This document shows, in pieces, positions 1 through 64,000 of a stretch of DNA of 64,000 bases (position 1 is the first letter of the stretch; the number at the start of each line of letters is the position of its first letter). Position numbers and translations under genes: made by a program. Where the stretch lies: NCBI GenBank assembly GCA_963708025.1, contig CAVPSB010000014.1, positions 288,001 through 352,000 on the forward strand, given 5' to 3'. The stretch comes from an uncultured Candidatus Rokubacteria bacterium (GTDB lineage Bacteria > Methylomirabilota > Methylomirabilia > Rokubacteriales > DASRDR01). The notes below the pieces were generated by a model. It was not told the DNA's origin. It did not search any database and worked only from the letters and a program-made list of their open reading frames with translations.

Positions 1-41
1 CACGCAAGGCTGGGTTGCCAGAAAACAACTGACCGCCGGCC

Positions 42-545
42 ATGGCCGAGATCATCGAATTCAGCACAGAACGCCTCCGGCTGCGTCAATGGGCGCCTCA
101 GGACCGCGAGCCTTTCGCTGCGATGAACGCTGACCCGGAGGTCATGAAGTACTTCGCCAGTGTCGGTACCCGCGAGGGAAGCTTTCGAACCATTGATGTC
201 TGGCAATCCGAGCTCGAAGAACGCGGTTGGAGCAACTGGGCAGTCGAGCACGTGGAATCGCGCGCGTTCATTGGCTTCGTGGGCTTGTCAGTACCTCGCC
301 GGGCCTTGCCGTTCATGCCGTGCGTCGAGGTTGGCTGGCGTCTGGCGAGAAGCTATTGGGGCAAGGGTGAGCGGCTCAACCTCGACGAAGTCGTGTCGTT
401 CACCAGCGTCATCAACTGGCCTTCCCGCGCCGTGATGAAACGAATCGGAATGGTGAATACCAGCGAAGACTTTGATCACCCTGCCCTACCTGAAGGCAGT
501 GAGCTTCGCCGACACTGCCTCTACAAAATCACGCTCACTGCTCGT
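42..545 (+). pseudogene. RimJ/RimL-type GNAT acetyltransferase, internally deleted and lacking its own stop
   Basis: TERLRLRQW...VEVGWRLARSYWGKG joins directly to ERLNLDEVVSFT, so the usual YATEAA helix is missing; after RHCLYKI the frame runs on into unrelated sequence to 1175. Confidence 0.65.
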
Positions 546-559
546 CGCAACTCCGCTCG

Positions 560-712
560 GTCCGCGAGGCTGGCGGCGTACCAGCCCAGCGCGTCGAACT
601 CCCCCTCGACGACGATCGCTCGGCGGTACTGTGCGATCGCGTCGCCGGCGACGCTCACGCCGAAGAGGCTGCGGCCCTCGACCTCCCCGCCGAAGCCGAG
701 GGCGTTGAGCAC
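560..712 (-). pseudogene. DNA primase TOPRIM-domain fragment
   Basis: RSLFGV...AIAQYRRAIVVEGEFDAL resembles the DnaG-type LFG...IVVEGxFD motif. Confidence 0.5.
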
Positions 713-719
713 TGACTTC

Positions 720-1103
720 TCGCCCAGGACGGGCTTTCAGCTCACGGCGGACGCGCCCGAGGAGCGCCGCGCGCACGATCCGCAGCCGATCGAGGGCCGA
801 GAGCGGCTCGTCGGGCGGTCGTCCCAGCGAGAGCGGGACCACCTGCACGGGGACCCGCTCCAGCCCCAGCTCCTGGGCGATCAGGAACCGGTGCGTTCCG
901 TCGATCACCCAGCCGTTCCGGAGGATCCGGAGCGGTGTCCGGATCCCGTGCTCGGCGATGTCCTCACGGAGCACGCGCCACTCGTGCGTTTCGTGGAAGT
1001 CGGGAGGCCAGACGAAGCGCGGCTGGTAGAGCGCCAGCGCGGCCAGAGCGCGGGTGTCAGGCGGCAGGGGAGCGGGGAGGCCGAGCAAATCGTGCGACAC
1101 CAC
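720..1103 (-). pseudogene. ParB/Srx N-terminal domain protein (fragment)
   Basis: LREDIAEHGIRTPLRILRNGWVIDGTHRFLIAQELGLERVPV matches the ParBc GxxxP...IDGxHR motif. Confidence 0.6.
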
Positions 1104-1185
1104 GGCAAATGGTCCACCTCGCCTGTCGGGGTGAGGGGACCGAGATCGGTGGACCGCTGGAACCAAGGTCCGTAGACTACATGCC

Positions 1186-3057
1186 GTGGGGGTTGTGAAG
1201 GGAGTCGCGAGGCGGGCGACCTCCGATGCCTGGGGCATCGTCGGAGGCTTCGAGGACGCCCGCCGCGAGTGGCGGGTGACCTCCGACGCGACGCGCGCCG
1301 CGCTCCGCGTCGCGATGGGCGTCGAGCGGGACGCGGCGCCCCCGGGACCGCCCCCGGTCCGCGTGGTCCGCCCCGGCCAGCGGCTCCCGCTCGACGGCCC
1401 CGCCGAGCTCAGGCTCGAGGACGGCGCCTTGCTGCGGGTGGACCGGCGCCTTCCCCGCGACCTGCCGCTCGGCTACCACGAGCTGTGGCCGCACGACGGG
1501 GGGGCGCCCGTCCGGCTGATCGCGACCCCGGGTCGCTGCCACCTGCCGCCCGACCTCCGCGCCTGGGGCTGGGCCGTCCAGCTCTACGCCGCGCGGTCAC
1601 GCGAGAGCTGGGGCATCGGGGACCTCGGCGACCTGAGGCGGCTCGCGCGCTGGTCCCGGCGCGAGCTGGGCGCCGGGCTCCTGATGGTCAACCCGCTCCA
1701 CGCCGTCGCGCCCATCGTCCCGCTCGAGCCGAGCCCCTACTCGCCGACGACCCGGCGCTTCCGGAACCCCCTGTACCTCCGGGTCGAGGAGGTGCCGGGC
1801 GCGGCCGAGGCGGGGGCGGAGATCGAGCGGCTCGCGGCGGCCGGCCGGGCCCTCGACGAACGCCGCCGCATCGACCGCGACGCGGTGCTCCGCCTCAAGC
1901 TGGAGGCGCTCGGGCTCCTGTGGCCCCGCTTCCGCGGCGAGGCCGCCTTCGACCGGTACTGCGCCGAGCAGGGGGAGGGGCTGGTCGGGTTCGCGACGTT
2001 CTGCGCCCTCGCCGAGCACCACGGCCCCGACTGGCGCCGCTGGCCCGCCGAGTACCGCCGCCCGGCGGCGCCGGCCGTCACGCGGTTCCGCGCGGAGCAG
2101 GCCGACCGGCTGCGGTTCCACCAGTGGCTCCAGTGGCTGCTCGACGCCCAGCTGGCGCGGGCCTCGGCGGAGATCCCGATGATGCAGGACCTGCCCATCG
2201 GCATCTACGCCGGCGGCGCCGATGCCTGGGCCTGGCAGGACGTCCTCGCCGCCGACGTCACCGTGGGGGCGCCACCCGACGTGTTCAACACCCGGGGTCA
2301 GGACTGGGGGCTCCCGCCCTTCGTTCCCCACCGCCTGGCGGCGGCACGCTACGACCCATTCGTCCAGACGATCCGCTCGACGCTCCGCCACGCCGGCGGC
2401 CTCCGGGTCGATCACGTCATGGGGCTCTTCCGGCTTTACTGGATCCCGAGCGGGATGAGCCCCGCCGAGGGCGCCTACGTGCGGTACCCGGTGGACGACC
2501 TGCTCGCCATCCTCGCCCTCGAGAGCCACCGGGCGGGCGCCGTCGTCGTGGGGGAGGATCTCGGGACCGTGGAGCCCGGCATGCGGGAGCGTCTCCGGGC
2601 GTGCCGGGTGCTGTCCTGTCGCCTGGTGTGGTTCGAGAGCGGGAGGCCGTCGGGGTTCCCGAAGCTGGCGATGTCCGCCGTGACCACCCACGACCTCCCC
2701 ACCGTCGCGGGGCTCTGGACCGGCGCCGACCTGCGGGACCAGCAGGCGATCGGTCTTCAGCCCAACGAGGCGGGGACCCGGGCCATCAGGGACCGCCTCC
2801 GCCGGATGACCGACCTGCCCGACGGGGCGCCGGTCGAGCAGGTCGTCGAGCGAACCTACCGGCTCCTCGGCGAGGCCCGTTCGATGCTCGTCACCGCGAC
2901 CCTCGAGGATGCCTGCGCCGTCCCCGAGCGCCCCAACATGCCCGGCACCGTCACCGAGTGGCCCAACTGGAGCCTGGCCCTGCCGCTGCCGCTGGAGGAG
3001 CTGGAGGCGCGGCCGCTGCCGGCCGCCGTGGGGGCGGCCCTGAAGGGGACCCGCTGA
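1186..3057 (+). CDS. malQ: 4-alpha-glucanotransferase (GH77)
   Basis: WGWAVQLY, WGIGDLGDL, SPYSP, DLPIG, GAPPD, RVDHVMG, GEDLG, TTHDLPT, NMPGT motifs. Confidence 0.95.
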   Translation: MGVVKGVARRATSDAWGIVGGFEDARREWRVTSDATRAALRVAMGVERDAAPPGPPPVRVVRPGQRLPLDGPAELRLEDGALLRVDRRLPRDLPLGYHELWPHDGGAPVRLIATPGRCHLPPDLRAWGWAVQLYAARSRESWGIGDLGDLRRLARWSRRELGAGLLMVNPLHAVAPIVPLEPSPYSPTTRRFRNPLYLRVEEVPGAAEAGAEIERLAAAGRALDERRRIDRDAVLRLKLEALGLLWPRFRGEAAFDRYCAEQGEGLVGFATFCALAEHHGPDWRRWPAEYRRPAAPAVTRFRAEQADRLRFHQWLQWLLDAQLARASAEIPMMQDLPIGIYAGGADAWAWQDVLAADVTVGAPPDVFNTRGQDWGLPPFVPHRLAAARYDPFVQTIRSTLRHAGGLRVDHVMGLFRLYWIPSGMSPAEGAYVRYPVDDLLAILALESHRAGAVVVGEDLGTVEPGMRERLRACRVLSCRLVWFESGRPSGFPKLAMSAVTTHDLPTVAGLWTGADLRDQQAIGLQPNEAGTRAIRDRLRRMTDLPDGAPVEQVVERTYRLLGEARSMLVTATLEDACAVPERPNMPGTVTEWPNWSLALPLPLEELEARPLPAAVGAALKGTR

Positions 3058-3063
3058 CAGGCG

Positions 3064-3543
3064 TCAGCCGGCCACGCGCCCGCGGATCGCGTCGAGGACC
3101 TGGGCGGGGTGCTTGGCGGCGTCGGCGACCCGCTTCCAGTGCTTGCGCACGGTGCCGTCGGGGCCGATCCAGACCGACGACCGGATCACGCCCTTCGTCT
3201 TCTTCCCGTAGAGCACCTTCTCGCCGTAGGCGCCCCAGGCTTCCATGACCTTCCGCTCGGGGTCGGAGAGGAGCGGGAAGGGGAGCGCGAACTTGCTCGC
3301 GAACTTCGCGTGGGAGGCCGGGCTGTCGGCGGAGACTCCCAGGACGACGACCCCGGCCCGCTGGAGATCCTTCCAGAGGTCACGGAAGCCGCACGCTTCC
3401 TTGGTGCAGCCGGGCGTGTCGTCCCGGGGATAGAAGTAGACGACGACGTCCTTGCCCTTGAAGGCCGCGAGCGAGACCGCCTTGCCCGCGGCGTCGGGGA
3501 GCGTGAAGTCGGGCGCCTTCCGGCCTTCCTGGATCGCGGCCAT
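3064..3543 (-). CDS. bcp: thioredoxin-dependent peroxiredoxin Bcp/PrxQ
   Basis: YFYPRDDTPGCTKEAC motif. Confidence 0.93.
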   Translation of the reverse strand: MAAIQEGRKAPDFTLPDAAGKAVSLAAFKGKDVVVYFYPRDDTPGCTKEACGFRDLWKDLQRAGVVVLGVSADSPASHAKFASKFALPFPLLSDPERKVMEAWGAYGEKVLYGKKTKGVIRSSVWIGPDGTVRKHWKRVADAAKHPAQVLDAIRGRVAG

Positions 3544-3555
3544 CGGAGCGCTCAA

Positions 3556-3613
3556 TTCGGGACCTCCCGCCCACCCCCCAGCCCCCCTCCCCCTCCCACT
3601 GGGGGGAGGGGGG
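3556..3613. repeat. palindromic intergenic repeat, family A (TTCGGGACCTCCC...CCCCCCTCCCC/GGGGAGGGGGG)
   Basis: C-rich and G-rich arms pair; TTCGGGACCTCCC also occurs reverse-complemented at 63452-63464, and a partial copy lies at 8050-8070. Confidence 0.6.
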
Positions 3614-3647
3614 TGTGGGAGAGACCGATCATTTCATTCGCAAGCTC

Positions 3648-3983
3648 TCAGCCCCGGAGCGCGTCGAGGCGCTTCACGAGCTCGGCCTTGGGGACCGCGC
3701 CGACGACGGTGTTGACCACGGCGCCGTCCTTGAAGAAGAGCAGGGTCGGGATCGCCTGGATGCCGAAGCGCGCCGCCAGGGCCGACTGCTCGTCCACGTT
3801 GACCTTGGCGACCAGCACGCCGGCCGGCGCCTCGCGCGCGACCTCCTCGAGGATGGGGGCCATGGCCCGGCACGGTCCACACCAGGGCGCCCAGAAATCC
3901 ACGACCAGGCCGGGCTGGGCGGCCACGGCGTCGAAGAAGGTGGTCTCCGTCAGGGATTCGATGGTCGCGTCGGGGGCGCTCAT
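3648..3983 (-). CDS. trxA: thioredoxin
   Basis: VVDFWAPWCGPC and IPTLLFFKDG. Confidence 0.93.
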   Translation of the reverse strand: MSAPDATIESLTETTFFDAVAAQPGLVVDFWAPWCGPCRAMAPILEEVAREAPAGVLVAKVNVDEQSALAARFGIQAIPTLLFFKDGAVVNTVVGAVPKAELVKRLDALRG

Positions 3984-4183
3984 GTCTGGGCTCTCCTCGT
4001 CTCCGAGTGTCCGGCCCGTCAGGCCGATCGGGTGTCGTCCGGTGCTGCCCTTGGGATGCGGCCGGGGTCGCCGCCGATTCAACGGGTGCCCCCCGGGGGG
4101 CGGCGCGCGGCCTGTGGTACTCTGGGCTCCGGCGGCCTGGCCGCCCCGAACCGCTCATCCACCATCCGCAAGAGGAGGGATCT

Positions 4184-4690
4184 GTGTCGATCAAGGTCGG
4201 TGACCGTCTCCCGGAGGGCACGCTGACGGAGTTTCTGGAGAAGGAAGCGCCGGGGTGCAACGCGGGCCCCAACGCCTTCCAGGTCGGGGAGCTCGCGAAG
4301 GACAAGCGCATCGTGATCTTCGGCCTTCCGGGCGCCTTCACCCCGACGTGCTCGGCCAAGCACGTGCCCGGCTACCTGGCCGGTCACGAGCGGCTCAGGG
4401 CCAAGGGCGTGGACGAGGTCTGGTGCATCTCGGTCAACGACGCCTTCGTCATGGGGGCGTGGGGGAGAGACCAGAAGAGCGAGGGCAAGGTCCGCATGAT
4501 GGCCGACGGCAGCGCCGCCTACACGAAGGCGCTCGGCCTCGACATGGACCTGACCCCCCGGGGCATGGGCGTGCGCTCGCAGCGCTACTCGATGCTGGTC
4601 GAGAACGGCGTCGTGAAGGCGCTCCACGTCGAGCAGCCGGGAAAGTTCGAGGTCAGCGACGCGGAGACGATGCTGCGCGCGCTCCCCTGA
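4184..4690 (+). CDS. Prx5-type peroxiredoxin
   Basis: GLPGAFTPTCSAKHVPGY and SVNDAFVM; GTG start after an AGGAGG RBS. Confidence 0.93.
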   Translation: MSIKVGDRLPEGTLTEFLEKEAPGCNAGPNAFQVGELAKDKRIVIFGLPGAFTPTCSAKHVPGYLAGHERLRAKGVDEVWCISVNDAFVMGAWGRDQKSEGKVRMMADGSAAYTKALGLDMDLTPRGMGVRSQRYSMLVENGVVKALHVEQPGKFEVSDAETMLRALP

Positions 4691-4830
4691 GCGGCGTGGC
4701 CGGTCGTCGTCACCGGATCGGGTACAGGCGGAATGTCCGGACATCGCGCCGTAGTCAGTGCCCTCGGACTCCTGGTCGGAACAGGAGTGGTCGGGATTTG
4801 ATGACGCGCCGTGGGGAGGGGCGGGGACGC

Positions 4831-5190
4831 GTGGCGACGCCGCTCGCCCGGATGGAGGGGCGGCGGGCCCTGCGGCTGCTCGCCCTCGGGGCGGTGGCGG
4901 GATTCCTCGCCTACCTCCTCCCGCTCTGCGACGCGCTCCTGGCCGCGCCGGCGCATCCGCTGGTGCGAGCCCGCGGGACCCCCCTCGCGCGCCAGCTTCA
5001 GGCCGATCACGATCCGAGCGCTGCCGGCAGCGCCTCGTTCCTCGCGGTCCTCGGCCTGGCCCCCGACCCCGCCCGCCTCCCGCCGCCGGCCCTGGGGGAG
5101 CCCCGTCGCTGCGAAGACCGGGATCCTTCCGGGTGGCCCCCGGACCCCGAGCACCGCCCGGACCTCTCGCGCAGCCCGCCCGGCCGCTGA
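4831..5190 (+). CDS. small membrane-targeted uORF with C-terminal RSPP (RAPP-like) motif
   Basis: GGAGG at 4815-4819 precedes GTG 4831 (alternative ATGs at 4801 and 4852); RR plus hydrophobic LLALGAVAGFLAYLLPL; ends DLSRSPPGR*. Confidence 0.6.
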   Translation: MATPLARMEGRRALRLLALGAVAGFLAYLLPLCDALLAAPAHPLVRARGTPLARQLQADHDPSAAGSASFLAVLGLAPDPARLPPPALGEPRRCEDRDPSGWPPDPEHRPDLSRSPPGR

Positions 5191-5332
5191 GCGGCCCGTC
5201 ACGCGTCCCCGGCCGACGGGCGGACTCGCCCCGGCTCGCGGGACTCGCCAACCCGCCCCCGACGGCGACAGCCCGACGGGGCCACGGAGACTCCGAGCGG
5301 ACGCGCGGGGCTCTGGATCCCAGGAGGGCCGG

Positions 5333-8042
5333 ATGCGGCGGATCTCATTCTTCTTGCTCGTCGCGGCGGCGTTCATCCTTCTCCCCCTCGCCGGGGAGGC
5401 GGTCAAGCTCTACACCGACTGGCTCTGGTTCCACGAGGTCGGGTACCCGGGCGTCTTCGGCAAGGTCCTGGTGACCAAGGTGCTCCTCGCCCTGGTGGCC
5501 GGCGCCGGGGTCTTCGCGCTCCTCTACGGGAACCTGCGCCTGACCGGTCGCGGACACGGGCGCGACCTGACGCTCCTGGACGCCGAGGAGGTATCTCAGC
5601 TCCCGCAACTGCCCGCCGTGGACGGTGATCGAGCCGCTCTACCGGCGGTTCCTGCTGCCGGGCTCGATGGTCGCCGCCTTCATGCTCGCGGCCCCCACCG
5701 CCGGACGGTGGCCGGAGGCGATCCGGTTCCTCCACGCGGTCCCCTTCGGGGCCACGGATCCGCTCTTCGGCCGGGACGTCGGGTTCTACGTCTTCGTGTA
5801 TCCGTTCCTGGCCGCCGCTCAGCAGTTCCTCCTCTTCGCGCTCGTCCTCGCCACGCTCGCCGTGGCCGCCGTCTACGTCCTGGCGCGGGGGATCCAGCTC
5901 GTGCCCCAGCGCCTGATCGTGCACCCCTGGGCCAAGGGCCACCTCCTGGCCCTGGTCGCCGCGCTGCTGCTGGTGAAGGTCTGGGGCTACGTGCTGGATC
6001 GCTACGCGCTGCTCCTCTCGTCGGGCGGGGCCGCGTTCGGGGCCAGCTACGCCGACGTGCACGCGACGCTGCCGGTGCTGAGCCTGGTGATGGGCCTGGC
6101 CGGCCTGGCGTCCGTCCTCTGCCTGGTCCAGATCGCGCGGCCCGGGTTCCGGCTGGCGGTGGCCGGGGTCGGGCTGTGGCTGGCCGGCAGCCTCCTCGGC
6201 CTCGGCGCCTATCCCGCGCTGGTCCAGCGGCTCCACGTGTCGCCGAACGAGATCGTGGCCGAGCGTCCGTTCATCGAGCGCACGATCGCCGCCACCAACC
6301 GGGCGTACGGGCTCGACCGCATCGAGGTCCGTCCGTTCCCCGCCCAGGAGGAGCTGACGCCCGCCCTGCTGCAGCGAAACGACACGACGATCAAGAACAT
6401 CCGGCTGTGGGAGCATCGGCCGGCGCTCGACTCCTACGCCCAGCTCCAGGAGATCCGCCCCTACTACAAGTTCGTGGACGTGGACAACGACCGCTACCGG
6501 CTCGACGGGGAATACCGCCAGTTGATGCTCTCCGTCCGCGAGCTGTCGCACGCCCACCTGCAGAACCGGGAGTGGCTCAACGAGCACCTCGTCTACACCC
6601 ACGGCTACGGCGCGGTGGTCGGCCCCGTGAACCGGGTCACGCGGGAGGGCCTGCCGGAGTTCTTCGTCAAGGACATCCCGCCCGCCGGCACCGCCGCCCT
6701 GCGCATGACGCAGCCCGAGATCTACTTCGGCGAGGTGGCGAACCCCTACGTCCTCGTCCGCACCTTGCGGCCGGAGCTCAACTACCCGGTGGGCGACCAG
6801 AACGTCTACACGCGGTACGCGGGCAAGGGGGGGGTGGCCATCGGCTCGTGGTGGCGGCGGCTCCTGTTCGCCGCCCGGTTCGCCGAGATCAAGATGCTCC
6901 TTTCCCAGGAGGTGGGACCCGAGAGCCAGATCCTCCTCCACCGTGCGATCACCGAGCGGGTCGAGGTCATCGCGCCCTTCCTCCGGCTGGACCGTGACCC
7001 GTATCCGGTGATCACGGCGGACGGGCGCATCGTCTGGATGCTCGACGCCTACACCACGTCCGCGCACTTCCCCTACTCCCAGCCGACCCCGGCCCTCGGG
7101 AACTACATCCGGAACCCGGTGAAGGTCACGGTGGACGCCTACGACGGCACCGTGCGCTTCTACCTGGTGCAGCCCGACGAGCCGATCGCCCGCGCCTACG
7201 CGGGGGCCTTTCCCGAGCTGTTCCAGCCCATCGGCGCGATGCCGGAGGACCTCCGCGCTCACATCCGCTACCCCCAGGATCTCTTCGGGATCCAGGCGCG
7301 CATGTACGCGTTGTTCCACATGCTCGACCCCCAGGTCTTCTACAACAAGGAGGACCTGTGGACGATCCCGATCCGGAAGTCCGAGGGGCGCGACGTCGAG
7401 ATGGAGCCGTACTACACGATCATGCGGCTGCCGGCGGAGAGCCGGGAGGAGTTCATCCTCCTGCTGCCGTTCACGCCGGTCCGGCGCGACAACATGATCG
7501 CCTGGCTGGCCGCCCGGTCGGATCTCCCGAACTACGGGAAGCTGGTCCTCTTCGACTTCCCCAAGGGCAAGCTGGTCTTCGGCCCCCGCCAGGTCGAGGC
7601 GCGGATCGACCAGGACGCCTTCATCTCGCAGCAGATCTCGCTATGGAGCCAGGCCGGCTCCCAGGTGATCCGGGGGAGCCTGCTGGCGATCCCGATCGAG
7701 GAGTCGCTCCTCTACGTGCAGCCGCTCTACCTGGCCGCCGAGCGGGGGCGGCTGCCCGAGCTGAAGCGCGTCATCACGGCCTTCGGCAACCGGATCGCCA
7801 TGGACGAGACCCTGGAGACCTCGCTCCAGCAGATCTTCGGCCGGGGGCGCGAGGTGGCCGCCGCCCCCGCGCCGGGCCCGGCTCTGGCCGCGGGGCAGCC
7901 GGGCCAGCGCCTGGCCGGGCAGGCGCTCGAGCACTTCCAGCGGGCGCAGGAGCACCTGCGGCGCTGGAACTGGACGGGGTTCGGCGAGGAGCTCCGGCGG
8001 GTCGAGGAGATCCTGAAGAGCCTGAAGGAGAGCGACCGCTGA
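5333..8042 (+). CDS. UPF0182 family membrane protein (frameshift near 5610-5625)
   Basis: YTDWLWF in the first frame; DPLFGRDVGFYVF, NIRLW, HLVYTHGYG, IYFGE, DAYTTS, NYIRN in the second. Confidence 0.92.
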
Positions 8043-8102
8043 GAAGGAGTGGGGGTGGGTGGGGAGGCCCTGGAGTGAAACAGGAGAGCCGGCCGGGTTA
8101 GA

Positions 8103-10148
8103 ATGCGGGGCATGGAGCCACGACGGACCGTCCGCACGATGTGCCCGATGAACTGCCATCCCACCCTCTGCGGGATGCTGGTCGAGGTCGAGGACGGGCG
8201 GCTGCTGGCGGTAAAGGGCGACCCCGACAACCCGGACAGCCAGGGGTTCCTCTGCGTTCGCGGCCAGGCCTCGCGGGAGATCATCGGGAACCCGAAGCGC
8301 CTGCTCCACCCCCTGGTGCGGGACCGGCGGAGCGACGACGCCTGGCGGCGGGCGAGCTGGGACGAGGCGCTCGACCGGATCGTCGACCGGATGCAGCGGG
8401 CCGGGCGGGAGGCGGTGGGGCTCTGGTCGGGACACGGCCTGTTCGCGAACAACTACGGCACCCGGGTTGGCTCCCACCTGCTGAGACGCTTTGCGCACCT
8501 CCACGGCTGCCAGTGGTGGCACCCGGCGATGATCTGCTGGGGGCTCGGCGGCTTCGGGATCGGGCTGACGGGGCCGCTCGAGACGAACACGAAGGAGGAC
8601 ATGGGGGCGCACGCGCGCCTGATCGTCCTCTGGGGCGCGAACCTGGCGAGCCAGCCGAACACGGGCCGCTACCTGGCGGCGGCCCGCCGGCGGGGGGCCC
8701 ACGTCGTCACCGTCGACGTCCGGGAGACGGAGGCGGCGGCCCAGTCGGACGAGGTCATCCTCCTGAGGCCGGGGACCGACGCCGCCCTGGCGCTCGGGCT
8801 GATGCACGTCCTCATTGGCGAAGGGCTATGTGACCGTCAATTCACGGAGAACCACACAGTCGGGCTCGCCGAGCTGGCCGAGCACGTGAGGGCGCACGAC
8901 CCCGAGTGGGCGGCCGGCGTCACGGGCGTTCCGGCCGAGCGGATCCGAGGTCTGGCCCGCCGGTATGCCGGAACGAAGCCCGCGATGATCCTCCTGGGCG
9001 GAAGCTCCATGCACAAGGGGGCGAACGGCTGGCAGGGGGCCCGGGCGGTCGCCTGCCTGCCGGCCCTCACCGGGAACCTCGGCATGCCGGGCGGCGGCCT
9101 GGGCCCCCGCCACGGCGCCGCGTCCCACGGCCAGGCGATGCGGGACATCACCCTGCCGGAGCGCCGGCCGCCCGGCGACTACGTCCCGAACCAGATGCCG
9201 CGCATCACGGAGTCCCTGGTCTCGGGCCGGGTCCGCGTCCTCCTCCTCTTCGGGACCGACATGCTCTCCTCGTTCGCGGCGGCGGGCGACCTGGCCGACG
9301 GGCTGGCCCGCACCGAGCTGGTCGTGAGCCACGACCTCTTCCTCAACGACACCGCGCGGCGTTACGCCGACGTCGTCCTGCCCTCGACCTCGTGGCTCGA
9401 GGAGCTGGGCGGCAAGGCGACCAACACCCACCTCTACCTGATGCCCCCGGTTCTCGAGCCGCCCGGCGAGACCCGCCCGGCCGCGTGGATCATGCGGGAG
9501 CTGGCGCGCCGGCTGGGCTTCGGCGCCGAGTTCTACCCGTGGACGACCGACGAGGGGCCGCTCGACGCGATCCTGGACCACCCGGCGACGGGCCATGCGA
9601 CGGTGGCGGGGCTCCGGGCGGAGGGCGGCATCCGGGCGCTCGCCATCTCCCACGTGGCGCACCCCGACCTCGCGTTCCCGACGCCGTCGGGCAAAGTCGA
9701 GTTCTACTCGGAGCGGGCGGCGAAGCTCGGGCTCCCGCCGCTCCCCGTCTACGAGCCCTTGCCCACGTCCGATCGCTACCCGCTCAGCTTCCGCCAGGGG
9801 CGGACCCTGACCGCGTTCCACGGCTTCTACGACCACGGCCAGGCGCTCCCGACGCTGGCGCGCCTCGACCCCGGGCCGTCCCTGTGGATCGCGCCAGCCG
9901 ACGCCCGGGTCCGCGGCCTGGAGGACGGCGCGGCGATCCGGATCTGGAACGATCGGGGCGAGTTCGAGGCGCGCGCCCGGGTCACCGAGCGCGTGCCGGC
10001 GGGGACGGTGTGGATGCGCGACGGCTGGACGGGGCTGAACCGGCTGACCTCGGGGGCGCCGAGCCTGCCTGACGAGGCGGTGGATCTCTTCTCCTTCGCG
10101 GCCGGCCAGTCGGCCTTCGACGCGATGGTGGAGGTGGCGCGGGTCTGA
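8103..10148 (+). CDS. molybdopterin oxidoreductase (DMSO reductase family, N-terminal 4Fe-4S)
   Basis: CPMNCHPTLC...FLCVRG, RPGTDAALALG, ADVVLP, TPSGKVEF and a C-terminal molydop-binding domain. Confidence 0.92.
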   Translation: MRGMEPRRTVRTMCPMNCHPTLCGMLVEVEDGRLLAVKGDPDNPDSQGFLCVRGQASREIIGNPKRLLHPLVRDRRSDDAWRRASWDEALDRIVDRMQRAGREAVGLWSGHGLFANNYGTRVGSHLLRRFAHLHGCQWWHPAMICWGLGGFGIGLTGPLETNTKEDMGAHARLIVLWGANLASQPNTGRYLAAARRRGAHVVTVDVRETEAAAQSDEVILLRPGTDAALALGLMHVLIGEGLCDRQFTENHTVGLAELAEHVRAHDPEWAAGVTGVPAERIRGLARRYAGTKPAMILLGGSSMHKGANGWQGARAVACLPALTGNLGMPGGGLGPRHGAASHGQAMRDITLPERRPPGDYVPNQMPRITESLVSGRVRVLLLFGTDMLSSFAAAGDLADGLARTELVVSHDLFLNDTARRYADVVLPSTSWLEELGGKATNTHLYLMPPVLEPPGETRPAAWIMRELARRLGFGAEFYPWTTDEGPLDAILDHPATGHATVAGLRAEGGIRALAISHVAHPDLAFPTPSGKVEFYSERAAKLGLPPLPVYEPLPTSDRYPLSFRQGRTLTAFHGFYDHGQALPTLARLDPGPSLWIAPADARVRGLEDGAAIRIWNDRGEFEARARVTERVPAGTVWMRDGWTGLNRLTSGAPSLPDEAVDLFSFAAGQSAFDAMVEVARV

Positions 10149-10165
10149 CTCGACCCGCGCGGACG

Positions 10166-11014
10166 GTGGCCGTGAGGCGCTGGCTGCTGTTCGTGCTCCT
10201 GGTCTTCCCGGCGCTGGCCGGCGCGGAAGAGAGCGAGCTGACCGTCCGCTACGAGGCGGGCCGGCTCTCCGTGAGCGCGCGAGCGGCGCCGCTCGAGGAC
10301 GTCCTCGCCGAGGTGGCCACCGCGAGCGGTGTCCGGATCGAGATCGAATCGGCGCCGCTCGCGTCCGGGGAGACCATCACCCTGACGGTCGAGGACGTCA
10401 GCCTCGAGGACGGGCTCCGGCGGATCCTCGGGAAGCAGGGCTTTGTCCTGTTCTATTCGCCGGCTGGCCTGGCCGAGGTCCGCGTGTACCCCGGGCCGTC
10501 CGTCGGCGTGGCCCGCGACGCCGACCCCGACGTCGAGGTGGGGGAGTCGGTGCCGAGGGCGCTGCCGCCGGGGACGGTGGGTCGGCGGACGCGCCGGCCC
10601 GTCGCCGCGGCACCGGAGGACCCCGCCGAGCTGGCTCGCCTCCGAACGGAGGCGCTGTCGGGTCCCGATCCGGCGATGCGGGCGACGGCCCTCGTCACGC
10701 TGAGCGCCAGCCGCGACCGGGCGCTCGCTCGGGAGACGGCGCTGGCAGCGCTTCGGGGCGAGCGCGAGGAGACCGTGCTCCAGAGCGCGCTGACCCTGCT
10801 AATGCGACAGGGCGCGGTCCCCGTGGACGCCGTGCTCCCGCTCGCCGGGACCGACCGCGCGGCGGGGGTCCGGCTGCTCGCCCTCCGGCTGCTCGTCCGG
10901 GACGGGGCCCGCGACCCCCGCGTCACCGGTCTCCTGACCGAGCTCGCCGGCGCGGAGCCGGACCCCGCGGTCCGGGAGACCGCCCGGGAGCTGCTCCAGG
11001 ACCTGGAGCGGTAG
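10166..11014 (+). CDS. secreted protein with secretin/STN-like N-domain and HEAT-like repeats
   Basis: signal peptide; RLSVSARAAPLEDVLAEVA...SLEDGLRRIL; helical DPAxR repeats. Confidence 0.55.
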   Translation: MAVRRWLLFVLLVFPALAGAEESELTVRYEAGRLSVSARAAPLEDVLAEVATASGVRIEIESAPLASGETITLTVEDVSLEDGLRRILGKQGFVLFYSPAGLAEVRVYPGPSVGVARDADPDVEVGESVPRALPPGTVGRRTRRPVAAAPEDPAELARLRTEALSGPDPAMRATALVTLSASRDRALARETALAALRGEREETVLQSALTLLMRQGAVPVDAVLPLAGTDRAAGVRLLALRLLVRDGARDPRVTGLLTELAGAEPDPAVRETARELLQDLER

Positions 11015-11040
11015 GGCCGGCCGGGCGCGCGAGAAGGGCG

Positions 11041-11090
11041 CCCCTCACCCTGACCCTCTCCCCCCACTGACGGACAGTCGGGGGGGAGGG
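11041..11090. repeat. REP-like palindrome, family B (CCCCTCACCCTGACCCTCTCCC...GGGGAGGG)
   Basis: between convergent genes; related copies at 25165-25199 and 60741-60773. Confidence 0.7.
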
Positions 11091-11127
11091 ATGCAGAGGC
11101 TGGCCCTGCCCGGTGTGGGGAGGGACG

Positions 11128-11892
11128 TCAGGCGTCGGCGAAGGCGGTGAGCGTTTCCGGCGACAGCTCGCCGGCCGAGTCGCGGTCGAGGAAGAGGAAG
11201 CAGCGCGCGTGCCGCCTCAGGATGGATGCGGGCGCCCGCGGCGCGATCTCGTCCTCGAGGGTCATCGTCACCGCGCGCGCTTTCCGTCCCTCCGGGGCGG
11301 TGCAGACGACGCTCCCCGCCTTCATGATCTGGCGGATCGACATCGAGACGGCCCGCCGGGGCACGTCGTCCAGCGACGCGAACGAGCCGCCGCGGAACAG
11401 CTGGCGGCGGTACGTCTCGTCGAGGTCGACCAGGATGAAGGGCGTTTCGGTCTCGAAGTCGGCCGGCGGGTCGTTGAAGGCCAGATGCCCGTTCTCGCCG
11501 ATCCCCAGGAAGGCCACGTCGACCGGGGTGGCGGCGAGGATGCGGTTGAGCCGGGCCAGCTCCCCGGCGAGATCGGGGGCGTCCCCCTGGATGAAGTGGA
11601 CGGTGCCCACGGGCACTCGGCTCGTGAGGCGCTCGCGCAGGTACCGGCGGAGCGACGCCGGGTGGTCGGGCGGGAAGCCGATGTACTCGTCGAGGTGGAA
11701 CAGCGTGGTCCGCGTCCAGTCGATGCCGGGTGCCGCCACCAGGTGGGCGAGGAACGCCATCTGAGACACGCCCGTGGCCGCGACGAAGGCCGCCCGGTCC
11801 CGCGCGGCGATCGCCTCGCGCAGGAGGCGCGCCGCCGTCTCCGCGGCGGCGCGGGCCGCCGCGGCGGGGTCGGGATGGACGGTCACCTTCAT
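11128..11892 (-). CDS. glucosamine-6-phosphate deaminase/isomerase family protein
   Basis: ATGVSQ, FHLDEYIG, LGIGENGHLAFNDPP. Confidence 0.85.
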   Translation of the reverse strand: MKVTVHPDPAAAARAAAETAARLLREAIAARDRAAFVAATGVSQMAFLAHLVAAPGIDWTRTTLFHLDEYIGFPPDHPASLRRYLRERLTSRVPVGTVHFIQGDAPDLAGELARLNRILAATPVDVAFLGIGENGHLAFNDPPADFETETPFILVDLDETYRRQLFRGGSFASLDDVPRRAVSMSIRQIMKAGSVVCTAPEGRKARAVTMTLEDEIAPRAPASILRRHARCFLFLDRDSAGELSPETLTAFADA

Positions 11893-12809
11893 GGGGCCAG
11901 GAGGCCGAGGTCCTGGAGGTGGCGGCGGATCTGGTCGCGCTCGGGCTCGCGGAAGCGGTGGAAGGGCTCGGCCATGAAGTCGTCGCAGATCCCGAGGAGG
12001 GACAGGGCGCACTTGAGGCCCTTGATGATGGCCGAGCCGTGGTGGCCGACGGCGTAGAGCGTGCCGACGACCTGGACGACCCGCGCGTGGAGCGCGGCGA
12101 CGCGCGCGAGGTCTCGCCGGGCCGCGGCCTCGTACAGCTCGACGTAGAGCCGCGGCATCAGGTTCGCCCCGCCGTTGACGCCGCCGTGGGCGCCGGCGAG
12201 GAGGACCGCCTCGGCCAGGAGATCCTCCGGCCCCACCAGCACGGACCACCCCGGCTGCTCCGCGACCAGCCGGCCCACCTGGTGGAGGTAGCCCATGTCT
12301 CCCGAGCTGTCCTTGATCCCGACGATCTGCGGCAGGTCCATGGCGCGCCGCAGGGTGTCGAGGGCGAACGGCACCTTGGTCAGGCTCGGCATGTTGTAGA
12401 GGAACACCGGCAGCGGCAGCTCGCGAACGATGTGCTGGAGGTACTCCCACAGCTCGGGCTGGGCGACCGTGTGGTAGTAGGGCGAGGAGAGGACCACCGC
12501 CTGGGCCCCGGCGTCGGCGGCGTGGGCCGCCAGCCGCACCGACTCGACGAACGCGGTGTCGGTGATCCCGACCAGGACGGGGACCCGGCCCGCCACCTGC
12601 TTGCAGACCCGCTGGACCAGCTCGTAGCGGAGCCGGTAGCCGAGGCTTGCCGCCTCGCCGCTGGTGCCCAGGATGAAGAGGCCGGCGATGCCACCGCCCA
12701 GCACGTGCTCGAGGAGCCGCTCGAGCCCGGCCACGTCCAGCTCGTCGCGGGCGGAGAGCGGCGTGATCATGGGTGGCACGATGCCGCGCAGGGGACGGGC
12801 CAGGCTCAT
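11889..12809 (-). CDS. dihydrodipicolinate synthase-family aldolase/dehydratase
   Basis: GIVPPMITP, GTSGE, LYNMP, GIKDSSGD. Confidence 0.9.
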   Translation of the reverse strand: MSLARPLRGIVPPMITPLSARDELDVAGLERLLEHVLGGGIAGLFILGTSGEAASLGYRLRYELVQRVCKQVAGRVPVLVGITDTAFVESVRLAAHAADAGAQAVVLSSPYYHTVAQPELWEYLQHIVRELPLPVFLYNMPSLTKVPFALDTLRRAMDLPQIVGIKDSSGDMGYLHQVGRLVAEQPGWSVLVGPEDLLAEAVLLAGAHGGVNGGANLMPRLYVELYEAAARRDLARVAALHARVVQVVGTLYAVGHHGSAIIKGLKCALSLLGICDDFMAEPFHRFREPERDQIRRHLQDLGLLAP

Positions 12810-12930
12810 CGACGCGGGGATCCGGGCCGGCCGACCATGGGGAGAGCATAGCACGCGGTTGCGCGGGCGAGCGCCGTCGTGCGATGGTGAAGGCCGCGCG
12901 CTCACCGGGCTCCAGAGGAGAAGCCAACCC

Positions 12931-13365
12931 ATGCTGAAGGGCATCGACCCGCTGCTCGCCCCGGAGCTACTCCACGCGCTGGCCGCGATGGGCCACGGCG
13001 ACGAGCTGGCGGTCGTCGACGCGAACTTCCCGGCGGTCTCGGTGGCCCGCCGCCTCGTCCGGCTCGACGGCGTCCCGGCGCCGCGGGCGCTCCAGGCGGT
13101 CCTCTCGCTCCTGCCCCTCGACACCTTCACCGACACGCCGGCCGCCGTCATGGCCGTGGTGGGGGACCCCGCGGCGGTCCCGCCGCCGGTGCGCGAGTTC
13201 CAGCCGATCGTGGACGCCGCCGCCGGGCGCCCGGTGCGCCTGGTGGCGCTCGAGCGCTTCGCCTTCTACGAGCGGGCGCGGGCGGCCTTCGCGGTCGTTG
13301 CCACCGGGGATACGCGGGCCTACGGCAACATCCTGGTCACGAAGGGCGTGGTCGCCTCGGGATGA
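12931..13365 (+). CDS. RbsD/FucU family mutarotase
   Basis: MLKGIDPLL, MGHGDEL, DANFP, ERFAFY, YGNILVTKGV. Confidence 0.92.
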   Translation: MLKGIDPLLAPELLHALAAMGHGDELAVVDANFPAVSVARRLVRLDGVPAPRALQAVLSLLPLDTFTDTPAAVMAVVGDPAAVPPPVREFQPIVDAAAGRPVRLVALERFAFYERARAAFAVVATGDTRAYGNILVTKGVVASG

Positions 13366-14381
13366 CGATGGAGCCCGGCGCGCGGCGGAGGCTCGGGAAG
13401 TCGGCGGTCGAGGTGACCCGGATGGGGTTCGGCGGCGCCCCGCTCGGCAACCTCTTCAACCCGGTCGCCGCCGACGCGGCCCGGCAGGCGATCGACGGCG
13501 CCTACGACCGCGGCCTCCGCTACTTCGACACCGCGCCGCTCTACGGCCACGGGCTGAGCGAGCGGCGGCTGGGCGAGGCGCTCCGGAGCCGGCCGCGCGA
13601 GAGCTTCGTCCTCTCGACGAAGGTCGGACGCGTGCTCGAGCCGGGGACGCCGCCGGCCGGGGCCTACGTCGAGCTGCCGTCCCTCGTGCCGCGGTTCGAC
13701 TACAGCGAGGCGGGTGCGCTCCGCTCGGTGGAGGAGAGCCTCGGCCGCCTCGGGCTCGACCGGGTGGACGTCCTCTACATCCACGACATCGACGCCTTCA
13801 CTCACGGCGCCGAGGGCGCTCCCGCCCGCTTCCGCGAGGCGATGTCGGGCGCCTACCGGGCGATCGAGCGGCTGCGGCGCGAAGGGCGGGTGCGGGCGAT
13901 CGGCGTCGGCGTCAACGAGTGGGAGGCCTGCCAGCGCGCGGCCGAGGCCGCCGACTTCGACTGCTTCCTGCTGGCCGGGCGCTACACGCTGCTGGAGCAG
14001 GAGGCGCTGGAATCCTTCCTGCCGCTCTGCGAGCGTCGCGGGATCGGCGTCGTGATCGGCGGCCCGCTCAACTCCGGTATCCTGGCCACCGGCCCCGTTC
14101 CCGGCGCGACCTACAACTACCGGCCGGCGCCGCCGGCCATCCTCGATCGCGCCCGGCGCCTCGAGCGCGTGTGCGCGAGCCACGGCGTGCCACTGGCGGC
14201 CGCCGCGCTCCAGTTCCCGCTCGCCCACCCGGCGGTCGCGTGCGTGATCCCCGGGGCCCGGTCGGTGGGCGAGGTCGAGCAGAACGTGGCGCTGCTGGCG
14301 CGGCCGCTGCCGGCGGCCCTGTGGCGGGACCTGAAGGCCGAGGGCCTGGTGCGCGCGGACGCGCCGACCCCGGCCGGGTAG
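13362..14381 (+). CDS. aldo/keto reductase (D-threo-aldose/L-fucose 1-dehydrogenase-like)
   Basis: GFGGAPLGNL, FDTAPLYGHGLSE, STKVGR, LLAGRYTLL, NSGILA. Confidence 0.88.
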   Translation: MTMEPGARRRLGKSAVEVTRMGFGGAPLGNLFNPVAADAARQAIDGAYDRGLRYFDTAPLYGHGLSERRLGEALRSRPRESFVLSTKVGRVLEPGTPPAGAYVELPSLVPRFDYSEAGALRSVEESLGRLGLDRVDVLYIHDIDAFTHGAEGAPARFREAMSGAYRAIERLRREGRVRAIGVGVNEWEACQRAAEAADFDCFLLAGRYTLLEQEALESFLPLCERRGIGVVIGGPLNSGILATGPVPGATYNYRPAPPAILDRARRLERVCASHGVPLAAAALQFPLAHPAVACVIPGARSVGEVEQNVALLARPLPAALWRDLKAEGLVRADAPTPAG

Positions 14382-14527
14382 GGGCGGGGCCGATGAGCGT
14401 CGCATCGCGTCGTCGTTCGGACGGCCTTCGGCCTTTGGGGTCGTCGCCCATCCTCGGCGTATGCTGCATACGCCTGCGGTGGGCGACTCCCTGCGTCCTA
14501 GCGCTGCTCGCTCCTCGGCCCCGCCCC
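14381..14527. repeat. 147-bp nested palindromic element (MITE/REPIN-like)
   Basis: 19-bp terminal IR with 1 mismatch; internal hairpins GGCCTTCGGCC and GGCGTATGC-T-GCATACGCC. Confidence 0.7.
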
Positions 14528-14581
14528 AAGAACTTGACTCATCCGTCATGACCCTGACCCCCGAAGGACTCTAGGATCTGC

Positions 14582-15451
14582 ATGGCGGGTCCCGGCGATA
14601 CGCGGCGCATCGACGCCCACCAGCACTTCTGGCGCCTGAGCCGGGGCGACTACGGCTGGATCACCCCCGACCTCCGCCCCATCCACCACGACTTCGGCCC
14701 GGCCGACCTGGCCCCGCTCCTGGCGCGGGCCGGGATCGGCGCGACGATCCTCGTCCAGGCCGCACCGACGGTCACCGAGACCCGGTTCCTGCTCCACACG
14801 GCGGGAGCGACGAGCTTCGTCGCGGGCGTGGTCGGCTGGGTGGACATGGCGGCGCCCGAGGCGCCGGAGACGATGGCCGGGCTGGCCCGGGACCCCTACC
14901 TCCGCGGGATCCGGCCGATGATCCACGACATCGCGGACCCCGACTGGATGCTGGGCCGGGGGCTCGATCCGGCGTTTCGCGCGCTGATCGAGCTGGGGCT
15001 CGTGTTCGACGCCCTGGTCCGGCCGGTCCACCTGGCGAACCTCCGGGTGCTGCTCGGCCGCTACCCCGACCTCCGGGTCGTGATCGACCACGCGGCCAAG
15101 CCCGACATCGCGCGCTGGGGCCACTCCCCCGCGGCGCGGGCGACCTGGGCGGCGGCCATGGCGGATCTCGCGTGCTCGACCGGCGCCGCGTGCAAGCTCT
15201 CGGGGCTGGTCACCGAGGCGGTGCCGGGCTGGAGCGCGGACGACCTCCGGCCGTACGTGGACCACCTGCTGGAGTGCTTCGGTCCCGACCGGCTGCTGTG
15301 GGGGAGCGACTGGCCGGTGGTCGACCTCGCCGGCGGCCACGCCGCGTGGTGGGACGCGTCGCAGGCCTGCCTCGCCGGGCTGGGCGCGAACGACCGGACG
15401 AAGATCCTCGGCGGCACCGCCGCGCGGGTGTACGGGCTCCCGGAGCGGTGA
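14582..15451 (+). CDS. amidohydrolase 2 family (L-fucono-1,5-lactonase-like)
   Basis: IDAHQHFW, YGWI, VIDHAAKP, CKLSGL, WGSDWPV. Confidence 0.9.
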   Translation: MAGPGDTRRIDAHQHFWRLSRGDYGWITPDLRPIHHDFGPADLAPLLARAGIGATILVQAAPTVTETRFLLHTAGATSFVAGVVGWVDMAAPEAPETMAGLARDPYLRGIRPMIHDIADPDWMLGRGLDPAFRALIELGLVFDALVRPVHLANLRVLLGRYPDLRVVIDHAAKPDIARWGHSPAARATWAAAMADLACSTGAACKLSGLVTEAVPGWSADDLRPYVDHLLECFGPDRLLWGSDWPVVDLAGGHAAWWDASQACLAGLGANDRTKILGGTAARVYGLPER

Positions 15452-15619
15452 GCAGTGATGAAGTCTCGCTTGGGATCCCAGACCGCGATGGATCGGTTGT
15501 CCGGCTCTTCGAGGTCGCGTACGCTGGAGCTGGTGATCGCTCGTCGGATCTCTCGCGCCGCGCTCCGGTCGCGGGTCGTCCGGGCGAGCGCCGAGCAGTT
15601 CATCAGCCAAGGAGGATGT

Positions 15620-16024
15620 ATGTCGAACGTAGCGCGACTCGCAGTGCTTGCCGTGACGGTGCTCGTGATGGTCCCCGGCCTGGTGAGCGCGGCCGAAGTG
15701 ATGGTGAATCTCCAGCCCCAGAATAATTCCGGGGAGTCGGGGACCGCCACGTTGACGGACACTGCCGACGGCAAGGCCAAGGTGACGGTCAACGTGACCG
15801 GGCAGCCGGCGGGCAGCCAGCCGATGCACATCCACAAGGGAACCTGCGCGAGCCTCGATCCGAAGCCGGCGTTCCCGCTCCCGGCCCTGACCGGAGGCAA
15901 GTCCGAAGCCACCGTCAACGTCACGGTGGACGCGCTCCAGAAGGAGAAGTACGCGATCAACGGCCACAAGTCGGCGCAGGAGGCTTCGGTGTACGTGTTC
16001 TGCGGCGACATCCCGGCGAAGTAG
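15620..16024 (+). CDS. small secreted CHRD/Cu,Zn-SOD-like protein
   Basis: AAGGAGG RBS, signal peptide, SGESGTATL, PMHIHKGTC, AINGH, CGDI. Confidence 0.7.
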   Translation: MSNVARLAVLAVTVLVMVPGLVSAAEVMVNLQPQNNSGESGTATLTDTADGKAKVTVNVTGQPAGSQPMHIHKGTCASLDPKPAFPLPALTGGKSEATVNVTVDALQKEKYAINGHKSAQEASVYVFCGDIPAK

Positions 16025-16068
16025 TCGCCGACCATTCCGCTAAGAGCGGCGCGAGGCGGCACGGAGGG

Positions 16069-16716
16069 GTGTCGCCTCCGCCGATCGGTACCTCGAGGGT
16101 GGAGGGCATCGTGAGGGGGATCGAGCGCCGGATCGTCGTGCGGGGGCTGATGCTGCTCGCGGGCGGGTGGGTCTACGGGGTCGTCGGTCGCGAGTCGGCG
16201 GCACAGCAGCTGCCGCGGGGGGTGCCGCCGCCGGCGCCCGGGAGCGGCACCGGCCCGGCCGGGCTCACCTGGACCGCGCCGAAGGGCTGGGTCGCCGAGC
16301 CGCCGACCTCGTCGATGCGCCGCGCCCAGTACCGGATCCCGGGGCCGGCCGGCGCCGGCGAGTGCGTCGTCTTCTACTTCGGCGCCGGCCAGGGTGGCGA
16401 CGCCGAGACGAACGCCGCCCGCTGGGCCGAGCAGTTCGAGCAGCCCGACGGCTCGCCCTCGCGCAAGGCGCTCAAGATGAAGTCGCTCGACGTCAACGGG
16501 GTCCGGGTGACGCTCGCGGAGATCACGGGCATCTACCGCGGCGGGATGCCCGGGGGCCCGGCGGCGCCGACGCGCCCCGACTACATGCTCCTCGGCGCGA
16601 TCGCGCGGGGTCCCGACGCCAACTGGTTCTTCAAGGCCACCGGCCCCCGCCAGACGATGGAAGCCAATCGGGCGGCATTCGACGCCATGGTCCGCTCGCT
16701 CAAGCCAGGCTCGTAG
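16069..16716 (+). CDS. conserved exported hypothetical protein (start uncertain)
   Basis: hydrophobic N-region; WTAPKGW, SSMRRAQY, GQGGDAETNAARW, WFFKATGP; coding-like codon pattern. Confidence 0.7.
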   Translation: MSPPPIGTSRVEGIVRGIERRIVVRGLMLLAGGWVYGVVGRESAAQQLPRGVPPPAPGSGTGPAGLTWTAPKGWVAEPPTSSMRRAQYRIPGPAGAGECVVFYFGAGQGGDAETNAARWAEQFEQPDGSPSRKALKMKSLDVNGVRVTLAEITGIYRGGMPGGPAAPTRPDYMLLGAIARGPDANWFFKATGPRQTMEANRAAFDAMVRSLKPGS

Positions 16717-16957
16717 AAAACCGCTCCCGCAAATCCTCGTCCTCGGCGCGGGGTCTCTGGCCGGTGTTGGGCTGCTGGGTGTCAAGCGTTGTGCAACATT
16801 CAACGACTCGCGCGCAATGGGCGTGGCGGCTGCCAGGAAGGAATCCAGGCGCCTCTCATGGCCGGCGATCGGCGGGGCTCCGTCGAGCGTGGCGCGCGGG
16901 TCGGATGGAATGGATGCCGCATTCCCCGCCGGCGCAGGGCGGGAGGCGGGCGCGCGC

Positions 16958-17251
16958 CTAGTTCAGCGTGACCACGTGGGGGCGGCCCATCTCCTCGATG
17001 AGCGCGACGAGGAGGAGGCGCACCAGCACGGTGGTGGCCGGGCTCGGCGGGCGGGCGTCCGACATCGCGAGGGAGCGGACGATCCGGGTCACGGCCTGGC
17101 GGACCGCCAGCTCGACGGGCGCGGACTCCGCGGTGCCGAACCAGTGGGCCAGGGCCTCGCGGCAGCTCCTGACGCCGTCCTTGACGGCCGCGTTCAGCAC
17201 CGCCACGTCGCCTTCCTGCAGTCCCCTGAGCGCCTCGTCGTCCGGGATCAC
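16958..17251 (-). CDS. small hypothetical protein
   Basis: GAGGAGGG RBS before GTG; helical 97-aa product. Confidence 0.5.
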   Translation of the reverse strand: MIPDDEALRGLQEGDVAVLNAAVKDGVRSCREALAHWFGTAESAPVELAVRQAVTRIVRSLAMSDARPPSPATTVLVRLLLVALIEEMGRPHVVTLN

Positions 17252-17447
17252 GTCATTTCCCTCCTCTGTGCTTCGAACCCGCCGTACGCCGACCCAGACG
17301 AGCAAGGGGTGTGCCACGGCGACCACCCGGGCTCTAACTTCACGTCACGACGACGCGATCCGGCCGTCCACCCGCCGGTGAACGGTGAGGCCGGCCCACG
17401 GCCGTCCAGAGTCTGACCAGTCGCCTGGACCGTCTTTGCACAGGTCC

Positions 17448-17843
17448 TCAGCGTCCGGCGCTGGAGCCGGCACGATAGGCCCGCCAGCCGCCGTGGGCGG
17501 AGATGTCCCGGTGGAGGCCCTCGGCCAGCTCGCGCGGGTAGAGGATGCCCGGGACCTCCCGGCCGTCGGCGAGGCGGATCGGCCCCCGATACAGCCCGGG
17601 CGGCTCGCCGGCCTCGACGCGCCGCCACACCTCGTCGGGCACCCGGTAGAGCTCGCCGGCCACCGACACGCCGCCCGAGGCCACCTCGAACATGCCGGGG
17701 TGGCGGTCGTCGATGGAGTAGAGGCGGTAGACCGGCGCCGTCCACGCCTCGCCCAGGAACTCGGCCCCCTCGAGGTTGGCGTGGAGCGCGAGCCCGCGCA
17801 TGAGGGTGCCGTTGACGAAGAGCTCGGACGCCCCGCCGGTCAG
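17448..17843 (-). CDS. gamma-glutamylcyclotransferase-fold protein (allophanate hydrolase C-domain-like); start uncertain
   Basis: LFVNGTLMRGLALHANL, TAPVYRLY, VAGELYRV, EPPGL, DISAHGGWRAY. Confidence 0.8.
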   Translation of the reverse strand: MTGGASELFVNGTLMRGLALHANLEGAEFLGEAWTAPVYRLYSIDDRHPGMFEVASGGVSVAGELYRVPDEVWRRVEAGEPPGLYRGPIRLADGREVPGILYPRELAEGLHRDISAHGGWRAYRAGSSAGR

Positions 17844-19417
17844 CGGCGGCCCAGCGGCGGCGCGGCCGCCGGAACCGGTTTCCCGGCCGGCTCCAGCCGG
17901 GCGAAGCCCCAGCAGATGGCCGCCAGCAGCAGGTAGCCGAGGGCGACCCCCGCCGACTCTCCGATCCCCAGCTTGGCGCCGTGGATGAAGCCGAAGTAAG
18001 ACAGCACGGCGCCAGCCAGCCCGTAGATGGCGGCGCGATTGAAGTCCCGGTCGATGATGAAGGCGGCCACCGCGCCCAGGATCATGCCGGCCAGGATCGC
18101 CCCGCCGCCGAGGAGCTCCATGCCGTGGTAGACGACCCCGGCTCCGCCGAGGGCGGCCAGGCCCACCTTGGCGGCCGAGGTGCCGGCGGCGTTCAGCGCG
18201 CCGTCCACCTGGGTCTGGGCCCAGGACGCGAGGTTGGGGATCAGGGCCAGGATGACCGCCGGCGCGTGCTCGCGCGGCGTGGCCTGGAAGGCCTGGGCGC
18301 CGATCACCACGCCGATGTAGAGGAGGATGGGCAGGATCGCCACCAGGGGGATCACGGCCAGGAGCAGGGCGACCAGGCCCAGGAAGCACACCAGCCCGAC
18401 GCAGACCCCGGTCGCCAGCGAGTAGCCGATCCGCCCGCCGACCGACTTCCAGCCGGGGTGGCCGATGTAGACGGCGGGCGGGAAGGGGCTGCCGAGGAGG
18501 GAGCCGACCACCGCGCCGATGCCGTCGGCGAGGAGGATCTTCCGCAGGCTGTAGCTGTCCCCGGCCGCCTCCGCGCTCTCGACGTTGTTCATGCCCTCGG
18601 TGAAGTTGTAGATGCCGAGCGGGATCGCGGTGACCAGGAGGGGGCCGATGTCGGCAAGCCCCGCGAAGACGTCGGCGGACGGGTAGGGCAGCCGCAGGCC
18701 GGCCTGGGCGATGGCCTTGCCGACCGCGGTCGCCTGCATGACGCCGCTCCAGCCGAGCAGCGTGGTGATCCAACCGACGGCGGTGCCGATGATGACCGCG
18801 GCGAGGCCGCCGGGCACGTTGCCGGGGAGCCGCACGCCGGCCATCCAGCTCACCATGATGATGGCGAGCGAGATGAAGGCGATCCACGGCACCTCCCAGC
18901 TCTGGAAGGCCGGCCGCATCGAGATGAAGGTGATCGAGATGCCGGCCAGCGTCCCCAGCATGGCCGCCCGCGGGGTGTGCTTGCGGATGGCCGGCCCCAC
19001 GAAGGCGCCGAGGAGGATGATGACGCCGATCACGAAGCACCAGGCGAGCCCGGCCTGCCAGGCGGCCACGGGGTTGCCGGTCCTGATGACGATGGGCAGC
19101 ATGATGAGGAACACCACGATGAACATGTGGGGCACGCTCGGCCCGTACGGCATCGCGGTGACGGTGTCGCGACGCTCGCGCTTGGCGAGCTGCCAGGCCA
19201 GGTACGCGTAGTAGAGGTTGCCGAGCGGCAGCGCGATGCCCAGCGCCGGGATGATGCGGCCGAACACGATGTTGTCGGGCAGCTTGACGACCCCGAGCAC
19301 GAGCCCCGTGAGCACGATGACGTTGAGGACGACGTTGGTGAAGAGCCCGAAGAAGGCGTTCCAGTCGCCGGGCACCCACCACCGGACCGGATACTCCGAG
19401 TCAGTCGCGCGCCCCAT
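17840..19417 (-). CDS. NCS2/AzgA-like permease of the type found beside biuret/triuret hydrolases
   Basis: WWVPGDWNAFFG, TAMPYGPSVP, PRAAMLGTLAG, NNVESA, YIGHPGWK; many TM segments. Confidence 0.85.
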   Translation of the reverse strand: MGRATDSEYPVRWWVPGDWNAFFGLFTNVVLNVIVLTGLVLGVVKLPDNIVFGRIIPALGIALPLGNLYYAYLAWQLAKRERRDTVTAMPYGPSVPHMFIVVFLIMLPIVIRTGNPVAAWQAGLAWCFVIGVIILLGAFVGPAIRKHTPRAAMLGTLAGISITFISMRPAFQSWEVPWIAFISLAIIMVSWMAGVRLPGNVPGGLAAVIIGTAVGWITTLLGWSGVMQATAVGKAIAQAGLRLPYPSADVFAGLADIGPLLVTAIPLGIYNFTEGMNNVESAEAAGDSYSLRKILLADGIGAVVGSLLGSPFPPAVYIGHPGWKSVGGRIGYSLATGVCVGLVCFLGLVALLLAVIPLVAILPILLYIGVVIGAQAFQATPREHAPAVILALIPNLASWAQTQVDGALNAAGTSAAKVGLAALGGAGVVYHGMELLGGGAILAGMILGAVAAFIIDRDFNRAAIYGLAGAVLSYFGFIHGAKLGIGESAGVALGYLLLAAICWGFARLEPAGKPVPAAAPPLGRR

Positions 19418-19443
19418 GGTCTCCTCCCGTGTTGAGGCTCCGG

Positions 19444-20142
19444 TCACCGCTTGGCTGCCTTCTTCTTCTTCTCTTTCGCTCCGCCCAGCGCCTCGAGGAA
19501 CCGCCGGGAGTCCGAGACCCAGCCGAAGATGCCGCCCTGGGCCTTGATCATCTCGAGGGCGGCCTCCTGGAACTTCGGGAAGTAGGACCCGACGCAGTCC
19601 GAGAGCACCAGACAGTCGTAGCCGCGGTCGTTGGCCTCCCGGACGGTCGTCTGGACGCAGACCTCGGTCGTCACGCCGCACACGACGAGCTGGCGGACGC
19701 CGCGATTCTTCAAGATGGCGTCGAGGTCGGTGGCGTAGAAGGCGCCCTTCCCCGGCTTGTCCACCACGGGCTCCCCGGGGATCGGGGCCAGCTCCTTGAC
19801 GATGTCGTGTCCGTACTCGCCGCGCACCAGGATGCGGCCCATCGGCCCCTTGTCGCCGATGCCGGTTTTGAGTCGGCCGCGCGCCTTCTTGGCCGGCGGG
19901 CAGTCGGCCAGGTCCGGCCGGTGGCCCTCGCGGGTGTGGAGGACGAGGAGCCCGGCCTGCCGCGCCGCCTCGAGCACACGCCGGGCCGGGGGCACCGCCT
20001 TGCGAAGGAGCGACACGTCGTTGCCCAGCGCTTCGCCGAACCCGCCGGGGTCCACGAAGTCGCGCTGGAAGTCGATCATGACCAGCGCGGCCGTCTTCGG
20101 CGTGAACTCGAACTCGTAGGGCTCCGCCTCGACCGTTGCCAT
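19444..20142 (-). CDS. trtA: cysteine hydrolase, triuret hydrolase (TrtA)-type
   Basis: D-K-C triad (IDFQRDF, DKPGK, TTEVC); [16 protein letters not shown] and QGGIFGW fit TrtA rather than BiuH (GGYV..MGYD, TTD, AT, QGGVFG), from recalled sequences. Confidence 0.8.
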
Positions 20143-20154
20143 GCGACCCTCCCG

Positions 20155-21090
20155 TCAGGGCACGACGTGCGTGCCGGTCTTGCCCGCCACGGCGGCTTCC
20201 AGGTGCTCGGGCGAGCTGATGACGACTTCGCGGCCGCCGCGCTCGAGGAAGTCGATCGCGGCCTGCATCTTGGGACCCATGCTCCCCGGCGGGAACTCGC
20301 CCGCCTCCAGGTAGCGCCGCGCCTCGGCGGCGGTCAGCCGGTCGAGGAAGGTCTGGCCTGGCTGGCGGAAGCGGATCGCGACCTTCTCGACCCCGGTCGC
20401 CAGGACCAGCACCGGCACGCCGAGCTGGGCGGCCAGGAGCGCGGAGGCGTGGTCCTTGTCCACCACGGCCTCGACCCCCCGGTAGACGCCCGGCTCGTCC
20501 TCGACCACCGGGATGCCGCCGCCCCCGCACGCGATCACGACGAAGCCGGCGTCCAGGAGCGTCCGGATGGCGTCGGCCTCGACGATGCGGAGGGGCCGCG
20601 GGGACGGAACGACGCGGCGGTAGCCCCGGCCGGCGTCCTCGACCATGACCCAGCCGTCGCGCGCCTGGTGGCTCCGCGCCTCCTCCCCGGTGAAGAACGG
20701 GCCGATCGGCTTCCGCGGGCTCGCGAACGCGGGATCGTCCCGGTCGACGACGGTCTGGGTCAGGAGGCAGCTCACGCGGTTGGCGTGGCCCCGACGTCCG
20801 AGCTCGGCGAGGAGGGAGTTCCCGATGATGTAGCCGAGCCCGCCCTGGGAGTCGGCCACGCACATGTCGAGGGACAGCCGCGGCGCGTGCCGGTCGTCCG
20901 AGGCCAGCTCGGAGCGGAGGAGGATGAAGCCGACCTGGGGGCCGTTCCCGTGGGTGACGACGACCCGCCAGCCGGCCTCGACCAGCCCGCCGATCCGCCG
21001 GGCGGTCCCCCGCGCGTTCTCGAACTGCTCGGCGATCGTCCCCCGCTGGCCGTCCTGGATCAGGGCGTTGCCGCCGATCGCGATCATCAC
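20155..21090 (-). CDS. arcC: carbamate kinase
   Basis: AIGGNAL, THGNGPQVG, KPIGPF, RRVVPSP, GGGGIPV, VVDKD, GSMGPK. Confidence 0.95.
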   Translation of the reverse strand: MMIAIGGNALIQDGQRGTIAEQFENARGTARRIGGLVEAGWRVVVTHGNGPQVGFILLRSELASDDRHAPRLSLDMCVADSQGGLGYIIGNSLLAELGRRGHANRVSCLLTQTVVDRDDPAFASPRKPIGPFFTGEEARSHQARDGWVMVEDAGRGYRRVVPSPRPLRIVEADAIRTLLDAGFVVIACGGGGIPVVEDEPGVYRGVEAVVDKDHASALLAAQLGVPVLVLATGVEKVAIRFRQPGQTFLDRLTAAEARRYLEAGEFPPGSMGPKMQAAIDFLERGGREVVISSPEHLEAAVAGKTGTHVVP

Positions 21091-21099
21091 CGCGCGGGA

Positions 21100-22540
21100 T
21101 CATCGGCCGTGGATCGCCACCCGACGCCGAGCCGCCGCCCGAGGTCGCGGAGCGCCGCCGTCGAAACAGGGGAGGGGCGCCCGCGCGATGCCGGCGCCGA
21201 CCTGGCCGATGCCGGGCTCGCGGTGGGCGATGCCCGTGTTGATCACCGGGGCCACCCCGCTCTCGACGACCCGGCGGACGTCGATGCCGGTCGGCGACCC
21301 GGCGAAGCCGAGGGTCGGGATCCCGTACTCCGCGTTCCGCCCGAGCGTGATCCCGTACATCGCCCGGGTATAGGCGAGGGCGTCGGCCGGCGTGCCGCCG
21401 ACGAAGTGGACGATCGCCGGCGCTCCCGCCATCGCGAAGCCGCCGATCCCCGCCGTCTCGGTGATGGCGCTGTCGCCGAGGTCGGGGTTGGCGTCGGCCG
21501 GACCGTAGCCCGGGAAGTAGAGGCCATCGATGACCGGCGCCGGCGCGGTGAACCAGGCGTCCCCGGCGCCGGACACGCGGATCCCGAAGTCGACGCCGTT
21601 CCGGGCCATCGCGGTCACCAGCGGTCGAGCCCGCGACCCCGTGGGCGGCGTCGAGCGACGCCTTGCAGGCGGCCATCGAGAGGTTGAGGAAGAAGTGGTT
21701 GTTGCCGAGGATGAAGTCGAAGACCGCGGCCGCCGTGGGGCCGTCCACCGCGCGGGCGAGCGCCGGCGCGAGGGTCCGGGCGAAGAGGGAGGTGGCCGCG
21801 ACGTTCCGGTTGTGGCACTCGTCGCCCATCTGCAGGGCCTGGGCCACGTGGAGCTTCAGGTCGATCGGCCCCGTGCGGAGGGCGTCCCGGAGCGCGGGGC
21901 CGAGAGTGCCGGCGATCCACCGCAGGCGCTCGAGCACCTCGGCGTCGTAGGCGCCGAAGCGGAGGGCGCGGCCGAGCCCCTCGTTCAGGGTCGCGAAGGC
22001 GCGGTTCCCGTGGCTCGCGTTCTCGACGACGACGACGGGCATCGACGGCGACAGGATGCCGGCCATCGGGCCCACCGCGCCGTGGTGGTGGCAGGGCGCG
22101 AAGCGGATCCGGCCGGAGGCCACCAGCGCGGTGGCGGCCTCGGGGTCGGGAGCCCAGCCCTCGTAGAGGATCGCGCCGATGATGGCGCCGCGCACGGGGC
22201 CGCACATGCGGGCCCACTCGATGGGCGGGCCGGCGTGGAGGATCATGCGGTCCTCGAGGCCGGGGACGACCTCGGCGGCGGGGCGGACGTCGAGCAGTAT
22301 CGGGCGGGCCCCGAGGAGCCGGGCCATCGCGGTCCGGTTGGCCTCGGCCACCCGGGCGCCCACGGAATCGTCGGGATCGTCCTCGAGGCGCGCCAGGAGC
22401 AGCCCGAGGTCCCGGTCGCCACCGGCAGGCGGCCGCCAGTCGAGCTGGACGACGGTGGCGCCGTGGGCGCGGGGCGGCTCGGCGAACTGGGCGAGCCCGA
22501 CGTTCAGCGCGTGGACGCCGTCGGGGAAGACGTCAGCCAC
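21100..22540 (-). CDS. DUF1116 protein (YahG/YlbE/AllG-like), frameshift near 21620
   Basis: LHAGPP, PCHHHGAVGPMAG, LNEGLG, MGDECHNRN in one frame; TAMARNG, DLGDSAITET, INTGIAH, GQVGAG in the next. Confidence 0.9.
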
Positions 22541-24041
22541 GGCGGGCGCCGGCCTCGCGGGCGACGAGCGCGGCCAGGCGCGCGGCCTCGGCGTTCGACG
22601 GCAGGAGGACGACGCCGGCGGCGGCGAGCCTCGTCTCCTGACGCGCCAGGCCCTGGGGATCGCCCGCCGCCCCGCAGACGGAGCCGATCAGCACGGCGCG
22701 CCCCTCCACCCGCTCGAGGGCCGGGGCGAGGGCGCCGGCCGGGTCCGGGTGGCTGCCGTAGCCGAGGACGACGTCGAGCAGGATGACCGCGGTGGCGGGA
22801 TCCTCGGCGGCGGCCGCGATGTGCTCGTTGCGGAGTCGGAAGTCGATCATCGGGTGCGGCCGGCCGACGGTGAACTCGTCGTCCCCCAGGTCGAGGAGCG
22901 TGTGGCCGGCGCCGTGACCGGGGAGCAGGTCGCCGACGATCAGCGCGGCCTCCTTGGCGAGCGTGCCGCCGCTGTAGAGTCCGCGGATCGCCCAGCGGCC
23001 GGGAGCGAGCCGGCTCACCAGGTCGCGCGCCCGGGCGGCGAGCGCGGCCGCGTCGTCGCTCCCGGCGGCGCCGGCCGGCCGGCCGCCGGCCAGGCCGACG
23101 GCGAAGTCGGCGGCCTCAGCGAGCGTCGCCGCCGGAGTGGCGCCGCGCCGCCGGATCGCCGCCGGGTCACCGCCGAGGAAGCAGACAACCGTCGGCTTGC
23201 CCCCCGCCACCGCGCGGTCGAGGACCTCCGCCGCCACGTCGGGAGCCGGCGGCTTGGAGACGAGCGCCAGGACGAGCGTGTCCGGGTCCGCGATCAGCCA
23301 CTCGATGCCGGCCAGCATCATGAGACCGCCGACCCGCTCGTCCAGGTCGCGGCCGCCGACGCCGATCACCTGGGAGACGCCCTCGCCCCAGCGGTCGATC
23401 AGACAGCTGACCTGCTGGAGGCCGGTGCCCGAGGCGCCGACGAGGCCGATGCGTCCCCGCCGCACGGCGTTCGCGAAGCCGAGCGGCACGCCGTCCAGGA
23501 TCGCGGTGCCGCAGTCGGGGCCCATCACGAGCCGGCGCTTCCGCACCGCCAGCCGCTTCAGCTCGATCTCGTCCTCGACGGGGACGTTGTCGCTGAAGAG
23601 GAAGACGTGGAGGCCGCGCTTGAGGGCCTTGAGCGCCTCGGCGGTGGCGTAGGCTCCCGGGGTGGAGACGATCGCCAGGTTGGCGCCGGGCGCCTCGGCC
23701 AGCGCCGCGGCGATCGTGGCGGGCGGCGTCCGCTCGGCGGCGACGCCCGCGCTCGGGGCGGCCGCGGTCAGCCGAGCGGCGGCGTCGGCCAGGGCCGCCT
23801 CCGCCGCCTCGGCGCTCGCGGCGGCGACCGCGATGACGAGGTCGGCCGGGCCCGCCGCGGCCGCCTCGTCGGCGAGGAGCCCGGCCTTGGCCAGGAGGTC
23901 GCGGTTGGCCGGGGTCGCCATGAGCAGCGCTGCCCGCCGCACGTCCGGGCGCTGCTCCACCTCGGCCGCGACGCGCATGAGGTCGACCGAGTCGCGGTAG
24001 GTGTCCCGGAGCACGTGGGCGCGCAGGACCTCGTCCGCCAT
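22533..24041 (-). CDS. fdrA: FdrA/YahF (AllF-like) acyl-CoA synthetase-fold protein
   Basis: YRDSVDLM, MATPAN, FLFSDNV, MGPDCGT, GASGTG, GLYSGGTL, DLGDDEFTVGRPHPMID. Confidence 0.92.
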   Translation of the reverse strand: MADEVLRAHVLRDTYRDSVDLMRVAAEVEQRPDVRRAALLMATPANRDLLAKAGLLADEAAAAGPADLVIAVAAASAEAAEAALADAAARLTAAAPSAGVAAERTPPATIAAALAEAPGANLAIVSTPGAYATAEALKALKRGLHVFLFSDNVPVEDEIELKRLAVRKRRLVMGPDCGTAILDGVPLGFANAVRRGRIGLVGASGTGLQQVSCLIDRWGEGVSQVIGVGGRDLDERVGGLMMLAGIEWLIADPDTLVLALVSKPPAPDVAAEVLDRAVAGGKPTVVCFLGGDPAAIRRRGATPAATLAEAADFAVGLAGGRPAGAAGSDDAAALAARARDLVSRLAPGRWAIRGLYSGGTLAKEAALIVGDLLPGHGAGHTLLDLGDDEFTVGRPHPMIDFRLRNEHIAAAAEDPATAVILLDVVLGYGSHPDPAGALAPALERVEGRAVLIGSVCGAAGDPQGLARQETRLAAAGVVLLPSNAEAARLAALVAREAGARRG

Positions 24042-24106
24042 CGCACCTCCCCGGGAGAGACGACCCGACCACCGGCGGGCATGGCCACAGCCGTCGAACC
24101 GGCCCG

Positions 24107-24191
24107 ACTCTACGCCCGCCCATCCGGGACCGTCAAGCCACTCCTCGGACAGCTGGCATTCCTTGACCGGGCTGGCTTCGCGCGATAGCCT
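24107..24191. promoter_or_regulatory. candidate back-to-back sigma70 promoters
   Basis: minus strand TTGACG-N18-TAGAGT (24136-24107) toward fdrA; plus strand TTGACC-N17-TAGCCT (24163-24191) just before ATG 24200. Confidence 0.4.
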
Positions 24192-24199
24192 CGGCCGGG

Positions 24200-25150
24200 A
24201 TGGCACGCCTGGCGCTGCCCGAGGTGGACCGGGTCGAGATCCTCACCCTGCTCGACCTCTCGCTGGATCTTCTCATGGCCGGGAGCGAGACGGTGCGGCG
24301 GGTGGTGGTGGAGGGGACGCTGGGGGAGGGCCGCTCGGTGCTCCGCGCGGAGCACGGCTTCTCGAGCCTGGTGACCGTGGTGGCCGGAGAGCGGAAGGCG
24401 TCCTTCCTCTTCGACGCGGGCCTGACACGGGACAGCCTGCTGCACAACATGGACGTCCTGGAGGTGCGGCCGAACGAGCTCCAGGCGATCGTGCTGAGCC
24501 ACGGGCACGCCGACCACGTGGCCGGGCTCATGGGGCTGCTCTCCCGGACCGGACGCCGCCGGCTCCCGCTGGTGCTGCATCCCGACGCGTTCCTCCGCCG
24601 GAAGATCGCGCTGCCCGACGGCCGCGAGGTCCTCCTGCCGCCGCCGGATCGCCGCGGCATCGAGCAGGAAGGCGTCGAGATCCTAGAGGAGCGGGCCGCC
24701 TCGCTCCTGCTCGGCGGCCTCGCGCTGGTCACGGGCGAGGTCGCCCGGACGACCGCGTTCGAGACCGGCTTCCCGGCGCACTACGCGGAGGTGGAGGGCG
24801 CCTGGCGGCCCGACCCGCTGATCCACGACGATCAGGCCGTGGTGCTGAACGTCCGCGGCAAGGGCCTGGTGGTGCTCTCCGGCTGCGGTCATGCCGGGAT
24901 CGTCAACGTCGTCCACCACGCGATGGCCGTGACGGGGGTCGAGCGGGTCCACGGGGTCCTGGGCGGCTTCCACCTGACCGGCCGGCTCTTCGAGCCGCGG
25001 ATCGCGGCGACGGTCGAGGCGTTGCAGGCGCTCGCGCCGAAGCTGATCGTCCCGTCGCACTGCACGGGCTGGAAGGCCACCCACGAGATCGCCCGCGCCC
25101 TCCCCGACGCCTTCGTCCCCAACAGCGTCGGCACCACCTTCCTGATCTGA
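24200..25150 (+). CDS. MBL-fold metallo-hydrolase
   Basis: AEHGFS, LSHGHADH, SGCGHAG, GGFHL, SHCTG. Confidence 0.9.
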   Translation: MARLALPEVDRVEILTLLDLSLDLLMAGSETVRRVVVEGTLGEGRSVLRAEHGFSSLVTVVAGERKASFLFDAGLTRDSLLHNMDVLEVRPNELQAIVLSHGHADHVAGLMGLLSRTGRRRLPLVLHPDAFLRRKIALPDGREVLLPPPDRRGIEQEGVEILEERAASLLLGGLALVTGEVARTTAFETGFPAHYAEVEGAWRPDPLIHDDQAVVLNVRGKGLVVLSGCGHAGIVNVVHHAMAVTGVERVHGVLGGFHLTGRLFEPRIAATVEALQALAPKLIVPSHCTGWKATHEIARALPDAFVPNSVGTTFLI

Positions 25151-25164
25151 TCCCACACTCCGCT

Positions 25165-25199
25165 CCCTCTCCCTTCCAGGGAGAGGGTCGGGGTGAGGG
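25165..25199. repeat. REP-like palindrome, family B
   Basis: CCCTCTCCC-TTCCA-GGGAGAGGG followed by TCGGGGTGAGGG, between convergent genes. Confidence 0.7.
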
Positions 25200-25202
25200 C
25201 CC

Positions 25203-27036
25203 CTATCGCCGCTTCGCCAGGATCTGGATCTCCAGCGGCGCCAGCGAGACCCGCACCGAGCGCGGGTCGCCGCGCGACGACGCGGTGCCGGGCGCGGTCG
25301 GCCCCGGCCGGTTGGCGTACAGCACCTCGAAGGCGGCGCCAGCGGGGGTGAGATCGCGATCGACGACGACGTGGAGCGCCCGCTCCTCCGTGGTGTGCGT
25401 GTTGGCCGCGACGAGCAGCTCGCGGTCGTGGAGGATCCGCGAGAAGGCGAGGACCCCGCCGGGCGTCGCCGAGATGCCGAAGTCGGCGCCGTTCCCGGAG
25501 ACGGGGCGGAAGTACTGCCGCCCGTAGCGCAGGGCGGGCTCGGCCTGCCGGAGCCGTACGAGCGTCTGGACCGCCTGGTAGAAGGGGTGCGCCGGGTCGA
25601 AGGCCCCCGGCTTGCCCCACAGCGCCTCCCGCGCCGCCTCGCGACGGTTCCCCGCACCGTGGAGACCCTGCTCGGTGCCGTAGTAGAGGCAGGGGATTCC
25701 CTGCAGCGCGAAGAGGCAGCCCGAGCGCCAGCGTGAGCTGGTCGTCCCAGCGGTGCGGGTCGCCGGGCGGGCTCCAGTAGAAGCGGTTGTCGAGGTCGTG
25801 GTTGTCGAGGAAGGTGACGAAGTACCGGCCGGCCTCGCCGTGGGAGGCGAGCAGGTGCCGCGCTGCGCCGCCCGGCGGGCGGCGAACATCGCGTCGAGGG
25901 CGGCTGGGCGCGCCGCTCCCCTTGATCACCTCGGTGAGGCGGGTGAACAGCGGAAAGTCCAGCGCGGCGTCGATCCCGATCAGGCTCGCTCGTCCTTCTC
26001 GGTGTTGCGGCCGATGAACCGCGCGATCTTCGCCTCGTCGTCGACTCCAGACCTCGCCGAAGGTGAAGAAGTTGGTCTTGCCGAGGCTCAGGGCGAACTC
26101 CCGGATGGCGTCGCCGAACGTGCGGGCGAAGTCCTGCTCCACGTACTTCAGCGTATCGATGCGGAAGCCGTCCACGTCGAACTTCGCGATCAGGTACTGG
26201 TGGGCGCGGATCAAGAGCTCGCGCACCGGGAACCGGCCGTCCGCCCGGTACTCGGTGACGATCTCCTTGAGCGACCCGAAGTCGCCGCACGGTCTCCGGC
26301 GCGCCCTTCCCCTCGCGCCCGCGCCGGCGCCAGTAGTCGTTGCGCTGGAGCTCCTCCGGCCACACGACGCCTTCGGGTGGACGGGGCGCCGGGATCGTCG
26401 CGGCCTCCGGCCACGCCGGCACGCCTCTGGCCGGTCGCGTCCCGCCAGCGCACGTCATACTCCCGGCCGCCGCCCTTCCAGGGGGCCTCGGCCCCGTGGC
26501 TCACGTAGTCGAAGACGTCACCGGCGTGGTTGATCACGACGTCGAGGATCACGTGGAGGCCGTGGGCGTGGGCGGCGTCCACCAGCCGGCGCAGCTCGTC
26601 GTCGCCGATCCGCGGGTCGATCCGGGCGGCAGCCGGGTCGGAGGTGAAGCGGGGCTCGACCCGGAGGAAGTCCTGGATCCCGTAGCCGTGATAGCTGTCG
26701 GCCTTCCACTGGCAGTTCTTCAGGACCGGCGACAGCCAGAGCGCGCCGACGCCGAGGTCCGCCAGGTACGGCAGGCGCCGGCGCACGCCGTTCGAGTGTG
26801 CCGCCCTGGAAGACCCGTGATCGCCCGTCCCACGGCGCGAAGCGGGGCGCCGCCGCCGGGTTGTCGAAGCGGTCCACCAGCACGAAGTAGATCCAGCGGT
26901 CGCGCCAGTCGCCGGGCGAGGGGAACGGGGTGGCGATGCGCACGCCCGTCCCGCCGATGGGCACCAGACGCTCGCGGGGGATGGCGGCCTCGCGCAGGAC
27001 CGCGTTGACATCCGGGCCAAAGACGGCGTTCGGCAT
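25203..27036 (-). CDS. GH13 alpha-amylase family protein, multiple frameshifts
   Basis: WRDRWIYFVLVDRFDN, LWLSPV, YHGYG, LDVVINH, DGFRIDT, FLDNHD, GIPCLYYGTEQ spread over several frames. Confidence 0.88.
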
Positions 27037-27135
27037 GGCCTGTTCTCCTTCGCGCTGGGCCGGCCAGCCCGAGTCTACACCACCCGGGGACGCCTCGGCG
27101 GCGATGCGGTAAGATCGCCGGGCGGAGGAGGGAGC

Positions 27136-28129
27136 GTGATCCAGCTCGACAGCGCGTGGGGGACGCCCGAGGAGGGACAGCCGCGCCCGGCCGATCTGCG
27201 GCGCGAGCGGCTCCGGAGCCTGGTCCGGCGCTCGGCCCTGTTCGTGCCGGTCAACGTGCCGAGGTTCGTCGAGAAGGCCCACGCGCGCGGGGCCGACGCG
27301 ATCATCCTCGACCTGGAGGACAGCATCCCGGCCGCCGAGAAGCCGGCGGCCCGCCGCCTGGTCCGGGAGGCGACGCGGGAGTGCGCCCGGGGCGGCGCCG
27401 ATATCGAGGTCCGCATCAACAAGCCCTTCGCCCTGGCGGTGGAGGACCTCGACGCCGCCGTCTGGCCGGGGCTCGACACCATCCTGTTCCCCAAGGCCGA
27501 GTCGGCGCGCGAGATCGCGACGCTGGACGCGCTCATCGCCGAGCGGGAGCGCCCCCGCGGGATGCCGGTCGGCGGCGTCCAGCTCTCGATCGCCGTCGAG
27601 ACGGCGCTCGGCCTCTACAACGCCGTGGCCATCGCGCTGGCCAGCCCGCGCACCGTGGCCATCGCGCTCGGCTCCGAGGACTTCACCCTGGACATCGAGG
27701 TGGAGCCGACCAAGACGGGGGAGGAGTACTTCCACGGGAAGGCCCAGATGATCATCGTGGCGCGGCTGGCCGGGGTGCAGCCGCACGGGATCATCGGCAG
27801 CATCGCCGACTACGGCGACCTCGACGCGATGGCCACCGCCATCCGCCGCGCCCGGGCGATGGGCTACATGGGGGCGAGCTGCATCCACCCCGCCCAGGTC
27901 GCGCCGCTCAACACCTACTTCTCGCCCGCGGCCGAGGAGGTCGAGCGGGCCCGGAGGGTCGTGGCGGCCTTCGACGCCGCGGTGGCCGAGGGGCGGGCGT
28001 CGGTCGGCATCGACGGGAAGATGGTTGAACATCCCGGTGGCCGAGCGGGCCCGGCGGTTGCTCGCCCGGGTCGTCGCCATCGAGACGAAGGAAGCCCGTA
28101 AGCGCTCCGCCTTGGAGCGCGGACGGTGA
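27136..28129 (+). CDS. CitE/HpcH family CoA-ester lyase, frameshift near 28030
   Basis: RRSALFVP, ADAIILDLEDS, VRIN, LGSEDF, SCIHPAQV, DGKMV. Confidence 0.88.
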
Positions 28130-28151
28130 GGGGCAGCTCCGGCAGGGCGCC

Positions 28152-28691
28152 TCAGCCGTGGAGCATGCGGCGGCCGGAGCGGTCCCGCGCATCGGGCTCG
28201 AGGCCGAGGTAGCGCTGGCGGACGTCGTCCCACAGCGCGAGCCGCTCCCAGCGCGGCTCGGGGGCCAGCCTCTGCTCGTCGGTGAGGAAGGGATTCGGGA
28301 AGAGGAGGGTCACCTGCTCCTCCCCCCGGCCGTTGAGGAGGCGCAGGCCCCAGCTGTCCGGGGTGCCGTCGGCGTTGAGGCGCCGGTAGAAGTAGGCTTG
28401 GCTGGTCCGGCGGTGGCGGGCCAGCTCCGGGCTGGCGCCCCGGTGCTCGCCGACGCACAGGTGGAAGTGGAGGTGGCCGAAGTCCACGGTCAGGTAGCCG
28501 TCGAGGTAGCCGACCCGCTTCGGCGGCCCCTGGGCGGTAATCTCCCAGGCCGAGCCCTGGATCAGCGGCCCGAAGATCAGCTCCCGCCAGTGGTGCTCGA
28601 AGAGATCGGTCAGCAGCCGGCGGAGGAGCTCCTCGGCGGGATCGAGGTCCCAGACCTCCAGCCGGCCGAGACCCGGCTCGTTCGACCTCAC
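28152..28691 (-). CDS. conserved hypothetical protein, possibly ChuX/HemS-like fold
   Basis: FGPLIQGSAWE, DGYLTVDFG, HFHLCVGEH, SWGLRLLNGRGE, FPNPFL. Confidence 0.65.
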   Translation of the reverse strand: MRSNEPGLGRLEVWDLDPAEELLRRLLTDLFEHHWRELIFGPLIQGSAWEITAQGPPKRVGYLDGYLTVDFGHLHFHLCVGEHRGASPELARHRRTSQAYFYRRLNADGTPDSWGLRLLNGRGEEQVTLLFPNPFLTDEQRLAPEPRWERLALWDDVRQRYLGLEPDARDRSGRRMLHG

Positions 28692-28784
28692 GGGGTCCGG
28701 CGGCTCTCACCTGACCATCCCGGGCGTTACCCGAGCATCCACGGCGCGCTGCGCGCCGGATCGCGGCGCCGGACTCCGGCGGCG

Positions 28785-31670
28785 TCACTCATTGCTGGTG
28801 AGGGTGACGGTGGCCGAGCTGGGGCTGCCGATCAGGTAGGTGGGGTCGGGGGTGAGGGTCGCGACGATGGTCTCCGGACCCTCCACGTCGGGGTCGTCGA
28901 TGGGCGTCACGGTGAACTCGGTGAAGGTCGCCCCGACGGGGATCGTGACGCTCGGCGGGAGTGCGACGTAGTCGGCGCCGGGGGTGGCGGAGCCGGCGAC
29001 GGTGAAGAAGACGGTCAGGGAGGCGGCGGTGCTACCGGTGCGGGTGATGCGGAAGCGGCCGGTGCTAGCGGGCTCGGCGGCGGTGGCGTCAGGCGCCGTG
29101 ATGCGCACGACACCGTCGTCGCTGGTGAGGGTGATGGTGGCGGAGCTGGGGCTGCCGATCCGGTAGGTGGGGTCGGGGGTGAGGGTCGCGACGATGGTCT
29201 CCGGACCCTCCACGTCGGGGTCGTCGATGGGCGTCACGGTGAACTCGATGAAGGTCGCCCCGACGGGGATGGTGACGCTCGGCGGGAGCGCAACGTAGTC
29301 GGCGCCGGGGGTGGCGGTGCCGGCGACGGTGAAGAAGACGGTCAGGGAGACGGCGGTGCCGCCGGTGCGGGTGATGCGGAAGCGGCCGGTGCTGGCGGGC
29401 TCGGCGGCGGTGGCGTCGGGCGCCGTCATGGTGACCGTGCCGTCATTGCTGGTGAGGGTCACGGTGGCGGAGCTGGGGCTGCCGATCGCGTAGGTGGGGT
29501 CGGGGGTGAGGGTGGCGATGATCGTCTCGGGCGGCTCGAAGAGGGAGTCGTCGATCGGTGTCACGGTGAACTCGGTGAAGGTCGCCCCGACGGGGATGGT
29601 GACGCTCGGCGGGAGCGCGATGTAGTCGGCGCCGGGGGTGGCGGTGCCGGCGACGGTGAAGAAGACGGTCAGGGGGACGGCGGTGCCGCCGGTGCGGGTG
29701 ATGCGGAAGCGGCCGGTGCTGGCGGGCTCGGCGGCGGTGGCGTCGGGCGCCGTGATGGTGACCGTGCCGTCATTGCTGGTGAGGGTCACGGTGGCGGAGC
29801 TGGGGCTGCCGACCGCGTAGGTGGGGTCGGGGGTGAGGGTGGCGATGATCGTCTCGGGCGGCTCGAAGAGGGAGTCGTCGATCGGTGTCACGGTGAACTC
29901 GGTGAAGGTCGCCCCGACGGGGATGGTGACGCTCGGCGGGAGCGCGACGTAGTCGACGCCGGGGGTGGCGGTGCCGGCGACGGTGAAGAAGACGGTCAGG
30001 GGGACGGCGGTGCCGCCGGTGCGGGTGATGCGGAAGCGGCCGGTGCTGGCGGGCTCGGCGGCGGTGGCGTCGGGCGCCGTGATGGTGACCGTGCCGTCAT
30101 TGCTGGTGAGGGTCACGGTGGCGGAGCTGGGGCTGCCGACCGCGTAGGTGGGGTTGGGGGTGAGGGTCGCGATGATCGTCTCGGGCGGTTCGAAGAGGGA
30201 GTCGTCGATCGGCGTCACGGCGACGGGCGCGGAGGCGGCGCCGGCGGGGATGGTGACGCTCGGCGGGAGCGCGACGTAGTTGACGCCGGGGGTGGCGGTG
30301 CCGGAGGCGGTGAGGAAGACGGTCAGGGGGACGGCGGTGCCGCCGGTGCGCGCGACCAGGAACTGGCCGGGATTGGCGGGCTCGGCGGCGGTGGCGTCGG
30401 GCGCCGTGATGGTGACGGTGCTGTCGTCGCTGGTGAGGGTCACCGTGGCCGAGGCGGGGCTGCCGACCACGTAGGCCGGGTTGGGGGTGAGGGTCGCGAT
30501 GATCGTCTCGGGCGGTTCGAAGAGGGAGTCGTCGATCGGCGTCACGGCGACGGGCGCGGAGGCGGCGCCGGCGGGGATGGTGACGCTCGGCGGGAGCGCG
30601 ACGTAGTCGACGCCGGGGGTGGCGGTGCCAGCGACGGTGAGGAAGACGGTCAGGGGGACGGCGGTGCCGCCGGTGCGCGCGACCAGGAACTGGCCGGGAT
30701 TGGCGGGCTCGGCGGCGGTGGCGTCGGGCGCCGTGATGGTGACGGTGCTGTCGTTGCTGGTGAGGGTCACCGTGGCCGAGGCGGGGCTGCCGACCACGTA
30801 GGCCGGGTTGGGGGCGAGCGTCGCGATGATCGTCTCGGGTGGCTCGAAGAGGGAATCGTCGATCGGTGTCACGGTGACGGGCGCGAAGGCGGCGCCGGCG
30901 GGGATGGTGACGCTCGGCGGGAGCGCGACATAGTCGACGCCGGAGGTGGCGGTCCCCGCGACGGTGAGGAAGACGATCAGGGGGTTGGTGGTGCTGCCGG
31001 TGCGCGAGATCTGGAACGCTCCCGGATCGGCCGGCTCACCCGCGGCCGCATCGGTTGCCGTGATCGTGACGGCGGGGCGCGGCGGTGGGGCCGGCGGTGG
31101 GGCCGGCCCCGGTGAGGGACCCGGAGATGGGCCGCCGGTCGTGAGGGTGAACTCCAGCTCGTTCGACGTGGCTTCGCCACCCGGCGGCGCCGCGGTCCCA
31201 CGCGGCGTGGACACCGAGAAGCAGAGTCGTGTCTGCCCTGCTGGCACCTGGAGGCCCATGACGACGAGCAGCACGTTGCCGGCGAGGTTGGCGTCGGCGA
31301 TGGTCACGGCTGCGAGGAGGGGGCCCTGCTCGGGGGCCTGGCAAGTGACGTCGCTCGGAGTGGTGTTCCGCACCAGGGCCTGTCCGCCCACCACCGCGTC
31401 GGGATTCGAGACCGTCACCGTGAGCTCCACTGACACGGGACGATCGGGCAGGACACGACCCAGGGGCCGGACTCTGAGGTCGGAGATCACCAGAAGCTGC
31501 TGCGGGTTCGCCCCGCCGCCTCCCCAGCAGCCCTGGATCTGCAACAGGAGCCCGATCAGGCCAGCGGATCGACGACCCCAGCCGCGGCCGGCTGTCCGGC
31601 GCCAACCGCCGTGGGGCGCCCGGAGCGGGGTGCTCGTCACAGCGGCTTTCGACCGCCTGACCGATCCCAC
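28785..31670 (-). CDS. surface (lipo)protein with 7 tandem Calx-beta-like domains; start uncertain
   Basis: LIGLLLQIQGC lipobox-like stretch, Pro-rich linker, 7 x 109-aa repeats with GTATPGxDY and VTPIDDxxxExxETI. Confidence 0.85.
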   Translation of the reverse strand: MGSVRRSKAAVTSTPLRAPHGGWRRTAGRGWGRRSAGLIGLLLQIQGCWGGGGANPQQLLVISDLRVRPLGRVLPDRPVSVELTVTVSNPDAVVGGQALVRNTTPSDVTCQAPEQGPLLAAVTIADANLAGNVLLVVMGLQVPAGQTRLCFSVSTPRGTAAPPGGEATSNELEFTLTTGGPSPGPSPGPAPPPAPPPRPAVTITATDAAAGEPADPGAFQISRTGSTTNPLIVFLTVAGTATSGVDYVALPPSVTIPAGAAFAPVTVTPIDDSLFEPPETIIATLAPNPAYVVGSPASATVTLTSNDSTVTITAPDATAAEPANPGQFLVARTGGTAVPLTVFLTVAGTATPGVDYVALPPSVTIPAGAASAPVAVTPIDDSLFEPPETIIATLTPNPAYVVGSPASATVTLTSDDSTVTITAPDATAAEPANPGQFLVARTGGTAVPLTVFLTASGTATPGVNYVALPPSVTIPAGAASAPVAVTPIDDSLFEPPETIIATLTPNPTYAVGSPSSATVTLTSNDGTVTITAPDATAAEPASTGRFRITRTGGTAVPLTVFFTVAGTATPGVDYVALPPSVTIPVGATFTEFTVTPIDDSLFEPPETIIATLTPDPTYAVGSPSSATVTLTSNDGTVTITAPDATAAEPASTGRFRITRTGGTAVPLTVFFTVAGTATPGADYIALPPSVTIPVGATFTEFTVTPIDDSLFEPPETIIATLTPDPTYAIGSPSSATVTLTSNDGTVTMTAPDATAAEPASTGRFRITRTGGTAVSLTVFFTVAGTATPGADYVALPPSVTIPVGATFIEFTVTPIDDPDVEGPETIVATLTPDPTYRIGSPSSATITLTSDDGVVRITAPDATAAEPASTGRFRITRTGSTAASLTVFFTVAGSATPGADYVALPPSVTIPVGATFTEFTVTPIDDPDVEGPETIVATLTPDPTYLIGSPSSATVTLTSNE
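28788..31070. repeat. intragenic tandem repeat, 327-bp unit x7
   Basis: equivalent positions recur at 28984, 29311, 29638, 29965, 30292, 30619 and 30946. Confidence 0.92.
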
Positions 31671-31804
31671 GCACGGGACTCTACCAGAATGAGCCGCCGT
31701 GGCAAAACTTCAACACGGGGAGCGGGACACCCGAGCGGGCCGTCACTCACGGGACAGTGACGAGTGCTCGGAGCTGGGGAGCCGTCGAGGCCCCCTCCGA
31801 TGAT

Positions 31805-33322
31805 TCACGCCAACGCGGAGCGCCGGCGGGCGGCGGCCTCCCACAGCGCCCGGGCCACCGGGATCGCCACCGCCAGCAGGGCGGCCGAGGTCAGCGCCGC
31901 CGCGATCGGCCGCTGGAAGAAGATCGCGAGCCCGGAGTCCGAGATGATCAGCGACTGGCGGAGGGCCCGCTCGGCCAGCGGCCCCAGCACGAGGGCGAGG
32001 GTCAGGGCGGCCGGGGAGTAGTCGAGCTTCTTCATCACGTAGCCGAGGACGCCGAACACGAGCATCAGGCCGACGTCCCACACCCGGTTGTTGGCGGCGT
32101 ACGCCCCGGTGACGCAGAAGACGATGATCAGCGGCATCAGGATGTTGTAGGGGATGCGGAGGGCCCAGACGAACATCGGGATGAAGGCCAGGTTCAGGAT
32201 CACCAGCATCACGTTGCCGATGTACATCGAGGCGATCAGGCCCCAGACGAAGTCCGGGTTCTTCTCGAAGAGGAGGGGCCCCGGCCGGAGCCCCCACATC
32301 AGGAGGCCGCCCAGCAGCACCGCGGTCGTCCCCGACCCGGGGATGCCGAGGGAGAGCAGCGGGCACCATCGCGCCGGCCGAGGCCGCGTTGTTCGCCGAC
32401 TCGGGGCCGGCCACCCCCTCGATGGCGCCCGTGGCCGAACTCCTCGGGGTGCTTCGAGACCTTCTTCTCCACCGTGTAGGCGAGGAAGGAGGCGATGGTG
32501 GAGCCGGCGCCCGGCAGGACGCCGATGAAGAAGCCGAGCACCGTGCCCCGCAGCGATCGCCCAGCGGCTGCGCACCCAGTCGGCCCGGCGGGGCCAGACG
32601 TCCCGCAGCCCGTAGGTGGCCCGGAGGATCTTCATGTCGGTCGGCGCTCTCGGCCCCGACCAGCACCTCGCCGAGGCCGAAGAGCCCGATGGCCACCGGC
32701 AGGAAATCGACGCCGTCCAGCATCTCGTTGATGCCGGCGGTGTAGCGGGGGTCGCCGGAGATGATGTCGAATCCCACCATCGCGAGCATCAGCCCGAGCA
32801 CCATGCTGATGTAGCCCTTCACCGCGTTCTCGCCGGTGAGCCCGGTCACGGTGGTGAGCCCGAGCAGCATCAGGGCGAAGGTCTCCGGGGGGCCGAAGCG
32901 AGAGCGCCCAGCGGACGAGGGTGGGCGACATCAGCATGAGCAGCACCACCCCGAAGGTCCCGGCGATGAACGAGCCGATCGCCGCCACTGCCGAGCGCCG
33001 GCCCGGCCCGGCCCTGGAGCGCCATCTGGTAGCCGTCGATGCACGTGACCACCGACGCCGACTCGCCGGGGGTGTTGATGAGCACCGAGGTGATGGTGCC
33101 GCCGTACTGGGAGCCGTAGTAGATGGCGGTCAGCATGATGATGGCCGAGGTCGGCGGCATGCCGAAGGTCAGCGGCAGCAGCAGCGCGACGCCCGGAGAC
33201 CGGCCCGATGCCCGGCAGGGCGCCGATGAAGGTGCCGACGACGACGCCGGCCAGCGCCATCAGCAGGTTGAAGGGCGAGAGGCGATCGAGAAGCCGAGGA
33301 TCAGGTTGTCGAAGACGTCCAT
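31805..33322 (-). CDS. tctA: tripartite tricarboxylate transporter large permease, multiple frameshifts
   Basis: [52 protein letters not shown] across frames. Confidence 0.9.
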
Positions 33323-33331
33323 GCCGGCGCC

Positions 33332-33807
33332 TCAGAACCCCAGGACGCTGACCGGGAAGGGGACCTGGAGCCAGTAGGTGAAGACGACGTAGTTCACGAG
33401 CGCGGTGGCCGCGGCGATCCCGAGCGACGGCAGCCAGCGGTAGCCTTCGAGGAAGCGCAGGATGCCCGATCAGGAACAGCGCCGCTGCCGAGGATCATGC
33501 CGACCACGTCGAGGAGGGCGACGAAGAGCACGGTCGCGGCCAGGACCCAGCCGAGCCGGATCAGGCCACCCCGCTCGGGCAGCCAGCGGGCCGCCGGGCG
33601 TCCCGGCGCGGCTGGCTCCGACGAAGAGCAGCAGCGCCAGGATCCCCATGGCGAGCGCCCAGCCAGACCGGAAGGAAGCCCGGAGCCGGGCCCGGTGGTG
33701 CCCCAGTAGGGATACGCGCGGAGGGCGACCACCGTGTAGCCGATCGCGAGGGCGAGGAGAACGAGCCCCGCGACCTGGTCGGCCCGGCGGACGGAGCCGC
33801 CGCTCAC
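33332..33807 (-). CDS. tctB: tripartite tricarboxylate transporter small permease, frameshifted
   Basis: TM segments, GPGSG motif, ends LQVPFPVSVLGF; lies between tctC and tctA. Confidence 0.78.
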
Positions 33808-34800
33808 TTCTTGATGGCGCCGAGGTCGGTCAACGCCTTCTGGTACTTCGCACGGAGGCCGTCCAGGTACTCGTTCGCCTCTTCGCCGGTCCAGAAGACC
33901 GGGGTGAGCAGGTTCCGCTGGATGTACTGCTCCTGCCACTTCGTGGTCTCGGTCACCTTCTTCAGCGTGTCCTGCCACCACTTGACGGGCTCGTCGCCCA
34001 TGTCGGCGGGGCCGACCACGCCGCGCATCTGCTCCCACAGCACGTCGTAGCCCTTCTCCTTGAAGGTCGGCACGCTCGGCGCGCCCTTCAGCCGCTGCTT
34101 GGAGGCGACCGCCAGGTACTTGGCCTTGCCGGCCTCGATCTGGGCGACGATCTCGTTCGGGTTCTCGACCGCGGCGTCGACGTGGCCGCCCATGAGCGCC
34201 ACGGTGACCTCGCCGCCCGAGTTGAACGGCACGTACTTGACCTTGGTGCCGGTGGCCTTCTCCATGAGGTACGTGAAGATGTGGTCCTCGGAGTTGGTGG
34301 CGGTGCCGCCCACGGTGAGCTGGCCCGGCCGCTCCTTGGCCGCCTTGACGAAGTCCTCGAGCGTCTGGTACTTGGAGTCGGACTTCACCGCGAGCGTCAG
34401 ATCGTCCACGGCGACGACCGCGAGCATCGTCATGGCGTCGCGGTGGTCTCCGGAGAGGCGGCCCTCGAGTCTTGCCGCTCACGATGGTCGGCGTGGCGCC
34501 GGCGACCACGTAGGGATTCCCCTTCTTGCCGATCAGGTAGGTGTAGCCGACGGCGCCGCTCCCACCGGCCTTGTTCACCACGTTGATCGACGCCGGCGAG
34601 AGCTTGTTCTCGTCGATGATGCCGATGATCATGCGCATCAGGTTGTCGGTGCCGCCGCCCGGGGCGTAGGGCACGACGACCTCGACCGGCCGGCTCGGAT
34701 ACTTCCCCTGGGCGGCCGCCGGGCCGGCGACGGCGGAGACCAGCGTGAGGAGGGTCAGCACGACAACCGTCGTCGGGCGCCGAATGCTTCGCTGGGTCAT
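33804..34800 (-). CDS. tctC: tripartite tricarboxylate transporter substrate-binding protein, frameshift near 34470
   Basis: signal peptide, YPSRPVEVVVPYAPGGGTD, VPFNSGGE, LMGGHVD, VPTFKEKG. Confidence 0.9.
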
Positions 34801-34837
34801 CGGGTGCTCCTTTCGCATGTAGGGGGTGGAGGGTCGG

Positions 34838-35627
34838 CTACGTGCCGGTCCAGCGCGGCTTCTTCTTGTCGAGGAAAGCGCGGACCCCTTCCCGGAAGTC
34901 GGCGCTCCCGTAGGCGAGGGCGATCAGGTCCTCGCCGTCGGGCAGGCGGCGCGCGGCCTGGATCCGGCGGATCGCCTCCTTCGTGATCCGGAGCGTGAGT
35001 GGCGCGTGCTCGGCGATCTCGGCCGCGAGCGCGCGGGTCCGGGCGTCGAGCCCCTCCGCCGGCACGATCTCGTGGACGAAGCCCGCCGCGTGGGCCTCGG
35101 CGGCCGAGAGGAGCCGGGCGGTGAAGACCAGCTCGGTGAGCCGCGACGGCCCGAAGAGGTCGAGGAAGCGCGCGTAGGCGTCCATCGAGACGCAGTTGCC
35201 CAGCGTCCGCGCGATCGGTAGACCCAGGCGGGCGTCGGCGGTCGCCAACCGCAGGTCGCAGGCGGCTGCCAGCTCGAAGCCGCCGCCGGTCGCGACCCCG
35301 GCGATCGCGGCGATCACCGGCTTGGTGACCCGGGCCGAGGCGGCCGACCCAGCGGTCCAGGTCCCGCTCGTAGCGGAGGCCGTCCTCGGCGGTCGAGAAG
35401 GCCGTGAACTGGGCGATGTCGGTGCCGGCCGCGAACGCCTTGCCGCCGGCGCCGCGCAGCACCAAGACCCGCACCGCCTCGTCGGCGTCCACTTCCTCGC
35501 ACGCCCGGTACAGGCCCTCGTACATGGCCCACGTGAGCGCGTTGCGGGCCGCCGGGCGGTTGAAGGTGAGGGTGAGGACGGGGCCGTCGCGGGCAACCAG
35601 GACCTCGTCGGTAGCCACGGGTGCCAC
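34838..35627 (-). CDS. enoyl-CoA hydratase/isomerase, frameshift near 35340
   Basis: FNRPAARNAL, AFAAGTDI, KPVIAAIAGVATGGG, SADFREGVRAFLDKKKPRW. Confidence 0.88.
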
Positions 35628-35640
35628 GAGAATAGCGTAC

Positions 35641-35703
35641 GGGGTCAGGCCTTTCAATCTTTCGATCTCCGCCCGGATTGTTAAGAATGAAAGGCCTGAC
35701 CCC
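35641..35703. repeat. 63-bp palindromic element GGGGTCAGGCCTTTCA...TGAAAGGCCTGACCCC
   Basis: 16-bp perfect IR (21 bp with one mismatch) around a short spacer. Confidence 0.8.
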
Positions 35704-35706
35704 ATC

Positions 35707-36915
35707 TCAGGAGCGGCGAACTACGGCATCTCTGCGCTCGGTGAGCCCGGGCAGCAGGTCGACGCCCAGCCCGGGGCCCGGGGCCGGCCGCACGGTGCCG
35801 CGCTCGACGACGGGCAGGCCCGAGACCAGCTCCGTGTACCAGCCGGTGTGGAACGCCCGCACGCACTCCTGGATCAGCGCGTTCGGCGCGTTGAGGGAGA
35901 GGTGGACGCTGGCGGCCCAGACGACCGGCCCGGTGCAGTCGTGGGGCGCGATGGGCAGCCCGAAGGCCTCGGCCATCCCCGCGATGGCCTTGGCCTCGGA
36001 GAGGCCGCCGCACCAGCCGAGGTCGAGCATGACGATGCTCGCCGCCCGCGCCTCCAGGAGCTCGCGGAAGGCCTGGCGGCCCCCGAGCAGCTCGCTCGCG
36101 GTCGTGGGGATCTTCGTCGCCTGGGCGAAGCGGGCCAGGCTCGCGATGTCGTCGGGGCGGAGCGGATCCTCGATCCAGTAGGGCTCGAGGCCCTCGGCCT
36201 CGAAGGCCCGGGCGATCTTGAGCGCGGTCGGCAGGTTCCAGAGCCCGTGTAGCTCGACCATCAGCTCCATCCGCCGGCCGACGGCGCGGCGGACCTGGCG
36301 GAACGGCTCGAGCCCGCGGTCGAGGTCGGACGCCCCGATGTGACTGCCGCCGCTCGCGTAGGCGTACTCGTCGAAGGGCCACATCTTCATGCCGGTCGTG
36401 CCCTGGTCGAGAAGGCTCCGGGCCAGCTCGTCGGCCCGCCCGTGGAGCCAGGCGTCGAGGTCCTCGTAGGGCCCGCCCCGCGCGTCCGCGGGCGGCAGCC
36501 CCCAGTTCTGGAGGCTGGCGCCGGTGGCGTCCCGCACGTACCGGTAGCCGGCACAGGTGTTGTACGTCCGGATCGACGGCCGCGACGCGCCGCCGAGGAG
36601 CTGGTGGACGGGGCGCCCGCTGGCCCGGCCGGCCAGGTCCCACAGCGCGATGTCGACGGCCGAGTTGCCGCGGCTCTCGACGCCGGTGCTCCGGGTGCCG
36701 ACGTAGTTCTGGAGGCGGACCCGCAGGAGGTCGATGGCCGCCGGGTCCTGGCCCAGGAGCTTCGGCGCCGCCGTCTCGTGGAGGTAGGTCGCCACCTCGG
36801 CCGCGCCGAAGAAGGTCTCGCCGAGCCCGACCAGCCCCTCGTCGGTGTGGACCCGCACGAAGCAGAGGTTCGGGAACTCGCCGAGCCGGATGGTCTCGAG
36901 CGCCGTGATCTTCAT
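35707..36915 (-). CDS. mandelate racemase/muconate lactonizing enzyme family acid-sugar dehydratase
   Basis: TDEGLVGLGE, SAVDIALWDL, GMKMWPF, MVELH, WIEDP, ASE, PHDCTGP. Confidence 0.9.
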   Translation of the reverse strand: MKITALETIRLGEFPNLCFVRVHTDEGLVGLGETFFGAAEVATYLHETAAPKLLGQDPAAIDLLRVRLQNYVGTRSTGVESRGNSAVDIALWDLAGRASGRPVHQLLGGASRPSIRTYNTCAGYRYVRDATGASLQNWGLPPADARGGPYEDLDAWLHGRADELARSLLDQGTTGMKMWPFDEYAYASGGSHIGASDLDRGLEPFRQVRRAVGRRMELMVELHGLWNLPTALKIARAFEAEGLEPYWIEDPLRPDDIASLARFAQATKIPTTASELLGGRQAFRELLEARAASIVMLDLGWCGGLSEAKAIAGMAEAFGLPIAPHDCTGPVVWAASVHLSLNAPNALIQECVRAFHTGWYTELVSGLPVVERGTVRPAPGPGLGVDLLPGLTERRDAVVRRS

Positions 36916-36924
36916 CCGTGACCC

Positions 36925-37750
36925 TCAGCCTTTGATGGCGCCGCTCGTCAGGCCGCTGACGAAGTAGCGCTGGAGCAGGAAGTAGAACGCGACCGGCACG
37001 ACGGTGAAGAGCGCCGTCGCGGCGAACACCAGCTCGACCGGGGTGGCCAGCTCGCCGATGAACGAGGCGAGGCCCACCGACGCCGGCCGCAGCTCGGCGG
37101 TGGTGATGAACGTGGAGGCGAAGAGGTACTCGTTCCAGCCGTCGAAGAAGGCGATCACGCTGACCGTGATCAGCGCCGGGACCGAGAGCGGCAGCGTGAT
37201 CCGCCAGAGCGCCCCCATCGGGCCGCAGCCGTCGATCAGGGCCGCCTCGCGGATCTCGCGGGGGATCGTGTCCATGAAGCTCTTCAGGATCCAGACGCCG
37301 ACCGGGACGACGAAGGCCGCGTCGGCCAGGACGAGCCCGGGGAGGCTGTCGATCAGCCCGGCCCGCCGGAAGACGACGAAGATGGGGATGATCAGGAGGG
37401 CCTCCGGGAGCATCTGGGTGGTCAGGAGCGCGAAGCCGAAGACGGAGCGCCCGCGCCAGGCGAAGTGGGAGAGGGCGTAGCCGCCGGCGATCGAGAGGAC
37501 CGAGGCAGACCAGGGTGACGCCGGCGGAGACCAGGAAGGTGTTGGTGAGCCAGGTGGCGATGGGGATCGTCCGGAACAGCTCCACGTAGGCGTCCCAGCG
37601 GATCTCCCGGGGCCAGAGGGCCGGCGGGTAGCTGATGGTGTCGCGGGTGGGACGGACCGACGTCACGAGCATCCAGTAGGCGGGGAAGAGGACCATCGCG
37701 CAGACGAGCGCCACGGCGGCGTAGAGCGCGAGACGCCGGAGGGGCCTCAA
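36925..37750 (-). CDS. carbohydrate ABC permease (MalG-like), frameshift near 37500
   Basis: IPREIREAALIDG EAA motif, WNEYLFA, QRYFVSGLTSGAIKG. Confidence 0.88.
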
Positions 37751-38648
37751 ATCCCGCCGTACCCCAGCCGCCGCTGGACCGCGAAGTAGGCGGCGGCGAT
37801 CACCAGCGTCACCCCCAGCCCGGCCACCCCGACGGTGCTGCCGTAGGAGAGATCGAAGAACCGGAAGGCGTGCTCGTAGACGGCGATGACCAGCGTCTTG
37901 GTGGCGCTGGCCGGGCCGCCGCCGGTCAGGAGGTAGATCACGGTGAAGCGCCGGAACGAGAAGATCGTCGCCAGCAGCGTCATGAGGCCGAGGGTCGGCG
38001 CGATGCCGGGCAGCGTGATGTGGCGGAAGCAGGCGAGGGCGCCGGCGCCGTCGATCCGCGCCGCCTCGTACAGCTCGGCCTGGAGCGTCTGGAAGGCGGT
38101 CAGCACCACCAGGCTGTAGAAGGGGAAGATCTTCCAGAGGGTGAGCAGGATCACGCTCAGCATGGCCATCCGGGGGTCGGTGAGCCAGGGCAGGTTCTCG
38201 CGGACGGGCAGCACCCAGCGGGCGAAGACGTTGAAGACGCCGAACTGCTGGCTGAGCATCCAGGTCCAGACCAGGACCGCCGCCACCTCGGGGAAGGCGT
38301 AGGGCAGCGTGATGGCGACCCGGGCGGCGGCCCGCCCGTGGAAGCGGGCGTTCATGAGGAGGGCGGTGCCCACCGAGGTGACGACGGTGGCCGTCACCAC
38401 CAGGGCCGTGTAGAGGAGCGTCACCCTGAGGGCCTGCCAGAAGGCGGGATCGTGGAGGAGCCGGCGGTAGTTGGCGAGCCCGACCCACGCCGGCGGGACC
38501 GGGCTCAGGAGCTCGGTGCGGGTGAAGCTGGTGGCGATGCCCTGGCGCGATCGGGTAGAGGATCAGCGACCCCGATGTAGAGGGCGACCGGCAGGGCGAG
38601 GAGGTACGGGGTGGCGGCCGTTCGGAGCCGAGCCCCGCCAGCCGCCAC
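37747..38648 (-). CDS. carbohydrate ABC permease (MalF-like), 5' frameshifts
   Basis: VGLANY, WKIFPF, ELYEAARIDGA, GGGPASAT. Confidence 0.85.
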
Positions 38649-38664
38649 CGTCCCTCCCGGCGCG

Positions 38665-39951
38665 TCAGACACGCGCGGCGAGTTCCTCGAGCGCCTTCTG
38701 CGCCTCCGCCATCGCGGCCTCGGGCGCCTTGCCGGTGGTGAGCACCTCGGAGACGCGGCTCAGCACCATCTGGCGCACCTCGGCGACGTTGGACTCGAGC
38801 CCCTCCACCAGGCCCGGGATCGGCGTGCCGCGGGAGCCCAGGAAGCCGTCCACCCAGTGGAGCTCCTTCATGTAGGCCTCGCGGGCGACACCCTTGTACG
38901 GCTCGTAGATGTCGAGGGCCGCCTCCATCAGCCCGCGGAAGTTCTCGGCCTTGAACACGAACTCCAGGAAGGCCTGGGCCGCCGCTTCTGGGTCGAGCCG
39001 GCGTAGATGCCGACGTAGTTCGGGATGTTGATGGCCCGGTGGTTCTCCCACGGGGGTGGCGCCGTGAAGATCTTCGGGTAGATCGCCGGGTTGCCGGACT
39101 TCAGGATGTTGATGTTCGCCGAGTTGTCGATGTACTGGGCGACCTTGCCCTCCCACGCCATGCGCCGGTAGGTCGAGGCGTCGGCGCCCTGGGGCATCGC
39201 CTCGTCGTAGAGACGCTTGTAGGCCTTGACGGCGTTGATGACCGGGGCCTCCGTCACCTGGGGCTTCTTCCCCTTCACCCACTGGCCGCCGTAGCCGAGC
39301 ACCCAGTGGGAGATGTCCTGCCACCAGCCGTTCTGCTCCTGCATCGTGCTGCGGGCCGCGTGGCCGAACTGGTCGGGGCGGCTGGTGAGCCGCTTGGCGG
39401 CGGCGAAGTACTCCTCCTGGCTCGCCGGGGGCTTGGCGATCCCGGCCTTCGCGTACAGCTCCTTGTTGTAGATGACGGCGTAGGGGACGTTGACCGCGAG
39501 GAGGCCGTAGAGGCGCCCGCCGGCGGTGACGAACTGGTGGACCTGGCCGGTCGAGCCGGTCCTGGATCCCGAGCCGCTGGACCACGTCGTCCACCGGGGC
39601 CAGGACCCCGGCCTTGATGAGCCGGATGCCCAGCTCGTCGTAGAAGGAGAGGACGTCGGCGTCCAGCCGGCCCCCGGCGAGCTGGGTGGTGACGCGCTGG
39701 AAGAACTCGGAGTAGGGGAAGCCCACCTCCTGGACGCGGATGTCCTTCTGCGCCTCGTGGAACTTCCGGACGACGCCGCGCCAGGCCTCGTTCCGGCCCT
39801 TCTCCGCCCACCACCAGGTGAGGTACTTCACGGTGACCGGCGTCTGGGCGGTCGCCCGCCGGGGGCGCGTGGCGGTGAGGGCGGCGCCGGCGGCGCCGGC
39901 GACGCCAGCGATGGTGGTGAGGAATGCGCGCCGGGTCGGGGCTGCGGGCAT
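38665..39951 (-). CDS. carbohydrate ABC substrate-binding protein with Tat signal, frameshifted
   Basis: TRRAFL Tat motif; family-1 SBP segments in three frames; C-terminal PEAAMAEAQ. Confidence 0.85.
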   Translation of the reverse strand: MPAAPTRRAFLTTIAGVAGAAGAALTATRPRRATAQTPVTVKYLTWWWAEKGRNEAWRGVVRKFHEAQKDIRVQEVGFPYSEFFQRVTTQLAGGRLDADVLSFYDELGIRLIKAGVLAPVDDVVQRLGIQDRLDRPGPPVRHRRRAPLRPPRGQRPLRRHLQQGAVREGRDRQAPGEPGGVLRRRQAAHQPPRPVRPRGPQHDAGAERLVAGHLPLGARLRRPVGEGEEAPGDGGPGHQRRQGLQASLRRGDAPGRRRLDLPAHGVGGQGRPVHRQLGEHQHPEVRQPGDLPEDLHGATPVGEPPGHQHPELRRHLRRLDPEAAAQAFLEFVFKAENFRGLMEAALDIYEPYKGVAREAYMKELHWVDGFLGSRGTPIPGLVEGLESNVAEVRQMVLSRVSEVLTTGKAPEAAMAEAQKALEELAARV

Positions 39952-40061
39952 GGGCGTCACCTCCGTGAGCGTGCGGGTGGCTTGCATCGCGTCGGCGTTC
40001 GTGTCAACGATGATGGCGATTTCCCGGCGGGAGTCAAGCCGGCCCCGCCGGGATCGGCACG

Positions 40062-40559
40062 ATGACACGCGAAACGAGCATCGGCATCCGGGCGTATCGG
40101 CCCGGCGATCGGTCCGGCGTCGAAAGCTGCATCGTGACGCTGCAAGATCACGAGCGGACGCTGCAGCCCGATCGCGTGCGAGGCTGGACGATCGCGTCGC
40201 GGTACCGCCAGCTCCTGCTCCGCCGCTGCCGGCAGGGACCGGGTCGGATTTACGTGGCGACCGTGGCCGGAGAGGTCGTGGGATTCGTCTGCTTCTGGCG
40301 GGTGCGCGAGACCGGCAACCTCGTGACGACGCTGACCGACTACACGTACGTGTCCGACCTCGTGGTCCGACCCGGGTGGCGGCGGCGCGGCGTCGGACGG
40401 GCCCTGATGCGGCGGGCCGAGGGGTTCGCGCGACGGCGCGGCACCGGTGCCGTGCGTGTCAACGTGCTGGCGAGGAACACCGGGGCGTGGCGCTTCTACC
40501 GGCGGGCCGGGTTCGCGAACTACGAGGTGTCGCTGTTCAAGCGGCCTCGATCGCGGTGA
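40062..40559 (+). CDS. GNAT acetyltransferase
   Basis: YVSDLVVRPGWRRRGVGRALM and NTGAWRFYRRAGF. Confidence 0.85.
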   Translation: MTRETSIGIRAYRPGDRSGVESCIVTLQDHERTLQPDRVRGWTIASRYRQLLLRRCRQGPGRIYVATVAGEVVGFVCFWRVRETGNLVTTLTDYTYVSDLVVRPGWRRRGVGRALMRRAEGFARRRGTGAVRVNVLARNTGAWRFYRRAGFANYEVSLFKRPRSR

Positions 40560-40566
40560 GGTGGAC

Positions 40567-41583
40567 ATGGAGCTGACCATCGTGGGAGCGGGCGCCATCG
40601 GCGGCGTCACCGGGGCCCATCTGGCCCGGGCCGGCCATCGGGTCACGCTCGTCGAGCGGGACCGCGAGCACCTGGAGGCGATCCGCCGCGACGGTCTGGA
40701 AGTCGGCGGCAAGGCGGACCTCCGGGTCCGGCTGCCCGCGCTCGGGCCGGACGAGCTCCACGGGCCGATCCCCGTGCTGATCCTGGCCGTGAAGACGCTC
40801 CACACGGTCGAGGCCCTCGCGCCGCTGGCGCCGCTCCTGGCCCCCGACGGCTACGTGGTCTCGATGCAGAACGGCCTGGAGGAGGCGAAGATCGCCGCGC
40901 TCGTGGGTCGCGAGCGGACGGTGGGCGCCTTCCTGACCTTCGGCGGCCACTACGACCGCCCGGGGCGCGTGATCTACAGCGGCCCGGGAACGCTCCGGGT
41001 GGGCGAGCTGGACAGGCGGATCACCGCGCGGGTCATCGAGCTGGCCCGGGTCCTCTCGGACTTCCACCCGGCCGAGCCGACCGCCAACATCGACGGGTAC
41101 CTGTGGGGCAAGCTGATCCTGGGCGTCATCTACTTCGCCACCGCGATGGTGGACGCGGACGTCCTGGCCATCTTCGGCGACCCGGCGTCACGCCGGATCC
41201 TCTCGGACCTGGCCACGGAGGCCGGCGACGTGGCGGACGCGCTCCGCATCCGGGTGGAACCCTTCGACGGCTTCGACGCCCGGGCCGTCGGCCGCCATCG
41301 GGAGGCTCCGGCGGCCGCCCAGGCGTCCTGGGACGGGCAGCTCGCCTACTGGCAGCGCTCGATCGCCGGCCGGACGGGGGTCTGGCGCGACCTGGCCATT
41401 CGCCACCGGCGCACCGAGGCCGGTCCCATCCTGGGCGCCCTCCTCGACGCGGCGGCCCGCGCCGACCGCCCCGCCCCCCGCACCTGCACCCTTCTCCGCA
41501 TGATCGAGGAGATCGAGGCCGGCCGGCGCACCATCGCCTGGTCGAACCTGGCGGAGCTCGACCACGCGGTCCGCGCGACGTGA
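40567..41583 (+). CDS. ketopantoate reductase (ApbA/PanE) family protein
   Basis: GAGAIGG, LAVKT, SMQNG, LWGKL, RDL...RRTE. Confidence 0.88.
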   Translation: MELTIVGAGAIGGVTGAHLARAGHRVTLVERDREHLEAIRRDGLEVGGKADLRVRLPALGPDELHGPIPVLILAVKTLHTVEALAPLAPLLAPDGYVVSMQNGLEEAKIAALVGRERTVGAFLTFGGHYDRPGRVIYSGPGTLRVGELDRRITARVIELARVLSDFHPAEPTANIDGYLWGKLILGVIYFATAMVDADVLAIFGDPASRRILSDLATEAGDVADALRIRVEPFDGFDARAVGRHREAPAAAQASWDGQLAYWQRSIAGRTGVWRDLAIRHRRTEAGPILGALLDAAARADRPAPRTCTLLRMIEEIEAGRRTIAWSNLAELDHAVRAT

Positions 41584-41663
41584 CCCCGGAGCCAGCGCCC
41601 GGTCGAGCAGGCTCAGGGACACCGCTACCCAGAGGAAGTGGCGCTGGCTAGAATCACACCATC

Positions 41664-42978
41664 ATGCGAGACGGATCGCAGTACTCTTCGCGGGCCCACC
41701 CGGCGCGGTGGCGATGGCTGATCGCCGGCGTAGCGGTCGTGCTGGCGACCGCGCTGGCGCTCTCGCTGACCGAACCGCTGCCTCCGCGCAGGGTGGTGAT
41801 GGCGACCGGCCCGGAGGGCGGCGAGTACGCCGCGGTCGGACAGCGTTACCGCGAGATCTTCGCCCGACACGGCATACGGCTCGAGTTGCTCGCGACCAGG
41901 GGCTCAGTGGACAACGTCGAGAGGCTGCGCGACCCTCGCACCGGCGTCAGCGTGGCATTGGTGCAGAGCGGTGTCACCAGCGCGGTCAAGGCGCCGGAGC
42001 TGGCGTCGCTGGGCACGCTGTTCTACGAGCCGCTTTGGCTGTTCTCGCGCACCTCACCGCTGAGCCAGACGGGCAAGCTGCGAGAACAGACACGGGTGTC
42101 ATTCGGCGTTCCCGGCAGTGGAGCGTACGAGTTGACCCGCGAGCTGGCAGCCGCAGTGGGCATCGATCTCGGTCGGGCGCACGGCGCGCGACCTGAATCC
42201 GGTCGAAGCGGGGGAGGCGCTCATGAGGGGTGAGCTCGACCTGGTCGGGATCGCGGCCGCGTGGGACGCGCCGATCGTTCGCCGCCTCATGCTCGACCAC
42301 TCGGTACGACTTCAAGACTGGGTGCGGGCCGACGCGCACGTGGCGTTGCGCCCGTACCTGAGCAAGCTGGTCCTGCCGCGCGGTGTGGCCGACCTCGCGA
42401 ACGACCGCCCACCCACGGATGTCACGCTGCTCGCGACCAAGGCGAGTCTGGTGGTGCGCGAGGACCTGCATCCAGCGCTCCAGTATCTGCTTCTGGAAGC
42501 CGCCTCGGAGATACACGCCACCCCGGACGTGTTCAGCAAGGTCGGCGAGTTTCCCGCCGCCGAGCCCATCGACCTGCCGCTGAGCAGGGTCGCCCGCCAG
42601 TACTACCGGAGCGGCCAGCCGTTCCTGCCGCGCTACCTGCCGTTCTGGATGGCGGCATGGGCCTCCCGGCTGCTGGTGCTGCTGATTCCGGTGGTGGGCG
42701 TCCTCTACCCGCTGTTCCGCATCCTGCCCGCGCTCTATGACTGGGGCATGCGCCGCCGCATCTTCCGCCTCTACGGGGAGCTCAAGTTCCTGGAGGCGGA
42801 GCTCGCAAGCGGGGCGACCGGCGGCTCGACGAGCGCGGTGGCCGAGCGCCTCGACCAGCTGGAACAGCACGCTGACCGGCTGCATGTGCCCGTCGCCTTC
42901 GCGCACATGCTCTACACGTTGAAGGCTCACATCGGCCTGGTGCGACAGCGCGTGCGAGCCGCGCAGGACGGGGGCTAG
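41664..42978 (+). CDS. TAXI-family solute receptor with C-terminal TM extension, frameshift near 42180
   Basis: MATGPEGGEY, TRGSVDN, VQSG, LFYEPLW, LHPAL, YLPFW. Confidence 0.85.
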
Positions 42979-43087
42979 CCAGAGCGAGCTCGCCAAAGCG
43001 ATGTTCCCGTTCGTGTTCTTCGCCACGGGCGGGACACGATGAAGCAGGACCGCGTTCTCGGCTGGGGGGCCACCGCCCCTCGCGGGG

Positions 43088-43189
43088 GCCGAGGTGCTCC
43101 GGGCCATCGAGGCCGAGGCCTTCCACCCGATCCCCGGCTGGTATTGCCAGGACTGCCCGTTCCGAAGCCGATGCTGGGCGTGGCAGTGA
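43088..43189 (+). pseudogene. C-terminal remnant of a PD-(D/E)XK (RecB/Cas4-like) nuclease
   Basis: AEVLRAIEAEAFHPIPGWYCQDCPFRSRCWAWQ* has the CxxCxxxxxC terminal motif. Confidence 0.6.
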
Positions 43190-43248
43190 GCGGCGATCGC
43201 GGACCGTTCCCGGCGCCCCAGCCCCGGGCCGACGCACGCCTCCCGCGC

Positions 43249-43284
43249 TTGACGGGACAGGCCCTGGTCCTCCAGAATGGAGGA
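43249..43284 (+). promoter_or_regulatory. candidate TA promoter with palindromic operator
   Basis: TTGACG-N18-CAGAAT; the palindrome TCCTCCA-GAA-TGGAGGA (43268-43284) overlaps the -10. Confidence 0.5.
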
Positions 43285-43299
43285 GGATTGGAGGCTGAC

Positions 43300-43530
43300 A
43301 TGGCGATCCTCAACATCAAGAACCTGCCGGACGCGCTCTATCGGAAGCTCCAGGCCCGGGCCCGGCGCGAGCATCGCTCGGTCGCCCAGGAGGTGATCCA
43401 TCTGCTCTCGCGGGCCGTGGCGCCGCCGGAAGAGCTCTCCATCCGCGAGCTGCGGGGGCTCGGGAAGGCGGCGTGGCGGGCGCGCGACGCGGCGGCCCAC
43501 GTGGCGACGGAGCGCGCGACGTGGGACTGA
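43300..43530 (+). CDS. FitA-like ribbon-helix-helix antitoxin
   Basis: MAILNIKNLPDALYRKLQARARREHRSVAQEV; overlaps the PIN gene. Confidence 0.88.
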   Translation: MAILNIKNLPDALYRKLQARARREHRSVAQEVIHLLSRAVAPPEELSIRELRGLGKAAWRARDAAAHVATERATWD

Positions 43531-43970
43531 CCGAGGACCTGGGCCGCGGCCCGATCGGCCTCGACACGGCCATCTTCATCTACTACATCGAGGAGCACCC
43601 GCGCTTCCTCCCGCTCGTCGAGCCGGTCTTCGAGGGGATCGACCGCGGACAGTGGCGGGCCGTGACGTCGGGGGTGACGCTCCTGGAGACCCTGGTCATC
43701 CCCTACCAGCTCGGCGACGAGCCGCTGGCCGAGCGCTACGAGACGCTCCTGACCCGGAGCCGCGGTCTGACGCTGGTCGAACTCGACCGCTCGCTCCTCC
43801 GGGTCGCGGCCCGCCTGCGGGCGACCGCCGGCGTCCGGACGCCGGATGCCCTGCAGCTCGCCTCGGCGCTGGCCGCTCGCTGCACCGCCTACCTGACGAA
43901 CGACCGGACGCTACCGAGCCTCCCGGGGCTCCCCGTCCTCCAGCTTCGCGACTACGCCGCGGCCCCTTGA
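43521..43970 (+). CDS. vapC: PIN-domain VapC toxin
   Basis: LDTAIFIY, TLLE, RTPDALQLA, LTND. Confidence 0.9.
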   Translation: MGLTEDLGRGPIGLDTAIFIYYIEEHPRFLPLVEPVFEGIDRGQWRAVTSGVTLLETLVIPYQLGDEPLAERYETLLTRSRGLTLVELDRSLLRVAARLRATAGVRTPDALQLASALAARCTAYLTNDRTLPSLPGLPVLQLRDYAAAP

Positions 43971-44314
43971 GGCCCCGCGCCGCCGGGGGCAGCGAGCCTG
44001 GCAGGGTGCGCGGCCAGTCGGCTCCGAATCACGCCCTGTCACCACCGTCGCGGTCGGCCCGCTCGCCACCCTTGCTCGTCACCCGCGCAGTGAGGGCAGC
44101 GCAGGGTTCAGGCCAGCCGGTGTCGGACTGGGCGCCACCGCCGCGAGCCGCCCGGCGACGCTGACGGACCCGGCCGCTGCAAGGGTCCCGGCGAGGACCT
44201 TCCGCTGCCGGGCCGAGTGCTGGACAATGCAGGCTGGTGCCCCGGGGGCCCCGGCTCTGCCCCGGCGCGCCTCCGCCACGAGCCGCGCATCACCCGCACA
44301 CATGGGAGACGCCG

Positions 44315-45412
44315 ATGGCCTGGACCGCGCCCGCCTCCGCCCTGGACGCCGATGGCCGGGGCGTCCATCGCGACCTTCGCCGCACGGGCATCGATCCTGA
44401 CCACTGGTACCCCCTCGCCCGCGCTCGGGCGATCGAGCCCGGCCGGGCGCTCGGCGTCACGTTCGCGGGTAAGCCCATCGTCCTGGTGCGGACGGAGCCC
44501 GGCGAGGTGTTCGCGCTCGAGGACCGCTGCGCCCACCGGCAGGTGCCGCTCCACGCGGGGGTCGTGAAGGGCAGCTGCGTGCAGTGCTGCTACCACGGCT
44601 GGAGCTTCGACCGGACCGGCCGCTGTGTCGCCATTCCGTACCTCGACCGGAAGGACACCCCGGCCTGGCCCCGCGGCGTGCGCGCCTATCCGTGCCGCGA
44701 GGCGTACGGCCTGGTGTACGTGTTCCCCGGAGACCCCCAGGCGCCCGGGCTCGCCAGGTTCCCCGAGGTGCCCACCCAGGCGAACCCGCGCTACCGGACG
44801 CGCTACCTCGACCGCCGGCTGAACTGCCACTACTCGTTCATGCACGAGAACCTGCTGGACATGAACCATCAGTTCCTGCACCGCCGCTTCATGGGCCGCA
44901 TCCAGACGGTCTTCCTGGACCTCCGCCGCGGCGACGGCTGGGTCGAGGCCGACTACACCTTCCGGCGCGCCGGGGGCCGCCAGTCCCTCGGCGAGCGATT
45001 CATGCTCGGGCAGCGCGCCGTGCGCCCTGACGTGAAGGACGTGAGTCGGCGCGACATCATGACGATCCGGACGGACTACCCCTACCAGACGCTCCGGTTC
45101 TGGACCGCCGCCAGTAAGGAGCCGGCGCTCGACCTCTGGAACGTCTACGTGCCGATCGACCGGGAGCAGCGGGTGAACCACACCTACGGCCTGATGATGA
45201 TCCGGAAGCCTTCGATCCCGGCCCTCATCCATCTGCTCTGGCCCTTCATGGTCTGGTTCACGAACGGCATCTTCGCCGAGGACCGCTGGGTCGTCGAGGA
45301 GGAGCAGAAGGCGTTCGACCGGCAGGGCGCCGACGAGAACCAGGAGATCTTCCCGGTCATTCGCGCCCTGCGCGAGCTGCTGCTCGAGCGGGGCGTCGCC
45401 CTGGATCCCTGA
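44315..45412 (+). CDS. Rieske non-heme iron oxygenase alpha subunit
   Basis: CAH...CCYHGW Rieske motif, ENLLDMNHQFLH iron site, IFAED. Confidence 0.92.
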   Translation: MAWTAPASALDADGRGVHRDLRRTGIDPDHWYPLARARAIEPGRALGVTFAGKPIVLVRTEPGEVFALEDRCAHRQVPLHAGVVKGSCVQCCYHGWSFDRTGRCVAIPYLDRKDTPAWPRGVRAYPCREAYGLVYVFPGDPQAPGLARFPEVPTQANPRYRTRYLDRRLNCHYSFMHENLLDMNHQFLHRRFMGRIQTVFLDLRRGDGWVEADYTFRRAGGRQSLGERFMLGQRAVRPDVKDVSRRDIMTIRTDYPYQTLRFWTAASKEPALDLWNVYVPIDREQRVNHTYGLMMIRKPSIPALIHLLWPFMVWFTNGIFAEDRWVVEEEQKAFDRQGADENQEIFPVIRALRELLLERGVALDP

Positions 45413-45622
45413 GGGACGGTCACCGGGCCTCGGGCGCCGCGACCTCCCGGACGAGCTGGAGGCCGAGCGCGCGGTCGCCGGGGTCGCCGAGCAGTACCGG
45501 CTCTGGGCCGACCCCGAGCGCGTCCTCGCCGACGTCGCGCCCTGCCAGCAGGCCAACGGCCTCGACCCGGCGCGCCGGGAGGCACCCGCTCCCGAGGAGG
45601 CCGCGAGCCGGGCTCCGCCGCC

Positions 45623-47092
45623 TCAGGCGAGGAGCTTCTTGACGACCTTCCCGTGAACGTCCGTGAGGCGGTAGTCGCGACCCTGGAAGCGGAACGTGAG
45701 CTTCGTGTGCTCGATCCCCATCAAGTGGAGGATCGTCGCGTGCAGGTCGTGGACGTGCACCGGGTCCGCGACGATGTTGTAGCCCAGGTCGTCGGTGGCG
45801 CCGATGGTGACGCCGGATCTGATCCCGCCACCGGCCAGCCACATGGTGAAGGCCCGGACGTGGTGATCGCGGCCGGGGAAGGGAGACCCGTCGCGCTCCT
45901 CGTTCATGGGTGTGCGCCCGAACTCGCCGCCCCACACGACGAGGGTGGTGTCGAGGAGACCGCGCTGCCGGAGGTCCTGGACGAGGGCCGCCGCGGCGCG
46001 GTCCGTCTCCCGGCACAGGGTGGTCAGGCCGTTCACGATGTCCCGCTCCCGCTTGTCGCCGTGGTGGTCCCACCCCCGATGGTAGAGCTGAACGAAGCGG
46101 ACGCCCCGCTCGACCAGGCGACGGGCGAGGAGGCAGTTGTTGGCGAACGACGCCCGGCCGGGCTCGGTGCCGTACAGGGCGTGGATCGCCGGAGGCTCGC
46201 GCGACACGTCCGCCAGCTCGGGGACGCTCGTCTGCATGCGGAACGCCGTCTCGTACGCGGCGATCCGGGACTCGATCTCGGCGTCGCCCACCTCGCGAAG
46301 ATGTCGCTCGTTGAGTCGCCGAAGGGTGTCCAGCGAGCGGCGCCGCACGGCCGCCGGCAGCCCGTCCGGGCTGGAGAGGGACAGCACCGGATCCCCCTTC
46401 GGGCGGAACTCCACCCCCTGGTACGCGGTCGGGAGGAACCCGTTGCTCCAGCACGCATTGCCCGCGCCCGGGTCCGGCCGGCCGGAGAGGAGCACCACGA
46501 ACCCCGGCAGGTCGCTGTTCGCGCTCCCGAGCCCGTAGGTCAGCCATGCACCCATGCTCGGACGGCCGATCACCTGATGGCCGGAGTTCATGAAGATCTG
46601 GGCCGGGCCGTGGTTGAAGTGGTCGGTGTGCATGGAGCGCAGGATCGCGATGTCGTCGACCACCCCGGTCAGGTGGGGTAGCAGGCTCGAGACCTCGGCC
46701 CCCGACTGGCCGTGAGGCCGGAAGTCATAGGGCGAGCCGAGCAACCGCGGCACGCCCTTGATGAAGGCGAAGCGCTGGCCCTTGATGAGGTCTTCCGGAA
46801 TCTTCTGGCCGCTGAGCTCGGTGAGCTTGGGCTTGGGGTCGAAGAGGTCGATCTGCGACGGTCCCCCGGCCATGAAGAGGTAGATGATGCTCTTCGCGCG
46901 CGGCGCGAAGTGGGGCGGCCGGGGCGCGAGCGGCCCGCCGGCCGGGACCCGGCCCGCGGTCGGGGGCGCCGCCGCGAGGTCCCGCTCGAGCAGCGCGGCG
47001 AGCGCGAGGGTTCCGATACCGAAGCCGCTCTGCTGGAAGAAGTGCCGCCGGGTGACGGCGCGAAGCCCCTCGTCGCGACCTTCCACCCTCAC
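45623..47092 (-). CDS. DUF1501 domain protein
   Basis: [59 protein letters not shown]. Confidence 0.92.
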
Positions 47093-49344
47093 TCCTTGGT
47101 CAGCGTCTCGTCCAGGTTCAGCAGCACGCTGGCCACCACCGTCCAGGCGGCCAGCTCCGGCAGCTCCCCCGCCTCGGGCTCCGGCGCGAGGTCGGCCAGC
47201 AGCCGCGCGGCCGCCTGGCGCGCGGAGGCGAAGTGGTCGCGCTCACGCGCGTAGGCACGGACGAGCTGGTCCAGCTCGTCGGGCTCGGGCGCGCGGGCCA
47301 GGCACAGGCGGAAGCCATGGGCGGCCCGCGCCCGCGGGGTCTCCGCCGCCTCGCGCACCATCCGCCGGGCCAGGCCACGGGCGGCCTCGACGAAGGCGGG
47401 GTCGTTCAGGGCGGTCAGGGCCTGGAGCGGCGTGTTCGTCCGGGGGCGGCGGACCGTGGTGACCTCTCGACTCGGGGCGTCGAAGCTCGCCAGCCCCGGG
47501 TAGGGAGCCGTCCGCCGCCAGAACGTGTAGAGACCCCGGCGATGGCGGTCCTCACCGTCGCTGGTGACCCAGCCCGTCCGGCTCCTGTTGTTGGCGATGA
47601 AGCCGACATTGTCGGGCTCGGGCGGGAAGACACTGGGCCCTCCGATCTTCCGGCTGAGCAGGCCGCTGGCGGCCAGGGTCACGTCCCGGATCATCTCCGC
47701 CTCCATCCGGAATCGGGGACCACGCGCGAGCAGCCGGTTCTCGGGGTCCTTCTCGGCGACCTCGGGTGTGACGCGCGACGCCTGCCGGTAGGTCGCCGAC
47801 GTCGCGATCACGCGGTGCACGGCCTTCATGCTGAAGTCCAGCCGCACGAACTCGGTGGCCAGCCAGTCGAGCAGCTCCGGATGGCTCGGCGGCCGGCCCT
47901 GGGTGCCGAAGTCCTCCGCCGTCTCCACGAGCGGCCGGCCGAAGAACTCCCCCCAGAACCGGTTGACCGCGACCCGGGCCACCAGCGGGTTCTCCCGGTC
48001 GACCAGCCAGTACGCGAGTCCGAGGCGGTTCAGCGGCCACTCCGAGCGCATCGGGTGGAGCGCGCGCGGCGCGCCCGCCTCGACCTTCGGTCCCTTGGCG
48101 GCGAAGCTGCCCCGGATGCGAAGGTAGGTGGACGGCGGCTTGCTCGTCTGGCGCTCGCTCATGACCATGGCCGGGACCCCGCGCCCGCCCGCCATCACCT
48201 CCCGGGCGTTATCGAAGAAGGCCAGCAGCCGGTAGTACTCGCGTTGGGTGAACGGGTCGTACTTGTGGTTGTGACACTGCGCGCACGCGAGGGTCGCGCC
48301 GAGCCACACGGTGGCGGTCGTGTTCACCCGGTCGACCAGCATCTCCCAGCGCACCTCTTCGAGGTCCAGTCCGTCCTCATCGTTCTGCATCGCGTTGACG
48401 TGGAACCCGGTGGCGACCTGCTGCTCGGGGGTGGCGCCCGGCAGGAGATCGCCCGCGAGCTGCTCGATCGTGAAGCGGTCGAAGGGCAGGTCGCGGTTCA
48501 ACGCGTCGATGACCCAGTCGCGGAACGGCCACATCTTCCGGGGGCTGTCGGCGCTCCCGCCGTTGGTGTCCGCGTAGCGGGCGAGGTCCAGCCAGGGGCG
48601 GGCCCAGCGCTCGCCGTAGTGGGGCGAGGCGAGCAGCCGGTCCACGACCTTCTCGTACGCGTCGGGGCTCGGGTCGGCCAGGAACGCGTCGACCTCGGCG
48701 AGGCTCGGCGGCAGGCCCGTCAGGTCGAGGCTCACGCGCCGGATGAGCGTCGCCCGCGGCGCCTCCGGCGACGGCCGGAGGCTCTCGCGCTCGAGCCGCG
48801 CCAGCACGAAGGCATCGATGGGATTCCGCACCCAGTCCGACTGGCGCACGGCGGGCGCCTCGGGGCGGATCGGCTTCTGGTACGCCCAGTGCGGCGCGAA
48901 CGTCGCGTCGGCGGCCGAGGCGGGCCACTGGGCACCCGCGTCGATCCAGGTGCGGATCAGGCGGATCTGCTCGGGGGAGAGCGGCTCTCCCTTCTGGGGC
49001 ATCCGCTCCTCGGGATCGGCGGCCGTGATGAGCTGGACGAGCCGGCTGTCCCGGCTGTTGCCCGGGACGATGACCTTCCCGGAGACGCCGCCGTGCAGGG
49101 CATGGGCCCCCGAGTCGAGACGGAGCTGACCCCGCCGCTTGATCCAATCGTGGCACTTCAGGCACCGGGCCTTGAAGATCGGTTGGATGTCCCGTACGAA
49201 TTCGACGGGGGGCTCACTCCGCCACGGCAGCGGGACTGCCGGGATCAGGAAGAGAAGGGCGCAGACCAGGGCGCCCCCGACGGCGAGCAAAGGGAGGCGC
49301 GAGATCCGGCCCACGTGGGTTCTCCAGCGCCGGGAGTGTAGCAC
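47089..49344 (-). CDS. planctomycete cytochrome c / DUF1549 / DUF1553 protein
   Basis: [55 protein letters not shown]. Confidence 0.92.
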
Positions 49345-49362
49345 GGCCCCCTCGAAGGAGCT

Positions 49363-51132
49363 CTAATTCGCCCTTGTCCCATCTGGGACGACGCGCAGCA
49401 CCAGGAACCAACGGTTCTCGAACACCGGCTGGGCTGGCAGCGGCGTGGGATCGAAGGGGCGCCGAAAGACCGCGTAGCCCGCGTGGTAGGTCTCGGCCAG
49501 GCGCCGGAGGCGCCCGGCGTCCATCTTGGCGTACCCGAGCTCCGCGTCCCAGAGCGAGGCGACGTCGGGCGTCCCGGCCACGGCCGTGATCCGCCGGTAC
49601 CATTCGATGGTCTCGGCGGGCCGAAAGGGGAAGCCCTTCCAGTCCACCACGACGGCGCGCTGTCCGAACAGTCGGACAAGCTCGAGCGCGGGGGGAATCA
49701 GGAAGATGGCATCGGGCTCCGTGGTGCCGATCCAGCCGTACAGCTCGCGTTCGACCGGGTGGACGTACCCGAGCTTCGGAATGACGAGATCGAAGTGCTG
49801 GAACGCGACCGCCGCCGGGAGCAGCGCCAGAATCGCGAAGACCAGGGCGACCGGCACCCACCGGTTGCCCGGCGGGCCATTCTCCCCCCTGGCGCCGGCG
49901 ACGGTCTCTCGCCGGGCTCTCACCACGTGCAGGAGCGCGATGATGAGGCCGCCCCCGGCGAGGATCAGGACACGGTAGTCGGTGACGCCCCCCCTGTACG
50001 CGTAGCAGCCGATCACGCCCAGTAATCCGAGCACGAACGGCACGAGACGCCAGCGAGACCAGGCCTCGCGCACGCGAGACGGCTGGTCGAGAAGCGTGGC
50101 GGCGACCGCCCGGGCGACCACGATCTGCGCCAGGAGCACCGGGAACGGCGTCATGCGCCAGAAGAAGACGGCGGCGACGGCCGGCACGAAGATCACCGTG
50201 GTCAGGAGTGCCCCGGCGGCGATGACCGCGAGGAACGCGGCGTACAACGCCTGGAAGCGGCGCCGGACGAGCCCATCCGGGGACACCTCGCGCAGAAGGG
50301 GGCATGCCACGAGCTGCCATGCGGCGAAGAGCAGGAGCGAAGGGACGAACGCGTGCGGGTCGTAGTGGTGGCGCGCCCGGATGGTCATCAACACGTGGCG
50401 GGCGAAGCTGACGTCGGCCGGGCTGGCCCCGAGCGGAGTTGCCGCGATGAGAGCCGGCAAGTCGAACAGCGCCACGATCGAGACGAGCGAGAATTGCCGG
50501 AGCAACCGGGAGAGCAGGCCGGCGCGACCCAGGAGAAGGTGCGCCACGCCCAGGAAGGGAAAGCCGAGGAGCAGGAAGTTGATGTGCAGCAGCCCGGCGA
50601 CCGCCAGACAAGCCCCGGAGGCCAGGTACGCCTGCTCGAGGAAGAACACCAGCGCCGCGAGATGCGCGACGGTGGCCAGGGTGGCGGGCTGGAGTGACGG
50701 GCTGAAGAAGTAGCTCCCGGCCACGGCGTGGGTCCGGTCCACGACCACGAAGAGGAGGACCGCCACGAGCCATCCCACGAGCGCGCGGTGACGGTCGAGA
50801 CTCCGGAAAGCCCGAAACACGAGGGCCAGCGACGCCGCCACCGCGAACACGTTCCCGAGGGCCAGGAGCCAGGGCAGGTTGCCCAGTCGGTCCGCGAGCG
50901 CCACCAGCATCGAGAAGCGCGGATGATACTGGTAGGTCTCGCGAAGGAACCAGTCGGCGTTCAGCAGCCCGGGCCGAGTCCGCCGCAGGCCGTCGAGCAG
51001 GTAGAGCGAGTGGTTGCTGAGCGGATCGCCGAAGGACAGCCCGAAGGAGACCCCCAGGACGAGCCCCAGCAGGCCCACCACCCACCACTCCCGGCCTCGG
51101 CCGCGACCCACCGTATCCGGAGGTCGGGTCAC
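49363..51132 (-). CDS. multi-TM membrane protein (GT-C/DUF6798-like); start uncertain
   Basis: about 12 TM segments, DWF, RARHHY, RAVVVDWKGFP, EWYRRI. Confidence 0.7.
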   Translation of the reverse strand: MTRPPDTVGRGRGREWWVVGLLGLVLGVSFGLSFGDPLSNHSLYLLDGLRRTRPGLLNADWFLRETYQYHPRFSMLVALADRLGNLPWLLALGNVFAVAASLALVFRAFRSLDRHRALVGWLVAVLLFVVVDRTHAVAGSYFFSPSLQPATLATVAHLAALVFFLEQAYLASGACLAVAGLLHINFLLLGFPFLGVAHLLLGRAGLLSRLLRQFSLVSIVALFDLPALIAATPLGASPADVSFARHVLMTIRARHHYDPHAFVPSLLLFAAWQLVACPLLREVSPDGLVRRRFQALYAAFLAVIAAGALLTTVIFVPAVAAVFFWRMTPFPVLLAQIVVARAVAATLLDQPSRVREAWSRWRLVPFVLGLLGVIGCYAYRGGVTDYRVLILAGGGLIIALLHVVRARRETVAGARGENGPPGNRWVPVALVFAILALLPAAVAFQHFDLVIPKLGYVHPVERELYGWIGTTEPDAIFLIPPALELVRLFGQRAVVVDWKGFPFRPAETIEWYRRITAVAGTPDVASLWDAELGYAKMDAGRLRRLAETYHAGYAVFRRPFDPTPLPAQPVFENRWFLVLRVVPDGTRAN

Positions 51133-51209
51133 GGCGCCGGCTTCCGCGCCAAGGCCCGCAGTACCGCCTCCTCGTTGTAGACGGGAACGATGACCGATAG
51201 CGTCTCCAC
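51129..51209 (-). pseudogene. 26-aa remnant of a GT2 (GtrB/DPM1-like) glycosyltransferase
   Basis: RBS then VETLSVIVPVYNEEAVLRALARKPAP*; the stop overlaps the next GTG. Confidence 0.65.
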
Positions 51210-51319
51210 TCGAGCTCCCTCTCTTCCCGGGCCTTGCGCGCGGTCGGGATTCTACTCCACCGGGACCCCGCCCTCCAAACTTCTCCAGACGCGGGTGCCG
51301 GAGGCGGCCGGAGCCCCTA

Positions 51320-51514
51320 TTGACGGTCGTCACCGCCTGGCCCCGCACGGAGCGCGTCCTCGACCCGGTCTGGAATCCGCTCCCCGACGGCTGCCGGCTA
51401 GCGGCCCGGATCTGGCGGCCCGCCGACGCCGAGGCCGACCCGGTGCCGGCGGTCCCTAGCGGCGCCCATATCTGGGTGACGAACCAATCGAGCAACACCG
51501 TGTCGAAGCGCTGA
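51320..51514 (+). pseudogene. chimeric remnant: CocE/NonD hydrolase N-terminus plus YVTN-like C-terminus
   Basis: VWNPLPDGCRLAARIWRPADAEADPVPAV joined to GAHIWVTNQSSNTVSKR*. Confidence 0.55.
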
Positions 51515-51620
51515 GCCTCGGCGAGGGTTGCGCCCGGAGCCCGGTCTTCGCTGGCGGGCCCGGGCGCGTGCTTCGCACGGGCTCTGGGACCTGCTCGGCC
51601 GGCCCGCGCACGCGGAGGCG

Positions 51621-51789
51621 GCCTCAGAGGCGGCTGGGTAGCCCCCGGGCCGGCGCCATGTGCGGGCGGCCACAGTGGGGCCGCCGGTGACGTAGACGAC
51701 CTCGCCGGTCATCCAGCCGGCGCGCTCGGAGGCGAGGGAGAGCACGGCGCTGGCGATGTCGTCGGGCGAGCCGGTGCGGCCGAGGGGCG
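51621..51789 (-). pseudogene. orphan copy of the 3' end of the SDR gene at 56422-57219
   Basis: manual alignment to 56419-56588 gives 13 mismatches and 1 gap over 170 nt. Confidence 0.88.
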
Positions 51790-51884
51790 CGCGGGCCATG
51801 TTGACCGAGCCGGGGATAATCCGTATCATCTCGACCCGTCCAAGAGCGGATCGAGACGGCCGTCAGATGAGGGGGAACGAGCAA

Positions 51885-52385
51885 ATGAGGAAGAGAGTGG
51901 AAATGGTCGCCATGGCGGTCGCGCTCGCAATCGGGGTGTTCGCCGTGGCGACGGCCGACGAGGGGTGGCACACATATCAGTCGGACAAGTATGGGTTCAA
52001 GATGCTGACTCCGTCGGGAGTCCAGTTCAAGGAGAAGGAGCACGGCGGAGGCTGGGGGGCGCTGGAGGCAACTCACGAAACCATCAAGTTCCTGGCCGTC
52101 GGCAAGCTTGGCGCACAGGCCAATCCGGAAGAGATCGAGAAGTTCGGCGTGAACCTCACGGGCCTCGGGGCGGGTCACTGGAAGCAGGTCGACAAGGGGC
52201 AGAACAAGAACGGCTGGAAGTGGTACCGCACGGTCGAGGCGAGCGACGGCAAGACCCTGCTCTTCGGCGGCTATGGCACCGGGCCCAAGGGCAGCTACCT
52301 GATCCTGCTCCAGACGACGGTCAAGGACTACGAGGAGCACAAAGCCGACTACCACAAGTGGTACAACAGCATCACCCTGTTCTGA
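51885..52385 (+). CDS. secreted hypothetical protein
   Basis: signal peptide, strong coding codon bias, Lys/Gly/Trp-rich mature part. Confidence 0.75.
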   Translation: MRKRVEMVAMAVALAIGVFAVATADEGWHTYQSDKYGFKMLTPSGVQFKEKEHGGGWGALEATHETIKFLAVGKLGAQANPEEIEKFGVNLTGLGAGHWKQVDKGQNKNGWKWYRTVEASDGKTLLFGGYGTGPKGSYLILLQTTVKDYEEHKADYHKWYNSITLF

Positions 52386-52389
52386 GTCG

Positions 52390-52520
52390 GTGCGCCAGTG
52401 GGTCGTATCGGTTCCGGTATCGCCTCGCGTGCGACCACGGCTTGACGCGCGCGGTGCTGGGCATCCACGCCCGGGTGCTCCAAGGCTTCTACGTCCGCAG
52501 CGCACACCGGCGTGGCATTG
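52390..52520 (+). mobile_element. IS91-family transposase fragment
   Basis: VRQWV then, shifted, YRFRYRLACDHGLTRAVLGIHARVLQGFY resembles the IS91-type VRQWVLSxPxxLRYxLAxD region. Confidence 0.65.
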
Positions 52521-52728
52521 GCCGGGGGGGGGCCAGCAACATAACGCCCTTTCGCGACCCTTTGGGGGGCCGCGCCCCATGCGGATCGGATCCTGAACGA
52601 CCCGCCGCCGACCGATCTGCCCGTCGCGCGAGCTTGATGCACCGATTCGCGCCCGCCCTCATCGACGACTGCCCCCTGCACGGGGCCCAGACACGCAGGA
52701 AGGCCACGAGGTCTTCGGGAGGCTCATC

Positions 52729-53577
52729 ATGATGCGACGTCGCTTTGCCGCCATCGCGCTAGCCGCGCTCTTCTGCGCGGGTCCCGCGCTCGCCCAGGAC
52801 AAGCTTCCCCCGCTCAGGACCGGCGTCGACGGCACCTTCGCCCCGCACGCCATGCCCAAGCTGGGCGGCGGCGTCGAGGGCTTCCAGATCGACCTCTTCA
52901 CCGAGGTCGCGCGCCGCATGAAGCGCGAGATCACCATCGACGCGGTGAGCTTCTCGACCCTGATTCCCGGCATGCAGTCCGGCCGCTACGACTTCATCGC
53001 CGCGCCGACGACGGTGACCAAGGAGCGGGCGGAGAACATGCTGTTCACCGCGGGCTACCTGTGGACCGCGTACCAGTTCGGCATCAAGAAGGGCTCGGAG
53101 CCGATCAAGGACTGGGCCGACCTCAAGGGCAAGTCGGTCTCCGTCAACAAGGGCACGCCCTACGAGACGCTGTCCAAGGCCAAGGGCGCCGAGCACGGCT
53201 TCACGGTGCAGGTCTACGACACCCAGCCGGACGCCACCCAGGCGGTCCTCTCGGGCCGCGCCTACGCGACGCTCGGCGGCAACACCACCATCGTCTACGC
53301 CGCGTCGAAGAACCCGCAGTTCGTGGCCGACCTCGAGCTCAAGGACACGCGCGCCCACTGGGCGGCGCCGGTGCCCAAGAACAACCCGAAGCTCCGCGCC
53401 GAGCTCCAGGATGCGCTCGACTGCATGAAGAAGGACGGCACGATCGCCAGGCTTTCCGAGAAGTGGTTCGGCCGCAAGCCGCCGGCCGACGGCCTCGAGG
53501 TGGTGATCACGCCGGGCTACGGCCCGCCCGGCATGCCGGGCTACGACCCGACACCGCACGAGCTCAAGTGCAACTGA
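52729..53577 (+). CDS. polar amino acid ABC substrate-binding protein
   Basis: signal peptide, [40 protein letters not shown]. Confidence 0.92.
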
Positions 53578-53590
53578 CCGACTCGAGCGA

Positions 53591-54331
53591 GTGAACGGCC
53601 CGATCGTCGACGCGCGCGGTCTCCACAAGCATTTCGGCGCCCTTCACGTTCTGAAGGGCGTCGATCTCAGGGTGGCCGAGCGCGAGCTGGTGTTCGTCAT
53701 CGGGCCGTCGGGCTCGGGCAAGTCGACCCTGCTGCGCTGTCTCAACCGGCTGGAGGAGCCGTCCGCCGGCAGCGTCGTGGTGGACGGCATCGACATGCTC
53801 GACCCGCGGACCGACATCAACCATGCCCGCCAGCGCATCGGCATGGTGTTCCAGTCCTTCAACCTCTATCCGCACATGACGGCGCTCGGCAACGTGACGC
53901 TCGCGCTCCGCAAGGTCGCGGGCAAGTCGCGCGCCACGGCCGAGGCGCTCGGCCGGGCCGCACTGGAGCGGGTCGGCCTCGCCGACCGCGCCGGCCACAC
54001 GCCGGGCCAGCTCTCGGGCGGCCAGCAGCAGCGGGTGGCCATCGCGCGCTCGATCGCGCTCGAGCCCCGGGTCATGCTGTTCGACGAGCCGACCAGCGCG
54101 CTCGATCCGGAGCTGGTGGGCTCGGTGCTCGAGGTCATGCGCTCCTTGCGCGAGAGCGGCATGACCATGATCGTGGTCAGCCACGAGATGGGCTTTGCCC
54201 GCAACGCCGCCGACCGGGTCGTGTTCATGGACGAGGGCGCCATCGTGGAGGAGGGGCCGCCGGCCGCGATCTTCGAGAACCCGGCCCACGAGCGCACGCG
54301 CGCCTTCATCGGCCAGATCCAGCGGCACTGA
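53591..54331 (+). CDS. polar amino acid ABC ATPase (GlnQ-like)
   Basis: [39 protein letters not shown]. Confidence 0.95.
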
Positions 54332-54359
54332 GCGGGGGTTGCCCCCGGATACCGATCCA

Positions 54360-55042
54360 ATGTCGAACTGGGCTCGCTTCACCGACACGTTCTTCAACGC
54401 GCAAGGTCATGCTCAAGTACCTGCCGGACATCCTGTCCGGCGTGGTGGTCACGATCGAGCTGGCCCTCCTCGATCGTCGTCACGGGCATCGCCGCCGGCC
54501 TGGCTCTGGCGCTGCTCAGAAGCCTCGCCATCCGGCCGCTCAACTGGCTGATCGTCTTCGTCGTCGACCTCTTCCGCTCGCTGCCGCCGCTGGTCGTCAT
54601 CGTGCTGATCTACTTCGGCCTGCCCAGCGTCGACCTCTCGCCCTCGGGCTTCGTCTCGACCTGGCTGTCGCTCGCCCTGGTGCTGATGGCCTTCTCCGAG
54701 GAGATCTTCTGGGCCGGCATCACCTCGGTGGCCAAGGGCCAGTGGGAGGCCGCGCGCTCGACCGGCCTGTCGTTCGGCCAGACCCTGATGAACGTCGTGC
54801 TGCCGCAGGCCTTCCGGCTGACCATCCCGCCGCTCACCAACCGCACCATCGCCATCACCAAGGGCACCGCGCTCGGCACCGTCGTCGCAGTCACCGAGAT
54901 CCTGGGCCAGGCGAGCTCGGCGATGTCCAACTCCTACAATCCCTCGCCGCTGATGATGGGCGCCGCGGCCTACCTCGTGCTGTTCTTCCCCGTCGTGGTG
55001 GCGGCCCGCTGGGTCGAGACCAAGTTCGCGTGGAAGCGATGA
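54360..55042 (+). CDS. polar amino acid ABC permease, 5' frameshifts
   Basis: FRSLPPLV, GQWEAARSTG, LPQAFR, KGTAL. Confidence 0.88.
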
Positions 55043-55701
55043 TCCAGACCTTCTTCAACCTGGAGATCATCGCCGCGTCCTGGCCGATCGTGCTGGCGGG
55101 CCTGCGGAACACCGTGCTGCTGTCGCTGCTCGTGGTGCCGCTCGGCCTGGTCGGCGGGCTGATCCTGGCGCTGCTGGCGAGCGTGAAGAGTCCCGCGGTG
55201 CGCTGGCCGCTGATGGCCTGGGTCGACTTCTTCCGCGCCTTTCCGCCCCTGGTGCTGCTGATCCTCCTGTTCGCCGGACTGCCGTTCGCCGGGCTGGAGC
55301 TGGGCGGCTTCGTCTGTGTGGCCGTCGCCTTCTTCCTCAACACCGGCGCCTACTACGGCGAGATCCTGAGGGCGGGCATCGATTCCGTGCCGGCCGGCCA
55401 GATCGAGGCCGCGCGCTCCACCGGCCTCTCTCGGCTGCAGGCCATGGCCTACGTCGTGCTGCCCCAGGCGGTGCGCAACGTGCTGCCCGACCTGCTCTCC
55501 AACACGCTCGAGGTGGTGAAGCTCACCTCGCTCGGCAGCGTGGTCGCGGTGCCCGAGCTCCTCTACCAGGCGCGTCAGGCGCAGAGCCTGACCTACAACC
55601 CGACGCCCATCGTGGTGGCGGCGATCGTCTACTTCCTGATGCTCTGGCCCGTGGTGCGGCTGTTGAGCCGACTGGAGAACCGCGCACTCGCCGGGCGGTA
55701 G
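55039..55701 (+). CDS. polar amino acid ABC permease
   Basis: FRAFPPLV, EILRAGI, GQIEAARSTG, KLTSL; ATGA coupling to the previous gene. Confidence 0.92.
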   Translation: MIQTFFNLEIIAASWPIVLAGLRNTVLLSLLVVPLGLVGGLILALLASVKSPAVRWPLMAWVDFFRAFPPLVLLILLFAGLPFAGLELGGFVCVAVAFFLNTGAYYGEILRAGIDSVPAGQIEAARSTGLSRLQAMAYVVLPQAVRNVLPDLLSNTLEVVKLTSLGSVVAVPELLYQARQAQSLTYNPTPIVVAAIVYFLMLWPVVRLLSRLENRALAGR

Positions 55702-55759
55702 GCCTCGAGCAGCTCGGGAGGCGGGCAGAGCCGGGGATGGCGCGGTTCATGTGGCTGCC

Positions 55760-56113
55760 GGTGGCGTGAGGCGAGGCGGCCACGTGCCGCAGCCGTGCGA
55801 TCAGGCGAGCGGAACGTGCGCACGCGCGGCGGCGATGGCGGCCGTCCGTCCGTCCGGCGGGCCCGTGCAAGATGGCCCCGAGCAGCCGCAGCCGGACTGC
55901 GGCGTCGACCGCGCGCGGATCGAGCCCGTGGCCACGGGCCGCCCCGTAGCCGGCCGTCACCGCCGCGAAGCGCTCCGGGCCCCAACTCCCGAGATAGCCG
56001 AGATCGAAGTGCGGATCGGCGATACCGCTGATCGACCAGTCGATCACGCCGGCGAGGCCGGATTGGCTCGCGGTCAGCAGCAGGTTCTTCCAGTTGGCAT
56101 CGTTGCGGCCGGT
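55760..56113 (-). pseudogene. C-terminal remnant of an APH/choline kinase-like phosphotransferase
   Basis: after an in-frame TAG: RNDANWKNLLL...LAGVIDWS...DPHFDLG (degenerate HxDxxxxN and IDW motifs). Confidence 0.55.
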
Positions 56114-56136
56114 CTAACCGGGCGGGGGATCGAGCG

Positions 56137-56403
56137 ATGAAGCCGGCATTCCGCGTCGTCCTTGGCGTCCTTGCGGGCGTCGTCGCGCTGGGAGCGCTCG
56201 TCGCGCTGCTGCTCGTGCGCGAGTGCGCCTACGGCGGCGGCATGGGGGCGCGCGACCGAACGTGCGTGTGCCTCGGCGTCGAGTGGCAGGTCTACGACCA
56301 GCGGCCTGCCGACGGACCGCGCCGGTCCGTCTGCATCGGCCTCGTGCGGTCGCGGACGTGCCATCGGACCAGCGACGGCCCGGTGATCCCGTGCCCGCCG
56401 TGA
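56137..56403 (+). CDS. small membrane-anchored Cys-rich protein
   Basis: N-terminal TM helix followed by a 60-aa domain with 6 Cys. Confidence 0.55.
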   Translation: MKPAFRVVLGVLAGVVALGALVALLLVRECAYGGGMGARDRTCVCLGVEWQVYDQRPADGPRRSVCIGLVRSRTCHRTSDGPVIPCPP

Positions 56404-56421
56404 TCGCGCCCCGGGGGGGCC

Positions 56422-57219
56422 TCAGATGCGGCGGGGGAGCCCCCGGGCGGGCGCCATGTGGGGCCGGCCGCAGTGGGTGCCGCCCGTGACGTAGACGACC
56501 TCGCCGGTCATCCAGCCGGCGCGCTCGGAGGCGAGGAAGAGGACCGCGCTGGCGATGTCGTCGGGGGAGCCGGTGCGCCCGAGGGGCGTGGCGGCGAGCA
56601 TGTCGCCGACGTAGGGGTGAGGGGACGGGTCGCCCTTCCGGAGCACGGTGTCCATCACCAGCCCGGGGGCGACCGCGTTGACGCGGATCCCGTGCGGCCC
56701 CAGCTCGATGGCGAGGACCTCGGTCAGCATGTTGACCGCGGCCTTGGAGCCGCAGTAGTGGGCGGCGCCGGCCCGGGCCGAGGTGGAGGCGCCGGAGGAG
56801 ATGTTGACGATGCTGCCCGGCGCCTTCCGCTCGACCAGCTGGCGGGCCACCGCCTGGCAGCAGAGCATCGTGCCGCGCACGTTGACCGCGAAGGTCCGGT
56901 CCCAGTCCTCGACCGCCACCTCCAGGAGGGTGCCCTGGGGCACGTAGCCGGCGAAGTTGACGAGGACGTCGACCGGCCCCAGGCGCCCGGTGCCCTCCGC
57001 GACGACGCGGGCGACGTCGTCGCCCCGCGCCACGTCGGCAGGAACGGCGGCCACCGCCGCGCCCAGCTCGCGCGCGAGCCGGGCCGTCTCCTCGAGGGGC
57101 CCGGGGTTCAGGTCGGTGACGAGGAGCCGCGCGCCCTCGCGGGCGAAGGCCAGGGCGCAGGGCCGGCCGAGCCGGCCGGCGGCGCCGGTGAGCATGACGA
57201 CGCGATCGGTGAACTCCAT
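56422..57219 (-). CDS. SDR family oxidoreductase
   Basis: TGAAGRLG, LVNFAG, NISS, YCGSK, RVNAVAPG, TGEVVYVTGG. Confidence 0.93.
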   Translation of the reverse strand: MEFTDRVVMLTGAAGRLGRPCALAFAREGARLLVTDLNPGPLEETARLARELGAAVAAVPADVARGDDVARVVAEGTGRLGPVDVLVNFAGYVPQGTLLEVAVEDWDRTFAVNVRGTMLCCQAVARQLVERKAPGSIVNISSGASTSARAGAAHYCGSKAAVNMLTEVLAIELGPHGIRVNAVAPGLVMDTVLRKGDPSPHPYVGDMLAATPLGRTGSPDDIASAVLFLASERAGWMTGEVVYVTGGTHCGRPHMAPARGLPRRI

Positions 57220-57233
57220 GCGATGCCTCCGGG

Positions 57234-58070
57234 TCAGCGGGGGAGGATCCGCCGCAGGTCGGTGCCGCGCGAGATCAGCAGGGTTCCCACCACGAGCACG
57301 AACGCGAAGAGGATGAGGAGCGCCGACAGCGCGGCGATCGTCGGGTCCTGCCACTTCTCCATGTAGAGGAACATCTCGATCGGCAGCGTGTTGTTCTCGC
57401 CGCGGGTGAGGAAGATCGAGCTCTCGACCTGGTCGAACGACACGATGAACGCCAGCAGCGTGCTGACGGCGAGCCCCGAACGGATCTGCGGGAGGACGAT
57501 CCGCCAGAGCACCGTCGGCCGCGAGGCGCCCAGATCCTGGGCGGCCTCCTCGAGGGAGGGGTCCAGCCCGACCAGGTTCGCCGCCAGGATGTTGACGACG
57601 AACGGCAGCACGACGATCGTGTGGGCCAGGATCAGCGGCCCCACGCCCCCCTGGAGCCCGAGCCGCGCAAAGAAGATGAACCAGCCGACGCCGAGGACGA
57701 TCTTCGGCATCACGATGGGGGACAGCAGGAACGCCCGCAGCGCCTCGCGGCCGGGAAAGCGCCCCCGTACCAGCGCCAGCGCGCCCAGGAGGCCGGTGAC
57801 CAGGGCCAGCGCGGTGGCGGCGACGCCGATCCCCAGGCTCCGGAGGAACGCGCCCCGGAAGGCCGGCTGGTCGGCGAGGTTGGCGTACCAGCGGAGGGAG
57901 AGGCCGGGCGGGGGAAAGACCCCGTAGGCCACGCTCGAGAACGAGTAGAAGACGACGATGGCCAGCGGCAGCAGGACGAAGCCGACGCCGAGGGCCAGGA
58001 CCCCGCGGAGGACGGCGTCACGGGCGCGGTCCGCCCGCGCCTCGCGCGCCTGGAGGTCGGTGGGGCTCAT
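57234..58070 (-). CDS. ABC permease, PotC-like
   Basis: SLRWY, LEEAAQDLGA, SFDQV, TLPIEMF. Confidence 0.88.
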   Translation of the reverse strand: MSPTDLQAREARADRARDAVLRGVLALGVGFVLLPLAIVVFYSFSSVAYGVFPPPGLSLRWYANLADQPAFRGAFLRSLGIGVAATALALVTGLLGALALVRGRFPGREALRAFLLSPIVMPKIVLGVGWFIFFARLGLQGGVGPLILAHTIVVLPFVVNILAANLVGLDPSLEEAAQDLGASRPTVLWRIVLPQIRSGLAVSTLLAFIVSFDQVESSIFLTRGENNTLPIEMFLYMEKWQDPTIAALSALLILFAFVLVVGTLLISRGTDLRRILPR

Positions 58071-58915
58071 ACGGTGGGGAGCTTCCTCAGCACCGCGTTC
58101 AGCCCCCACACCGCGAGGACGGACAGGGCCAGGAGCGCGAGGCTGGCCACCGCGCCGTCCGGCCAGTTGATCTCCACGGTGCTGTTGTAGACCGTCAGGG
58201 GCAGGACCTGGACGCGGCCGCCGCCCAGGATCTGGGGCGTCACGAAGGCGCTGAGCGCGAGCGTGAAGCAGATGAGGGCGCCGGCCACCACGCCGGGCAT
58301 GGTGAGGGGCAGCGTGATGCGGAGGAAGGTGTCCCACCAGCCGGCCCCCAGGTCGCGGGCGGCCTCCTTCAGCGTGACGTCGATCCGCCCGAGGACCGAG
58401 TAGATCGGGAAGATCGCGAAGGGGAGCAGGATGTGGGTCAGGCTCACCACGACGCCGCGCATGTTGAAGAGGAGGGAGAGCGGCTCGTCGATCAGCCCGA
58501 GGCCCCGCAGGGTCGTGTTCACCAGGCCCTGGTTGGCGAGCAGGATCAGCCAGCCGTAGGTCCGGACCACGACGCTGACCAGGAGCGGCGAGAAGAGGAC
58601 GACCGCCAGGACCAGCCGGGCCATCCGGCTCCGGACCCGGGTGTGGAGCGCGTAGGCCACCGGGTAGCCGATGAGCACCGCCAGCGCCGTCACGACGAAG
58701 GCCAGCCAGAGCGAGGTCGCGATGATCTTGTAGGAGAACGGGTCGGCGAAGAACGCGACGAACGTGCGAAGGGTCCACACCGGGAGGATGCGGCCATCCT
58801 TGAAGGCGTGGAAGCCGTTGACGAAGTAGAAGGCGAGCGGGACGACGTAGAGCACGGCCATGAGGAGGAGGGCGGGGGCGAGCAGGAAGAGGACTAGCCG
58901 ACCCTGGACGCGCAC
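58067..58915 (-). CDS. ABC permease, PotB-like
   Basis: GYPVAY, VVRTYGW, LKEAARDLGA, AFVTPQILGG. Confidence 0.88.
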   Translation of the reverse strand: MRVQGRLVLFLLAPALLLMAVLYVVPLAFYFVNGFHAFKDGRILPVWTLRTFVAFFADPFSYKIIATSLWLAFVVTALAVLIGYPVAYALHTRVRSRMARLVLAVVLFSPLLVSVVVRTYGWLILLANQGLVNTTLRGLGLIDEPLSLLFNMRGVVVSLTHILLPFAIFPIYSVLGRIDVTLKEAARDLGAGWWDTFLRITLPLTMPGVVAGALICFTLALSAFVTPQILGGGRVQVLPLTVYNSTVEINWPDGAVASLALLALSVLAVWGLNAVLRKLPTV

Positions 58916-58986
58916 GGCGCCTAGCCTAAGCTCCCGCCCGCGTCCTGGCAACCGCCCGGCTCACCGCCCCGCTCACACTCACGCCC

Positions 58987-59063
58987 CCGGGTGGTGGACC
59001 ACCCGGAGGTGGCCCGGGCGAGGATCGAGGCGTCTTGACGCGCCCGGGCCGCCACGCTAGGCT
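58987..59063 (+). promoter_or_regulatory. operator-like palindrome and candidate sigma70 promoter
   Basis: CCGGGTGGT-GG-ACCACCCGG (58987-59006); TTGACG-N17-TAGGCT (59035-59063). Confidence 0.45.
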
Positions 59064-59118
59064 CGGCCCACTCCCGAAAGGCAGTGGCTTCCGTCCAACC
59101 CCACGAGGAGGACCCACG

Positions 59119-60720
59119 ATGAAGCGTCTGCGCGCGCGATCGGGGCTCGGCATCACGGTACTCACGGTCGTCCTGCTGGCCCTGGGGATCCCGGCGGCGA
59201 GGGCCGCCGATCCGGCACCGGGCGGGACGCTCGTCGTCGGGCTCGACCAGGAGCCGCCGACGCTCGATCCTCACGCGTCGCCGTCGGCGGTGACCTACCA
59301 GGTCATCGCCTCGGTCACCGAGAGCCTGCTGTTCCATGGCCGGGACGGGAAGCTTTACCCGTGGCTCGCCGAGTCGTGGACCACCTCGGCGGACGGGAAG
59401 AGCGTCACCTTCAAGCTTCGCAAGGACGTCAAGTTCCACGACGGGACCCCGTTCAACGCCGCCGCCGTCAAGTTCAACTTCGACCGGATCGTGGATCCCA
59501 AGTTCAAGGCCGGCGGGTCGCGGGCCCAGCTCGCCGGCTACGCCGAGTCGAAGGTCCTCGACGAGCACACCGTCCAGGTGAGCTTCCAGGCCCCCTACGC
59601 GCCGTTTCTCACCTACGCCGCCGCCGGCACGCTGAGCATGGTGTCGCCGAAGGCGGTGCGTGAGACGGGCGACGGGGTGCACACCCAGCCGGTCGGCACC
59701 GGCGCGTTCATGGTCAAGGACTACGTGGCCAAGGACCACACGACCATCGTGCGCAACCCGGCCTACAACCGGAAGGCGCCGTGGAGCGACCGGTCGGGGC
59801 CGGCCTACCTGGACGCCATCGTGTGGAAGTTCATCCCGGAGGCGGGGACCCGGGTGACGACCCTCGAGAGCGGCGAGACCCAGGGGATCTACCTGGTGCC
59901 GGCCCAGTCCCTGCCGCGCCTGGAGCGCAACGCGGCCATCCGCGTCGAGCGGATGCCGTGGCCGGGGGCGCCCCGGATCTGGGTCCTGAACGTGACCAAG
60001 CCCCCACTGGACGACGTCCGGGTCCGCCAGGCGATCAACTACGCCGTCGACAAGGAGGCGTTCCTGGCGACGGTCTACAAGGGGACGGCGGTCCGGGCCT
60101 CCGCCCCCCTCACCGCCGTCATGCTGGAAGACGCCGGGCTCCGCCAGTACTACCCCTACAACCCCGGCAAGGCCCGGGACCTCCTGGGACAGGCCGGCTG
60201 GCAGCCGGGACCCGAGGGCATCCGGGCGAAGGGCGGTCAGCGGCTGGAGATCGTGCTGAACGCGATCGAGTACGGCGGCGGTCCGGATCCGACCGCCCAG
60301 CTCATCCAGTCGTCGCTCCGCGAGGTCGGCATCGACCTGAAGATCAAGGCCCAGGCGCGCCCGCCGTTCTACGAGGACAACTACCGCTGCGCCACCCACG
60401 GCCCGGTCATGTTCCTTCGCGCGACCGACCCCGACGCCCTCTACTCGCTCTTCCACTCGTCGATGGTCGGCCAGAACTTCAACTGGTCGTGCTACAAGAA
60501 CGCGAAGGCGGACCAGCTCCTGGAGCAGGGCCGGAGGGAGTCGGACCCGGCCAAGCGCCGCGCCGTGTACCTGGAGCTCAGCAAGCTGCTCCTCGACGAC
60601 GCGGCCAGCGTGCCGCTCGTCGACGAGCTGGCCGTGTGGGCCTTCCGGTCCGGTGTCGAGGGCACGAAGTACAACTTCAACGCCTACCCGGTGCTGAGCG
60701 ACACCTTCATCCGGAAGTAG
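59119..60720 (+). CDS. peptide/nickel ABC substrate-binding protein (family 5)
   Basis: EPPTLDP, LAESW, LRKDVKFHDGTPFNA, PVGTG, VRQAINYAVD. Confidence 0.95.
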   Translation: MKRLRARSGLGITVLTVVLLALGIPAARAADPAPGGTLVVGLDQEPPTLDPHASPSAVTYQVIASVTESLLFHGRDGKLYPWLAESWTTSADGKSVTFKLRKDVKFHDGTPFNAAAVKFNFDRIVDPKFKAGGSRAQLAGYAESKVLDEHTVQVSFQAPYAPFLTYAAAGTLSMVSPKAVRETGDGVHTQPVGTGAFMVKDYVAKDHTTIVRNPAYNRKAPWSDRSGPAYLDAIVWKFIPEAGTRVTTLESGETQGIYLVPAQSLPRLERNAAIRVERMPWPGAPRIWVLNVTKPPLDDVRVRQAINYAVDKEAFLATVYKGTAVRASAPLTAVMLEDAGLRQYYPYNPGKARDLLGQAGWQPGPEGIRAKGGQRLEIVLNAIEYGGGPDPTAQLIQSSLREVGIDLKIKAQARPPFYEDNYRCATHGPVMFLRATDPDALYSLFHSSMVGQNFNWSCYKNAKADQLLEQGRRESDPAKRRAVYLELSKLLLDDAASVPLVDELAVWAFRSGVEGTKYNFNAYPVLSDTFIRK

Positions 60721-60740
60721 TGTCCCAGCGAGCTCGCCCG

Positions 60741-60773
60741 CACCCTCTCCCTCCTCGCCGGAGGGAGAGGGTG
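60741..60773. repeat. 14-bp-stem palindrome, family B
   Basis: CACCCTCTCCCTCC-TCGCC-GGAGGGAGAGGGTG between the SBP and permease genes. Confidence 0.7.
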
Positions 60774-60785
60774 AGATAGGACCCC

Positions 60786-61708
60786 GTGCTCACCTACGTC
60801 GCCGGGCGGGCCCTGGCCAGCGTCCCCGTGCTCTTCGGCGTGACGCTGGCCGTCTTCAGCATGCTGTTCCTGGTGCCCGGCGACCCGGTCAAGATGATGC
60901 TGGCCGAGTTCGTCACGAACCCGGACCAGGTCGCCCAGATGCGGGCCCAGCTCCACCTCGACGAGCCGATCCTCCAGCAGTACGGCCGCTTCGTGGCCAA
61001 CGCGCTCCGCGGCGACCTCGGCGTCTCGATCCGGAGCCGGCGCCCGGTCGTCCAGGAGATCCGGGAGAACGTGGGGAGCACGGCCCAGCTCGCCCTCGGC
61101 AGCATGCTGGTCGCCGCCGTCCTGGGCGTCGCGCTCGGGCTCCTGGCCGCCGTCTGCCGGAACACCTGGGTGGACGTCGGCTCGATGCTGGTGGCGCTCC
61201 TGGGCGTCTCCATGCCGAGCTTCTGGCTCGGGCTCCTGCTGATCCTGCTCTTCTCGCTCCAGCTCGGCTGGTTCCCGGCCACCGGGGGCGGCGGCCTCGC
61301 CCACCTGGTCATGCCGATGGTCACCCTGGGGCTCATCCCCTCGGCGATCATCGCCCGCCTCACCCGGTCGAGCATGCTGGAGGTGCTCGGCCAGGACTAC
61401 ATCCGCACCGCCCGCGCGAAGGGGCTGGCGGGGTGGGCGGTGGTGATCCGGCACGGCCTGAAGAACGCCTTCATCCCGGTGGTGACCGTCTTCGGCCTGC
61501 AGTTCGGGAACCTCCTGGCCGGCACCGTGATCGTCGAGACCGTCTTCAGCCGGCCGGGCCTCGGCCGGCTCATCGTCGGCGGGGTCCTGAACAAGGACTT
61601 CCCCCTGGTGCAAGGCGCCATCCTCTTCGTCGCGACCGCCTACGTCGTGATCAACTTGCTGGTCGACCTCGCCTATGCCATCTTCGACCCGCGCATCCGC
61701 TCCGCTAG
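60786..61708 (+). CDS. peptide ABC permease DppB-like; terminal frameshift
   Basis: PGDP, GDLGVS, SMPSFW, DYIRTARAKGL, DFPLVQG, DPRIR. Confidence 0.92.
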
Positions 61709-62529
61709 GGCCGGGCTCGCTCCGCCTCCCGCGCGGGGCGCTGGTCGGCCTCGTGGTTCTCGGGTGCCTGGCGGTCCTCGCGGTGCTGGCGCCCTGGCTC
61801 AGCCCGCGGGATCCGATCAAGACGGCGCCCCGCGAGGCGCTGGAGCCGCCGGGGCCCCGCTACGTGCTGGGCAGCGACCAGTACGGCCGCGACGTGCTGA
61901 GCCGGGTCCTCCACGGCGCCCGCATCTCGCTGCTGATCGGCTTCATCGCCGTGTCCATCGCGGTCGCGCTCGGGACGCCGGTGGGACTGGTCGCCGGCTA
62001 CTACGGCGGGCGCCTCGACGCGGTCCTCATGCGGGTCATCGACGTCATGCTGGCGTTCCCGGGGATCCTGCTCGCGCTGGCCATCGTGAGCGTGCTCACG
62101 CCGAGCCTGACCAATCTGATGGTGGCGGTGGGGCTCGCCGCCGTGCCGACCTACGCGCGGCTGGTGCGGGGCTCCGTCCTGTCGGCCCGGGAGAACCTCT
62201 ACGTCGAGGCGGCGCGGGCGATCGGCTGCCGCGACGCGCTCGTCCTGGCCCGCTACGTCCTGCCGAACGTGGTGGCGCCGATCATCGTGACGGCGACCCT
62301 CGGCATGGGGACGGCGATCCTGTCGGCGGCGGCGCTCAGCTTCCTGGGGCTCGGCAGCCAGCCGCCGGAGCCGGAGTGGGGCCGGATGCTGAGCGAGGGG
62401 CGCGACTACCTGCGGGAGGCGTGGTGGATCTCGACGTTCCCGGGGCTCGGCATCATGCTCACCGTGCTGGCCATGAACCTCCTGGGTGACGGCCTGCGCG
62501 ACGTCCTCGACCCGCGGCTGAAGGTGTAG
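61675..62529 (+). CDS. peptide ABC permease DppC-like; start uncertain
   Basis: LGSDQYGRDVLSR, AFPGILLA, LSFLGLG, PEWG, GDGLRDVLDPR. Confidence 0.9.
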   Translation: MPSSTRASAPLGPGSLRLPRGALVGLVVLGCLAVLAVLAPWLSPRDPIKTAPREALEPPGPRYVLGSDQYGRDVLSRVLHGARISLLIGFIAVSIAVALGTPVGLVAGYYGGRLDAVLMRVIDVMLAFPGILLALAIVSVLTPSLTNLMVAVGLAAVPTYARLVRGSVLSARENLYVEAARAIGCRDALVLARYVLPNVVAPIIVTATLGMGTAILSAAALSFLGLGSQPPEPEWGRMLSEGRDYLREAWWISTFPGLGIMLTVLAMNLLGDGLRDVLDPRLKV

Positions 62530-62534
62530 CGCGC

Positions 62535-63354
62535 GTGGACGAGTTCACCGAGGCCAACCGCCGCCTCTGGAACGCCTGGGCGCCGTACCACGTCGGGTCG
62601 CCGTTCTACGACGTCGAGGGCTTCAAGGCCGGGCGCCGCAGCAGGCGGGCGGGGCTCGACGCGCTGGAGATCGCCCTGGTCGGGGACGTGACCGGTAAGA
62701 GGCTGCTCCACCTGCAGTGCCACTTCGGCCTGGACAGCCTCGCCTGGGCGCGCCGGGGCGCGATCGTCACGGGCGTCGACTTCGCCGAGGCGGCCATCGA
62801 GGCGGCCCGGACGCTGGCGGCCGAGACCGGGATCCCGGCCCGGTTCGTCCGGAGCGACGTCTACGACCTGCCCGCCCACCTCGAGGGCGAGTTCGACGTC
62901 GTGTTCACCTCGCACGGCGTGCTCGGCTGGCTGCCCGACCTCGACGCGCTGGGCCCGGGTGATCGCGCACTTCCTCGCACCGGGCGGCCGATTTCACGTG
63001 ATCGAGGCCCACCCGTTCGCGCTGATCTTCGACGACCGGCGGGACGATCGGGAGCTGCGGCTGCTCTACCCCTACTTCGGCGGCCCCGAGCCGTTGCGGG
63101 AAGAGCGGGAGGGCTCCTACGCGGCGCCCGACGCGCCGATCCACAGCGTCGAGTACGTCTGGATCCATCCGCTGGCCGAGGTCTTCGGGTCGCTCCTGCG
63201 GGCCGGGCTCTCCATCGAGGCGTTCGCGGAGTACCCGTATGCCGGCTGGCCGATCGTCCCCTGGATGGAGCAGCGGGCGGACGGCGCCTGGCAGCTCCCG
63301 GGCGGCGCCGGGAGCCTGCCCCTGATGTTCTCGCTCAGCGCCTCGAAGAGGTGA
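62535..63354 (+). CDS. class I SAM-dependent methyltransferase, frameshift near 62950
   Basis: LLHLQCHFG, TGVDF, FDVVFTSHGVLGWLPDL; next frame LAPGG...HP, LPLMFSL. Confidence 0.88.
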
Positions 63355-63384
63355 CAGCGTCCGGGGCGATCAGCTCGTCCGGCT

Positions 63385-63464
63385 CCCCCCTCCCCCCCGG
63401 CCAAAGGCCGAAGGCCGTCAACCTTGGGGGAGGGCGGTTGGGGGGGTAGGAGGGAGGTCCCGAA
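63385..63464. repeat. palindromic repeat, family A, with internal GGCCGAAGGCC hairpin
   Basis: related to 3556-3613; 63401-63419 is the exact reverse complement of 14420-14438. Confidence 0.65.
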
Positions 63465-64000
63465 AATCGACGGCGGTGGTGTTGCCGCCGCTGACGACGA
63501 CCCCGACGCGCTCCCCGGGCGCGGGCGCGTAGCCGCCGGAGAGCAGGCCGGCCAGCGCGGCCGCGCCGCCGGGCTCGGCGACCACTCGCAGGGAGGACCA
63601 CAGGGCCTCCTGGGCCTGGCGGATGGCGGCATCGTCCACCAGGACGACGCGCTCGACGTGGGCCCGGGCGATCGGGAACATCAGCTCGCCGACCCGGCGC
63701 GGCGCCAGCGAGTCCGCCGCGATGCTGCCCGTCTCGGCGTCCACCGGCCGTCCGGCCCGGAGCGCCTCGGCCAGCGTCGGGGCGGCCCGGGGCTCGACGC
63801 CGACGATCCTCGCGGTCCCCGCGTACCAGGCCGCGATGCCGCCGATCAGCCCGCCGCCCCCCACCGCCACCAGCACCGTGTCGAGGCCCGGCGCCTGGGC
63901 GGCCAGCTCCAGGCCGAGGGTCCCCTGGCCGAGCAGCGTCTCGACCGGTCGAAGGCGTGGACCGGCAGCGCGCCCGACTCCGCGACCCACGCCTCGCTGG
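63418..64000 (-). CDS. PLP-dependent threonine/serine dehydratase (5' part outside window; frameshift near 63945)
   Basis: GQGTLGLEL, VAVGGGGLIGG, VGVEP, VAEPGGAA, VVSGGN. Confidence 0.9.
   Translation of the reverse strand, partial: QRGVGRGVGRAAGPRLRPVETLLGQGTLGLELAAQAPGLDTVLVAVGGGGLIGGIAAWYAGTARIVGVEPRAAPTLAEALRAGRPVDAETGSIAADSLAPRRVGELMFPIARAHVERVVLVDDAAIRQAQEALWSSLRVVAEPGGAAALAGLLSGGYAPAPGERVGVVVSGGNTTAVDFRDLPPTPPTALPQG

Follow-up and report, generated by a model that had tools for sequence, protein, structure and literature searches.

The window, a stretch of 64,000 nucleotides, carries on its minus strand a six-gene operon that could well serve to break down a linear polyureide (triuret being the most likely one), with a paralogous AllFG(H) enzyme acting on carboxybiuret, biuret or allophanate to free carbamoyl phosphate; we hold this reading with moderate confidence. 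The gene order is fdrA, DUF1116/AllG, carbamate kinase, cysteine hydrolase, permease and a small 3' gene ending at 17448, and the successive spacings from fdrA through the permease are -8, about 9, 12 and 26 nucleotides. An earlier note on this DNA had described six coupled minus-strand genes, and all were found with the limits proposed there. A sigma-70-like promoter candidate (TTGACG-18-TAGAGT; 24107..24136, minus strand) lies ~65 nucleotides upstream of the fdrA ATG; it is a consensus match only and the sole promoter-like site in 16800-24400 (one found against 0.1 expected from shuffles). Searches upheld the note's statement that biuH, allantoin genes and DUF2877 are missing from the operon, in which neither an atzF amidase domain nor any oxamate-handling gene was found; a scan of the neighbouring ORFs, over about 8-29 kb of the window, gave no allantoin genes either.

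There are several indications that the isochorismatase-like cysteine hydrolase (19444..20142, minus strand; 232 amino acids) is of the TrtA type. Its scores against PDB sequences are 286 bits for TrtA (6XIX), 262 for the Rhodococcus BiuH and 240 for the Rhizobium BiuH; it is ~66% similar to the characterised TrtA, and the TrtA orthologue of Rhizobium pRL10 scores 282 bits. All 13 catalytic and specificity positions of TrtA, as taken from PMC7948467, are matched (signature DFFNEKKAECYQI at TrtA positions 24, 29, 35, 41, 72, 129, 132, 134, 160, 162, 187, 202 and 205). They include the catalytic triad D24/K129/C162 and the substrate ligands F29, E72, K132 and Q202; at the positions where the TrtA consensus (F35, N41, A134, E160, Y187 and I205) departs from BiuH, the window follows it with F, N, A, E, Y and I, in contrast to Y, Y, S, D, T and V in the Rhizobium BiuH that was crystallised. 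The motifs that the earlier note had picked out, GGIFG amongst them, are present in the translation, and correspond to TrtA positions 35/41, 160, 187 and 205. In the TrtA/BiuH phylogeny that the note had suggested, the window hydrolase falls within a TrtA-type clade of 81 rows (SH-aLRT 100), separate from the BiuH-type clade (SH-aLRT 95-96) that contains the crystallised BiuH; the Herbaspirillum TrtA sequence stands outside this tree and was compared via PDB scores only. The BiuH equivalog model NF050097 (cut-off 370 bits) gives the window hydrolase 290.5 bits, below the cut-off, which is reached by no locus of the genome. Residues and tree both bear out the TrtA assignment and, as far as sequence can indicate, the protein is probably a triuret hydrolase.

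How such hydrolases are accompanied was followed in 80 TrtA-type loci from eight phyla, the closest relatives of the window TrtA among 580 confirmed; this is a biased sample of phylogenetically non-independent loci, in genomes that are mostly MAGs of unknown completeness. At least two of FdrA, AllG and carbamate kinase (CK) occur within 9.5 kb of trtA at 22 of the 80 loci, and all three at 20; the gene order of the window is common to six module loci. BiuH-type paralogues are found at 15 of the 80 loci and never together with the FdrA/AllG/CK module (0/22 module loci against 15/58 others; Fisher p=0.008, the relatives not being independent). Genome-wide, BiuH exceeds its cut-off in none of the 22 module genomes; among the other TrtA genomes, 50 were searched and 32 have it (p=7e-8, again for relatives that are not independent); one module genome, G060, has a truncated BiuH candidate. 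The set of trtA, fdrA, DUF1116 and arcC without biuH, for which the earlier note had envisaged a neighbourhood survey, recurs across phyla. The genome-wide search that it had also envisaged gave no BiuH-type enzyme and no AtzF over the cut-off in the window genome, the best amidase scoring 239.7 against 511 for TIGR02713 and lacking AH_C. The C12 paralogue is not a BiuH-type enzyme, as K132 and Q202 are missing from it. There is no AtzH-like protein in the genome either and, because BiuH-type enzyme, AtzF and AtzH-like protein are all absent, carboxybiuret and biuret are left without a known route in it.

The small 3' gene (17448..17843, minus strand) had been taken for a GGCT-fold protein, but is a stand-alone AH_C, the C-terminal domain of allophanate hydrolase: PF21986 gives E 6.6e-33 and 113.8 bits (cut-off 27), compared with 2.9e-13 for GGACT. 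The claim that the operon holds no allophanate amidase domain is literally correct, although half of AtzF is present in the form of AH_C, which matches TIGR02713 at positions 440-562 only and is the single AH_C in the genome. The closest solved relative is a stand-alone protein of 137 amino acids (5C5Z, 88 bits); a second is the C domain of the Granulibacter allophanate hydrolase (4GYR, 33 bits), and the His of the Granulibacter GAH motif aligns with Leu in both the window protein and 5C5Z, a mismatch that speaks against the part proposed for AH_C below. To our knowledge, stand-alone AH_C proteins have no known function. Twelve of the 22 module loci have one and eight others have a full AtzF, mostly adjoining trtA; L093 and L098 have neither, which counts against the reading. 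The E. coli plasmid pCh101 carries a cysteine hydrolase (69%), DUF2877, fdrA, DUF1116, arcC, an AH_C-like gene (48% identical to that of the window) and a cytosine permease; no AH_C was found in the E. coli chromosomal allFGHK cluster or in a second cluster of the window genome, on contig C26, which comprises a gamma-glutamyltranspeptidase-family gene, AllH, FdrA, AllG and CK.

The permease (17840..19417, minus strand) starts at an ATG at 19417, preceded by GGGAGGAG. It has no match in Pfam or NCBIfam, including Xan_ur_permease (PF00860), for which the protein atlas gives a sub-threshold lead only (0.89). An AlphaFold2 model (pLDDT 85.5) has SVCT1, UraA, AZG1 and SLC26Dg as its top Foldseek matches (probability 1.00, E about 1e-7 to 1e-6, TM about 0.5-0.6). 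This 7+7 inverted-repeat fold is common to SLC26 and SLC4 too, and so the match does not prove NCS2 membership; the description 'NCS2-like' holds for the fold but not for the sequence family. The same family adjoins trtA in 63 of the 80 loci (the closest 80 of 580), in BiuH-linked and AllFGK-linked contexts alike, and the protein is a candidate triuret importer.

It might be supposed that the operon is a single pathway but serves a substrate other than triuret, a sub-clade of TrtA acting on another acyl-urea amide (e.g. an oxalyl-ureide amide); the deamidated product, oxalurate itself or a compound very like it, would then be phosphorolysed by AllFG(H). TrtA specificity has been measured for the Herbaspirillum enzyme only, with a small substrate panel (PMC7948467), and within the TrtA clade the AllFGK-linked and BiuH-linked enzymes segregate (six label changes against 20.9 expected), a BiuH-linked clade of 39 rows having no AllFGK-linked member. 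We consider this unlikely, given that AllFGK-linked and BiuH-linked TrtAs agree at each of the 13 catalytic and specificity positions, that trtA is followed by the unnamed permease family in either context, and that having AH_C or AtzF as a partner suggests intermediates of the N-carboxy (carbamate) type, which are not products of oxalurate chemistry.

The first three genes encode the families of a carbamoyl-to-ATP system. FdrA (allF; 22533..24041, minus strand; 502 amino acids) is a succinyl-CoA-synthetase-alpha-like subunit of AllFGH-type carbamoyltransferase, scoring 459 bits with NF004760 (cut-off 433) and having Pfam CoA_binding and Ligase_CoA; it is 41-69% identical to the trtA-adjoining FdrA of other genomes. 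The allK/arcC-type carbamate kinase (20155..21090, minus strand; 311 amino acids; Pfam AA_kinase) gives 383.9 bits with NF009007 (cut-off 266), and 345.5 with the arcC equivalog TIGR00746, slightly under the cut-off of 358.25. In the AllG tree, 24 of the 27 TrtA-linked AllG sequences form one clade with an AH_C-adjoining relative (SH-aLRT 99), and both the window gene and an E. coli plasmid copy belong to it; E. coli YlbE and the C26 AllG of the window genome sit in another (97). The TrtA-linked AllG is, on this sequence evidence, an orthologue group separate from E. coli YlbE; there is a counterexample, the relative G033 (locus L024), in which trtA adjoins an AllG of the YlbE-containing clade.

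The DUF1116 gene itself (allG; 21100..22540, minus strand) is present, as the earlier note had it, but does not read intact: the assembly has two single-base insertions, at about 21623 and about 21160. Pfam AllG positions 1-164 are encoded in 21619-22540 and 166-215 in 21100-21618, and the second break garbles the final ~20 residues. AllH (DUF2877) is not found in the window, its sole copy in the genome being at C26:45159-45461; its absence, noted previously, is correct for the locus but is not a trait of the module, as AllH is a usual member (16 of 22 module loci by tblastn), is encoded on the upstream side of fdrA in most of the related clusters, and by Pfam occurs once in every one of the 22 genomes. 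The lack of AllH at the locus and the frame-broken allG count against the reading favoured here.

It is possible to read these features as decay of the operon in this strain, with real allG frameshifts and loss of both AllH and a PucR-type regulator on the 5' side, where they flank syntenic clusters in other phyla. The AH_C gene would likewise have lost its start codon (near the domain start there is no ATG, GTG or TTG, only a CTG at 17843), and an X20 run (pieces about 99% identical, depth 6.6) has no deletion at 21623. We regard decay as distinctly unlikely. GC3 is 0.87-0.99 on either side of the break, with a phase switch at 21623; contigs from three other metagenome studies, about 97% identical, have one base fewer at 21623 and at 21160 and read through; and the AllG of relatives is uninterrupted through GSTLVTAMARNG and ...CF.AAL.... 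Two unrelated window genes have a Pfam domain that continues across a frame switch (ECH at about 35331 and SBP at about 39547), and fdrA on contig C26 is likewise split over two frames, a pattern typical of consensus indel errors. A promoter-like site directly precedes fdrA, and two other AllH-less clusters (L033 and L037) keep AllH elsewhere in the genome. Errors of assembly, as opposed to inactivation, are the most likely source of both frame breaks, although the X20 result means that a real frameshift may exist in the lineage.

The proposed triuret pathway would begin with import by the NCS2-fold permease. The hydrolase, to judge from its TrtA similarity and specificity residues, would cut one terminal amide to give NH3 and carboxybiuret. 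The hydrolytic BiuH/AtzF route would then be replaced by the paralogous AllF/AllG carbamoyltransferase, with AllH probably supplied from C26, which may transfer the carbamoyl group at the end of carboxybiuret to phosphate, yielding carbamoyl phosphate and allophanate; biuret or allophanate may be used too. Phosphorolysis of biuret or carboxybiuret by AllFG is an inference. Carbamate kinase would convert carbamoyl phosphate to ATP and carbamate, a chemistry established for the family, and the stand-alone AH_C may decarboxylate an N-carboxy intermediate (allophanate, carboxybiuret or N-carboxycarbamate). Urease, which is encoded twice in the genome, could finish urea if any were formed. The computable predictions of the pathway outlined in the earlier note have held, and its premises concerning AllH, AH_C and an intact allG are corrected here.

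That trtA and allFGHK can be neighbours is already in print: PMC12625717 (2025) reports trtA/biuH beside allFGHK in MAGs of comammox Nitrospira and ammonia-oxidising archaea, and reads this as two pathways, one for triuret/biuret and one for oxalurate. On such a reading the operon would co-locate two independent routes for salvage after purine oxidation, TrtA acting on triuret and AllFG(H)K on oxalurate to give oxamate and carbamoyl phosphate. Urate oxidation yields both triuret and oxalurate (PMC7948467), and AllFGH biochemistry exists only for oxalurate and oxamate: the one characterised enzyme was assayed on oxamate and carbamoyl phosphate, and required all three subunits (PMC11326118). We think two pathways rather unlikely here, because this genome and 21-22 of the 22 module-bearing ones would then have no known enzyme for carboxybiuret and biuret, and the operon has no gene to handle oxamate. 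It would also leave unexplained the AH_C or AtzF beside 20 of 22 modules, the clade split of TrtA-linked AllG from YlbE, and the second, canonical-type allFGHK set in both the window genome and the plasmid-bearing E. coli.

Triuret is a fertiliser impurity and a product of urate oxidation, and the polyureide routes BiuH/AtzF and AtzE/AtzH are hydrolytic. The phosphorolysis favoured above might constitute a third branch, in which the TrtA-linked AllFG(H) clade is a carboxybiuret, biuret or allophanate:phosphate carbamoyltransferase, AH_C a decarboxylase, the permease an importer and the whole a horizontally spread module; this wider proposal is tentative, its chances falling somewhat short of even. 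If true, up to two ATP would be saved per triuret with carbamate kinase, AH_C would be a dedicated N-carboxy decarboxylase, the unnamed NCS2-fold permease family would import triuret, and horizontal transfer would have carried the module across at least five phyla as well as onto plasmids of E. coli. The clustering of trtA with carbamoyl-to-ATP genes in many bacteria suggests a possible energy-yielding consumption of triuret.

Compared with the way in which Herbaspirillum sp. BH-1 and Rhizobium leguminosarum 3841 degrade triuret (TrtA, TrtB, BiuH and AtzF; PMC7948467), the window has a hydrolase of the TrtA type whose catalytic and specificity residues are the same, whereas operon and genome lack BiuH, the AtzF amidase domain and an AtzH-like gene, and the downstream genes are allF, allG, carbamate kinase and the stand-alone AH_C. 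Transport differs as well, with a single NCS2-fold permease in the window and a BMP-type ABC system in pRL10. The likeness to allophanate hydrolase (AtzF/AH) is confined to Pfam AH_C, as the window protein has no N-terminal amidase domain. With the E. coli oxamic transcarbamylase AllFGH and the carbamate kinase AllK (PMC11326118), the window shares the FdrA, DUF1116 and carbamate kinase families in the same order, and the expected chemistry of N-carbamoyl phosphorolysis followed by ATP formation. It differs in the clade of its AllG, in having no AllH in the operon and no allantoin genes nearby, and in the linkage to trtA, permease and AH_C. The boundary between fdrA and allG is shifted as well: FdrA and AllG are 502 and about 480 amino acids in the window but 555 and 419 in E. 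coli, and the window AllG N-terminus matches FdrA model positions 511-554. The comammox and archaeal clusters of PMC12625717 likewise link triuret/biuret hydrolases to allFGHK, in uncultured organisms from soil and sediment. AllFGHK is not always a replacement for BiuH, as comammox MAGs hold trtA, biuH, atzF and allFGHK together; the nitrifier clusters also have biuH and, in comammox, atzF, whereas the window genome has neither BiuH nor the AtzF amidase, and its operon has the stand-alone AH_C.

All six minus-strand genes listed in the earlier note are present between positions 17448 and 24041 of the window, which is G000:C14:288001-352000, and the operon is real. Its first gene, fdrA/allF (22533-24041; 459 bits to NF004760, cut-off 433), is followed by DUF1116/allG (21100-22540; a Pfam AllG match split over two frames), a carbamate kinase gene (20155-21090; 383.9 bits to NF009007, cut-off 266), a gene for an isochorismatase-like cysteine hydrolase of the triuret hydrolase (TrtA) type (19444-20142), one for a 525-residue membrane protein, here called the permease (17840-19417), and a small gene for the C-terminal domain of allophanate hydrolase (AH_C; 3' end at 17448). 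The junctions from fdrA to the permease gene are -8, about 9, 12 and 26 nt. By consensus, a single site in 16800-24400 resembles a sigma-70 promoter, and it lies about 65 nt 5' of the fdrA ATG. A search of 16500-25500 against Rfam gave no match at E up to 0.1, and a terminator scan of the operon region gave one weak plus-strand site, not above chance. The flanking ORFs scanned on both sides (DHDPS-like, aldo-keto reductase, amidohydrolase_2, MBL-fold, a minus-strand alpha-amylase gene fragmented over 25200-27020, and HpcH aldolase) include no allantoin, biuret or urea genes, which agrees with the claim that the operon has no allantoin genes. Overall, what the earlier note observed is partly confirmed and its interpretation partly supported, as set out below.

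According to the passages of PMC7948467 that describe them, TrtA has the catalytic triad D24, K129 and C162, the ligands F29, E72, K132 and Q202, and the consensus residues F35, N41, A134, E160, Y187 and I205, which are distinct from those of biuret hydrolase (BiuH). The window hydrolase, whose numbering is that of TrtA, has all 13 (DFFNEKKAECYQI), and the full set recurs in 76 of the 98 hydrolases of related loci that were aligned; the triuret-type residues noted earlier are thus borne out. Second hydrolase copies in related loci carry DFYYEKKSDCTQV in 13 cases and the A134 variant DFYYEKKADCTQV in two. Against all PDB sequences the window protein scores 286 bits with Herbaspirillum TrtA (6XIX), 262 with the generalist BiuH of Rhodococcus and 240 with Rhizobium BiuH; its score of 290.5 bits on the BiuH equivalog model is below the cut-off of 370. 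The phylogeny that had been proposed as a check places it in the TrtA-type clade (support 100) and the BiuH of Rhizobium 3841 plasmid pRL10 in the BiuH-type clade (95-96); the Herbaspirillum TrtA sequence lies outside these trees and was compared via its PDB score only. With 543.6 bits to 6AZO over the full length, the pRL10 BiuH is the protein that was crystallised, and the second pRL10 hydrolase is the TrtA orthologue of PMC7948467, with 282 bits to 6XIX, about equal to the window protein. By these sequence criteria, the window hydrolase is of TrtA type. An isochorismatase paralogue on another contig of the same assembly (G000:C12:319089-319733, L016:10090-10752) was considered as a BiuH, with 262 bits on the model, and was rejected because its residues at 132 and 202 are Y and A and its branch in the tree is long and separate. 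Its neighbours are genes for an arginase-family protein, ABC transporter components and a short-chain dehydrogenase, and its substrate may be a different ureido or guanidino compound.

The reading frame of allG is broken. The Pfam AllG match is divided between 21619-22540 (model positions 1-164) and, in another frame, 21100-21618 (positions 166-215), and the GC3 phase switches at 21623. One base is missing at 21623 in Logan contigs, about 97% identical to the window, from three metagenome studies; the deletion accounts for 15.4 of 28.6 depth in run X1, 11.5 of 11.5 in X5 and 6.51 of 6.51 in X9. Without the extra base allG reads GSTLVTAMARNG, and in relatives both parts share one frame. The same contigs also lack one base at 21160, beyond which the window frame ends ...CFDGGAPRPRAAARRR and the shifted frame ...AALRDLGRRLG, the latter agreeing with the relatives' ...CFAAALRAVAAELG. 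A real recent frameshift in allG is the less likely alternative; in run X20 the deletion at 21623 stands at 0 of 6.58 depth. Single-base frame breaks are frequent in this assembly (8.17 Mb, 49 contigs, 71-73% G+C). A GC3-phase Viterbi scan gave 12 same-strand frame switches in the 64 kb; the minus-strand genes for an enoyl-CoA hydratase (ECH_1 positions 5-81, then 86-250 in another frame) and a solute-binding protein (SBP_bac_1 8-79, then 109-290) are broken at about 35331 and 39547, respectively, and the fdrA on contig C26 (L018:7564-9115) lies in two frames, of which only the C-terminal piece has a Pfam match (Ligase_CoA). Since similar breaks occur elsewhere in the assembly, those of allG at 21623 and 21160 are probably consensus errors.

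The small 3' gene was described earlier as a GGCT-fold protein; it is instead an AH_C (PF21986, 6.6e-33), the sole one found in a genome-wide search, and among solved structures it comes closest to a stand-alone 137-residue protein (5C5Z). Relatives begin 2-5 residues ahead of LFVNGTLMRGL, and no ATG, GTG or TTG was found near the start of the domain in the window. The C domain of allophanate hydrolase reportedly acts on N-carboxycarbamate (Fan and co-workers, 2013). PMC5770610 describes the reactions of the N and C domains as sequential. The permease had been called NCS2-like. It matches no Pfam or NCBIfam family, so that the name does not hold at that level; the fold does, in that a confident AlphaFold2 model (pLDDT 85.5) matches SVCT1, UraA, AZG1 and SLC26Dg, and the predicted fold is the 7+7 arrangement of NCS2/SLC26.

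A scan with one genome per species gave 580 confirmed TrtA relatives, of which the best 80 (67-85% identity, flanks up to 10 kb), a sample biased to the TrtA sub-clade of the window, were surveyed by tblastn with verified seeds. Within these best 80 of 580, the permease family of the window adjoins trtA in 63 loci, and at least two of FdrA, AllG and carbamate kinase, referred to below as the module, occur within 9.5 kb of trtA in 22 (all three in 20). These 22 belong to Chloroflexota, Alpha- and Betaproteobacteria, Methylomirabilota, Acidimicrobiia and Verrucomicrobiota; several phyla share the module, and the nearest homologue of the window cluster is in a Methylomirabilia MAG. A BiuH-type second hydrolase near trtA was seen in 15 of the 80 loci and never together with the module (Fisher p=0.008, the relatives not being independent), which answers the earlier question of whether the gene set recurs without biuH; if only those loci are counted that have 6 kb or more of flank on each side (50), the figures are 17 for the module, 12 for BiuH and none for both. 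Six loci (L041, L042, L045, L052, L057 and L060) have the gene order of the window, with AllH (DUF2877) directly 5' of fdrA and, in five, a PucR-type regulator. The operon has no AllH, as noted earlier; the window genome has its copy on contig C26, AllH is found in 16 of the 22 module loci by tblastn, and exactly one is found by Pfam in each of the 22 module genomes, sometimes on another contig. A third type of trtA neighbourhood, with an amidase and an AtzH-like gene, is represented by nine loci; the AtzH-like gene is in none of the 22 module loci. In two Burkholderiales MAG loci (L035 and L032), with close TrtA relatives (80% identity), trtA is preceded only by an amidase gene and a weak match to AH_C (35% in L032) and followed by the permease gene; FdrA, AllG and carbamate kinase were not found within 10 kb of trtA in either, nor was a BiuH over the cut-off in the one of their genomes that was searched (that of L035).

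The exclusion of BiuH is genome-wide as well as local. None of the 22 module genomes has a match over the BiuH cut-off (one, G060, has a truncated 305-bit candidate), against 32 of 50 other TrtA genomes (p=7e-8); the comparison covered 50 of the 58 other TrtA loci and G070, a control genome, carries an unpublished flag. The 32 comprise all 15 genomes in which BiuH is local, the positive controls of the search, and 17 of the remaining 35 (p=5e-5 for 0/22 against these). The window genome has no BiuH-type enzyme in a genome-wide search. The module is also accompanied by AH_C or a full allophanate hydrolase (AtzF). The latter is over the cut-off in seven of the 22 module genomes and split in an eighth, and is adjacent to trtA in seven of these eight; stand-alone AH_C (at least 40% identity) is in 12 of the module loci, with no overlap between the two sets, and AH_C in some form is therefore present in 20 of 22 modules. 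Neither was found in L093 and L098, sister loci from Chloroflexota in which trtA is followed by the unnamed permease gene in tandem duplicate and then by fdrA-allG-carbamate kinase. Searches of the window genome found no AtzH-like protein, two urease alpha genes and no AtzF, the best amidase scoring 239.7 against a cut-off of 511. The claim that an allophanate amidase domain is missing thus stands, although the operon does contain the AH_C derived from allophanate hydrolase.

The AllG tree (43 sequences, with the window represented by its N-terminal piece) shows that the AllG of the module is a distinct orthologue group. One clade (SH-aLRT 99) unites 24 of 27 TrtA-linked AllGs with a relative from G039, where the cluster is fdrA-allG-carbamate kinase-AH_C; the window piece and the copy on an E. 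coli plasmid both belong to this clade. A neighbouring grouping (SH-aLRT 93) holds the E. coli chromosomal YlbE, the C26 copy and seven AllGs of order-level relatives, six of which were not seen with trtA; within it, YlbE, C26 and five relatives form an inner clade (97). The AllGs of a further four relatives lie outside both clades, one of them (rel_L023) from an unpublished genome, G038. There are exceptions: in G033 the AllG that adjoins trtA belongs to the other clade, and three divergent DUF1116 genes adjoining trtA, from Actinomycetota and Chloroflexia, are outside the TrtA-linked clade.

The C26 cluster (G000:C26:42900-54300, plus strand; L018:4956-16331) consists of genes for a gamma-glutamyltranspeptidase-family protein, AllH, FdrA, an ABC substrate-binding protein, a class-V aminotransferase, AllG, carbamate kinase, an Asp/Glu racemase and an M42 peptidase, with an NtrY-like kinase and a sigma-54 activator upstream. 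It looks canonical for oxalurate: the gamma-glutamyltranspeptidase family includes the oxamate amidohydrolase HpxW, so that the C26 cluster would be the canonical oxalurate set. The sigma-54 activator makes an actinobacterial origin of the genome, which 73% G+C might suggest, unlikely. Two further DUF1116/AllG paralogues (G000:C12:347595-348836, L017:9595-10836; G000:C6:3758-4945, L019) form their own deep clade; one lies among ABC-transporter genes and the other beside glutamine-synthetase-like, peptidase C26 and PNPOx-like genes, and no FdrA, AllH or carbamate kinase was found near either.

To our knowledge, the known routes for triuret and biuret are purely hydrolytic. TrtB was reportedly defined by Aukema et al. 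in 2020; papers matched in a full-text search do not name its protein family, and it may correspond to AH_C or to the AtzH-like protein. We infer that in the module a paralogue of the AllFG(H) carbamoyltransferase takes the place of BiuH, and would transfer the carbamoyl group of carboxybiuret, which like oxalurate is an anionic acyl-urea, to phosphate, giving carbamoyl phosphate and allophanate; carbamate kinase would then make ATP. The paralogue may also use biuret, leaving urea, or allophanate, leaving carbamate. That the module so consistently comes with AH_C or AtzF points to N-carboxy intermediates, for example allophanate, none of which arises in oxalurate chemistry. If the module does form carbamoyl phosphate from triuret or biuret, no earlier route for linear polyureides would have conserved energy, and the AllFGH class, itself newly defined, would gain a second family of substrates. 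Two unannotated families (stand-alone AH_C proteins and the permease) would acquire functions, and allFGHK (allK encoding carbamate kinase) beside trtA or biuH would be read differently in nitrifier and soil MAGs. Large amounts of triuret and biuret reach fields with urea fertiliser, in which they are impurities, and urate oxidation is another source of triuret (PMC7948467).

The co-location itself is already known, since PMC12625717 (mSystems 2025) reports that allFGHK has trtA, biuH and atzF as neighbours in comammox MAGs, and biuH in archaeal ammonia oxidisers, and interprets allFGHK there as oxalurate degradation; it was the sole paper linking both gene sets in our full-text search, which covered its main text. 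As far as the searches reach, what is new is a module that has AH_C and no BiuH, the distinct clade of its AllG, its spread (also onto an E. coli plasmid) and the proposed phosphorolytic branch of polyureide breakdown.

A TrtA-type hydrolase 69% identical to that of the window is on 78 Escherichia plasmid records. The one inspected, pCh101 (L113, NZ_CP127318.1:36796-44974), is a conjugative IncK2/Z plasmid of poultry E. coli, whose module comprises genes for the cysteine hydrolase, DUF2877, fdrA, DUF1116, arcC, an AH_C-like protein (129 residues, annotated as hypothetical, 48% identical to the window AH_C), a cytosine permease and a LysR regulator. Because the same module is carried on plasmids of a culturable organism, phosphorolysis by the module is a directly testable hypothesis, and a well-supported one as far as sequence comparison goes. 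The chromosomal allantoin cluster of E. coli K-12, by contrast, is fdrA-ylbE-ylbF-ybcF, without AH_C. The window also differs from E. coli in its fdrA/allG boundary (AllG N-terminus at 22400-22540, end of fdrA at 22533), which is shifted such that AllG residues 9-52 match NF004760 positions 511-554; FdrA has 502 residues as against 555, and AllG about 480 as against 419, the median for TrtA-linked AllGs being 475.
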